Positions 1 through 64,000 of a stretch of DNA of 64,000 bases are shown here, in pieces. Position 1 is the first letter of the stretch, and the number at the start of each line of letters is the position of its first letter. The notes under the pieces were generated by a model that ran no database searches, was not told the DNA's origin, and saw nothing but the letters and a program-made list of their open reading frames with translations. The translations under genes and the position numbers were made by a program. The stretch comes from Neocallimastix sp. 'constans' (lineage: Eukaryota): NCBI GenBank assembly GCA_050613775.1, contig JBODTK010000105.1:310001-374000 (forward strand). The letters are read 5' to 3'.

Positions 1-364
1 ATTAATTTTTTTTATTTTTACTAATAATAAATCTAATAATTTATTATTAAATGGCGACTATATATTATTAACTTTTTTATAAATGTATATAATGATAACT
101 TTTCATAAATTTACAAAATTAGTGATTCCTTATTTAATTAAAATTACTATTTTAAGGATAATTAATATTTATTTTTTTTAATATAATTACCTTAAGACAT
201 AAATTACAATAATTATTGATACCTTGATAAATAAAATTTTAAGTTTATATTTTATATTGAAATTGCAGTATTAATATTTAATATTATAAGAATATTAAAA
301 ATCCAATAAGTAAAGAATTATCAAAATATTAAGTAAATAATGTTTTAATAATCATTCTTTGTCA

Positions 365-862
365 GGATGCCACCTCTTAAACTCAAAATTATACTAGAAT
401 CGAGTTATATTTTACAATATTCTTTAAGTGCACGTTCCTGTTCATTTGAATTCCACTTTCTGGATTTGCGAGAGTTACTGCATCTTGATAACTTTAAAGG
501 GTCCAACAAAGTATGGCTCCAAGGATCAATTTCAATTTATCATATAGTTTTGTTATTTCTATATTGATTACCGTCTACGAAATAAGATTCCCCTTTGAAG
601 GTAACCATCTTCTCATTTAAATATTCCTTAATAGTTCAAGACAATAATTCATCATTGATTTTTGAATATTTCGTTGTAGCCAAAACAACATTATCGTCTG
701 ATTTTAATCTAGATAAGGCATAAGCGATTAAATTTTTTATACCCGGTCCATATTGAATGTCTATACCAAAGGTGCTAACTTTAAGACACCATCATGCCTA
801 TCTAGCATTATTTGGTTCTTTTGAGGTAAAGAAGTCGAACAAGGGTTTATAATCCATGATAG
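365..862 (-). pseudogene. Internally deleted Ty3/gypsy pol 3' remnant (RNase H C-terminus joined to the integrase GPY/F tail); probable 3' LTR runs from 364 toward the window start
   Basis: Minus-strand translation gives DYKPLF...EPNNAR*A*W...IQYGPGIKNLIAYALSRLK, then LEPYFVGPFKVIK. A purine-rich AAGAGGTGG precedes TGACAAAG at 364. Multiple stops. Confidence 0.7.
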
Positions 863-904
863 TTTTATAATTAAATAATTTATTAATTTAAATAAGCTAG
901 CATG

Positions 905-1250
905 TATCCAATCATAAAATATATTAGCATGTATAAATAAACCATGTAATTGAATTGTTAACGTACTAGCGTTACTATAAAAGTAATTTGTTATATCATG
1001 AATATAACATTAAATAAATAAAAATTACTTATTTTAAAAATAAATAAACAAACTTAGTATAAGCCCAGCCAACTATTAATGAATAGAGATTAATAGCGCT
1101 GAGTTATATTCTTTAATTAAATAAAAAATTATTATTTAAAGTTAATATTAGTGTTTCATATAATAACTCGAATAAATAGGTATTAAATTTTCTTAGCTTT
1201 TAGTTATTTGTTATTCGTTATATTAGTTTATATAAAATTTACCTGTTACA
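905..1250 (+). mobile_element. 3' part of an LTR related to the 23942 LTR family
   Basis: Shares blocks with 24159-24430 (ccaatcataaaat, ctagcgtta, taagcccag, actcgaata). Ends in CTGTTACA, the inverse of the family start TGTAACAG. Confidence 0.7.
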
Positions 1251-1254
1251 CTAT

Positions 1255-1805
1255 CTTTAGACTTCGTTATAATTATTTGTATACTTCTCGGGCAAGATTT
1301 CAAGTTTTTATCAAGGTATCCTCCTCTGTCATGACTATTTTTTCATAAATATTACTTCTTTATCTCACCTCATTATCATAGTCCATTACTAAGATAGATA
1401 CTCTATCCTCCGTTACCAATTGGTCGTATAAATCGAGGTATCTTGTATTGAAATCATATATTGTCTCATTTGGTTCAATAACTAATCATTATATTTGTCT
1501 TAATTTATTATAATTTTGATTTTCTCTCCAATACTTCCTTTTTACTAAATCAACAAATTCATCTAATGAAAGAGCTCTATATATTTCTGCTTCCTTTTCT
1601 TTAAACACTCTTACAATATCGTCTACAGCAGAAGAAATAATATATACTAATTTATTAGTATATATTATATCAGTAGTAATATCTTCTCTTTGAAACCAAT
1701 TACTAATTCTAAATCGCATCCCTACAAGATCCACCAATTCTTGGGAGAGTTTCGGTATCAACATCCTAACCACTAAATTCAGTACTACTACTACTAATAC
1801 TCATT
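1255..1805 (-). pseudogene. Retrotransposon gag remnant
   Basis: ORF 1489-1773 continues past its stop as IEPNETIYDFNTRYLDLYDQL, a gag-like Q-x-E-T/S-I-x-D-F-x-x-R motif. An upstream degenerate tRNA-Ala-type PBS lies at 2319-2332. Confidence 0.55.
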
Positions 1806-2339
1806 GTTATTATTAAATATTATTTATAATAAAGCTTATCTATTAAATCTATAGATTCTAAATATTAATATATATATTATTTTATTTTATCTATTTTCTT
1901 TTATTTTTATTTTTATTTTTATTTTTAATTGTTTTTTATAATTTTATTAATAGCTTTCCTCAACTATTCCGTTTATCATAACTAACTGTTATTAATATAT
2001 ATTAGTAAAAAAATTTTATTTTTATATAAAACTCTCATGTATAATTATTATATTTAATATTATTAATATTAATTACTTTTATTTATTTTAATAAATTTAA
2101 AACTTATTCGTTTTTATTTTGGTCTGAATTCCCAGTTGTCTTTAATTATTATATTTAAATAAATTTAACTTTATGCGTTATTACTAATATTATAATAAAT
2201 ACAATTTAATACCAATCAAAATATATTTTTAATGTCTTAAAATGCTTTATTTATTCTTAATTATATTATAATTTTCAAAATAAATTTCCTAAAATAATAT
2301 AACTATACTAGTAAACATCCCGGATATCTCCATTCATTT

Positions 2340-2720
2340 CGATATGTGGGATCTTTATGTGTTATTATTTTTACTTAGTATAATTATATTATTTTTATTT
2401 AATATTATTATTTTCTATCCTAGAAATTAACCAAGTTAACCTCCGTCAAATAATTAAGCGAAGGATCCATATTACTAGGATTATTTTACATACAAACCAA
2501 TAGTTTAATAATAAACTAAATATAAAATAAAAGTATATAAATAATATATCTAATAATATCAACTTTATACTTAATTATATTATAATATAATAAATTATAA
2601 CTATTTATTATATCATAATATATATAAGAATTATGCATTTTTAGTATATACTTTAACTTTAAGATAAATAAGAATATTTAACTAATATATAATACTTTTA
2701 GTTAAGTGGAAGACATTAAT
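2340..2720 (-). mobile_element. Partial LTR (TGATATGCGGGAC family) with adjacent degenerate PBS at 2319-2332
   Basis: Starts cGATATGTGGGATCTTTATGTG and is similar along its length to the solo LTR 14683-15383. CCCGGATATCTCCA lies just inside it. Confidence 0.6.
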
Positions 2721-2760
2721 ACAGCCTTTGAATTATGGGATTATTTAAAGGCTTATTACT

Positions 2761-3130
2761 GTGAAACTGAAGAAACTATTACTACTTAGTAGAGAAATTC
2801 CAACTGAAAAATCTACTACTCTTAATGGAGAAATTCCAATTCCATCGGAAGAAACTACTACTCTTAACAGAGAAATTCCATCTGAAAAAACTACTACTAC
2901 TATTACAAAAGCCACTGATACTAATGAAGAGGAATATGAAGAAAAAAAAAGAAAGAAGAAGAAAATGAAACAATCACTATTAATAGAGATGTTCCAACTA
3001 AAGAAACTAATATTACAACTGCAGATATCATTGCTACTAATGATTAATCAATTTTTATTTTGGAAAATACTAAATATACTATGATAAACAAAGACGAAAA
3101 TAATTTATTAATTAGCAATAGTTTAATAGA
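2761..3130 (+). pseudogene. Thr/Glu-rich low-complexity coding remnant with imperfect ETTTLNREIP(S/T)E repeats
   Basis: 3-4 imperfect repeats of actactcttaa..gagaaattcca, with frameshifts. Confidence 0.4.
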
Positions 3131-3626
3131 ACCTGCTGTTGATATTCAGATGCAAGTTTTAGACCAAAGGATAATGATGATAATGTAAAATCAACCAATA
3201 GACAAAAAATATACATAAGATGTGCTCCTGTTTATTGGAAACCAAAAAAGACAAAAATCCACAGCTAAAAACACAACTGAAACAGAATTTAATACAACCG
3301 CTGACTTTATTAAAAAAAATTATAAAATTAAACAATTTAAAAAAGGAAATAGAAGATTCCATATTTGTAATGGATTATTTAAAGAAAGAGTTTATTAATA
3401 TTTTGCATATTAATTCTAATGATATACTTGAGAATATCTTAACAAAGAAAATTAGTATAAAATTTTTCTATTACTTTATTGATAACACCTCTAATTATTA
3501 ATTTTTATTCTTAATTATATTTTGATTAAAGAAATTTTATTTTGAGTGAATTGTTAGATTTTCAAATTAAATTCCTTTCATCAAAATTACAAAAATAAAT
3601 TTTTTCGTACGAAATGGATGAAATTA

Positions 3627-4389
3627 TAGTTATATATTATAAATTTTTATTTAATATTAATTAAATCAAATATTATTAATTTAGTTTAATCTTTTATAAT
3701 AAAAAAGAGGCCTTTCCAATAAAATCAAATTAGGATTAAATTAGGTAAAAAAAATACAATAATACTGTAAAGATTTAACAAATCTTTAATACATTAAATA
3801 GTTTAATTTTTCGTATAATTAATTTATTTAATGTATATTTTTTTTAAATATAATATTTATTGAAATAAAATTTAATTATTTTTTTAAATTGAAAATATTT
3901 TTTTAATTTAATTAATTAGTTTAGTTTGCCTAGTTTAATTTTAAATAGTTAAATATTAATTTATGAATAATCATAAATAGTTAATATTAATAAAAATAGT
4001 TTTTCAATATTAAATATATAATTAAAATTATTAGAAGTATTAAAATAATAAATAAAATAAATAATTTAATAAATTAATTTTAGTTTTAGTAAATTAATAA
4101 ATAATAAAATTATTAAAAATCTTTTGTTTATAAATAAATAGCTTTATATATATTAAATAACATCATATATTAATAATGTAATAAAAAAATATAAATACAT
4201 GTAATTTTTCTCAATTAAATCGATGTATTAGTTATTAACTATTTTACAGTTAATAACATAAAAGAAAGTTATAATTAATACAAGAATCTATTAATAAAAG
4301 AATTTACTTATTTTTATTTGTTTAAATTGTGTAGTGTTTTTTATTATTATAATCTGTTTTTATTGACAGATTGATTACAAATACTAATA
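3627..4389 (+). repeat. Left inverted repeat of the Rep-bearing element (3627-3765 plus 4385-4389), split by a solo LTR
   Basis: Matches the reverse complement of 7753-7899 (atattaattaaatcaaatatta, tttaatcttttataataaaa..aggccttt.caataaa, aaaaaaaataca.taatact.ata). The match continues across the LTR insertion point. Confidence 0.75.
3766..4379 (+). mobile_element. Solo LTR (same family as the LTRs at 33677 and 39889)
   Basis: TGTAAAG...GATTACA termini, 5-bp TSD AATAC (3761-3765 / 4380-4384), highly similar to 33677-34341. Confidence 0.95.
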
Positions 4390-4892
4390 TTGAAATAATA
4401 AAAAAATTATTGTATATAAAAAGAAAAAAAATAAAGATTTAAAAAGAAAAAAAAGATTTAAAAAAATTTTTTAGGAAGAATTTTTTTTTAATAAAAAAAA
4501 GAAGTTATTTGGAAGGAGTCTAGACACATATACTGATCTATAATTTGTGTAATATGAGAATTTTTAGTGTAATATTAAATGTTTTAATCACAAAGGTGTG
4601 TCATTATATTAAATTTGGTGTTATATTAAATGTTTCATGTATTAATATTGACTCAGAACAATATAATGTTGATTTACGGGATATACAGAATATATACTTA
4701 ATCGTGGTTTATATATGTTTAATATATACGGTAATACATTGGAATATATCGTGTAATATATATTATTATATGTACGCATATATGAAGGAATGCTTGTTGT
4801 ACATATATTACTTTATACTTTGGTCTGGTGTCGACCAATACCTTGCATGTCTCTATTTTTTGACTTCGTGTTTTCAAAGAAATAGTGCAGGG

Positions 4893-4934
4893 TCAAACTA
4901 TTTCCGTAATACTAGGGTATCGGAAACAGTTTGA
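4893..4934 (-). promoter_or_regulatory. Rolling-circle replication origin: stem-loop with nonanucleotide TAGTATTAC
   Basis: Minus strand reads TCAAACTGTTTCCG-ATACCCTAGTATTA-CGGAAATAGTTTGA, a 14-bp stem with one G:T pair. TAGTATTAC is at 4914-4906, about 200 bp upstream of rep. Confidence 0.88.
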
Positions 4935-5137
4935 ATCAATTCATTTGAATATACTGTAATATATTGTCAATTTAATTTGTGTAAAAACTTTTTGAACTAT
5001 TTATCAACTCTACTTATTATAAAAAATAGTTATTTTTTTTATAAAAGGATCAAAAAAATCTTTAATTTTTAACTCACATCTTTATTTTTTTAAATAACTA
5101 AAAGATAAATAAAATCTTATTATTAAACAAAAAAAAA

Positions 5138-6610
5138 ATGGCCGCTTCTCGTTATTTCGCTTTCACTCTTTCTAACTACTCTGATGAACAAGAAAGAATC
5201 ATTCAAAATTATGCTATGGAAAATTCGAATGTCATGCATCTATTTTACGGTCACGAAAAAGCTCCTACAACAGGAACTCCACATCTTCAGGGATGCCTTT
5301 GTTTAAGAAAAAAATGCAGGCCGACTACTATTAAAAATTTACTGAACATTGAAGAACTTCATATTGAACCATGTAAAAAGGTATATGAAGCTAATTTAAA
5401 CTATTGTAAAAAATGTGGTGATATATGGCAGTTTCTATCTGAGTTTATTAGAGAAAATCTAAGGAATGATAAACAAAACTTATCGTCAAGCTGTGGAATT
5501 AGCAAAGAAAGGTAGATTTTCTGATATTGATCTTGAAAAAATGTTGAAATATGATAATATAATTAAAAACTATATGTGGAAAATTTGGAAACTGATAATC
5601 TCTATTTAACTAACGAAAAAGGTGATTTCTTCAAAGAATTTAATTTATTTATACACGGAAAAACTGGTACAGAAAAAAGTTTCAGAATATACGAGATTGT
5701 TTATGTTTTAAACGAATTTTGGAAACTTTACTGTAAACTCAGAGATAGAGAACATAAATCTTTAAGAGTTTATAAAAAATCTCGCAATAAGTGGTGGGAT
5801 GACTACATGGGTCAAGAAATTGTAGTTATCGAAGAATTGGTGTCAATTAGCTGCTTCGAATTTAAAGACCTGGTCTGACCAATATGTTTTTCCAGGTGAA
5901 GTAAAGGGTGCTAATATTGAAAAGATTAGACCTCGTTTTTGGATTCTAACATCTAATTACAACTTAAAACAGCTTTTTACAAATAAAGATGGGCAATTAA
6001 TTTGAGGATTATGAACCAATTAACAGGAGACTTTATTCAATACACCTTAATTCAATACACGATGATATAAACAGGCCAAATTTAGATAGATTAGCGCTAT
6101 ATTACGATACAATAAAATATATAAAAACAAAAAATTTTTAATAATTTTATCCAAACATTCAATAAAAGAAAAATTCAATTTGATAATTATGAGTTAAATA
6201 AAAAACAGAAAATTATTCAGGAGTGCTTCTCTGAATCACAAATCGAAGAAATTCAATCCAACGTTCTTGAATTCAACAACAATGCAACTGAAGAACCGGA
6301 ATCCGAAGAATCAGCTACCAGTCCAGTTCAACCAGAAGAAGAAGAAATCAATGAAGATGAAAAAGAGGAACTCTTAATAAAGGCCTCTTTTACTGAAGAA
6401 GAACAACAAAACTACTTTGAAGAATGGTATGAAAATACCAATTACGAAGATCAAAACGATCCAACAATAAAGGATTTAAGGGATAAATATCCTACTTTTG
6501 ATTATTTAAAACAAATTTTAAAAAATAAATATAGATTGAATAATTTAAATACAATTATTAAAAAAAGAAATAATAAAGGAAAGGAACCTGATAATAGTTC
6601 AACATTATAA
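5138..6610 (+). pseudogene. rep: CRESS-DNA-virus-like Rep (HUH endonuclease plus SF3 helicase), frameshifted, with acidic C-terminal extension
   Basis: RCR motif I FAFTLSN, motif II PHLQG, motif III YCKK. Linker YRQAVELAKKGRFSDID in a shifted frame. Walker A GKTGTEKS, KWWDDY, Walker B VVIEE, KTWSDQYVFPGEVKG, motif C ILTSN, Arg finger PINRR. A Glu-rich open frame ends at TAA 6610. Several frameshifts. Confidence 0.93.
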
Positions 6611-6821
6611 AAATTAGTTTTATTTTTTTTTATTTTTATTAAATAAATGTATTAATAAGTTTTTAATCTTGTAATTTTTAAATAAAATTAATAAAGTTTT
6701 ATAAAATTTGTAATATCTAGTTTTGTAAATATAACGAAGGGAAGTTATATTTATGAAGTGTATTTTAATAAATAAAAATTAAACAAAAGAAAAATTCTTT
6801 ATTTTAGTGTTTATTAAATTT

Positions 6822-7269
6822 GGGAGAGTTTCATTTCGCCAAGTGGCGTATTATTATAATGTTGCATTTCTCTAAGTTTCAATTCCCCAGGTTGCATTTC
6901 GACAAGTGGCTGTTGATATGAATAAATGAATGAATAAATAAATAAAATTTCAAAATAATTTTTTTTAAACTTGTTTTTATTATATTTAATAATTAATTAA
7001 AGATACTTTTTAATATTTTGTAAAATAGCAATAAATAATTATTTATTTTATTAAATTATAAAAATATATTTAATTATAAAGATATATTTTAATATTTTGT
7101 AAATTTTTTTAATATTTAAGAATTTACTTTAAAATTATAAATACATTAATAATATTTAATTTTTTATTTATTGATTTATTTATTTAATAATTTTCAATTT
7201 GGCGAAATGAAACATTTTTAATAATACGCTACATGCTTTCAAAAAAAATGGCCAAAATACACCACTCCC
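6822..7269. mobile_element. Non-autonomous MULE (Mutator-like) MITE
   Basis: GGGAG...CTCCC ends, imperfect TIRs with repeated CATTTCGCCAA-like motifs, and a perfect 9-bp TSD ATTAAATTT (6813-6821 / 7270-7278). Confidence 0.9.
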
Positions 7270-7313
7270 ATTAAATTTATTATTTTAAATAATAATAAAT
7301 TTTGTATTAAATT

Positions 7314-7541
7314 TTATATTAAAAAGTTTTCATTAAAAAAAACTTTTGTAAATTGAATTTCAATATACCAAGTCTTTTTACCTAAGTATCTGTATATGAT
7401 TTTTCTGGCTCTAGAGTCATCTTTTTCAGAGATAGCTTTACCATATAAGATATTTCCTCCTGTTTTCTCAGTAGTATTATCATTCAAAACGATGGTATGA
7501 TCGAGATTAACATCCTTTAATCTTCCTAATAATTCCTCCAT
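7314..7541 (-). CDS. Small hypothetical ORF (75 aa) convergent with rep, inside the inverted repeats; may be a gene remnant
   Basis: ATG-initiated ORF with protein-like composition in a locally less AT-rich patch. No recognisable motif. Confidence 0.35.
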   Translation of the reverse strand: MEELLGRLKDVNLDHTIVLNDNTTEKTGGNILYGKAISEKDDSRARKIIYRYLGKKTWYIEIQFTKVFFNENFLI

Positions 7542-7752
7542 ATTTTATAGTTTCTTTCATTAAGAATTATTCTCTCTATTTTGTTTTGTAATAAAATAAC
7601 ACACTTCTTTGATTTTGTTTATCTTATTATAATGAAAACTTTAATATAAAATTTAATAAAAAATTTATTATTATTTAAAATAATAAATTTAATTATACTA
7701 AAATAAAAATTTTTCTTTTGCTTACTTTTTATTTATTAAAATGAACTTTTTT

Positions 7753-7899
7753 GTATCAGTATTAATGTATTTTTTTTTAATAAAATTTTCATTTATTGAA
7801 AAGGCCTTCTTTTTATTATAAAAGATTAAATTAAATTAATTTAATATAATATAATATTTGATTTAATTAATATCAAATAAAATTTTATAATAAGTAACT
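7753..7899 (-). repeat. Right inverted repeat of the Rep-bearing element; outer end abuts a copia LTR
   Basis: Reverse complement aligns with 3627-3765 plus 4385-4389. Confidence 0.75.
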
Positions 7900-7910
7900 T
7901 TATTAATTAT

Positions 7911-8081
7911 TGTTTTAAGATAGATAATGAACACATAAGAACTAATGTGCAATAAATTTTCTTTACATGATATTTATGGACATATAAATATGACTTAGAC
8001 CACATGACACATTATTGTAACCTGACATGTAATATATAAATATATATACTAATGTATACTAATAATCCATGTAAGTTAACA

Positions 8082-8123
<42 letters not shown>

Positions 8124-9760
8124 GTTGTTGTTGTTGTTGTTATGTATATATTTAATTTTATTTATTTATTTATTAATATATTTAATATAAACAAGTCTGA
8201 GATTAAAATAAAAATAATCAGGTGAAATATATATACTAAATTTAATCAAATGATTTCGTGATTTACATAAAAATAAAAAATAAGTTATTTACATGAAAGA
8301 ATGATATTAACATAAATAATGTTAATCATACATAAAATAATAATTATATAAAAAATGAAATATAAATTAATATATTAAAATTTATTAATATTATAACACT
8401 CCCCCTCAAATGTAATTTTTAGTTATTAAAAATTATATTTGCGAAGGATTTAATTTTGTCTCCATTAGTGATTTTTGTTAAAATATCTGCTAAGTTTTCA
8501 GAGCTTTCAATGTGTTTTAATTCAACTATTTTCTTCTTAATGTTGTCTACATTAAAGTGATATTTAATTGATATATATTTTAATTTAGGATTTAAATCAC
8601 CATTTTCCATAGAAATTTTACATGCATTATTATCAATAAAAATAGTTATTGGTTTATTAAATCCTATTAATTCAAAAGGAATATTCTTGATCCATAATAA
8701 TTTCTTGATGCATTGTGAAGCATTAATATATTCTGCTTCAGCGGTTGAGGTAGCAATTATAGTCTGTTTTTTAGACATCCAAGAGATTGGATTATTTCCT
8801 AAAAGAATAATATGTCCAGAATTCGATTTTCTGTCTTTAATGTCTCCAGCAAAATTCGAATCAGTATAAGCAACTATGTTTCCTTGACCATCATAAGTTA
8901 TCTTGTAATCTATAGTGCTGTTTAAATATTTCAAGATGTTTTTTACTTTTCTCCAATCGGTCATTGTAGGATTTTCCGAATTTCTGGCGGCTTTGTGTAC
9001 GGCAAAAGAGATATCCGATCTGGTTGCTTTGGATAAGAATATTAGCATACCAATAGCGCTTTTATATGTTGTTTTATCATATGGATCATTATTCTCAGAA
9101 ATAATATTATCTCCAACGCATGGAGTTGTAACTTTTTTCATATTATTAATATTGAATTTATTTAAAATGATGTTAATAAAATGTTTTTGAGAAATTGAAT
9201 AATTGAGAAATTGAATAATTGTTCTATTAAAAATTCAGATATTGTCAGATACCATTGGCGTCCTGACTGTTTTAATCCGTAAAGTGCCTTTCTAAGTTTC
9301 CAGTATCCCTTCCCAAAGTTAGCATCTCCAGGCGGAATAGTTGTATAAATTTCTGTGTCAATTTTAGCATTAAGGTAGGCAGCTTTAACATCAAGTTGGA
9401 AAATATGCCATTTGAATTTTGAAGCAATGGCAATCATCAATTTTAGATCATCGATATTTAGAGTAGGGGCAGAGGTCTGAAAGAAGTCCACACAAAATAA
9501 TTGTCGGAATCCTTGTGCAACAATACGTGCTTAGTGTTTAATAACAACACCAGCACTATTAATTTTATTTGTGCATATCCAAATTAAAGGTAAAATTCTT
9601 TTGCCTTTTGGGACATGTTTAACAAATATCATTATTATCATAAAAGTTGCGCAATTCATCATCCATGGCTTGTTCCCATAATAAATGGTCTTTGCAATTG
9701 ATTGCTTGAATATAATTGCTTGGGACCATGTTTTGAATTTAAGCAATAATTTTGTTGTTA
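7911..9760 (-). mobile_element. Ty1/copia 3' fragment: RT-RNase H remnant, PPT and 3' LTR (7911-8398)
   Basis: QLDVKAAYLN, KALYGLKQSGRQW, AYTDSNFA..DRKS, STAEAEY, ENLADILTK. PPT GAGGGGGAG is followed by TGTTATAA at 8398. The other terminus TGTTTTAA is at 7911. Confidence 0.9.
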
Positions 9761-10079
9761 AAATCTGTTCTACGATATTTTTTAAATTTTATAAAAAATA
9801 CTGGATTTTCTTTTCTTTTTAAAATATTTAAATTTAAATTATGATTGATAAAATTATTATTTTTATTATTTAATGATGTTCTTTCATTATAATTATTTTT
9901 AATTTAATTATTTTTATTTAAAATTTTTAAATTATTGCTTTTTGATAAATTTGGTAAATTCATTCTATAGGTCCAATAATTAAATTTATGTTATTATTAT
10001 TATTATTATTATTATTATAATTATTGTTATTATTATTATTATTATTATTATAATTATTATTATTATTATTTAGTAGAAT

Positions 10080-11017
10080 ACATCTACATGGACAATTGTA
10101 TTTCTTATGACCTTCTTCGTTACAAAAATAGCACATTTGTACTCTTTATTTACCTTTATTTCAATCATTATTCAAATTATTATTTTTGAAATTATTATCA
10201 CCTGATTCATGAGTGACTGATTTATTATTAAAATTTTTGATATTATGCAAGTTAAATTTTTGGTTAAAAGAAGAATTTCCATTAGAGTTACTAGTTCTTT
10301 TTCCACATTCATTTTCAATTTCATCAATTAATTCAGCTGTAGAAAAAGCTTTTGCTAGACTAATTCTTTTTCCCGCCAGTTTAACCCCTTTCCACGCTTC
10401 TTTCTTGTTAAAAATTGACTTCAAATAATCAGAAACAGAAATGCATCTACGATCATCTTCATCGAGTTTATTATATAATTCTTTATATTCTTTATTAAAT
10501 TCCTTTATATTTCCTCTAGTAGATATTGTCATATTTTAAGTTTGTCAATAATATCTTCTGGATCCATATAAGTCATGAAATTCTAGAAGAGCATCATGTA
10601 TTTCTTCTAAAGATGGATAAACAATGCTATTATTCACATCTTTAGTTACTAATGCAAAGACAATGGATACTTTTACCAATCACTTTAAATTTGCAATTAT
10701 TAAAAATTTCTTTTTCATCAGTAATTTGGTAAAGAGTGATCCAAGCCTTCATTTGATTATACCAAGCATCAACATCCTTATTTGTATCTGAAAGGACTTG
10801 AATGCATTGGAATTGCGTTAGTTTATTTTGGTTCTTAATTAATTCTTCAGTCATTTTTTTAACTCTAATTCTATTTTCTAATTGACTGAAAAATTCTTTA
10901 ATCGAAAATAATTTTTTTTTTATTTTATATTTTATTTTATTTTATTTTATTTAAGAAAAATAATATTAAAATTTAATAAATATATTTTTCCTCCCACAAG
11001 AGCCGATATCTCCACCA
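10080..11017 (-). pseudogene. gag remnant with CCHC zinc knuckle and tRNA-Ala-type PBS (11003-11017); its 5' LTR lies to the right from 11020
   Basis: ORFs 10642-10854 and 10161-10532. CYFCNEEGHKKYNC at about 10090-10135. TGGTGGAGATATCGG begins 2 nt after the LTR-terminal CA on the minus strand. Confidence 0.75.
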
Positions 11018-11574
11018 AATGATATACAACTCAAAAGTTCGATGTACTTTTGTTGGGATTTATTTATTAAATTTATTATTTATTTATTTATTTATTTAAT
11101 TTTATTTAAAAACTACATATATTTAAAAAGGCTATTTAACAACTTTCTTATACTGTTAATTACAAAGTAACTTAACATCACTAAACACTACATAACTTTT
11201 ATTTTCAGTTAACACAGCAACAACTTCACGACACTTCTCTTAATTCTAAGAAATGCTTTATTTTTATGTTATTTAGTTATAATTAACTATTTAATTAATT
11301 GTTCTTGTGATTAGAATAAACTATTTATAATTATTATTTAAGGAAATATTTAAAAAACTATATAAATATAAATATAAAATAATAAGAATAATAAAAACAT
11401 TGATTTATGCTATAAAATTTATTATTAATTATAAATATAATTAATATATAGAAATCAAGCCACATATTAAAGTTTTTGTAAAATCATTAGATTTAAATTT
11501 GATTTATGACATTAATTTATGTTTGAATAATAAAAACTAATTTGATATTAATTAAGGTTTGAATATTTCATTTT

Positions 11575-12520
11575 ATATCAAAATATAATAAAAATTATTA
11601 TTAAATATATCTATTAAAATCTTTTATTAATATCAAATATTATAAAAATTATTATTAAATATTCTTATTAAAACCTTTTATTAATATCAAATATAATAAA
11701 AATTATTATTAAATATTCTTATTAAAATCTTTTATTAATATCAAATATAATAAAAATTATTATTAAATATTCTTATTAAAATCTTTTATTAATATTAAGT
11801 TATTAAGTATAATAAAAATTATCAAATATTCCAATAAAAATCTTTTATTAATATCAAATATAATAAAAATTATTATTAAATATTCCAATTAAAATCTTTT
11901 ATTATTAAATATTCTTATTAAAATCTTTTATTATTAGATATTCTTATTAAAATCTTTTATTATTAAATATTCTTATTAAAATCTTTTATTAATATTAAAT
12001 ATAATAAAAATTATTATTATTAAAACCTTTTATTAATATATTAATATCAAATATAATAAAAATTATTATTAAATATATCTATTAAAATTTTTTATTAATA
12101 TCGAATATAATAAAAATTGTTATTAAATATATCTATTAAAACCTTTTATTAATATCAAATATAATAAAAACTATTATTAAATATATCTATTAAAACCTTT
12201 TATTAATATCAAATATAATAAAAATTATTATTAAATATATCTATTAAAATTTTTTATTAATATCGAATATAATAAAAATTATTATTAAATATATCTATTA
12301 AAACCTTTTATTAATATCAAATATAATAAAAATTATTATTAAATATATCTATTAAAACCTTTTATTAATATCAAATATAATAAAAATTATTATTAAATAT
12401 ATCTATTAAAATCTTTTATTAATATTAAATATAATAAAAATTATTATTAAATCCTATTATTAAAACTTTTTATTAATATCAAATATAATAAAAATTATTA
12501 TTAAATACTCTTATTAAAAA
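11575..12520. repeat. AT-rich minisatellite, about 54-bp unit
   Basis: Unit TATTAATATCAAATATAATAAAAATTATTATTAAATATATCTATTAAAACCTTT repeated about 17 times with truncated variants. Confidence 0.9.
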
Positions 12521-14548
12521 CTAAATATAATTTAAATCATTATTAAATCATATTTTTTTTATTAAATATAATAAAAACTATTTCAATAAATATTTGATAT
12601 AAAATACAGAATTATAAGTTTCTGTATAATATTTTCTAAACCTTAGAAATAAACTATGAGTAAAACAAAAATCAAAACTAAATTAAATTCTTATTAAAAT
12701 AAAAATGAATCAAAATACAGAAACTCTTCAATAACAAAAATGAACAAAAGTACAGAAAACATTAATTCTGTATAATTTTTTCTCTAAAGACAATATCAAG
12801 AAGAAGCTACCGCTGGGAACGCCCTTCGTGATACAACCTTCAAATTTAATTTTTATAGTTAATTTAATAAATGTTAATTTTTTTAACAATATAATATTAA
12901 AATTAATTTAAAATAATAGTAAAAAGTTAAAAATAAAATAGTTAGAATAGTTTTTCTTTAAAGAATATAGTAAAGATAAATAAAATGTATTAAAATAAAA
13001 GTATAAAATGAAGAATAAATTTCTTTCTTTTTAATACTGGGAACAAATAATTTTAAATTTAAATTTAAATAAAGAATATTTTAAAAATTAATTTTTGTTT
13101 CCAAATTTATTTTATCTTTATGTGTTAATATTTTTTTTTTATTTTGAATATCTTAGTGTTTCAACCCCAGCCCGTATCAACGTAATAAATAATGAAATTG
13201 ATAAATAAGAAATAATTATATTAAAAATTAAAATTATATTAATCAAAAATTTAAATAGTTAAATAAAAATAGAAATAACTAGAACAATATTTATAGTTTA
13301 ATAATTGTTCATGATACTAATTTAAATAACATATAATTATATTTTATAAGCAAGTTTTGTTTATGTGTTATTAAAAATTATTAATTGGAAAATTGATATG
13401 AAAAGAGAAATAAAATAATTAGTTTTAGAAACCGTTACTTATTGTTTTAATAGCTAAGTAATCATAAAATTAAATTATAATAAAATATTTAAAAAAATAA
13501 ATAATTAAACATGTATTAAAACAAATACTTAAATAAAATTATATAATAAACTAAAATATTTAAATACATAATATAATGTAATTATTATTATAAATATTAA
13601 AATCTAAATTATTATATATATAAGAAACGAGGACATATCACTTTCAGAACTCTATATTCTGAATTAAGATATATTCCTATACCTTTCATTTGATGGAGAA
13701 TACGAAATCTCTTAATTCTCTATTGCCTCTTTAGAGTCTATTCTTAAAGGCGGAGGAGGATAATTCCCTTTAATAAAATCGAATTATCAAATATTTCAAA
13801 AAAAAAAGATAAGCAATAATTAATTCATATAATTATTAAAATAATTAATAATAATATATAAAAATATTTACTAAATAATATATAATAATAGTATAAAATA
13901 ATATAAAATAATAATTATAAAAATATTATAATACAAAAAAAAATATTATCAATCAATATTATTTATAAAATAAATATTTAAAATATTGTAATCAATAAAT
14001 ATATAAAATAATTATGATAAAATAAAATTTCAAATAATAATTAATTTAAATTTTATAATATTAAACAATAACTAAATATAAAAATAATTATAAAATAAAT
14101 TTTTTAATGTATTAATAATGATATAAAATAATAAATTATAATTAATTAAAATATATAAAAGAATTATAATAATATAAATGCCAAAATACATAATGAAATT
14201 ATATATATCTATATATTATAATAATTATAATATATTATAAAATATTATATAATTATAATATATTACGAAAAATAAATAATTTATATTTAAAATAAATATT
14301 ATAATTAATAATTATATAAATAAAAATTATTATAATCCATTATAATAACAAAAATCTCATCGTCTATAATGAGTAAAAGTTAATAGAAAATCATATTATA
14401 CAGACTTTATAATTTTATGACTTTATATAAAGTTAATAAAATTTAAAGTTTAAAATCCAAATTAACTTCGTTAATTCTAGAAAGCTCCATAAAATATCTA
14501 ATTAAAGAATTAATCCAGATCATAAACTCAAAGAAAAACAAAAATAGA

Positions 14549-15513
14549 TGATATAAAACACAAATAAAAACTTTAATTATTAAATTATTATTTTATTAAT
14601 AATTACATAAAAATAGATTAATAAATCATTTGAAATACGTGATATAAACTAAATATTATTGAAAATAATGTGTTAAAACTAATGATATGCGGGACTTTTA
14701 TGTGCTACTAATTTTTAATAGTATCGTTATTTTTAAATAACCTTTATTAATATATTTTAATTTATAAACCCAATTAACTAAGAGTCTTCTCTAAATTACA
14801 ATAAAGAGGAGTAGTTATTAGAAATCTTTATAATAATTTAACAAATATTAATAATAATAAATATACATTTAAAATATAATATATCGGAGTATAATATAAT
14901 ATATAATAAACATATATTAAAAATAATAAATATAATAAATATTATCTATATAATTCTTAAAATGAAGATAAGAATAATAAAGTTAAATATATAAGAATAT
15001 AATTATATAATTAATATGAATATAATAAATAATATCAACTAAATATATATTTAATTATAATTAAAATAACTAAAACTATTTCATTATATTATAATATATA
15101 GAAGTATTATGTATTTTTAATATAAACTTTAAAATAAATATGAATATTTAAGTTATATATATATAATAATATACTTATTATATATATTTAGAAGAAATTA
15201 ACTATTTAATTTAATATATTTAATATATTTCATATTTTAATGAATAATATATATAAATATTGAATAATATATGAATAAGAAATTATTTCAAATATTATTA
15301 TTGACAAAAGGGATATAAATTTAATATTTAATAATTATTATTAAATATTCAAATATGTTGCTACACATATTTATTTTATATCACTAAAATTATGTAAAGA
15401 CATAAAATTATGCAAGAGCATAAAAATTAATGTAACATAAAATTTAAACTAAAATTATGTAAAGACATAAAATTATGCAAGAGCATAAAAATTAATGTAA
15501 ACATAAAATTTAT
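14549..15513 (+). mobile_element. Truncated LTR of the TGATATAAAAC family, interrupted by a solo LTR and cut by a MULE
   Basis: 14549-14682 and 15384-15513 are colinear with 48763-48960. An internal tandem duplication of about 64 bp lies at 15385-15512. Confidence 0.8.
14683..15383. mobile_element. Solo LTR (TGATATGCGGGAC family)
   Basis: TGATAT...ATATCA termini, 4-bp TSD CTAA. Related copies at 2340 and 55090-55121. Confidence 0.85.
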
Positions 15514-15828
15514 GAGTGTGTGGCATTTTGCAAAATTTCATTTCGCAAAAGTTTCATTTCGGAAAAGTGTCATTTCGCAAAATTTTAATAAATAGAAAAA
15601 TAAATAATAAAATAAATAAATAAAAAATTTATTTTAATATATAAAAAAAAAATTATAAATTATAAATAATTAAAAATATTTAACAAAATGGAAGAGCTAA
15701 AAATAGTTATTAGTGAAACTAATAGAGGAAAAGAACAAATAATTATTAATAAAAAATATAAATATAATTATTCCTACACTAAAAAGAATAAATCAAAGGT
15801 ATATAGATGTACCGAATATAAAACATTG
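15514..15828 (+). mobile_element. 5' end of a MULE: TIR plus N-terminus of a transposase (FLYWCH-like), truncated
   Basis: Terminal CATTTCGCAAAA repeats resemble those of the 6822 MITE. ORF from 15688 reads MEELKIVISETNRGKEQIIINKKYKY...YRCTEYK and is cut by gypsy integrase sequence. Confidence 0.7.
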
Positions 15829-18800
15829 AATAGAAGCATTTTGGCCGTCAGATCAGCGGAGGAAACATCAGAACAAGGGACAAGGTGAATCATTTTGGTC
15901 AGATGGTCAGCTACAACCATTAAACATGTACAATCTTGCGAGCTGGGAAGTGAAGTGATAAAGTCAACGCCAATTATTTCCCAAGGTCTACTGGGAACCG
16001 GTAAAGGTTGTATTTTACCATATGGTTTGTGTTTTCGGAGCTTATTTCTTCCACAAACATCGCATGAGGATATGTAATTCTTGATATCTTTTTTCATATT
16101 TGGCCACCAATAATTTCTTTTTAATTTTTCAAAAGTTTTATCTACTCCTTGGTGACCATTAGTTGGACCATCATGATACATTTTCAATACCTTGGACTTG
16201 AGTGAAGAAGGGACAATTATTCGGTTCTGAAAATGCAGAACCCCTTCGACGATGGTAAAAAGGGAACTTTTTACTTCAATTGATCTTGTTTTAATTTTAT
16301 TGAGTGTATCCTTACAGTATGTGTCAGACTTCTGAGCTTCAATTAAGGCTTTTAAGTTGTCAGAAGGTGCACAACAAAATATCTCTTCATCTAACAGAGG
16401 ATAACCTTCATTGGTCGAATCCTTGTTGACGTAATCAGGGCGTCTTGATAAAGAGTCAGGTTTACCACTCTTAATACCGGAGCTAAATGAAATCCTATAA
16501 GTGAACTTTGAGAGAAAGAAACTCCATCTAATTTGTCTTTGGTTTAATTTTTGGGGTTGCTTAAAATATAACAGATTTCTGTGGTCTGTGACTACTTGTA
16601 CTGGAAATTTAGCACCTTCTGGGTGATTGCGCCAGGTTTCAAAAGCTACGATTATTGCAAGTAATTCCTTGTCATAAATGGTATAATTGATTTCAGCAGA
16701 AGACAAGGACCTAGAGTAGAAAGCAACCGGATGGAGTTTATTGTCTTTGTTACTAATTTGAGATAAAACACAACCAACAGCGAAATTGCTAGTGTCCGTT
16801 TCTACAAAGAATTCTTTCTCTGGATCTGGATAAACTAGGATTTCTTCCGTCGTAAAAGCTTCTTTGAGTTTGTTGAAAGCATTGTCTGCCCTAACATCCC
16901 AAATGAAGGAAGAGTTCTTCTTCAAAAGCCGACGGAGAGGTTCAATGATCTCGGCAAATTATTTATAAACTTCCTATAGAAGTTAGAAAGTCCTAGAAAC
17001 CCTTGGAGTTCTTTAATATTTTTTGGGATAGGCCAGTCTATAACAGCTTTAACCTTATTCCTGTCCATTGAAAGACCATTTATAGACACCACAAACCCTA
17101 AAAAAATAGTTTCTTTAACATGAAAATCACATTTTTCCAATTTCACGTAAAGGCCATTTTTAATTAGAAGCGACAATATTTTATGAACATGTTGAATATG
17201 TTCGTCCAAACTTTTTGAATAAATTATTATATCATCCAAGTATACTTGAACAAATATGCCAATTGCATTAGATAAAACATCCTGGATGAATCTTTGAAAC
17301 ACCGAGGGGGGCATTTCTTAGGCCAAAGGGCATTACTAGGTATTCAAATTGGCCTAAAGGTGTTCTAAAAGCAGTTAAATATTCATGACCTTCTTTAACG
17401 CGGACAAGGTTATACGCAGATCGAAGGTCCAAACGAGTGAATATTACTGCCCCCTTAAAAGATTCAATCAAGTCAACCAATCTTGGAATAGTGTAGCTAT
17501 TCCTAATTGTAATAGAATTTAATTTCATATAGTCAACGCAGAGTCGTAAGCTTTCATCTTGTTTTTTTACAAACAGGACAGGGGCACCAACAGGTGATTT
17601 TGACTTCCTTATAAACCCCTTATCTAAATTTTCTTTTATATAGTTTTTAAGAGCTTCCATTTCGACTATGGTAAGAGAGTACACGGGTCCATAATATAAT
17701 TGACCACCAGGGACTAGGTCAATTGATATATCATATTCACGATGTGGAGGCAATTTGTCTGCCTCTTTCTTTTCAAATACAATTTTCAAATCTTGATAGT
17801 ATATGTTGATAATTTCATCTTTATCAGTTCCATTTACTAAAGCGGCGCAAATATCTATATCAAAAAAGTTCGTCACCAGATATTGAGTATGTTTCTGTTT
17901 TAACTTTTGATACATTGTTGTTTTCGTTGTTTGGCAAAATTGCAGCAGTAACATCTTTAGAGTGAAAAATGAATTTATTCCCTTTTGCTGAAGGGCAGTG
18001 ATTTCCGCAGTGGTTCTCTAAAAAGTAAATCTTGTTATTTTTGAAATCTACGTATGGCATATGAATACTCAACCAATCTCTTCCAAGGATGGCTGATATT
18101 CCCTGAAGTTGTAAGGTAGCTACGTAGAATTCATAGCTTTCCTTGTGGTCCATGAAGGCAAGGTCTAATTTCTTCATTACTTGTCTTATATTCATACTTT
18201 TGTTGTTCGGTAACTGAATGTTCAATGGTGAAGACAAGGTAGATATTTGAATTCTGTTGGCGTTTACAAAGTCTCTACAGATGTAACTTCTTACAGAACC
18301 AGAATCAATAAGATGTTTATTTTCATTTTTTTTCCATTATTATTTAATATTAATGTAGTGGTCATTGAATTTGAGGTGTTTGGTGTATAGTTATCCGAAA
18401 GGATGCTTTCTTTGTTTTGATTTTTTCTGAATTTCTTGTGTACTTTGTTCTTGAATTCCTGTTTTGGATACTCATCTCTTTTTCTTTTTTGCGACTTGTT
18501 GGTTGACTTATTTGTTTTTGCTAGGTTGTTAATATAACATTTTTTATCGATGCTGATGATTGAATTTGTTTCTTAAAAAAGGGTCTTTGGTCTTTCGATT
18601 TTATCGAACTCCAGACGAACCTCCTCAAGAAGGCCTCTCCGGATAAGGTCAATAAAAACATCGTCGTTCCAACCAATTCTTGACGCTAATCTTCTGAATT
18701 CAATAGTAAAGAAAGCTGCCTTTCCGAGGTGAAGCTGTTTAAGGTTCAAAAGTTCTTAAATTAAAACAAACCTTTGTTACTTTGTATCTCCAAAATTTTC

Positions 18801-19135
18801 TAACAATAACCTCTTAAATTCCTCATAGGTGAAAGAATTAAGTGTTCCATCAGCCTTGAGAGATAATCCCCATTTTTTAGCTGGTCCATAAAGTTTGCTG
18901 ATAAGCTGATAGCGAAAGCGTTTCTAAAGTCGTCACTTGGGAACGAATTGGCATGTTCATCAAAGAACAATTCACACTGTTCCGTTAGTTCGTTTAGATT
19001 AAGCTTTGTGTTGTCTTCATTGCGGTCCAACACACCGTTAGGTGAAAAAAAAAGTGGGAATAAATTCGGTAATTGCAGAAATTAATTTTGACGCTTCAGC
19101 TTCCTTAGTAGCTTCCACACTGATTGAATTCATTA
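15826..19135 (-). mobile_element. Ty3/gypsy (Tf1/chromovirus-like) gag-pol, degenerate, both LTRs missing
   Basis: Protease LIDSGS, RT LPPHREYD / MPFGL / YLDD, RNase H ETDTSNFAVG / DKELLA, integrase HHCC and GVDFIT, truncated in the integrase core. Confidence 0.95.
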
Positions 19136-19164
19136 AAATACTAAATAGACTTTTTTAATATAAT

Positions 19165-19255
19165 AGATCTTTTAAATATCTTTAATATATCTTTAATATA
19201 TCTTGATATATCTTTAAAATATCTTTAAAATATCTTTAAAATATCTTTAAAATAT
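19165..19255. repeat. Short 11-12 bp tandem repeat (ATATCTTTAAA) in the retroelement leader
   Basis: About 7 imperfect copies. Confidence 0.8.
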
Positions 19256-19388
19256 GTATATATTTGTTAAATATAAATTATTTATATTAATAATAAAAAT
19301 TTATAACTTCGGAGTCTAGAAGAACACTTCCTATATTTTAACAAAAATGAGTATTTCCGACCAATTTTCCAGAAGCCCCTGAGTTTGA

Positions 19389-22300
19389 GTGATAGTATAC
19401 GAGCTCACGGCTATGTTGTACTTTATCGAGGTCCACTTGCAAGGAACTGCTAAGAAGTGGTACCAGATGGATGAAGTGTTCAAGCAACGGGATGACCCAC
19501 AACCTCAAAGGTTAATGGACAGATTGCTAAAGGAATTCAAAAGCGAAAGAACCTTAGAAGAGGTGAAAACTGCAATGTTAAAACTCAAGCATGAATGGGT
19601 TAAAGCCTATGAATACCTCTCCGAGTTTAACAGGCTAAGCAGAATTCTTCAGCTATCGGATGAAACTAAAAGGTTGCTGCTAGTACAACAAGTTAGACCC
19701 TCGGTTCGAGAGGCCTTTTACGACCTGCCTGCAGAAAAGCAAACCTTAGAAGATTATGTAACTTGTTTAAGGAGATGTGATACATTCCCCGCGGATTACA
19801 AGGATGACCACCTAGAGAGATATGAATATAACCGCGAGAAGAAGATAGCCATCATGGCATTACTAGGAATGATAGATCCGCGAAGACCCTCCAAGGATAT
19901 CGAAGCCAAGAGAAGGAGGAACAGCGACAATCACCGAGGAGATAAAAGAGATTATAGTAGGAAGGAGCCTACCAAACAAAATAATTACGATAAGAATAAG
20001 AAAGATGGTTATAACCACAACGATGGTAAAGATTTCAGTACGAGACCAAGCGAGAAACAAAATTATTTTAAGGACTCACGTACCAGTAGTAACAATCCGA
20101 TTCCCAAGACAGTACTCCTGATGCAAGATGGGTCTGAGTACGAAGAGTTTGTGCCAGAAGCCAAAATAAGTAATCTTCGTACCAAAGAGGGGCTCCAAGA
20201 TTTAAACGTGCTGTACGATACCGGATCACAGATCAACATGATCCATCCGCAGTTGGCTAAAGAGATAGGACTCAAGACAGAAAACCGTCCCTTAACGTTT
20301 ACTACTGCCGCTGGTAAAGTGTTGATACCACAGGTTACCGAAGAGTTCAAGATCAAGATTAAGCTGGTCGAGGAGCATACTGGTAAAGTCAAATGGTATG
20401 ACTTTAACACAAGATGTAGGCTAGCTGAGGCTATGCCAAGGACAATTATTCTGAGTTCAAGGTTCATGGATAGACACCTGATTTATAGAAAGATTGACGT
20501 CCATGACAAGCAATCTAAAGTTTACAAGATAGATGGCGAAAAGCCGGGGTTACCAGATGTAGATTCACTAGGAGAATGTGAAGGTGAAAGTATCTACATG
20601 GTACAGGAATTTAGAAGATAAAGAACCAGCTGTACAAAGGGAGATTCAACCCACAGCGAGAAATACCAAGATAATACAACAGTTTATAGATAACTAAAGA
20701 TTAAAGGACACGGTATACGATTTAACAAGCAATTTTACCGTGAGAGAGGAATTGAATATACTACGGACTATTATGATTACTTAATAAATTACGACAAATG
20801 GGCGGATTGGTTCAAGGCACAGAAAAGTAAAAATCTAAAAGAGAATAAAATAGATAAAAACCCTACGGAAAATGTTGCCACAAAGTGTAGCTAGGAAAAA
20901 GATAATTTAGCCATGATTATACAAGAGGATTCGGTAGCTGAAACAATTAAGAAAGTGGAGCTAGAGAAGCTGTTATCTATTGGCAAGATTATAGACAAGT
21001 ATTATAGAGACTTAACCTAAGCCTTCAATGAAGAAATCGCTGAAACGCTACCAGATGATTGCAAAATCGAGCCAGAGCCTGACGCACCACTGTACAAAGG
21101 AGCTATATATCCAACAAGTCCTAGAGAAGAAAAAGCGCTATAATAATATATTGATGAAAACTTAACCAAAGGGTTTATAAGACGTTCAGAATCTCCAGCA
21201 GGTTACCCTGTATTGTTCGTGCCCAAAAAGTCTGGCGAGTTGCGACTTTGCATGGATTATCGTATATTGAACCAATGGACCAAACGTAATGCCTATCTTA
21301 TCCCAAGAATTAGTGCAGTTTTCGAAGCTATGAAAGGAGCAGTAGTGTTCTCAAAGTTCGACCTTAAATCTACCTACAACTTGGTACGAATTCGAGAAGG
21401 TGACGAATATAAGACAGCCTTCAACACCAAGTATGGACACTTCGAGCATTTGGTGATGCCTTTTGGTTTAACCAATACACCAGCGGTGTTCCAAAGCTTC
21501 GTGAATGATGTCTTCAGCGAGGACATCGGGAAGTACTGTCAAGTCTACCTAGATGACATTGTAGTGTATTCAAAAACACTTGAGGAACATGTTCGAACCA
21601 TACTAAAGAAACTGATTAAGCATAAGCTTGTAACAAAAATGTCTAAGTGTGAATTGCACAAGCTCAAGATTTCATTTTTAGGCCATGTGGTCAGTAAAGA
21701 TGGTGTAGAAACTGACCAAGAGAAGATAAAGGCTGTGGCAGAATGGCCACAACCCGAAAATGTTAAGCAGATGCAAAGCTTTCTAGGCTTTTGCAATTAC
21801 TACCGAAATTTTATAAGAAACTTTTCAGAAATAGCCAAGCCGCTATTTAAGATGACTTCTAAGAAAGAGAATTTTGAATGGAATGAAGAAGGGTTGGATG
21901 CGTTTCACAAGTTGAAGGAGATGCTTACCTCTCCGCCAGTGCTAGCTTACCCTGACCATGAAAAACAGTTCTTCGTTGAATGTGATGCTAGTAATTACGC
22001 GATAGGAGGTATGTTATCACAAAAAGGAGACGATGGTACTCTTTATTCTATATACTATTATTCAAAGACACTCAGCAAGGCTGAAGTGAATTATTCGATT
22101 ACGGAGAAAGAATTATTAGCCATTAAGACTGCGTTTACAGAATAGCGACACTTGCTTCAAGGTGCGAAGCATAAGATTATCGTTTATAGTGACCACAGAA
22201 ATCTGTTGTTCTCTACAAAACCACAGCTACTAATTCCTATGCAAATTAGATGGCATGAACCTATTCGCCACATACTGGTTCGAAATAGTATACAGACCTG

Positions 22301-24440
22301 GGAAAAAGAATGGTAAAGCTGATGCCCTCTCAAGAGTAGAAACAGAGAAAACTGAGGGTAAAGAATTCGATAAAGATAGCCTATTAAAACCCGAACAATT
22401 GGTAGGATTCGATGATGTAGATGGAGAGGCTAGTTATTTAGCCTTAGCTACCAATTTATGGACGATATTAAGCAGGCCTACAGACAGGATAAAATGGCCC
22501 AAGAGATAATTAAAGATTTAGTAGAAGATACCAGAAACAACTACAACAAGAAGCATTGGCTAGAAGTAGATGGCCTTCTGGTTAGAAAAGAAAACGATTA
22601 TTCAATTGAACCATGACTCGGAGTACGCAGGTCACTTGGGAATTGACAAGACTTCGGACCTAGTATCTAGGAACTTCTACTGGCCGAAGGCCGAAGACGA
22701 GGAAAGATATTTCAGGCTATGTCAAAGCTTGTAAATCCTGTGCTACCAAGAAGGATGATAGACACAAAGAATATGGTACTGCAGTTAGAGTTCCAGTTGC
22801 AGAATTACCCTGGCAAGAGGTACAATTAGATTTTATAACAGATCTGCCAGTGAAATGTAGGACAAGAACAGAAGATGGTTACATTTGGGAAACAAAGAGA
22901 GCAGGTTGTATCTTAGTGTGCTGTGACAAATTAACCAAGATGATACACCTGATAGGATTTAAGCATGTGCCCAATGCTAATGAGACTGCTAACGCTTTCC
23001 TAAGAGAAATTTACAGGTTGCACGGATTCCCTAAGGTGGTTATGACTGACCGAGGGGTTCAGTTTACAAGCCAAGTATGGAAGGAGCTACTGGAGTTCTT
23101 CGGAATTGAAATAAAGTATGCTACCACTAGTCACCATGAAACGATAAGCCAAGTCGAAAAGAACAATGCCTACGTAGAAACTTATTTACAGTTCTTTGTG
23201 GGAACCTATGATGATGAGAGCTGGATGGAATACTTGTTCTTAGCAGAGTTCTGCTATAACAACTCAATCCACGCTTCCACCCAACAATCTCCTTTCCTTA
23301 CCTTGTATAACTACCAGGTACATAACTCCCCAAAGACAGCCGACTTGGTGAATTCTTTAGGAGAAGCTAAAATGATTGATAGCTTTGCTCACAACCTGGG
23401 AAACCTTAAGCACATATTGGAAATCGCACAGACTAGATACCTGGATAATATGGACAAGACTCGTACGGACAAGTACCCCAGGTATAGGCTGCTCGACAAG
23501 GTATGGCTAAGAAAGCCAGAAAATTATGATGCGTTGACGTTCTATAAGTTAGCCACAAGGAAGTTTGGACCATTCAAGGTAATTGGCGTCTACGAGGAAA
23601 AGAAGAACTACAAGCTGGATATTAGTCGTTTGCCATTCCCAAACATGTATCCAGTGTTCCATGTGAGCGAATTGGAACCATACTACAAACTTCCCAAGAA
23701 ATTAGTACCAGCTCCCAGAGGAAGCCAAAAGATAATTCATATCCTTGGATCTAGGAAGCACCAAGAACAGTACCAGTATCTGGTTGCGCACCAGAATGAT
23801 AAACAAGAGTGGGTTAACGCCGACGTGATCGACAACAATCCTCACTACGCAGAATTGCTGGAGGACTACCAAGATTTTAGCTACAGCCAGTTCATTGCTA
23901 ATGTCGTCAACCATTAGTAGCTTACTCCTTGGGAGAGGCCTTGTAACAGATACATGGTAACTCCAAGCCTATCCAATGATAGGCCTTTGGTTACGTAACG
24001 TATCTTTAAACAGTTAGCAATTTGGGCTAATCAAATAAAATCTTTTAATAATTTCGTACATTAAATTTTATTATTTTATAGTTAATTATATAGTTAAATA
24101 CTTAGTTAAATATATTTTTATTTAGTGATTAGTAAACTAAGTTAAATTAAATTATTTACCAATCATAAAATTATTGACATGCATAAATAATAATTGAACT
24201 TGTAACTGTAACGCACTAGCGTTATTATTAACGTAAATTGTTATTATAAATATTAATATTAATAAATAAAAATATAATTATTAAAATAAATATAGTTACC
24301 CTGTGTAAGCCCAGTAACTAATAACAGATAGAGTTATAAAGTACTGCGCTATATTCTAGTGTAATAAAATAGATAATTATAAATATAATTAATTTTAGTG
24401 TTTATTATTAACAACTCGAATAGAGAGGTGTTAATAATAA
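19389..24440 (+). mobile_element. Ty3/gypsy element, relatively GC-rich: gag-protease, RT, RNase H, integrase with chromodomain-like tail, 3' LTR from 23942 (truncated about 24440)
   Basis: VLYDTGS, MPFGL, YLDD, ECDASNYAIG, TDRGVQFTS, GPFKV, PVFHVSELEPY, C-terminal ILGSRKH..YQYLV..EWV. PPT GGGAGAGG is followed by TGTAACAG. Stops and frameshifts. Confidence 0.95.
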
Positions 24441-25342
24441 ACTGGTAAAGAACGAACATATAATAGATTATTAATTAGAATTTCAACTTACTTTAGAATC
24501 CATTATATTGTTCTTTACTTAATATTACTTTACTATATTTTCTATACTAAAATATTTTATAAAAATAATTTTTTTTATATTTTTATTAAAAGTTACTAAA
24601 ATATTATCAATAATTCTATATTTTTATTATTAATATCAATATCTATAATTTAACCTTAAATTTTATTATTTTATTAAAGTGTTTATAATCAATATTAATA
24701 TTTTATTTTTATTTTCAAATATATTATTATATTATTACTATATTGTATCAATATTAAAATTGTATTCTTTATAGTATTTTATTTTATTTTTTTAAATTGA
24801 TTATTTAATATTTTTATTCCCCACAAATAAAATCAAATCTTAATTGATTAATAATAAATATTAAATATATTATAGTTTTTAAATTTATTTTATATAAAAT
24901 ATAAGAATATTATATTAATATTCTTGATTGAAATAACTTTATTTTTTGTAAAATCTTTTTAAATTATGTTTGTTTCTTTTCGTATATATTAAATAATTTA
25001 GTTTTAGTATATGAAAAATAATATAAAATTATATAAACAAAATTTATTAAAATAAAAATACTTATGAATTAGTTAATTTAAATTAATATAAATTTGAAGT
25101 AATTAGTAATAGTAAATTATTTTTTTTTAAATATTATGATAAAATGTAGAAAGGCTTTACATATTTATTTTTTTCAAAAAGTATAAATAAGTAAAGTTTT
25201 TCAATAATTAAAATGTAGACAGAAAAAAATAAAAAAATTAAATAATTAATTAAAATTTCTAATAAAACCCGAACCATAACATAAATTATGGTGGAGATAT
25301 CGGGGAATATTAGAAAAATAAAAATTAATATTATTGATATAA

Positions 25343-25533
25343 TTATTTAACAAAGCCTTGGATATACAGGGCTAAGTTTAACCTACATAGTAATTGGGCT
25401 AGTAGGCTCTGGACTGCTGTATTTTATATTGAATACAGTAGCCGTGGTACCGGCGTGGCATGACGCCGTGAAAAGGCAAGTTGCACGTCAGACAGGGTAT
25501 ACTATCAGATTATCCATAAGTTTTGTTAAATAA
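25343..25533 (+). ncRNA. GC-rich, potentially structured RNA segment followed by (TAA)n and A41 (25592-25632)
   Basis: Closing stem TTATTTAACAAAG..TGGATA / TATCCA..TTTTGTTAAATAA. Internal hairpins CCTAC/GTAGG, CTGCTGTATT/AATACAGTAG, GGCGT/ACGCC and TGACG/CGTCA. Confidence 0.45.
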
Positions 25534-25587
25534 TAATAATTAATTTAATAATAATAATAATAATAAAAAATTATAATAAAAAAAAAT

Positions 25588-25634
<47 letters not shown>

Positions 25635-25792
25635 TGGGAAAACTTTAATTTTTGTAGTAACTTTATTTAATTAGATTATAAATAAAAAAAATAAAATAAT
25701 AAAAATAAAATAATATAAATAAAAATAAAAACAAAGATATCTTCTTTTTTAATACATATATTATTCTATATATTTTAAGATAAAGGAAAAAA

Positions 25793-26276
25793 ATGAAGTT
25801 TAAAGAATTAATTTTTATTATTCTAATTGTTCTCAGTTTTGTATTTAATGTTTATGCAGATAAATACGATAAATACTGCAAACAAAATGATTTTCCTCTT
25901 AATTCTCCAATATGTTCTAGATTAAAAGGAAATTTAAAAAAAGTATGAAATTTGCAAAGGTAAAAAACAAAAATGGACAAATATGCTTATTCACTACTTC
26001 TGCGATTCTGAGTATACACATACAGATAAAAATGAATACTACAGAAAATATTTTAAGGACGGTACCTTTGATAGCTATTATGAGAAAAATAAATGCCCAG
26101 AAACTACTACTGATGGAAAATGCGGTAAAAATAATGGAAAAAATTGTCATAGTAATTATTACTGCTCTAAACATGGCTATTTTGGTAAAACTGAAGACTG
26201 CTGTAGTAAAAATTGTAACATGGTATGTACTGGTAAAACTTTTAAAAAATTAAAAATATATCATATTTTTGTTTAA
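25793..26276 (+). CDS. Secreted Cys-rich protein with C-terminal CBM18 (hevein-like chitin-binding) domain; one frameshift in an A7 run
   Basis: Signal peptide MKFKELIFIILIVLSFVFNVYA. Removing one A at 25936-25942 joins it to ORF 25983-26276, giving about 160 aa. Domain DGKCGKNNGKNCHSNYYCSKHGYFGKTEDCCSKNC has two canonical Cys substituted. Confidence 0.75.
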
Positions 26277-26516
26277 AAAAAATATTACTGAAAAAAATTA
26301 ATATAAAATAAATAATAATAATAAAATTATGTATTAATCTATATAGATAAACATAAATTGAAATTTCTTTTATAAATAATTACTATTAAAAAATAATTAT
26401 GTTTTATTTTTTTATAAATGTTATAGAAAAAAAAAAAGAAATATATAATAAAATAATAAAAAAAAATTAAATAATTAAATAAAATTTCTAATAAAACCCG
26501 AACCCGAACCATAAAA

Positions 26517-26960
26517 AACACTAAAATTAATTATAATTATTTATTTCTATTACACTAGAATGCAGCACTTTATAACTCTATCTGTTATTAGTTACTGGGC
26601 TTACACAGGGTAACTATATTTATTTTAATAATTATATTTTTATTTTAATATTAATATTTATAATAACAATTTACGTTAATAATAACGCTAGCGCGTTACA
26701 GTTACAAGTTCAATTATTATTTATACATGTTAGTAATTTTATGATTGGTAGATAATTTAACTTAGTTTACTAATCACTAAATAAAAATATATTTAACTAA
26801 GTATTTAACTAAATAATTAACTATAAAATAATAAAATTTAATGTACGAAATTAATAAAAGATTTTATTTGATTAGCCGAAATTGCTAACTGTTTAGAGAT
26901 ACGTTACGTAACCAGAGGACTATCATTGGATAGGCTCGAAGTTACCATGTATCTGTTACA
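26517..26960 (-). mobile_element. Inverted, 3'-truncated copy of the 23942 LTR
   Basis: Near-identical reverse complement of 23942-24402. Ends GTTACCATGTATCTGTTACA. Confidence 0.93.
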
Positions 26961-27275
26961 TATCATTTATGATAAAGGATGAAATTTATAATTTAAAATT
27001 AATTAATAAACTAAAATTAACAATTCATAATAATAATTTACTAAATTATAAAATCATAAATACTTATTATAAAAAGTTAGTATTTTCAAATAAAATTTTA
27101 AGATTAATAAAAGAACAATGTAAATTTAAATAATTAATATAGAAATTAAATTTAAATAATTTTAATATGTAAAATATATTTTATTATATAAAAATTTGTT
27201 ATTATTTGATATAATTAGTTATTTTACTTTAAAGACTTAAAACTAATTCTTATTTTAAAAATAGAAAATAAGACT

Positions 27276-27830
27276 TTAAATAGAATTAAAATAATAATAC
27301 TTTTTATTTTTAATATTTTTAAAAGCATTAAAATTAGTTATTAAGCCTTCAATCTTGTTTTCTTCGGCCAGTTTTATACCAATAATTAAATTTTTATTTG
27401 TGTCTTTCGAAAAATATACCTTTTTAAGTTCTATAAAATTATTATTAATTAATCCTTTATATGTTCCATATCCTTCAAACTTACAAGTAGTTTTATTTGG
27501 GCACATCATAGTTATTAATTTTCTTAAAATTGTCTAAAATATTTTTATTATTTGTTATATATTCACTTGCACCTGTATCATAGGTCCAACAACTTTCGCT
27601 ATTTCTATAATTTTCAATATTATGTATAATTTTATTTATTTTACTACTATTTATTTCAACGTTAGTTTTAGGATTCGAACCAGTGACACTGTCTTCATAT
27701 TTCAATTAGATAATTGAATTTTGATTAATTATGTTTAAGTCAATAGTAGGGTTCAAAACAGTGACATCTTCTTCAGTTAAGTCGTCATTTTCCATTATAC
27801 CATACTAGTTTACTTCTTCATCATCTGTAA
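27276..27830 (-). pseudogene. Ty1/copia protease-region remnant
   Basis: WTYDTGASEYIT...EGYG...LKKVYF..KNLI motif pattern. Confidence 0.8.
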
Positions 27831-27984
27831 TAATTTAATGTAAAATATTTAATAATTTGAATACGTATTTCAATGTAATGTAATGTAAATTACTGTGGAT
27901 AAAAATGTGTACCATATTTTTAATATATATTTAGATGTATTCCAAATTATTTTTAATTAATTTTCTCAAAAATTAATGACATAA

Positions 27985-28698
27985 TGATAAAGTACACCTT
28001 TGGTTCAGTCTCTTACTAGGAGAAGTTATATAATTTATTTATGAAATTTATTAATATAATATAATTTTATTTACTTATTTATTAAATATTTATTTATTTA
28101 TTTTATAATTAAAATTTATTTAATTAACTAATAATTTTTATAACTTCATATTAAAAATTACTAAATTAATTTTACTAATAAAATATATTTATTTTGGCAA
28201 TTTATTATTATAATTTTAACTATTTGAATTGCATGAATGGCAATTTGCAAAACTGCAAAATTACAAAGAATAAATATAAAGAAAAAGTATTCTTTATATA
28301 ATACTCTTTAATTATAAACTATTTTAAAATAATAAGAATTAAATATTTAGTTGAATATTATAAAAAGTATAATATAAATAATAAAATAATTAAAAAATAT
28401 AAAAATATAATAAAAATATAAAAAAAATAATTAAAATGAAATAAAATAAAACTTAATTTATAAATTATTTACATATTTACATAACATAAAATTTATGTTA
28501 TAAATTTTATGTTTACATTAATTTTATGAATTTTTAGAGAATTTATGATATTACATAAATTTATCTTATATCACGTTATTTCTGGATCATTTTATAAATC
28601 ATATGATAATTAATCAAGTGATTAATTGATTTATTTTTATGTAATTATTAATAAAATAATTTATTAATAATTAAGGTTTTTATTTTCATTTCATATCA
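27985..28698 (-). mobile_element. Solo LTR (TGATATAAAAC family)
   Basis: Reverse complement is similar to 48763-49471 at both ends. TGATA...TATCA termini, 4-bp TSD ATAA. Confidence 0.85.
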
Positions 28699-31600
28699 AT
28701 AATTATTTGGAGAATTTACGTAACAATTACTCAGTTTGAATCATGAAACTTCGTAAATTAAAAAAAATAATTAGTCATTAATTAGTTAAATTAAAATAAT
28801 TAAAGAAATATTGCCTTTTCCGTTTGTTTACAAAAACTTGCCGTTTTGTTTACTTGTCTTTTAAATTATAGAAATTCTAAAAATAAAAATAGCAAGTTGT
28901 GGTTTAGTAAATTGGTTTTCACAACTTGGCAAAATTTAAATTAAATATATGGATAGAATATATTTAATCATATAATTAATTAATTAAACTCTAAATTTTC
29001 TTCATAGAAAATTTTAGAAAAAATTAGTTTTAAATAGGATTTATATTAAAATAATTCATAACATTTCATATAATTTATTATATAATGTAATTGATAATAT
29101 AAAATAATATTTTTATGTAATTTATTAAAATTTATTTTGATTTAAAACTTTATTTTGAAAAAGTATAAAATGAGTTAATTTTTCAACTATTGAACGATAG
29201 TTGGAAAATCGTATAGTAATAGGTAAATTTAAATTTTATTATTAGTTCCGTAACTATTATTAGAATAGTTATTTTCTTATAAAACAATTTTATTTTAGTT
29301 TGTAAAATCTTAACTGCTAGTGGGAACTTCGGAAAGGACCCTGCGTTACCCAGTTAAGTGGTTGTTGAAAATTAATTAATAAATATAGTAAATAAATAAA
29401 AGAAATTAAAAAAATAATTAATTAATTAATAGAGGTATAGAATATAGTGTTATTTGTGTAGTAAAGTTAGTGTATAGAATAGTCACAAACCTAAACTAAA
29501 TAAGTATTTTATTTTACATTTAATTAAAAAATTATAATTAAATTATTAATCATTAATATTAGCTCTAACTGCTAATATTAAAGGTTTAGAAAAGAATCAT
29601 ACTTACCTATGGTTCTTTCTAATTATCGAGTTTATTATAACGAATTATAATAGACGAAACACTAAAATTGATAAAGAAAAGTTTTAATTATAAAATTTGG
29701 TTTATTAATTATTAGAAACTTTAAATGTTAAAACTATTATTATTATTATTATTATATTATAATTGTTATAATAATAACTCTTGATTTCTCAAAGAGAACT
29801 CAAGAGCCTTATTTATACTTTTTTGTCAAAATAAGGTTAAAATCAAAAGGGGTTCTAATCTTAACAAATCTCTTATCTAGGAAAAGACTAGAAGAAAAAC
29901 CTAGCTAAGTTTTTGATCGATATTCTATCCATATCGATCATCGCGTTAATTAAGTAAAACCGATTACTTTTAAAAAATAATTGGAAAAACCTTAATTAAC
30001 CGATTACTTAATCTAATATAATGATCGAAAATAAAAGATTAAAATAATGAAATTTATTTCGATCATAAAATTTAAAATTTAATCTATTTAGTTCTATTTT
30101 ATAGAACTTTACATAAAAATATAAAATAATACATTAATAATAAAAATACATGATTAATAAAATACAGAATACATGATAGAATACAGAATACATGATATAA
30201 TACAGAATAGTGTTTTAGTTTATGATTTAATAAGTAAGAGAAAACTAAAACTAATAAATTTAATAATTAAGTGAATAATTAAATAAGTTTAATATTATTT
30301 TAAATGTATAAAATTTATTTAATTAAATAAAATTTTAATATTAAACTAAATAAATTTTTAATATGTAATTAAATAAATTATTAATTATAATTTAATGTAC
30401 AAATGAAATGAGTTAAATAAAAGTTATATTAATTATAACTTAACTAAGAAAATATAATTATTTTGTTAAAAATAATTATATTTTCTTACATCATCTTTTT
30501 CAATCCATTCTAAATTACTTATATTTCTTTCAGTAAATGGTTGAATGTCACGAATATTAGTGGATTTGAAGTTAAAATTCATTATTAGATCAATTGAAAT
30601 TTAATTTCGTTATTGACAAAAATTATTTTAATTCGATTTTAATTATAAAAATAAATATTAGAAACATTAAATAATTAGAAACCAAAGGGTTTGGACTTAT
30701 TTATTAAAGATAATTTAATTTATTTTAACCCTTAAGAATTTGATAAAAATAACTTGAAGAAAAACGACAACTCAACAAATAATGGAAATAATATATTGAT
30801 ATTCCTGCTAAAATTATATTCATTGGAAAGCTACGGAACGAGATCTACAACATATGTTAAAATCAACCTTATTGGACAACTAGATAACGAGATATTGAAC
30901 TTTAAAGATATTCTAAATATAAAAAATAATTTAATTATTTAAGACTCTAAATTATTAATTAGAAATCTATATTAGATAAAATCTCTTAACTTGGAAATTA
31001 TATTATTAATTTTTATTATTAATTAAAAATACAGAATTAGTTATTAGTAATAGTTTTATAATATTTTAAATAAGTTTATAAGTTTTATATATTTTATTAT
31101 TTTATATTTTTATTCAATTATTTTCTAAAAGATTCTAAGAAATCTTTATCATTCTAAAGATTTCCGAAAGAGAATTTTTAATTGGTTTTAATATATTATT
31201 TTATTTTATTTTATATTTTATTATTAAATTAGTTTTATTATTAAATTGTTTTATGAATAATTATATAGTTATTTTATTAAAAGATTCTTATCAATATTAT
31301 TTTATTATTATATTTTATATAGTTTATATACATGTATGAATATATTAAGATTAGAATGTATTAATTATTTATATTGTTAATTATTATTTTAGTTTAGTAT
31401 AAAAAGGATTTGAAATTTCATATTTTGAATTCTTTGTAAGATTATTAATCTAAACTATTAACATAAAGTTAATAAATTAATTATAACAATAAATAATTCT
31501 TTATATTAATCTTAGTTAATTTTATTATTAAAAATATATTAAATAAAGTTCTAATAAAACATAAATCTTAAATATTGAAATCTTAATTATAAAACTCTGT

Positions 31601-31699
31601 GTGTTATTTATTATTTAAATTTAATTAATTGTTATAATTAATAAAAACATCTTGACCTGACCAATTTAACCCAAACTAGGAAAGATATAGCAAGAATCT

Positions 31700-33472
31700 T
31701 ACCTAATCAATCAATATAATTTAACATTGAATATCTTCATAATTAATATCTTCTTCGAATTCCATGTTTTCGATATATCTATTGTGGCGATATTTTCTAT
31801 TTAATTTTCTATCTTCTTCATCCAAAAATTTATAATATTTACTCTTTTTATTAAAAATATTATATTTACAGTCCTTTTTAAGATGCTTAGTTGAATTGCA
31901 TATAAAACATCTTGTTAGAAAATGTTTTATATGTTCTTCTTTATTACAAGGGTGTTTTCCTTTGTAATCAACTCTTTACTTTTGATTGTTGATTCCTTTA
32001 TACATGCGGTTAATTGAATCAGTATCCATTGGATTATTGGTCTTGTATCCTATTTTGATTCTATTCTTCTAATATTAGAGGTATCTTCCATATATATTTC
32101 ATATTTTGTAAATTCTCTAATTTTTTTGATAAGAGAATCTACATTCGTATCGTTATCGATTACAATCTTCATTTGTGTACAACTTGGCATGGCATTATAT
32201 ACAAATTTCATCTTTTCTTCTTTACTCAGTTTCAGATTATTTTCTTCCATGTTTGAGTAAATTTCTTCAATTTCATTCAAAATTGTAACGAAATTCATAA
32301 CTAGCAAATTAGTAACCATGGTTCAATGATAAGTTACCATGACCATCGGGCTGAACCTTTAGGGTTTGATTCCCACTCTTTCCAAATTTTAATAACTTTT
32401 TATTTATTATAACTAGAATATTAAAGAAATTACTAGTGTTTATCGGTTAAATAATTGAACCGATAAAACTAGAAAAATCTATTTTATTAATAATTTTAAT
32501 CATTTTTTATCGATTCATTTTCTAGAAAGAAAACTTGTTTTCTTTAATTTTCTTTAATTTTCTTTTTTTTTTCTTTTATTTCTAATAATTACTAATAATT
32601 ACTAATAACAACTGATAATTTAAAATAATTAATTTTCCTAAAAAACTATAAATAGGTGTAAAATTTCATTATAAAATGTTTTTACTTGAGCTTTTATTAA
32701 TTAATTTTAAAGTAAATTAAAATATTACAATAATTAATTAATAAAATAATAATTTATATTTTTATTAAAAAAACTCATTTTAATAAAACATATTTTGAAT
32801 TACTTTAGTGTCAAGAACCTTTTGTGTATAAACCTTAAAATAATCCATTTTTCCATGGATTCATTCAAATCTTCTTTATATTTTTCTTTCAATTTCCTTA
32901 AAATGTCGTAGGTAGTCTTTAAATTTCTAATACTATTGTGTGTTTCAATGTTTATAGTATTAAAAATGACCATTTGGACTTTTGAATCTTTCATCATTGT
33001 TTTTTTGATTCTTGCTTTATCATTTGGGTTTTTCTTTTTCAATTGTTCAATTACATCATTGTCGATGAATTCCTTGAGGTTCATGCTGGTTAATGATACT
33101 TTTAATCTTGATAATCTGTCATTGTAATTCTTCTTGTTAAGAATTACATTGTAGTTCATAACTTCGTTTTGGTTGTTTGCAAACATTTTTATTAAGCTAA
33201 ATGAGCTCTTAATCTAATAAAATTTGATTTTATTTAAAAGTTTATTTATTAATTAAATTTAATTAAAAAGATAATTACAATGTTTTAACATAAAATAAAG
33301 TCACGCTTTCTATATACATTTGAAATGTGGCGTAATTAAATAAAACATTTTTCTATTACTAATGTATTACTAATATTTTGATCATGTGAGTAATAATGAA
33401 TTATTCTAATATTCTATGATTATTAATAATAAAAACTAATATTACTAATTAAATTATTTTCATATTTTAACA
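31700..33472 (-). mobile_element. Ty1/copia 5' fragment: probable LTR (about 33215-33472), PBS, and gag with CCHC knuckle, interrupted by an insertion of about 0.5 kb
   Basis: gag ORFs 32800-33186 and 32050-32319. CFICNSTKHLKKDC at about 31868-31909. PBS-like GATTAAGAGCTCA at 33214-33202. Confidence 0.7.
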
Positions 33473-34395
33473 CTAATAATGAAAAGATAAAAGAAAACAT
33501 ACAGTATTAGTTAATAAAAATTCCATTGAACCTTATAATTTGTCTAAAGATTTAACAAGTGCTAAATGTAATATTTCATATGTTCAACTTTTAGATATTT
33601 GTCTCAAATTACGGTCTGAATTAAGTAAAATTTTAAAAATAGAAAAATTAAAAATTTCTAGTACTATGAATATAGATGAAAAGATTTAATAAATCTTTAA
33701 TACATTAAATAGTTTAATTTTTCGTAATTTTAATTTATTTAATGTATATGAAATTTTAATTTAATGTATATGAAATTTTAATTTAATGTATATGAATTTT
33801 TTTTTAAATATAAAATTTGAAATAAAATTTAATTTTTTTTTTAAATTGTAAATACTTTTTTAATTTAATTGTTTAGTTTAGTTAGCCTAGTTTAATTTTA
33901 AATAGGTAAATATTAATTTAGGAATAATCTTAAATAGTTAATATTAATAAAAATAGTTTTTCAATATTAAATATATATAATTAAACTTATTATAAGTATT
34001 AAAATAATAAATAAAATAAATAGTTTAATAATTAGTTTTAGTATATTAATAAATAATAAAATTATTAATTAAAAATCTTTTGTTTATAAATAAATAGCTT
34101 TATATATATTTTTAAATAACATCATATATTAATAATGCAATAAGAAAAAAATATAAATACATGTAATTTTTCTCAATTAAATCGATGTATTAGTTATTAA
34201 CTATTTTACAGTTAATAACATAAAAGAAATTTATAATTAATACAAGAATTTACTAATAAAACAATTTACTTATTTTTATTTGTGTAAATCGTGTAGTGTT
34301 TTTTATTGTTATAATCTATTTTAATTGACAGATTGATTACATTAACTAATACCCAGTAAGATTTAAACAAAACACGTTATAACAAGTAAAAAACT

Positions 34396-34685
34396 ACTAT
34401 TGTATTTGATTTCTACTATTGTGTTTTGTTTCTACTATTGTGTTTGGTTTCTACTATAGTGTTTGGTTTCTACTATTGTGTTTGGTTTCTACTATTGTGT
34501 TTGGTTTCTACTATTGTGTTTTGTTTCTACTATTGTGTTTGGTTTCTACTATAGTGTTTGGTTTCTACTATTGTGTTTGGTTTCTACTATTGTGTTTGGT
34601 TTCTACTATTGTGTTTTGTTTCTACTATTGTGTTTGGTTTCTACTATTGTGTTTGGTTTCTACTGTGTTTAGTTTCTACTGTGTT
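34396..34685 (+). repeat. 19-bp minisatellite (CTACTATTGTGTTTGGTTT), about 15 copies, in the element leader
   Basis: Head-to-tail repeats without spacers. Confidence 0.95.
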
Positions 34686-37600
34686 GTCTTATTGCGCTTT
34701 ATTTTCACGGTGTCATATTTCTATTGTAGCTCTTCTATATCATATTAGTTAATATTATTATATTATATTTTATTTGTTTTATTTACTCGTCGCACACCTT
34801 TATAATTAGATATTGTGCTGACGACTTTATGAATAATAATATAATATTAAAATAATAATAATTAATTATTAGAAAACGAAAATAATTAAGAATAAATAAA
34901 ATAAATTATATAAGTGAATACCCCAATAAATAAGCAGGTCAGAAAACCAATAAAATATTAGTTGAAACTTAAGTAGACAAATAAATTAATCAGGTTAGAA
35001 GAATTAGATTTCATATTTCAAAATTTAAATCTTGAGGATCAAATGAAACAACAACCTAATCCAGCTCCTCAACTGAAGATTATCAACGACCCTCCCTTAT
35101 TCTCGGGAACTACGAAAAACCTCGATGGATTTTTGACAAGGATAGAATTAGCTATCGAGGCAAATCCACAAAGGTTTCCCAATGATAGAAGGAAAGTCAT
35201 TTTTGTTATTTCATATTGTACTGGAAGAGCACTTTACTGGGCATCTTGCTTGCAGAGGGATAATAACGAAGTTCTTAGAAACTATGAAAACTTCATTAAT
35301 GAACTAAGAAGAAACTTTAGCGACCCTGACGTTGATGCTGCTGTCGCTAATGGGAAACTTGACAATATTCGTTAGTTCAAATATGGCCACGTTATGGAAT
35401 ACATCACTGTATTCCAGAAGATAAGCCAATACTCGAACTTTAATAAGTCCGCAAAAATCTTTATGTATATTAAAGGACTCCATCTCAAGATGAGAGAACG
35501 CTTAGCTCAGGTAAATCCAAATACCAACAACTTAGAGCAGCTGTTTAAGGAATCTGTGAATATAGAAAGTCTTACCAAGAGAAGTGACATCCAAGAATAT
35601 TACTTAACTCATCAAGACCGTAGAAATTATAATCAAGATGATCCAATGGATGTGGATCTTTATTGCATTAAAAAAGGTCAAAAAGTCACAAGATATTTTC
35701 CATCATACAACAAGAACTATATTGAAAAAAAATCATATATTGAAGAAAGAAGAAAGAAGAGACTATGTTTTAAATGTGGACACATGCAATTTAATTGCCC
35801 AAATAAAATAAAACCAAAAAACTTCAAAATGATCAATAAAGTTCCAAATGAAGATCCTTCTTCTTATGCCACTTCCATATCTACCTCTTCTTCTGTTAGG
35901 AGAATTAAGAAAGTAGAAAAGTATGATAATATCTATAAAATCTTGGATATTGTTGAAAATGAGAATATAAATTTTAAAGGAAAAACTAACATACTTGATT
36001 TTTATATTAAAAAAAATGAATCCGATGAGGTCAAAGCAAAGGCTCTCATTGATTCCGGCTCTGATATTAACTATATACATCCAGAATTTGCTAGAGTGAA
36101 TAACATTAAACTTATGAATATTGATAACTCCTTTAAAGTTGCTGGTTTGGGTTATGGTTCTGTGAAGAAAATCACCGAGAAATGTATTCTTCGTTTTAAG
36201 AATCATTATGAAATAATTCAATTGCATTCTCTTCGTATCCCTTATGTAGATATCATTTTAGGACTGCCTTGGATTGAAAAACATTGCCGTATTAATTACC
36301 ATGATTCAAAGAAAATCTCTTTCCGTTCAGGATACTGTGATCGACACTGTAATGTAGGAAAAAGAAATTGAAAAAATAAGAATAAAAAGAAGTTAAACAA
36401 AATTTCTACTAAAGGAAAAGAACCATATGAAGAACTTTCCTTAACAAAGGAAGAAATTAATCCTAAGCGTAAGTATTCCTTTGAATTTGATTCCGATATG
36501 GATTCTGATGAAGAACTTACGATTAGAGGTCATAGTGTTAAAACTTTTAGTGAAATAGAAGAACTTAATGATTTAAAAAATTTTTGCGTAATTAATTATG
36601 ATAGTGATGTAAATGATAGTTTTATGTTTGATAATAATGATGAAATTTATGAATTTAGTGATAGTAATAATATTAAATTAGACGAATTAAATAAAATTTG
36701 TAAAATTGATGTTTTATGTAATAATGTAACAAAAAATTGTAATCATAATGGTAATTTAAATAGAGATGAAAATAAAAAGTATATTTCTAAAAAGCGTCCT
36801 TTAAAAAATTTGAGTAGTATCTGTAATTGTTTAAAAATTAGTAATTTTGAAAATAAATTAAATCAAAAAATTATAGGAATACCTCCTATTTATAAAAATT
36901 ATAGAGAAGTATTCAACGAAAAAAATTGCGACGTACTCCCTCCACATCGTAAGTATGATTGTGAAATAAGATTAAAGGATAATTCAAATTTATTTTATGG
37001 TCTATTTATCCTTTAACAGAAGTAGAAAGAGACGAATTGAAGAAGTATATCAAAGAAAATTTAGAAAAAGGTTTCATTAGGAAATCGACATCTCCTGCTG
37101 GAGAACCTATATTTTTGTTAAAAAGAAGGATGGTTCATTGAGATTATGTGTTGACTATAGAAAATTAAATGAGATGACCATCCGTAATTCCTGTCCTCTT
37201 CCTTTAATTAGTGAATTGCTAGATAGAGTTAAAGGTGCAAAATTCTTCACTAAGTAGGATTTAAAATATGCTTATAACTTATTTAGAATAAAAAAAGGTG
37301 ACGAGTGTAAGATAGCATTTCGTACTCGCTATGGACATTTTGAATATTTGGTTATGCCTTTTGGGTTAAAGAATACCTCTGCAACCTTCCAACACTTTAT
37401 TAATGATGTTCTTAGTGATAACTTAGATGATTTTGTTATTTCGTATATTGACGATATTTTAATTTATTCAAAAAGTTTGGAAAAACATCATATTCATGTT
37501 AAGAAACTTTTGAAGAAATTATTAGAAAATAATTTATATGTCAAACTCGAAAAATGGAAAAATGTGAGTTTGAGTCTCTGAAACTGCTTTTCTTGGTTAT

Positions 37601-40061
37601 ATCTTATCGAAAGATGGTTTAAAGGTTGATCCTAATAAAATTTAAGCCATTCTTGATTGGCCTGTTCCAACCACAGTTAAGGAAGTTCAATTTTTTATTG
37701 GTTTATGCAATTATTATAGGATTTTTATTAAAGCTTCTGCTAAAATCGCCCGACCTTTACATAAACTAACAAGAAAAAATGTAATTTTTAACTGGGGTAC
37801 TGATCAACATAAGGCATTTGATAAATTGAAAGAGTTGTTCACCACTGCTCCTATTTTGAGAAACCCTGATTGTAATAAGCCTTTGGTTGTTGAAACTGAT
37901 GCTTCTAATTTTGCTGTTGGTGTGATTCTTTCTCAAGAATTCGATGGTCAATTACATCCCATAGCTTATATCTCGTCTAGCTTAACCAAATCAGAAAAGA
38001 ATTATCCAATTTACGATAAAGAACTTCTAATAATTAAAGTTGCTCTTGAGGAATGGCGTCACTATTTAGAAGGTGCTCTTTATCCTTTTACAATTTATAC
38101 CGATCATAAAAATTAGACTTTTCCTAGAAAACCTGAAATGCTCTCGCAACGTCAAATCCACTGGTATGAATTTCTCTCTAATTTCGATTTTAATTTAGTT
38201 TATCGTGTTGGTAAGAAGTCCAGAAAACCTGATATCTTATCTAGAAGAAGTGATCATCTATTTAATTACTCTCAGACTGTTTCTTGTCGTGTTATTAACT
38301 GTAATGCTTCTGATGATTGTTTATGTAATTCAATTTTAAATTCACTTAAAGATGATGAAATGTAACAAAATTTAAACTTTTCTTTTTAATGATAATAAAG
38401 ATACTGCTCCTATTAGAAATATTGATAAATGTGTAATTGATGATGAAGGATTTCTTCTCTATGATGATTTAATCTATGTTCCGGAAAATACTTGTACAAG
38501 AATTCTAGAAATGCACCATGATTCGGTAACAGCTGGTCACTTTGTAAATAAAACTTCAGATTTAATTTACAGAAACTTTTGGTGGCCAAAGTTACGACAT
38601 GATGTTAAGAAATTTATTAAGTCTTGTGAAACTTGTAGTCGTGCTAAAGTTCCAAAGCATAAGCCGTATGGTTTGTTGTCCCCATTATCCACACCAAATA
38701 GAGCATGGGCTGATATTTCAATGGATTTCATTGTTGAATTGCCAAAATCCGAAGATATGACTACTATTATGGTGGTTGTTGATTGTTTAACAAAGATGGC
38801 TCATTTTATTTCTCTTCGTTATCTTCCTACTACTTCTATTGCCGTTGATATTTTTATTAATTCTATTTTCAAATTTCATGGTTTCCCTGATTCCGTTATT
38901 TCTGATAGAGGTACCCAATTCACTTCTGAATTTTGGAACAGATTATGTGACTTACTTTGTATCAAGCATTAGTTTTCAACTTCAAATCATCCTCAGACTG
39001 ATAGTCAAACAGATGGGGTGAATGCGATATTGGAACAATATCTTCGTTGTTATATAAATGAACGACAAAGCAATTGGGTTGATTTATTACCTTTCGCTGA
39101 ATTCGCTTATAACAATACCCTACGACAATCTATCAACCAATCCCCATTCTTTGCTAACTATGGATTCAATCCTAGATTTAGCCTAGAAATTCCATCTAAT
39201 GAAAGACCTCACAGAGCTGATCAAAGAGTTAAAGATATTAATGAAAATATTAAATTTCTGAAAGAAAACTTAGATAAAGCTAAGGAAACTTACAAAAATA
39301 TGCGGAAAAAAGAAGATTACCCTCACCTGATTTCCAGGTTGGTAACAAAGTTTGGTTACTTAAAGGAAGTGCTACTAAGAATGTTAAAAAGAAACTTGAT
39401 GATCAAATTCTTGGTCCTTCTGAAAGTGTTGAGAAAATTAGTTCACTTGCTTATAAACTTAAACTCACAATTAATATGCGTTGCCATCCTATTTTTCATA
39501 TATCATTACTTGAACCTTATCATGAAAATGAATTTGAGAACAGAAATAAAAGAAAAAGGAAGAATATTAATTTGACCACTGATATTTTTGATAAATTTCC
39601 AGAAAAGATTGTAAATGAGAAAATATAGAGGAAAGAATCGTTTTCTTGTATCTTGGAAAGGACTTGATTCTGATGAGGATACTTGAATTGATGAAGATCA
39701 AATTCATGATAAACAATTGATTTAGGAATATTATCGTCGAACCAGAAAGAATGGGTCAAACGTAGAAGAAGATTCTTTGAGTGATAATAAAATCTATGTT
39801 AGACATAGATATCAACCATTTGTAATTGACCTACCAGCAAATGGACTAAATCGTATGTTTCGCAGGAGCTCGACTTAAAGGGCGAGATTGTAAAGATTTA
39901 ATAAATCTTTAATACATTAAATAGTTCATTTTTTTGTACAATTAATTTATTTAATGTATATGAAATTTTTTTTAAATATAAAATTTATTGAAATAAAATT
40001 GAATTTTTTATTTAAATTTAAAATATTTTTTTAATTTAATTAATTAGTTTAGTTAGCCTAG

Positions 40062-40822
40062 TGTAAAGATTTAATAAAATCTTTAATAATTAATTATTAC
40101 ATAATTAATTAATGTAATAAAATTACATAAATTTATGATTTACGTATATGAAAATTAATTATAAATTTATGTAAACTTTTCATAAAGGAAAAATTATTAT
40201 TTAAATAATTTTGGATTATAACTTTAATCTAAATAATTTAAGTTAGTTAATTTTGTTTATTTAAAATAGTTATTCTATTTAACTTAGTTAAATTAGTTTA
40301 GTTAGTTTAAAATACTTTAAAATTAATTTCGGAATAGTTTTAAATAGTTAAAATTAGTTTAAATAGTTTATAAAAATAATTTTGAATTGTAAATATATAA
40401 ACATTATTATTAATAATATTTATATAATAAATATATAATAAATGAGTTGTTATTGAATTTAATTATTATTGTAAATAAGTTGAAAGTTTATTGAATTAAT
40501 TATTGTTTAGTTTAGTTAATTATTATTTAATAAATTTATTAATAAATATTTTGTTTATAAATAAATAGTAATATATGTAAATTAGATAGAAATAATATAT
40601 TATAATGTAATAATGAAAAAATATAAATACATGTAAATTTCTATAATTAAATCGATGTATTAGTTATTGACTATATGATAGTTAATAACAAAAAAGATAT
40701 TTAATTTTTTTAATTAATAAAGATTATTTTATTTAAAAAAAAAGAATTTTTATTACGTGTTCTTTTTTATTTTGGTGTTAAAATTTGTTATTTGTAATCT
40801 GTTTCTGATAGAACTCTTTACA
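40062..40822 (+). mobile_element. Solo LTR of a related subfamily inserted in the 3' LTR
   Basis: TGTAAAGA...TCTTTACA termini, 5-bp TSD CCTAG (40057-40061 / 40823-40827). Confidence 0.93.
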
Positions 40823-41850
40823 CCTAGTTTAGTTTTAAATAGTTAAATATTATTTAAGGAACAATCTTAAATAATTAATAAAAATAGTTTTTCAATATTA
40901 AATATATAATTAAAATTATTATAAGTATTAAAATAATAAATAAATAAATAATTTAAAAATTAATTTTAGTTATAGTAAATTAATAAATAATAAAATTATT
41001 AATTAAAAATCTTTTGTATATAAATAAATAGGTTTATATATATTAAATAACATCATATATTAATAATGCAATAAAAAAAATATAAATACATGTAATTTTT
41101 CTCAATTAAATCAATGTATTAGTTATTAACTATTTTACAGTTAATAACATAAAAGAAATTTATAATTAATACAAGAATTTATTAATAAAAGAATTTACTT
41201 ATTTTTATTTGTTTAAATTGTGTAGTGTTTTTAATTGTTATAATCTGTTTTAATTGACAAATTGATTACAATAGTGAAAATTTCGTTTATAATTATGAAT
41301 ACAATGAAATTAAAAGTAATAATAATTTTAAAGAAGACGACTTAGGTATTGTTCTAGCCTTTGTCGATAATCTTGAAAATAAGTTGTTTATAGATTCCGG
41401 TAGCAATTTAAATCTTATTTCTCTTAATTATTTTAATTCTCTACCTGATCAATACGAAACTGTAGGTATTTGCCATGGTCGTATTTGCGAAGCTTTAGGT
41501 GATGATACAGTCACCGACACCATGGTTATAAATGTTCTTATTAATACTTATTCTTTTCATGCTAACTTTTGTATTATTACCCATAATACTAGTTATTTCG
41601 ATTTATTAATTGGTCTTAAGACTATTGCTGATAATTATTTATTTATACATCCTATTGCAAAAGCATTATGTCATTTTAATTCTTATGATTCTTTTGATAT
41701 TATTACGCCTTTATTGGAAATTCAGGAAGCCGAATTAATTAATTGTTTTATTATATATATTAATTATAGTAAATAAATTAATACTTTAAATTATAATAAT
41801 AATATTGCTATTAATTCTTAAAATTTTATTATTAAGGAAAATACGGTTTC

Positions 41851-44800
41851 TGTTAGAATATTAAATAAAGTTTAATATATTTTTATATTAATTATTATAA
41901 TTTTATATTATTAAATATTTTATGTTTATTATGATTAATATATTTATGAAATGATATAATATGTGTTATAAGTGGCTTATTTATATATCATGCATGTAAT
42001 ACGAATCATATATGAGCACTTATACTACATAAAATTTTTATATAAACATAAAAAATCATCAATAAAATTTAATAAAAATAAGATCTTTTTAAATAAAATA
42101 TTAAAAGATTAAGAGTCTCAGGACTCACCATAATTAAACTGTATACCGATATAAATCTATTAATAACACTAGTATATTTCATATTAATGAAATATAAATT
42201 TGAAGTAGATACTGACTCTGAAGAAGAAAAGGGAACGTCAACCAAGATGATGCAAAACAAAGAGAATAAAGGAAAGAATGCAGAAACAGGGGCAACTTCA
42301 GCTAGGGAAATACTAAAGAAGAGTAACATACCTATCAGGGATAGGAGGTAAAGTAGATTTAATAACGCCACTGAAACAAGTGTCAAACTAACAGGGAAAG
42401 AAAACTACAGTATTTGGGCCCACCGAAATGATAAATATCCTTTCTATGCATCACTTAGATAACTACTTATATGAAGAATATTTAAAGAAAATAAGAATAT
42501 TGGAAATATCAAATGTAGACATTGAAAATTACTCAAAGATTCCTGGTAACAAAAGAAGAATATATAAGTCTGTAAAGGAAGACATGATAGACGATGATAA
42601 ACACGCAAAATTTATCATCGATAGAAGCGTTTCCGAATCAGTGAAAAGAAAAATAAAATTTGGAAAATATGCCTCCTTCGAATTATGGAAGATATTAAGG
42701 GACTCTTATAGCGAGTCTAATACATAATAGACTTCCTCATAAAGGAATTAATAACCAAGTGCCTTTCGAAATTTTATACAATGAAAAAGTTGATTATAAT
42801 CATTTCAAAGTGTTTGGATGTCAGGTTTTCTTTTATGTTCCCAAACACTTCAGAAAGAAATTTACTGACTCAACGCTTCCGGGAATTTTCTTAGGGTACG
42901 ACGATGTAAACCACACGGCTTATCGCATTTTCAACATCTCTAATTACAAAGTCGTACTTTCCAGAGCTGTCTCTTTCTTCGAAAATGTTCCTGGTAATTC
43001 TCCCGCACCATTTTCTATTCCTTATTTTCTTAATATTATTGATATTAATAAATTAGGGGGAAATGATAGTAATTATATAATAGAAAGTGATCATAGTTCA
43101 CTTGGAGAAGAAGTAATATTTGAAAATATTTAACCCCATCAATCAAAATTTCCTCAACCATAATACATAAAATCAAAACAACTTAAACTTCTATAATGAA
43201 AATACAATCAGTAATTCAAATATATTAAATCTATCACTTCAGCCATTTTCACAGTCAACAAATCTCAATAATTTCAACATTGATCAGTTTAACTCAGAAA
43301 ATAAGAGCAATAATTACTTAAATAATTCGATAAATTTGAATAACTCAAATAATAATTCAAATAACCTAAAAAGTCAACAAATATAATTAAATGAAAATAA
43401 TCCAAATATTTTAAATCAAATTAATAAAGAATTTAATTCCAAAAATCAAAATTTCAATTATAATACAAACAAAGATTTCAATCATGAAAATTTCGAAAAT
43501 AAACAAAATAACGTCAATGATGAAGAGAATAAAAGAAATAAAGAGAAAAGGGATAATAATAACCAAATTGACAAGGATTTTGTAAATGATGATAGAAAAT
43601 TAAATAATCCGGAACAAAATTTAGAACAAACCAAAAACAATATTATAAATAATTCTGAAGAAAGTAACACAAATATAGAGAACAAGAAAAATAATGTAAT
43701 TTAAGTAAATAACAAAAATAACCAGTATAATGATGAATTAGAAAAAATTGGAGTTGATAAAAGAAAAACAAAAACAAGTAATAGAAAGAAAAACACTAAA
43801 AATAATAATAAAAAGCAAACACGAATCAATAACAAAAAGACAAATAAAAGAAAACGTAAAGACAAAGAAATCATTGAAGAAGATAATAGTATAACAAAGA
43901 GAATTAAGTCATTTAATATAGAAGACATTATTGATACTGCATCAAATTTAACAATATGTATTCCAACTGAATCATTTAACTATAATGACGTTTCAAACAA
44001 ATATGATAAAGATGAATGGCTTAAAGCCGTAGAAGAAGAACTAAACAATATTAAAGAATTAAACGTTTATACTATAGTCGACCATGTACCAAAGAATGCA
44101 AACATTATAACACCCAAAGAGGTATTTAAATATAAGTTAGATGCAAGTGGCAGTATTGTAAAACGAAAAGCAAGGTTAGTCGCCCGTGGTTTTACACAGA
44201 TCTACGGAATAGATTTTACAGTAACATTCTCACCAACACTCAGACAAGACTCTCTAAGACTTGTTACAGCAATAACAGCCCAAAATAAATATAATATTTA
44301 TCAGAGCGATGTAAAAGCAGCTTACTTAAACGCTGAACTTGAGGAAACCATTTAAATCAAAGCTCCACAAGGTGACGCTAACTTCGGAAAACGCTATTGG
44401 AAACTGAACAAAGCATTATACTGCTTAAAGCAAGCCTGAAGAATGTGGAATAACACCTTGAACAAAGTATTAACTGAAATGGGCCTATTTCGATGCAAAA
44501 GTGAACCTTGTTTATACATGAAAAGTAATAAAATGGTAAGATAACAAGCTTGTTATCCGTATACGTTGACGATATCATAATTACAGGAGTTGAAAATGAA
44601 ATATTGAAAATTAAAAATGAATTAAAAAGTAAATTCAAAATAACAGATGTAGGAAATGTAGGTTTCATCATTGGTATAAAGTTTGAAAAATTAAAAGACG
44701 AATATCTATTACATCAAAAAAGGTATTTAGATGAAATCTTAAACAAGTTTAACATTGATAAATAAAGAACAACTTCGAATATGTTACCAATTATTAATGA

Positions 44801-45760
44801 AGATTTAATAAAGGAGAGTTTTTATTAAACAAAATACAAGAAGGCAATAGGAAGCCTACTTTACCTAACTATAAGTGCAAGACCAGACATTCTATTCGCG
44901 GTCAGCAAATCTTCAAGAAAATCAAGAAATCCTAATTACGAAGATTGGCTAAATGTTATTAAAATCTATAAGTATCTAAAAGGAAATCTATATTATGGAA
45001 TCAAGTTTACAAATGAAGATAGTTTTAAAGTATACGTAGACACCGACTTTGGAGGTGATACAGAAACTAGAAAATCTACAACAGGATTCGTCGTAACTAT
45101 GGGAAATGGACCAACGAGCTGGTATTCCAAATTACAGCAATGTGTGGCAGTTTCCACCGTTGAAAGTGAGTATTATGCGTTAAACGAATGCGCAAGACAG
45201 TGTATGTGGTATAAAAACTTATTTGATGAATTATCAAAAGAGAAAAGATGTATAACCATCAATACTGATAACAAAGCTGCCATCTATAATTGTGAAAATG
45301 AAACTATAAACCCAAAGTCGAAGTATATTGATATAAAGTATCACCAAATTAGGGATTGGATCAAAGAAAAGAAAATAAAGGTAAATTACATTAAATCTGA
45401 ATTCAATCTAGCTGATGGCTTTACAAAATATTTAAGTGGACCATCAATGAGTAAATTACGAAGGAATCTACTAACATAATTCTAAAGTTGATATTAAACT
45501 TTATGGGGAATGTTAGAATATTAAATAAAGTTTAATATATTTATATATTAATTATTAAAATTTTATATTATTAAATATTTTATGTTTATTATGATTAGTA
45601 TATTTATTAAATGATGTAATATGTGTTATAAGTGGCTTATTTATATATCATGCATGTAATACGAATCATATATGAGACTTGTATAAAATTCTTATATAAA
45701 CATACAAAATCATCAATAAAATTTAATAAAAATAAGTTCTTTTTAAATAAAATATTGAAA
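41851..45760 (+). mobile_element. Ty1/copia element with both LTRs (41851-42106; 45511-45760), internally deleted (protease and integrase core missing)
   Basis: 5-bp TSD GTTTC. gag, then directly FKVFGC..GIFLGY. KARLVARGF, YVDD, STVESEY, NLADGFTK. PPT GGGGAA. Confidence 0.95.
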
Positions 45761-48700
45761 GTTTCACATACGGAGGATAAGCAATTTATTGAAAATACGC
45801 CATAAAATATTGCACCACAAGAATAAAATCTGTCACCTATTGAGTAAATTTAGTCTCAAGATTTTCAAGCAAAAATCGAAGGTCCTTTTAAACCAAATGT
45901 ATCTAAACTTTTAATGAATTACATTGATATTGTTGCCACTTCGTCTGAGCAACTTTCTCCTTCTAAACTAAGACCTCATCATATCCATTTATTCAAAAAT
46001 GCTATTCCTTTAAGAGTAAATTCTATAAATTTAATAGACTTAAATCGGAATGGTTAAAAGCTGAACTTGTTAAGCTTATTAATAAAGGCTTAATTGTTCC
46101 TTCTTATTCTGCTTGGTTTTCACCAATTGAACTTGTTATGAAAAAGAGTGGAAAATGGAGACTTTGCACTGATTATCGAAAATTAAACTCATTGACAGTT
46201 CCTGATTCTTATTCCCTTCCTAATATTGATGAAAATTTTAGTTCATTAGGTGGTGCTAAAATTTTCTCTACCCTGGATTTATTTTGGTAAATGGTTGAAA
46301 CCTGAAAATATCTCAGAACTTAGATCTTTCTTGGGTTCTGTAGGTTATTATAGAAAATTTATTAATAACTTTGTTATGATTGCTGTGCCACTCTACAAAC
46401 TGTTATGAAAGAATGTACCTTACATATGGGAAAATACACACCAAGATAGTTTCAATAAATTAAAAGAAGCACTAATTTCTGCTCCGATTCTACGTTATCC
46501 TGATTTCAACAAGCGATTTATCATTAGAACGGACGTGTGCAAATTAGGAATAGGAGGTATTCTGCTTCAAAAAGACGAAAAAGACGGAAAGGAATACCCA
46601 ATTCATTTTAATGGTAGAACTTTAAATAAAGCTGAATTAAATTATAGTATAACTGATCTGGAAGGAACTGCATTCTATGATTGAGCTAAGGAATTTAAAT
46701 ATTATATCTAAGGAAATAAATACGAAACATTATTATATAGGAATCATAAACCATTAATAGGACTATTTAGTACTAAAGAACCTATTAATTTGTGCCACAT
46801 CCAATGAATGGTGTATAACAATTATTATGTTAAGAATAAAAATATTATATGAACCAGGAAAAAGAAATTATTTAGAGGACGCTCTATCTCGAATTAAAAT
46901 TAATGATAATAAACTTTATACTAAAAATAATACTAATAAAGAAAATAATAAATTAATGGATTCTAATACGCCACATATCAATACTTCAAATAATAAAAAA
47001 AAATTCAAGTCTAAAAATTAAGAAAAATTTTAATTTCAAAAATTCCAATTTTTAAAATTTGAGAGAAAAATGGTGGTATATAGACAATTTGAAATTTTTA
47101 AAAATTTCTTATATTTTAACTGACAATATGGATTCCAATAAACTGCAATATAATCCCAATATATGGCTCAATAAAAATTTTAATAAATTAAAATTAAATC
47201 AGAGTAAATTAAAAAAAATTTTAATTCAATTATTTCAATTAAAAAGAAATATTAATGAATATTATTCCAATACATTAGTTAATATAAATTTCTATACATT
47301 ACAATATAATAAAAATAATTCTTTTATATAAGAAAAACATAATTTTAATGATCTATGTCAATTAAAAGGACAAATAAATCATTTGAAAATAATACAATAA
47401 AATATATTTATAATATATTAGACAATTAAAGTCAAGAATATAATAACACTTATAAAATATATTCTATTAATACTATTAATTCTAATAATATTAATAAAAA
47501 TATTAATCTTGAAGAAAATGGAAATAATAAAGAAATTATTGATGAAAAAAAATCAAATATTACTGAATTTATGTAAAAATTCATTAATGATCATATAACT
47601 ATAGACAGTATTAAATATTTGAAAGAAAACGATAAATTAAGAAAAATTATTACTATTAATGAAGAGAAATTCAACCTCATATGGAAAGCTCATGCCATCG
47701 GACATGAAGGATTCAAGAAAACTTACGAACGATTAAGGAAATCTTTTTGAATGATTGTAGATATTAGAAGGTTCATTGCAAATTGTGAACTCAATAAAAG
47801 AAATGAAATTCCTGAACCTACAGAGAAATTTGCAACTCAAGTAGAAGCTCCTTTTATGCATTTAGGCTTAGATATAATAGGACCACTACCAGAAACTAGT
47901 AGTGAAAACCAATATATAATAGTTATTGTTGATTTTTTACCAAATAGGTAGAAGGTTATCTACCATTATTATTTTTTATTTTTATTAGTTTTTTTATTAA
48001 AGGCTATCTACCATTACTTCACGTGACGTCGTAAACTTTTTGCCCCAAATTTTAGCAAGATTTGGTACACCAAATACAATTACAACTGTTAATGGTGTAC
48101 AATTTAATTCTGATTTTACCATAATATTTTTGGACTTGTATGACGTATACATTAAATTAACCGTAATGTATCATCCTGAGTCAGTAAGACTATTAGACTG
48201 ATAATAGAAATAGAGAAATTGGAAAACTATTACGTCCATTAGCAAGTAAAAAAAAGAATGGGATTTTGTCTTACCTTTTGCTTTATGGGCTTTAAGAACT
48301 TCGAAAAATTTAGTAACAAAACACTCAAGTTTTGAATTACTTTATAGGAGAAGATATCAACAACCTTTTGAATTAGCTTCATCTCTTCCAACTTCAAATG
48401 TACAATGAAGTAAAGAAGAATTATTAATTGAAAAATTTATTAATCATAGCAAATGGGTCATTGAAGCATGCAATAATATAAAAAAGAACAATAAATATTG
48501 GGAAACTCGAAGAGAAGAAATAACAAGTATGAATAAACAAAATGAAATTAAAATAGGAGATTTGGTGAAAGTTAGAAACTTTTCTCGATATAAACTTGAT
48601 CCTTATCTTGTAGGACCTTTTCAAGTTACAGGAAAACAATTTAATGCAGTAAAATTAGTAAATCCAAATAAAAAATTACCCTTAGAAAGACCGGTGCATA

Positions 48701-49471
48701 TTAAAAATATAATAAAATTTAATTCAGCAACTATACTATAGTTGTGACTAAAGAAGGACGAATGATATAAAACGGAAATAAAAACTTTAATTATTAATAA
48801 ATTATTTTATTAATAATACATAAAAATAAATTAATAAATCATTTGTAATTACGAGACATAAATTAAATTTGATTGAAAATAACGTGATAAAATTAAAGTT
48901 ATGTAAAGACATAAAATTATGCAAAAGCATAAAAATTACTATAAACATAAAATTTATTACATAAATTTTATGTTATGTTAAAATTGAAATAATTTATAAA
49001 TTTCTTTTTATTATTTTTATATTATTTTATATAGATATTTATTTTATCATATTTTTAATTATTTTAATAATTATTATTTTATATTAATATTTTATATTTT
49101 ATTAATTATAGAAAATTTCTAATAATATTATTATTTTATGAAAACTTTATTTTAGTATTTTATATTTTATTTTATACTTTTATATTAAATACTTTAAATA
49201 CTTAATAGTTATTCTAAAAATTAATTAATTAAATAGTTTATTATGAATTACAAATATAAAAGCAAGAATAATTCTTTATAATTATTCTTTGCAACGTTTT
49301 ATGCCAATTTAGTTTATAAATTCTTTTATATTTGCAAATTAATAGTTAACTACATGTATTATAAATTTTAACTTACTTTTAAATAATAAATAAATAAAAA
49401 TTTATAATTAAATAACAACTTAAATATAACTTCTCCCAACAAGAGAATTTCAACCAAGGAATACTTTATCA

Positions 49472-50250
49472 CTCTCCAAGTGATTATTTAGATTCAATAA
49501 TCACTAAAACAGCTGTATGCTGTAGTGTAAAATCGGAAATTAAAATAAAACAATTATTTTATCAGAAACTATGGATGCTATAGAATTTTACGATAAAATG
49601 GAAAATAAATTGAAATTATAAACTCAATAATAATAATATAGCATCAAATAATAGAAATAATAAGAATAAGAATTCAAATTATAATAGATCTTCTAATTTT
49701 GTTAATCAAAGTGGCTATAGTAATAATGACCATAATAACTCTAATTTTAATAAGCATAAAGTTTTTTTCTGTAAATTTTACCACGAAAAAGGACATTTAA
49801 TCTCCCATTGTTCTGGATTTGCCAAATTTCAATAATTTAAATATATAGATTTTAAGATGAGCAATAATTTTAATAATTTTAATAATTTTTCTAGTAATAA
49901 TTTTTACAATTTCAATCTTGCTAATAATAATTCGAATTTAAAAAACCAAAATAGAAACTGAAATATTAATAGAAATAATAGTCATAGAAACAATAATAAG
50001 CATAATAAATATAATGGCTTTACTTATCTTAATAATCAGCCTCTTAATAACAGTAATTTTAATAATCAGCCATTTAATAATAACCATAATTATAATAATC
50101 GGCCACTTAATAATCAAAATTTTAATAAAGGTCAAAATTTTAATGAAAACCTTAATTACTATAATTCTATATTTAATAATCCAGAATTTAATAATTACTA
50201 TAATGGTAGTATTAATGAAGAAATTTCCGATAAAGCTAGTTCTTTAAACT
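49472..50250 (+). pseudogene. Asn-rich gag remnant with degenerate zinc knuckle
   Basis: FCKFYHEKGHLISHC at about 49768-49812, flanked by Asn-rich sequence. Confidence 0.5.
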
Positions 50251-50829
50251 AGTAATGGGGAGTAAGTGCTCTCCCCTAAATCAAAACACACAAAATAATA
50301 ATCATTATTACGTGGACTCTATTAAATGAAAAAGCTTAGAATTAAATCCTGGTACACCTATTAGGAAATCCAAATCTAATACGGCTAAGAAAAATACTAT
50401 TAAGACTAATGAAAAATAGCAGGAAATAGGAAATCAAACGGATTTCGAAGTTGAGGTTTCTAATAGGAAAATAATTAAACCTCATGTATATAAGAGTACC
50501 ACTAATAAAAATTTTAATAATTCCATTAGTATTAATCATAATAATACTTTTATTAATAATTCAAATATTAATTCAAGTAATTTAAATAATAATTCAAATT
50601 ATTTAAATACTTATTATTCTAATGAGTGAAATAATTATTCTAATTTTAATAATAATAATACAAATATTTCTAATAATAATAATAGTAATAAATAATGGTA
50701 ATAAATTATATTTAATAGTAAAAAAAAAAATTAATAGTGACTAAATTATATATTTAATTGTTATAAAATATTAAACGCATTTTTATTAGTTAATAAGACT
50801 ATATTGTTAAATTTATTATATATATAAAT

Positions 50830-53800
50830 TATTTATTATTCTGAATTTTGTGAACATGTCAGGTTCATCTATTCCTTCAATAGCTCTAGTGGATAATGAT
50901 GATGTTGATACTAGAACATATATCAACAATATGGTTTCTGTGACAAAATATATGCAAAAATGGTATGGTTTTAAAAGCCCAAAAATACCTCTAATATATT
51001 CAACAATTCACATTCTACTACATTCTACCAAGGATTGGAGGTGTTCATATAGATACTGAGATCTGGAAGTTCTGTATTACTGACTGGGGTAGTAGGGTTC
51101 TAAACTAGATACATTCACAACAGGATGAATTTTAATGTTTTTTGGTAATTTCAATTTAAACGAAACTCCATTTCATTATCTTAAATGGTCCTAATTTACG
51201 AGGATTAAATTTCTTATTGTCAGAGCGAAGTATCTAATCATACCTTGTCATTAACATTGAAATCAGGTGATTTGCTTCTGTATTTATCTGCAAATTTCTT
51301 CTGTATTTCGTTTGCTTGTTTGAAATTTACTTTTAATTCTTCTATTAACTCGTTTAAATTTCGGGTAAATTCTCCAGCTCTAGGAACATTAACTTTATTT
51401 GGAATAACAGGTGAATATTTGGGATGATAACCATAATTCAAGAAAAAGGGTGACTGTTTTGCAGATTCTTGGATTGCATTGTTATAACTAAATTCAGCTA
51501 AATTTATAAATTTACTCCAATTGATTCCTTTATAGTTAGAGAAACATCTTAAATTTTGTTCAATAATGGAGTTCACTTTCTCCATTTGGCCGTTGGTTTG
51601 ATGATGAAAGGGAGAAGAAAATTTAAGATTAACAGATAAAATTTGGCAAACAGTTTTCCAAAATTTGGAAGTGAATTGTGAACCACGATCAGAAATAATT
51701 TCGGTAGGAAGTCCATGAAGATAATAGATACCATTAATGAAAGCAATAGCAGTTTCTTCAGCAGAAGAAATACCAGCAAAAGCAATAAAATGACCTATTT
51801 TAGTTAATCGATCTATTACAACAAGAATTTAAATGAAACCATTAGATGAAGGGAGATCCGTAATATAATCCATTGAAATAGATGACTAAGGACGATCAGC
51901 AATGGCAAGAGGTTTATGGAATCCATAAGGCTTATGGCGAGAAGGCTTTGAACGAGAACATGTTTCGCAAGAATGAATATAATCAGCAACATCATAACTG
52001 AGAGAAGGCCACCAGAAATCGCGAGATATGAGAGAGGAAGTTTTCTTAATACCAAAGTGTCTTGCAGCTTGAGAGCCATGACAAATCTTGAGGATGAATG
52101 AACAGCAATTAAGTGGGATATAAATTTTATTGTTAAATAAAAGGAAACTGTTGAGGTAAATTTATCAATTTGTGGATGAGGGATTGGATGCTTAGGATTA
52201 TCTAAATAGTTACAAATATTGAAATAAAATTCGTCAGATTTATAAGAAGAAAGAATTTTCATCACTAAAAGAAGAAATCGAGGTAGCAATAGCACAAAAG
52301 TTTTCTGGTCTACGTACGGAGAAAGGCACATCATCAGAAGAAATTGAAGAAACATAATCAGAACTGAGAGAAAAACAATCCGTTTTGTCATTTGAAGAAC
52401 CAGAGCGATATTTGATAATAAAGTTAAATTCAGAAAGAAAAAGTGATCAACGAACCAATCTCTGCGTCATCTTTTCAGGCTTTTTTTGAAAGAGTAGATT
52501 TCTGTGGTCAGAGTAAATAGTAAAATGCTCCGAAGTTCCTTTGAGGAGGTAGTTCTTTATCGTATATCGAATGGTTTCTTTCAGAACCAAGAAGAGAGAA
52601 ATAGGAGAAATAAGCTATAGGATAAAGTTTGTTATCGGATGGAGACTTGAGAAAGAATAGTACCAATTGCGAAATTACTGGAATCTGCTTTTGCTTCAAA
52701 AGGAATACCTAGATTTGGGAAAATTAACAAAGGAGCAGAGGTAAAAAGATGTTTCAAGGCATAAAAGGCTTCTTGTTTTTCATTATTCCACCTAAAAGTA
52801 ACATTTTTTCTTAAAAGTTTATGTAAAGGATGTACTAGCTTAGCAAAATCTTGGATGAAACAGCGGTAGTAATTTGGAAAACCTAAAAACGATTGAAGTT
52901 CCTTAATATTCTTCCAGGTATTTCAATTCAGGATGGAAGAAACCTTACTTGGATGCATATTGATACCTTCATCAGAGATGTATTAACCGAGAAAATCAAT
53001 ATAGGGAACAAAGAACTCACATTTTTCTAAAGTAGTCACCAATTTAGAACTTCTTAATCTCGAGAGAACTTCTTCAATATGTTCAACGTGAGTAGAGTAA
53101 TCTGAAGAGAATATAAAGATGTCGTCGATATAACAATATACAAATTTGCCAATAATATCTTCAAAGATGTCACTTACAAAGTGTTGGAAGACCGCGGGAG
53201 TATTCTTCAGCCCAAAAGGCACTACACTATACTCGAAATAACCTAATTTGAAGGTAAAAGCAGTTTTATATTCATCACCACTTTTAATCCAAATTAGGTT
53301 ATAAGCCGACTTCAGGTCCAGCTTTGAGAATATCTTTCCTTTACCTATATTCTCTAACATATCATTGATCAACGGAAGAGGGTATGAATCTCGGATTGTG
53401 ATTTCATTTAACCCCGGTAGTCGATAACTTGATAATCATACAGAGTTTTCCATTCTTTCTTACGAAGAGAACCGGAGTGCCAGCTGGAGATTTCGATTTT
53501 CTTATAATCCTTTAGCAAGGTTCTTTTTAATGTATTCTTCAAGAGCATCAGATTCTTTGGCAGTAAAAGGGTATATATGACCATAATAGAGTTTACGATT
53601 GTGAGATTAAAATTAAAGATGACAGTAAAGTCTGTGAGGGGGAGAGCTTTAGCAATAGTTTGGTTGAAAGCATCAATATATTCAACAAGTTCCTTAAGGA
53701 GTTTCTTTGATAGGGTTTCCAAATAAGTAAAGTATGAGGAGGAATTACAGCTAGAAGAAGTGTTAGAAATTGGAAAAGAAGTAAAAATCTTAATATTAGC

Positions 53801-55080
53801 TTTATTAGTAGGAGATTGTTCACAAGGAGTTACTGGATAAAAAGAAGGAATTACAAAATAATTAGAGTTGCAATGATTTGAGAGTGACTGGAATTGTTTG
53901 CAGAGAAAGAGTTTGAATACCACCAATAGCACGGATTTTGTGAGTATTATCAATGGAAGTAGTAGGAATATCGTTACTTTTAACAAAAGTTTCATCAATA
54001 AGATTATAACATGAACCAGAATCTACTAATATATCAACTGGGATAAAAGAGTTATTGAATCCAAGAGTAAAATTGAAAAGACTTTGAGAAGATTCAGAGT
54101 TATCGACTTAATTAAGAGTTAAATTCAAAAGAGGTTTAGAAACTAAGGTAGTACTTGAAGAAGACTTATCTTTATTAATTTTTTTAGGACAATCCTTAAT
54201 AGAGTGAATAGGAGAACGCAAATTTTCTTTCCTACGATATTCTTTTTCTTCATTTGAGAAATGTCCATGAAATTGTATATTACTAGATTTTTTTATTTGT
54301 ACTATTTCTTCTAAAAGTAGAGGATATATTACTGGTATAAGATGGTTTAAACAAAACAAAACATAGACTTGCACATATGGGTACCCATCTCCCATATGGC
54401 CATACAGTTATTAATTAACTGTAAGGTGATGAGTTATTGGCATACTGTATCAGCTTCGCCGCTCTCAATCGTCGTTACACACTGCCCGGAGATGCATTCC
54501 TAACGTTCCTACATATATCTCTAATGACCACGAGCATCAGAACGGAACCATTAACTCCTCCCTAGTGGGTGTAATCATTGGCGATTGGAAATTTTACAAT
54601 CATCAAGGTCTATGCTTCAATTCATAGCGTAGTATCAGGGTTGGGTGAAATAATCATCTGAGGGAAAGCCTTATGGACATCACGTGTGGTCTCATGATAT
54701 CCCAGGATAGAAACCTCTTCCGATTATTTGGTGCCATGCCGAGGATTCGAACCCCGCCCTCTACAGTGACCTGTATCGTCCTAACCGACTGGACCAACAT
54801 GGCTATAAGATGGTTTATTTCTTTGAGATTTTTGGGTTGTAGATAGTCTAGCATCAATACGAGAAGCAATAGTTTAAAGAGCAGGTAAGCTTTTGGGTCC
54901 AGGGAATATTTCAATAATCTTGGTAGCCACTTAGTTATTTAATCCAGCAATAAAAGCATCCATATTTGCTTCTTCATACCAATTTGAATCGTAAGTAGAC
55001 TTGCTGAATTCTAAGATATATTCTTGAATTCACCTTAGATTCCTCTGGTGTATTTTTCTTAACATTTGGTTTGCAACATA
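50830..55080 (-). mobile_element. Degenerate Ty3/gypsy gag-pol, with a SINE inserted in gag
   Basis: LVDSGS, KLDLKSAYN, VPFGL, YIDD, YDKEL, AEFSYNN, LGPFK. Many frameshifts. Confidence 0.92.
54350..54803 (-). mobile_element. tRNA-derived SINE
   Basis: tRNA-like head at 54803-54729 with A box, B box GGTTCGAATCC and encoded CCA. Body of about 365 bp, 3' hairpins and (TTTTG)n tail. Perfect 14-bp TSD TATAAGATGGTTTA (54336-54349 / 54804-54817). Confidence 0.9.
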
Positions 55081-55418
55081 GTATATTATAAAATAAAGCA
55101 CATAAAAGTCCCGCATATCACATTTGACCTCAAGTGTATTTTATTTATATTGTGTTTTCATATATATTTACAACATATCTATATTAATTTCAATTCAAAT
55201 TAATTCTATAATTAAATTTATCTTAATATTTTATTAATATTTATATTACTATAATATTAATATATTATAATTAAATACTATTATGTAACATATAAAGTAT
55301 AAAAGAAAGATGTAAAAATTTATCTTTTATGTTCTTTGTAAGGTTATTATAAAATTATTTTAATAGTAATATTTTATAGATATTTAATTATTAAATGAAG
55401 AGAAATTATAAAAAATTT

Positions 55419-55632
55419 AATTAAATAACTTTAGTTTAATAAAAAGTTATTTAGAGTTGACTTTAATAATTAAATTATTTAAATATATTTATTATTATTA
55501 TATATCAATATAATATATATATCACTGTAATTAAATAACTTTAGTTTAATAAAAAGTTATTTAGAGTTGACTTTAATAATTAAATTATTTAAATATATTT
55601 ATTATTATTATATATCAATATAATATCTCTGT
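55419..55632. repeat. 110-bp tandem duplication followed by an LTR-start fragment (TGTAAAGAT at 55630)
   Basis: Two near-identical copies, with TTAAATAACT at 55421 and 55531. Confidence 0.85.
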
Positions 55633-55968
55633 AAAGATATGGTCAATATCTTTAATAAATTAATTAATTTATTTTGTTCTTTAAATTATTTAATGTAATT
55701 CATGTTTAAAAAATAATGTTAATACATTAAATTATGTAAAATATATTAATAAATGAAAAGAATCGATTTATATAAATTAATAATAAATTTATATTTTTAC
55801 GATTTGTAAATTAATTTCTAAAAAACTTAAACTAAACTAAAATTATTAGATATTATATTATTAAATTTTAATTTTAGTTTTAGTTTGGTTTAATAATCAT
55901 ATAATTAAATAGTAAATATATAATTAATAGTATTAATATTAAAAGAATAATAAATAAATAATAAATTA

Positions 55969-56254
55969 ACTAGCCTGTATCTTGTTTTGAAATCATACAA
56001 TTTGACATTGTTAATATGCTCTTCGACCAGCTTTACCTTTATGTGGAATTCTTGTGTGACCTGAGGTACCAACATTTTATTAGTGACAGTTGTAAACGTT
56101 AAAGGACGCACTTCTATCCCGAATCCTATTTCCTCGGCTAATTACAGATGTATCATGTTGATCTGAGAACCTATATCATAATATTTATATTTTGGAGCCC
56201 TTCTTTGGTACGAAGTCTACTTATTTTAGCTTCTGGAACAAACCTCTCGTACTC
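55969..56254 (-). pseudogene. Protease fragment of the same family as the 19389 gypsy element
   Basis: Colinear with 20145-20425 (FVPEAKIS.LRTKEGLQ, RPLTFTT, PQVT.EF.IKVKLVEEH). Confidence 0.85.
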
Positions 56255-56777
56255 TTTTTTTTTAATAATAATTAATATTTATTTATTTTATAATTCAAGT
56301 TCAACTTTAATTATTACTAAAATAATATTGTAAAAAATTAAAATTAATACTCAATTTATATTTATATTTTATTTGTAAATATTTATAACAATTAATTCTT
56401 TTGTTTATTTTAATGTTTATAAATGTAAATAGTTTAAAATCAGGTAAATATATAAAAATATGTTAAAATTTCTTAAAAGAAAATATTCTTTATTATTAAA
56501 ATTTAAAATAAAGTATTATAAATAATAAATGTTTTATTATATTAGTTTATTAATTAATCAATTATTCATTATTAATTTGTATAAAAATTTATAATAAATA
56601 AAATTTAATTTAATTTTTAAAATTAAATTAAATTTTATTATAAAAAAAAATTTAAAGCTTTTAATAAAACATTTTCTATTTAAATTTTCTTTTAAATTTC
56701 CTTTTATTTTGAATTCATGCAAACTATTACTATTACAAAATCTAATTTTCTAAATTAAGAATATTAGTATAAATCAA

Positions 56778-56790
56778 TGGTGGAGAATTT
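56778..56790 (+). promoter_or_regulatory. tRNA-Ala-type PBS after a possible LTR end
   Basis: ...AAATCA A TGGTGGAGAATTT, the same TGGTGGAGA core as at 11017 and 25289. Confidence 0.45.
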
Positions 56791-59499
56791 GTTGCCCTGA
56801 TAGTAAGTTAAAATTTTTTGTTTAAGATTAGAATAAGACAAGTTATTCAAAAAGTAATATTAAACTACAATTAAAACAACATATTAGTCTAGCAATATTC
56901 GAATAAATCTAAATTATTTATAGTAATAATAAAATTTATCCTTGAAATAATATACAAAAAAAAATATAGTAATAAATAAATCAATTCATTATAAATAAAA
57001 ATTTATTGATAAAAACTAATCAACAAATTATATTTATTAAATTAAATAAACTTCAAATTAAATTAAATTTATTTTTAATAATAATAAAATATTTACAAAA
57101 ATAATTAAATTGTACGTATATTATCAATTTAAATAATAAAAAAATAAAATAAAAAATATATATATAAATAATAAAATTAATTTAAATAGATACAATTAAA
57201 AAGAATTCTTATTATTCAGATGGAGGAATACTTCTGTTCTCTTAATTGATTAATACTTATAGTAGAAATCTCTTACCCTTAATACTAGTGTATTATTGTA
57301 GTAAGAGTTAACGGACTATAAAATAAGAATCAATACAGGGTATTAGGCACTGAATATAAGTAGATATTACGTTAGGTGTAGACATAGTGTAAAACTCCTA
57401 TAACCAGTTGGACCAAATGTCGTATTATTTTCCAATTAGTATTATAAGAACGAGATTTCAACAAAGATAAATTATATAATAATAAGAATAACTAATATTA
57501 AAATACTATTACTAATAATAAATACTACCCATAAAAAAATGATAATAATAAAATAGATTTCTACTTCTCTCATTAATTATAAATTAAAAAAAAATAACAA
57601 CTTCCACTATATTACATTCAGTAGACTACCTATAACTAGGGGAAGATAAAGTTCAATATGAAGAATGTTTGAATTACTGGTGCCCCAAAAAAACAACCAG
57701 TCGAATTTTTAACTCTTATTGGCCTGGAGTATGGTATGATGTTAGAATGTTGTCCACGTTTCCAATTATGCAGACCTCAGCTATTTCCAAGAAATACAAA
57801 AAAATAATAAAGCACCTTTATAGTAGCTCCATTTACAAAAGTTGAATTAGTCCCTTACCAACAACTTTATATGGAAATAATAATATATTTTTTTAATTTT
57901 CTTTTTATAAAAATAATTTTATACATATAATTATCTTTGGATTGTATCTTTTTATTTTATTTATTTTCATTTTTATTTAAATTCATATTAAAATCGATCT
58001 TCTACTCATAATATTTTGGAATAGTAGATTCAAAAAGACAGAATATAATTTGTCTTTATGTTTTCTCTTTGATTTCTACTTTATATATTACAATAAATGA
58101 CAATGAAAATTATTCAAATAATTATATATACTTTATTTGATAATTATTTTCATTATCATTTCTTTTATTCTTTTGGAAATAAATTTATTATTAATGAAAT
58201 TAAAATAAAGTTATGCTTTGAGATAAAAAAAAAGAAATGAATAACGGGGTAAATTAATTAATCATTTAAAAGATATTAATATATATACTTGTAATTAACT
58301 ATTTAAGTTATATATTTTTTAATTTGTTAATATCCTACAATTATTATTTAAATATTATAAAAAAGAAAAATTATTTATAGAAAAAATGAAAAAAATTTGA
58401 TATTTATGATTAATATTATCTATTTTTGTTGAAGTATTTTAATTAAAATTAAAATAATAGATTTATTTATTAATCATATTTTACATCAAAAAATTTTATT
58501 AAAATTATTCGAAACAATAAGTTCGTTGAAATATTACATGAATATTTTATAATTATAAAATTTACTATCATAAATTGATCAAAATAATAACTAATTTCTA
58601 TTGATTGTAATTATATATTATTATTTAAAAATTGAAAATAGTCATTAATTAGTTAAAATATAAATTTAAAAAAAGATGCCGATAAAGAAAATATTATATT
58701 ATAAACGATAAATATGATATTTACATCTGAAAAGACAATAAAATTAAAAGGAGTATTAATCACTCGATTCTTTTTCAATCAATTCTTTATTTATATATAT
58801 TAGAAAATTTAAAAAAAATATTTTATCATAAAAAGATATAATAAATATAATATAAAATATATCAATAATATATCTACATGGTTAAAATTATCAAAAAGCT
58901 ACAAAAAAAATTACGGAGTAGTTTTAGGTTTATATAATTAAAGTTTCTAATTCTCTAATTTACAAAGAGATACTCAGCATTCTCTTTAATTTTTTTTAAT
59001 GTTAAATTTGTTACTTAATAAATTATTTAATTAATTTTTCATTTTGTTTCTTTTATATCAAATATTATTTGATTCATTTTATATTATATTTTAAAATAGT
59101 AATTAATTTTATTTATCAAATTTAAAGTTCGTAAAGTTTAAAATATTTTTATTTATTTAAATCTTATTAAATTAACTAAATGAAATTTACTTAAATTTGA
59201 GAATTCTTTGTATATAAAGTAACTTTTTCATTTTTAGTTAAAATTTATATTAATCATTTCAATTAATTTGTAGTTTTTTTATTTATGGAAAAATTTATTT
59301 TTCATTTGAAATTTATTTAATTATTATATCTACATTAGTAAGTAAAAATAAATTTTTAAAAAATAAAATAATATTTATATCTATAAAAATATTGAATTTT
59401 TAAATTATAAATATAAAATTTAATTATATTTAATATGCATAGTTTTAATTATAAGCATTATATCTTTAATAACAAATTAATTAAAATAAAGATATGTTT

Positions 59500-60420
59500 A
59501 TTCAATAAATTTTGAAAATTCATTTTATTATGTCAATTTCGACATTTTATCATGAAGAAGAATTATATTTTCAATTAAAGATTAATTATTTTTGAACATA
59601 ACATATTCTAATTTTATTTTCTTTTCTATAATACTTAAATTTCATAGTTTCTAGAATCTATTTGTCTATTTTTATATAAATATTTTCATTTTTTATAATT
59701 GAAAATGACTGCTTTATTTATTCATGAATAATTTATTTTTTATAAATTTAAATTATACAAATATAAATGTGTTCTAATCATTACTAAGAATCCTGCAGTG
59801 ACCTTTTTGTATCTATCTTCTTTCCCTTCTAAGTATGAATAATCAAATGATGACACATTTATTTTAATTTTATTATAAAATATTTAGTATATTTAAATAT
59901 TTAAAATTTTAAAACATTAAGACTAATGTCTATGTTATGTTTTGGTTTTTCTGGATTGATGTCGGGATCTTGTATTCATAACAAAGGGTTCATTTTTTAA
60001 TCTTTTAAAGATGATAACTTTATTTGAATTTATATGTCCTCTTTTTTTAATCATGAATTTCAGAATTTCATATAAAGTTTTCCATTTCTACTTTTATATA
60101 GGTTGATTGAAATATGTAATTAATATGTATTAATATTATTATGTACTGCAATAGAATAAATAAATCTGTTTAAGTGTTGGTTAATAAGTTATTATAGTCA
60201 TACAAATCCTTTCGCTATTAACAATACTTTATGCTTCGTTATTTTACTTTTATCAGTATTAATCAACAAAAGACCATTTGCATCCAATATATTATCTTCA
60301 TTTTGCTATTTCTTTTCAAAAATATTTTATTACTCATATTTAGTTTATTATTATATTATAGCTAACCATAAATCCTTATCTATTAAATATTTTTCATATG
60401 TTATTTTAAAAGATCTCATA
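59500..60420 (-). pseudogene. Highly decayed Ty1/copia RT-RNase H remnant
   Basis: NIGCKWSF...KHKVLLIAKGF resembles the copia IGCKWVF...KARLVAKGF motif. Confidence 0.55.
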
Positions 60421-60779
60421 TTTAACATTGTTAATTTTCATTATTATTATTTATATATATATTTTAATTTATACAATTATTTTGTTTTAATTTTAAATAT
60501 TTGAAATTTTTTTTATAACTATATGGGCTCAGTACAATTGATTTTATTATTCAAATTAATTTAAATTTTATTTTATTAATAATTATTTTTAATTATTTTG
60601 ATATTTTCATTTTATTTTTAATTTTATTTAAATTATTAATATATCTTTTAATTTATTCATTTAATTATTTAATTAAATTTTTAATAACATTATTTTCTTT
60701 TATTAAATTACTATTTTTAATAACAAGAAAATACTATATTTTAATTATTAATTTTAATCTATATTTAATATAAATGAAA

Positions 60780-62220
60780 ATGTAAAGATTTTAGCTAATG
60801 GACAAAACTTTAGAGGTAAATTATATTACCTAATTATTATTTTAGTAATTTCACCAATTTAGATATGAATGGAGAAGAATTTACTACAGAGTTTGTTGTA
60901 GGTAATAGAGGAATTTAACTGTTCAGCCCAATCTGCCTCAGTAGATCTTAACGATTTAGAGGCATATACATCATTAAACAAAGTCAAGGAATTATTGATT
61001 TAACAAATAGAAGATATAATGAAATGACTAATTTAAATATTAATGGAAAAGATTATGCAACTTCAATTTAAATAGATGCTTTAAATTTAACAGTTGATCT
61101 CAAACTGAATGATGTAACATTTAAAACTGACAATATTATTATAATGAAACAAAATAGTGAAGGAATAAATTCCTTACTTTTAGAAGTTTAAATACAATAT
61201 CAAAATTTAACAGGGAGAATACAATCAACTATCATTTTCCATAATATTAATTGTTAATACAACGGAAAATGATAGTTATAACATATCTAATACTGATAAT
61301 AATCCTGAAGATTTAGAAATTGAAAAACAACAAACTAATAATAGAGTATTAAAATTTAATGAATCATTTGATAGTAATAATTATATAAAAGAAGATGATT
61401 CTGAAACTGAAACAGAACCTCAAATATCGATACATTCGTTGTTGATATTCCTAATGAAATTGTAATGAAAACAAATACTATTGGAAATCTCAGCTCAAAT
61501 TCAAATTAAGACATTTAGAACTTATAATTTTAAGTATTATAATGATATATCTGACATAGATACCGTTATATAGAAATAGATGTAGATGGTTAGCTTCATC
61601 ATTTTAAATTTAATGTTTTTTAAAATGAAATATTATGTTAACAAAAGTATTCATTGGTTAACAAAATTTTAAAAATTATGGTATATACCAAGATACTTTC
61701 AATGAAGATGATTTATGGTGTTCACCTAGGATATTATAATTTAGACTGAAGTTATGATACATTATACCAAAGATTATTTTATAAATATTGAAACTAATGG
61801 TTTTTGGATAATAGATGAAACTATTTTGCCATATAATTATGATAATATAGTCATTATGTTAAATATTCAAACAAAATTATAGTTTCTTATTAATATTATT
61901 GATTTACATGGAACAACTAATGAAGAAAATTATAATAATAAATAAATTGCTAAACAATTAAGTGTCATTAAAAATTTTAATAATAATAAAAATAAAATCA
62001 ATGTTTTAAATCATGGTGATATAAAATTTTTTTGTCAAAGTACTAGAGTTCTGAAACTGTAATTGCTTTGAGATTCTGAAATTTTTGGACATGATACATT
62101 TTTAATTAATAACATTTTAACTGATTTTTTGACTATTTTTGTCATTCGCATTATAACGCCGATTAATAGTATTGATTTGGAGTGTTTTATAAATTTCAAG
62201 CTATTTTAAAAATGAATTAA
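60780..62220 (+). pseudogene. Decayed coding region of unknown family
   Basis: Protein-like stretches (NFTNLDMNGEEFTTEFVVGNRG, IDALNLTVDLKLNDVTFKTDNIIIMK, IDTFVVDIPNEIVMKTN) broken by many stops and frameshifts. Confidence 0.4.
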
Positions 62221-62369
62221 ATCATTTTATTTGACACACTCCAGAATTGAGAATACTACTTTAAGATTCATTGAAAATTTATTATTAAATATTCCATGCA
62301 GATATTTTATGATAGAAAGTCAATAAGACTTAATTTTCACTTTTCAAATTTGTTGAATAGACCAGATTT

Positions 62370-62480
62370 CCTTAATTTCTAAATATCTTCAAAAACATTT
62401 AAAAAATGTTGAAATATAGATGGAACATTCTTTAAGCCGAATGGTATAATTGTATATTCAAAATTGAAAAACTTTCAAGT
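62370..62480 (-). pseudogene. Ty3/gypsy RT fragment
   Basis: FEYTIIPFGLKNVPSIFQHF. Confidence 0.75.
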
Positions 62481-63020
62481 AAAAGGCTATTTCGAATTCA
62501 TATTATTGATACGGATAAGATTGCAAAAGAATCTAAAATAACTTTTAAAAAATCTTTCCCTTTCTTAGATGATTGAACATATTTTGAATTAATGGTATAA
62601 ACAATCTCTTATAATTTTGTGAGTCGTAGTCGAAACATATTTGTCCATATTGATTAAATTCTAAAATATAGCTGATAATTCCCCCTATTCTTTTTCTTTT
62701 AGAGTTCTAATTTCTTGTTTAAGAAGATTTTAAACCCTAACATCCCGAAGCCTATATTAATGAACTGTAGTTTCTGTGTCAGTGATCATTTTCTCATTCC
62801 AATGAAATTACTCAATTCATATCAAAGATGTAAATGCAAGATAAAATAAATAATGTTATTTTAAAATTCAATTTTGTGATGAAGTATTTTATATATCAGC
62901 CGTTGCCGTCAAATCTTTTTTTAATGAAACTTACACAAATATATTTTCTATATTATCACACTTTTTAAATTTTTGTAGTTTATTTCTAATTTCCGTAAAA
63001 ATTTGTTTTATTCTGCTTTA

Positions 63021-63153
63021 CTTAATATTAAGGATTCTCAAATATGTAGGATTGATTAATTTATGTTATTTAATAATGTTAATAAATAAAATTTATAATA
63101 TATTTTATTTAAAAATTTTCAAATATGTATATTTGAGAATCCTTAATATTAAG
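63021..63153. mobile_element. 133-bp MITE, Tc1/mariner-type (TA TSD)
   Basis: Perfect 25-bp TIR CTTAATATTAAGGATTCTCAAATAT flanked by TA on both sides. Confidence 0.75.
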
Positions 63154-64000
63154 TATATGTATAGAAAAAAGTATTAATTAACATAGAAAATTAAAGCTTG
63201 TAAAAATATTTCTCTATGTTAGTTAGGGTAAAAATATTTAGATTTAGTGATAGGAATAAAAATTTTAAACCTATAAAGGGATAAATTCTATTATATGAAA
63301 AAAAATATATAAAGAAACTATGGTGAATTTATAATAAATAAAGAAAAATAAGCAAATACGTTACATGTAATCATTTAAACAAGGTTAGATATTCAATTTT
63401 CTGTTAGCGAAACAATTAAAAGTCTTTGATATTCTAACTAAATAATTCTACTGTAGAAAATTAAAATAATATAATGAAAATATTTCTTATATTTAAAAAG
63501 ACTATAAATCTTAGTTTAAATAATCCAGAACAATAGCATATATTGATGCTAATTTTGTATGAAACATATAAACTAGAAAATCAACTAATGAAATTAAATA
63601 TTGATAAAATTTAATTAAAATAAGTGTAGACATAAAAGCAGTAACTTATGAATAAAAATCAATCAATCCTAAAACTATTGTTTTAGGATTGATTGACAAA
63701 ATATTACATATGTAAAGAAAGAAAAAAAAAAAAAATTTATTGAATCACAAATAATTTGCATATATTTCCGAAATATCTAAATAATGGTTTGAAGTAAAAT
63801 TTAGGAATATACTATTATATAAATTAGAAGATTTAAAATTATAATAATAATATCATTCAAATATCACATTCCAAAGGAAATTCTATTATGGAATGTTGAA
63901 ATGCTTATTTTTTAATTAATATTTTTAATATTAAATAGTAATCAAATAATATATTTATTAAACTATTTACATTAAAGCAATTGAATAAATATAGATCTTC

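Follow-up and report, generated by a model that had tools for sequence, protein, structure and literature searches.

A decayed rep and replication origin of CRESS-DNA virus type, probably nested in a foldback repeat of the anaerobic gut fungus Neocallimastix

The locus at positions 3625-7902 of the window (the whole stretch of 64,000 nt analysed here, from Neocallimastix sp. 'constans') is best read as an endogenous viral fragment, now decayed, that lies within a host repeat, a reading to which we assign a probability of roughly 0.6. We are probably dealing with a viral fossil of the ordinary sort rather than with a mobile element of a new kind. The inverted repeats that seem to frame it most likely represent both arms of a distinct foldback repeat of ~836 nt. 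The putatively virus-derived segment, which holds a replication origin and rep (4390-6755, plus strand; 2,366 nt), looks like a third insertion into one of these arms, not like cargo framed by terminal repeats, because the right arm is contiguous whereas the two halves of the left arm are kept apart by exactly this segment.

The Rep sequence (5138-6607, plus strand) was delineated by profile matches and a family alignment, and comprises an HUH domain, an SF3 helicase and an acidic C-terminal tail. It is spread over six pieces (5138-5440, 5466-5572, 5579-5851, 5856-6002, 6004-6141 and 6143-6607), and five pieces tile the whole family alignment. The first-pass annotation of this DNA had called a CRESS-type Rep with an HUH nuclease and an SF3 helicase; indeed, both domains scored above their Pfam cutoffs, Viral_Rep (PF02407) on 5138-5440 (E 3e-7, 31 bits, cutoff 26) and RNA_helicase (PF00910) on 5579-5875 (E 4.1e-6, 27.7 bits, cutoff 21.5). 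The acidic ORF at 6143-6607 is no separate gene; the family alignment shows it to be the C-terminal tail of the same Rep. The HUH motifs FAFTLSNY, PHLQG and NYCKK align with those of relatives, and the protein is of the single-tyrosine (Y1) type, with YxxK, a motif II that reads HLQ, and an SF3 helicase in which the motifs VVIEEL and ILTSN are present. The frame is broken by five frame changes, and Walker A is damaged, reading GKTGTEKS against GPTGTGKS in relatives, including a G-to-E change. An independently assembled contig shows identical frame changes and matches over 1,496 nt, with 0 mismatches and a single A10/A11 difference outside the ORF. The Rep is a pseudogene, without an intact reading frame or an intact Walker A.

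An origin stem-loop (4893-4934, minus strand) lies 204 nt upstream of the Rep ATG, with the canonical nonamer TAGTATTAC on the minus strand at 4906-4914. The hairpin folds at -13.1 kcal/mol (z -5.9; 0/200 shuffles equal), and its 13-nt loop, GTAATACTAGGGT (reverse complement of TAGTATTAC), has a single occurrence in the window, where 0.04 are expected. The same loop is also found upstream of rep in two related contigs (L002 and L003), where the loop is conserved and the stems are different. Of the "hairpin cluster/ori" announced earlier, this hairpin stands, but the cluster at 4530-4650 folds like its shuffles (z 0.05). Iteron-like words were recovered by word count at 4547-4759 (plus strand), GTGTAATAT at 4547, 4567 and 4751 and TGTAATAT additionally at 4955, and may be Rep-binding sites. 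A further hairpin at the 3' edge of the segment (6722-6757, plus strand; -5.4 kcal/mol, z -3.0, 4/200 shuffles equal) is weak evidence of structure, and the 5' end shows none (z 0.66). The terminal direct repeat expected of a circle integrated at more than unit length was not seen (score 29, mean of shuffles 28), nor was a TSD around the segment, which fits end-joining and HUH-mediated insertion equally. The left edge is imprecise, since it lies 5 nt from an LTR insertion site and 4 of these 5 nt match the right arm. Compared with the nucleotides of L002 and L003, the non-coding ends of the segment gave AT-rich noise only. We agree with the first-pass annotation that no capsid is recognisable: a capsid profile run against 2543 six-frame pieces of the window found none (best E 0.63), while a Rep profile recovered the five pieces.

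The foldback can be rebuilt around this segment. The outer half of the left arm (3625-3765) aligns with the reverse complement of 7755-7902, as outer inverted repeats of ~150 nt (blastn E ~2e-17), and resumes for 5 nt at 4385-4389, 3' of the LTR. The inner half consists of two parts, 6756-6821 (87.9% identity with the reverse complement of 7685-7748) and 7279-7341 (98% over 54 nt with the reverse complement of 7640-7693), which together form, with 7748-7624, a second, inner inverted repeat that encloses a small ORF. In the right arm (7624-7902, 279 nt), the inner and outer halves are contiguous, with 6 nt between them, and the centre of the foldback (7342-7623; GC 27%) contains the small minus-strand ORF. 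Without the three inserts the arms align end to end: the rebuilt left arm (275 nt) and the right arm are identical in 239/292 columns of a global alignment, which scores 317 against -22 +/- 16 in 300 shuffles (maximum 33) and needs no more than a 5-nt gap to cross the Rep junction. The 4,278 nt of the locus are accounted for by 836 nt of foldback, 2,366 nt of Rep segment, 619 nt of LTR with its TSD and 457 nt of MITE with its TSD. Divergence is equal for the outer halves (substitution identity 123/137) and the inner halves (116/125; Fisher p 0.51). Going by this geometry alone, the foldback would be a host repeat older than the viral insertion; a foldback copy without Rep was not seen, and the 64-kb window holds 0 further copies of the outer inverted repeat, apart from short AT-rich matches. 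Beyond the arms the flanks share no inverted homology, and the copia fragments on the two sides are unrelated to each other. Rfam matches were absent from 3000-9000, and a scan for bacterial promoters and terminators gave no more than chance. The outer pair that the first-pass annotation took to bound the unit is thus real, but the inner pair was missed and the left arm is split by Rep; similarly, the inverted-repeat match does continue across the LTR insertion point, but the Rep segment starts after only 5 nt (TAATA against TGATA).

Two later insertions with perfect TSDs had been noted, and both are upheld. The one is a solo LTR of a Ty3/gypsy family (3766-4379, plus strand), which ends in TG..CA and is flanked by the 5-bp TSD AATAC at 3761-3765 and 4380-4384. 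A gypsy element at 33.7-41.3 kb of the window is bordered by LTRs related to this one, with copies 90-93% identical at 33778-34341, 39889-40066 and 40823-41270 around gypsy ORFs. The other is a MULE-like MITE (6822-7269) with subterminal GTTTCATTTCGCCAAGT repeats and the 9-bp TSD ATTAAATTT at 6813-6821 and 7270-7278. The small ORF in the foldback centre (7314-7541, minus strand; 75 codons) has no Pfam and no Atlas matches, and a homologue search among proteins of near length returned only the ORF itself.

A search for relatives of the Rep returned 51 proteins with E <= 1e-10, 36 of which are at least 40% identical to P0003. These 36 include five Anaeromyces robustus gene models on four contigs and a 100% identical Neocallimastix californiae gene model on a 598-kb contig. 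Judging from that identical model on a long fungal contig and from the copia, gypsy and MULE sequences around the locus, origin and rep are integrated in a host chromosome. In a tree of 54 rows, the Rep of the window falls in a clade of 39 rows (SH-aLRT 100) that includes the Neocallimastix and Anaeromyces models together with Reps of AT-rich metagenome contigs of ~7.1-7.4 kb; the A. robustus copies are distributed over no fewer than two distinct starred clades, with metagenome sequences in between. The contigs L002 (7,177 nt) and L003 (7,397 nt) carry several extra ORFs and, opposite rep, encode a protein of 293-295 aa with a basic N-terminus. This protein belongs to a family of 168 representatives at E <= 0.001, and 19 of 53 aligned members match the Pfam profile Circo_capsid (best E 7.3e-7), the match of L002 itself being below threshold. 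Its Atlas features point to Cressdnaviricota capsid clusters (0.94). It had no sequence matches in the PDB, a structure model built from the two sequences was unusable (pLDDT 40), and among 159 pattern stretches in a viral contig collection 0 were confirmed as relatives. By transitive homology, L002 and L003 would carry a circovirus-type capsid gene beside rep, an arrangement that the first-pass annotation had itself named as speaking against its proposal. Joining L003 end to start leaves an ORF open, which suggests that it is a circle, and neither contig has terminal inverted repeats. The foldback arms, centre and small ORF were found in 0 of 158 related loci fetched. An undescribed HUH-SF3 mobile element with inverted repeats of its own, as proposed earlier, is at odds with this absence of the arms and with the splitting of the longer arm by the Rep segment; a linear ssDNA virus with ITRs likewise finds no support in the 158 loci or in L002 and L003. 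The remaining suggestions, an integrated replicon or a passive association with a TIR element, survive in part, as a virus-derived origin-and-rep fragment inside a foldback or TIR-like repeat. The Rep/ori family is probably multi-copy, because a second version of 4609-4881, ~89% identical, was recovered from two runs, on contigs 304 and 246 nt long, and because one metagenome held short Rep-like and ori-like contigs of similar depth. This multi-copy state could reflect amplification instead of repeated endogenisation.

Could the outer repeats, which are real, be the TIRs of a non-autonomous element with origin and rep as its cargo? On this view a second, unrelated MITE, spanning 6756-7748 and comprising the small ORF and ~125-nt TIRs of its own, would have inserted later, precisely where the right TIR ends on its inner side. 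The apparent multi-copy state of the Rep/ori family, the match of TTA or TTAT at the outer ends (3624-3627 and 7900-7903) and the precedent of a Rep-like ORF within a 37-bp-TIR transposon of Tuber melanosporum, as described in PMC3198968, all favour such an arrangement. Nevertheless, we consider it unlikely: the cargo does not lie between two complete arms, since the left arm is split and the right contiguous; the nested MITE must hit within ~6 nt of the inner end of the TIR and shows no TSD (TTTATG against TTTTGT, 3/6); the inner and outer repeats have diverged to an equal extent; no transposase was found at the locus; and a 3-4-bp TSD of A and T only is weak evidence at ~80% A+T, where such matches are frequent by chance. 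Moreover, action on TIRs is not known for HUH Reps. It is also conceivable, if rather improbable, that the 2,366 nt make up an entire replicon or rolling-circle transposon of anaerobic fungi, of HUH-SF3 type and lacking a capsid, which Rep-mediated strand transfer placed in the foldback with no duplication of the target; this copy would since have died. The discrete ends set by the uninterrupted right arm, the missing TSD, the hairpin at the 3' edge, the restriction to origin and rep with no capsid remnant, and the several Anaeromyces gene models with the second copy of the origin region would all suit it. The intact nonamer, however, lies midway within the unit and not at a junction, so that the nick site is not the joining point; the 3' edge offers only a weak hairpin and the 5' end no structure; relatives within its clade have genomes of ~7 kb that include a candidate capsid gene; and the scatter of the A. 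robustus copies over at least two starred clades among metagenome sequences fits repeated endogenisation. Were such a replicon real, the right foldback arm would be an empty site exposing its exact ends, and the Neocallimastix and Anaeromyces Rep copies would be its progeny and not independent viral fossils.

That the Rep is a domesticated, expressed host gene, as a public 294-aa gene model would have it, is hardly credible. The model (LY90DRAFT_507378) is 100% identical across 89% of the HUH piece, and six RNA-labelled runs contain 53-59% of sampled words, a signal not localised to rep; runs X1 and X9 contain 97-99% of sampled words, and RNA run X16 gave matches of low identity and low complexity only against 4511-6500. 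Against expression of a functional gene, the model calls introns over the frame changes, skips the conserved linker and motif C, and leaves out ~200 residues that every relative has in one continuous stretch, in addition to the damage to Walker A.

If the locus is a viral fragment nested in a foldback, its history may be sketched as follows. A CRESS-DNA virus lineage, likely infecting anaerobic gut fungi, would be the source of the origin and rep fragment, which may have entered by illegitimate end-joining, with no TSD seen and ~5 nt of target apparently lost. Three insertions would have broken up the left foldback arm: the viral fragment, an LTR retrotransposon that is now a solo LTR, and the MITE. 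The element would now be inert; a related Rep supplied in trans might, in principle, still nick the hairpin, which is intact. No new class of mobile element is revealed; the locus is instead a worked example of how nested insertions in a foldback can imitate a TIR-bounded element, and the public gene model here spans frameshifts by invented introns. As Rep fossils of two gut fungi share a clade with metagenome contigs that bear the putative capsid gene, Neocallimastigomycota become a testable candidate host for these unassigned genomes.

Endogenous CRESS-DNA virus Rep sequences occur in eukaryotic nuclear genomes (Liu et al. 2011, PMC3198968), and those described there resemble ours in being Rep-like sequences with frameshifts in repeat-rich DNA or transposons; here, the host belongs to the Neocallimastigomycota, and the origin hairpin and nonamer were co-integrated with rep and are still intact. 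The geminivirus-like transposon of the fungus T. melanosporum in the same source likewise has a Rep-like ORF flanked by inverted repeats, and no obvious TSD is reported for it. Its TIRs measure 37 bp, and it has transposase ORFs and is present in many copies >95% identical. Our locus, by contrast, lacks a transposase and is the only copy in 64 kb, and one arm is split by the Rep segment, which does not sit between two complete arms. Our literature search returned nothing specific on a CRESS Rep or ssDNA virus in Neocallimastigomycota; a transcriptome survey lists a gemycircularvirus-like match in Pecoramyces (PMC9501391). Compared by size only, L002, L003 and the 7.1-7.35-kb Rep contigs, with their several extra ORFs, are within the range of the Gandrviridae, large CRESS viruses of 5.2-9.1 kb; the capsid of that family is described as bacilladnavirus-like (PMC11945456), in contrast to the Circo_capsid matches obtained here. 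Helitrons and Replitrons are likewise eukaryotic HUH Rep elements that insert without classical TIRs, the former with a Y2 Rep and an SF1B (Pif1-like) helicase and the latter without a helicase, as summarised in PMC10288648; by that definition the helicase domain rules out a Replitron. A Helitron is ruled out by the single YxxK and by the SF3 helicase of viral type (PF00910). Alphasatellites and nanovirus DNA-R are circles of ~1-1.4 kb with an origin and rep only, and may resemble our segment in content; more simply, a content of origin and rep only would be that of a fragment of a larger genome.

An origin and rep module of virus type lies within fungal chromosomal DNA, where it is broken and divides one of the two arms of an inverted repeat. 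In a three-frame translation, the Rep of this 2,366-nt segment (4390-6755) is read with five frame changes, through 5138-5440, 5466-5572, 5579-5851, 5856-6002, 6004-6141 and 6143-6607. An alignment with eight relatives showed that these pieces, in order, cover the entire Rep family. Pfam Viral_Rep matched the first piece (E 3e-7) and RNA_helicase, of the SF3 type, the third (E 4.1e-6), both exceeding the curated cutoffs. The motifs FAFTL, HLQG, YCKK, VVIEEL and ILTSN were found; Walker A reads GKTGTEKS, against GPTGTGKS in relatives. The acidic ORF at 6143-6607 was considered as a second gene and ruled out: its start (...FNKRKIQFDNYE...) pairs in the alignment with ...YNKRKIDFDEYE... in the related protein P0003, and it is the Rep C-terminal tail. 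Assembly error does not account for the frame changes, because an independent metagenome contig, L001, matches 5098-6593 without mismatch, the one difference being an A10/A11 run upstream of the ATG. A public 294-aa gene model at 5138-6607 crosses the frame breaks with introns, misses about 200 conserved residues and likely represents an annotation artefact. The first Rep piece has a 100% identical match in a protein annotated as hypothetical in Neocallimastix californiae (598-kb contig), and the window sequence is also present in animal faeces metagenome runs and in three coded organisms; accordingly, the host is an anaerobic gut fungus.

Upstream of rep, a hairpin cluster had been proposed as the replication origin. 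One member, at 4893-4934, is well supported (13-bp stem with one mismatch, -13.1 kcal/mol, z -5.9); the remaining hairpins fold no better than shuffled sequences. The loop of the origin hairpin, GTAATACTAGGGT, includes the reverse complement of the nonamer TAGTATTAC, which therefore lies on the strand opposite rep. The window contains this 13-mer loop a single time, with 0.04 occurrences expected, and GTGTAATAT is found three times upstream.

The surrounding DNA is strongly AT-rich (GC 13-41% per 2-kb bin, about 20% near the Rep locus) and filled with retroelements; Ty3/gypsy ORFs for RT, RNase H and integrase lie at 15.8-23.9 kb and 35.4-39.6 kb. On either side of the inverted repeat is a copia-like fragment of the pol C-terminus, at 3220-3501 (plus strand) and 8419-9141 (minus strand); the two oppose each other and are not mutual copies. 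Immediately to the right of this repeat, an (ATT)n run is followed by a (GTT)n microsatellite (8077-8135), and a 54-nt AT-rich unit is tandemly arrayed at 11575-12519 (about 18 copies, 86-88% matching).

The first-pass annotation described a Rep unit bounded by inverted repeats that might be a mobile element, an integrated plasmid- or satellite-like replicon or a linear ssDNA virus, with passive capture of rep by a TIR element as the alternative. The outer inverted repeat is genuine (E about 2e-17) and has no further copies in the window. The two later insertions that had been noted were also borne out: the solo LTR ends in TG..CA with a target site duplication (TSD) AATAC, and the MITE is flanked by the TSD ATTAAATTT. 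A gypsy element at 33.7-41.3 kb is bordered by LTRs 90-93% identical to the solo LTR. A second, inner inverted repeat had been overlooked, pairing 6756-6821 and 7279-7341 with 7748-7624 (98% identity over 54 nt, 88% over 66 nt); its left pieces become continuous when the MITE is taken out together with one copy of the TSD. On the right side, inner and outer repeats adjoin, 6 nt apart; on the left side, exactly 4390-6755 separates them. With the LTR, the MITE and the 2,366-nt segment removed, the rebuilt left arm (275 nt) aligns end to end with the right arm (7624-7902, 279 nt). Of the 292 columns, 239 are identical, and the score of 317 compares with -22 ± 16 and a maximum of 33 in 300 shuffles; the alignment crosses the Rep junction directly, leaving a gap of 5 nt. 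The outer and inner halves show comparable substitution identity (123/137 and 116/125; Fisher p 0.51). The whole of 3625-7902 (4,278 nt) is thereby explained, as 836 nt of foldback plus 2,366, 619 and 457 nt; the foldback would have arms of about 275 nt and a 282-nt centre with an orphan 75-codon ORF. Rather than being framed by the inverted repeats, the Rep segment splits the left arm of the foldback. No terminal direct repeat or TSD was found for 4390-6755, and no Rep-free copy of the foldback was seen.

A search with the HUH piece left 9 of 26 longer candidates at E 0.001. P0003 retrieved 51 of 2,224 candidates at E 1e-10, none of them a named virus. At least 40% identity to P0003 was reached by 36; these include five gene models of Anaeromyces robustus, spread over four contigs, and the remainder are unnamed metagenome proteins, whose longest contigs repeatedly stop at 7.1-7.35 kb (7104, 7115, 7193, 7251 and 7350 nt). 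Of 416 pattern matches in a metagenome scan, 279 were confirmed, and the scan gave 80 loci, with only L001 (the same locus) and two further contigs, L002 and L003, being close; the others are about 25-33% identical, and the best of 78 viral-collection loci reaches 38%. A quick maximum-likelihood tree was built from 54 rows, P0001 (the same locus) and P0010 (the small ORF) being left out. In it, the window Rep falls in a 39-row clade (SH-aLRT 100, stem 0.99) together with fungal gene models, L002, L003 and the Reps of 7-kb contigs, separate from 15 Reps on contigs of 1.2-3.3 kb. The A. robustus models occur in at least two starred subclades, intermixed with metagenome sequences. Two of them, P0004 (313 aa) and P0006 (540 aa), are sisters (SH-aLRT 99) on one 51-kb contig, which suggests local duplication or tandem integration.

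L002 (7,177 nt) and L003 (7,397 nt) are collinear, with a GC content of 27-28% and a Rep 43% identical to P0003. About 210 nt upstream of rep, both carry a hairpin with the same loop, CGTAATACTAG[G/T]GT, on a stem of different sequence. Four large ORFs lie on the strand opposite rep. The one adjacent to the origin (293-295 aa, basic N-terminus) gave sub-threshold Circo_capsid matches (E 0.075 and 0.018); the other three had no Pfam matches. At E <= 0.001, 168 representative relatives of this capsid-like protein were retrieved, 95 of them at <= 1e-10. In an alignment of 53 rows, comprising the two L002/L003 proteins and 51 of the 150 listed relatives (near-full-length single matches), 19 rows matched Circo_capsid at E <= 0.01, the best at 7.3e-7, and Atlas feature matches pointed to Cressdnaviricota capsid clusters (0.94). 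Rep thus stands beside a capsid homologue in these contigs, the arrangement that the first-pass annotation had itself named as speaking against an inverted-repeat Rep element. The ends of both contigs are free of inverted and direct repeats. When L003 is joined end to start, one ORF stays open for 38 further codons, which suggests from sequence that L003 is a circle.

Other features of the two contigs were recorded. A 633-aa ORF (L003:1846-3744, minus strand) contains about five diverged tandem repeats, each of roughly 240 nt (80 aa), and its L002 counterpart has a weak Ig-like match (Big_9, E 0.09); this repeat-bearing ORF is an unusual cargo in a CRESS-type genome. A conserved, GC-richer non-coding block starting TTAATTAGGGGGTC (L002:70-200, L003:170-300) lies far from the rep-proximal hairpin. 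In both contigs, the end of rep is shared with a small coiled-coil-like ORF in a different frame, which continues past the contig end (L002:6847-7176, L003:7119-7397); this ORF may represent a spliced form of Rep or a gene of its own.

Searches of the window, by tblastn with the non-Rep ORFs of L002/L003 and separately with the capsid profile, gave no match, in agreement with the capsid-less reading made at first, and the foldback matched none of the 158 related loci. Most likely, the locus is an endogenous CRESS-virus fragment whose inverted-repeat frame is an accident of nesting in a host repeat, a reading to which we give a probability of roughly 60%. The simplest history would be a single foldback of about 836 nt that received three insertions in its left arm. 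Alternatively, the inner repeats could belong to a separate MITE that inserted at most 6 nt from the inner edge of a TIR, but this requires a coincidence, and no TSD is seen for that MITE. Under the single-foldback history, the double-stranded replicative form of a clade virus, or a fragment of it, would have been joined into a break in the arm, with an apparent loss of about 5 nt of target, as expected of linear-DNA end-joining. Rep would then have decayed, and an LTR element, later a solo LTR, and the MITE would have inserted close by. Only 5 nt separate the Rep junction from the LTR site, so that the insertions may have occurred in another order and the edge of the Rep segment is imprecise. 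We predict that the element is no longer active.

Two sequencing runs, X1 and X9, contain a further version of 4609-4881 that is about 89% identical, on contigs of 304 nt (29 substitutions) and 246 nt (26 substitutions), each with 3 gaps. Short contigs resembling Rep and the origin also occur in X1, at similar depth. The Rep/ori family thus probably exists in several copies, whether within the genome or across the community. These copies may reflect either repeated endogenisation or amplification.

For Neocallimastigomycota, our literature search turned up no paper that describes CRESS-type Reps or viruses; a gemycircularvirus-like transcript of Pecoramyces appears in a survey (as listed in PMC9501391). 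Endogenous CRESS Reps, some within transposons, were described in 2011, as was a TIR transposon of Tuber melanosporum that carries a Rep (from the account in PMC3198968). As outlined in PMC10288648, Helitrons combine a Y2 Rep with an SF1B helicase and Replitrons have no helicase, so that both differ from the window Rep in defining features. Fungal Rep fossils share a clade with L002 and L003, which makes anaerobic gut fungi a candidate host of these contigs of about 7.2-7.4 kb, and the main value of the locus is this host link to genomes of about 7.3 kb. For CRESS genomes of such size, the Gandrviridae (5.2-9.1 kb, as given in PMC11945456) provide a precedent, to which L002 and L003 are likened in size only.
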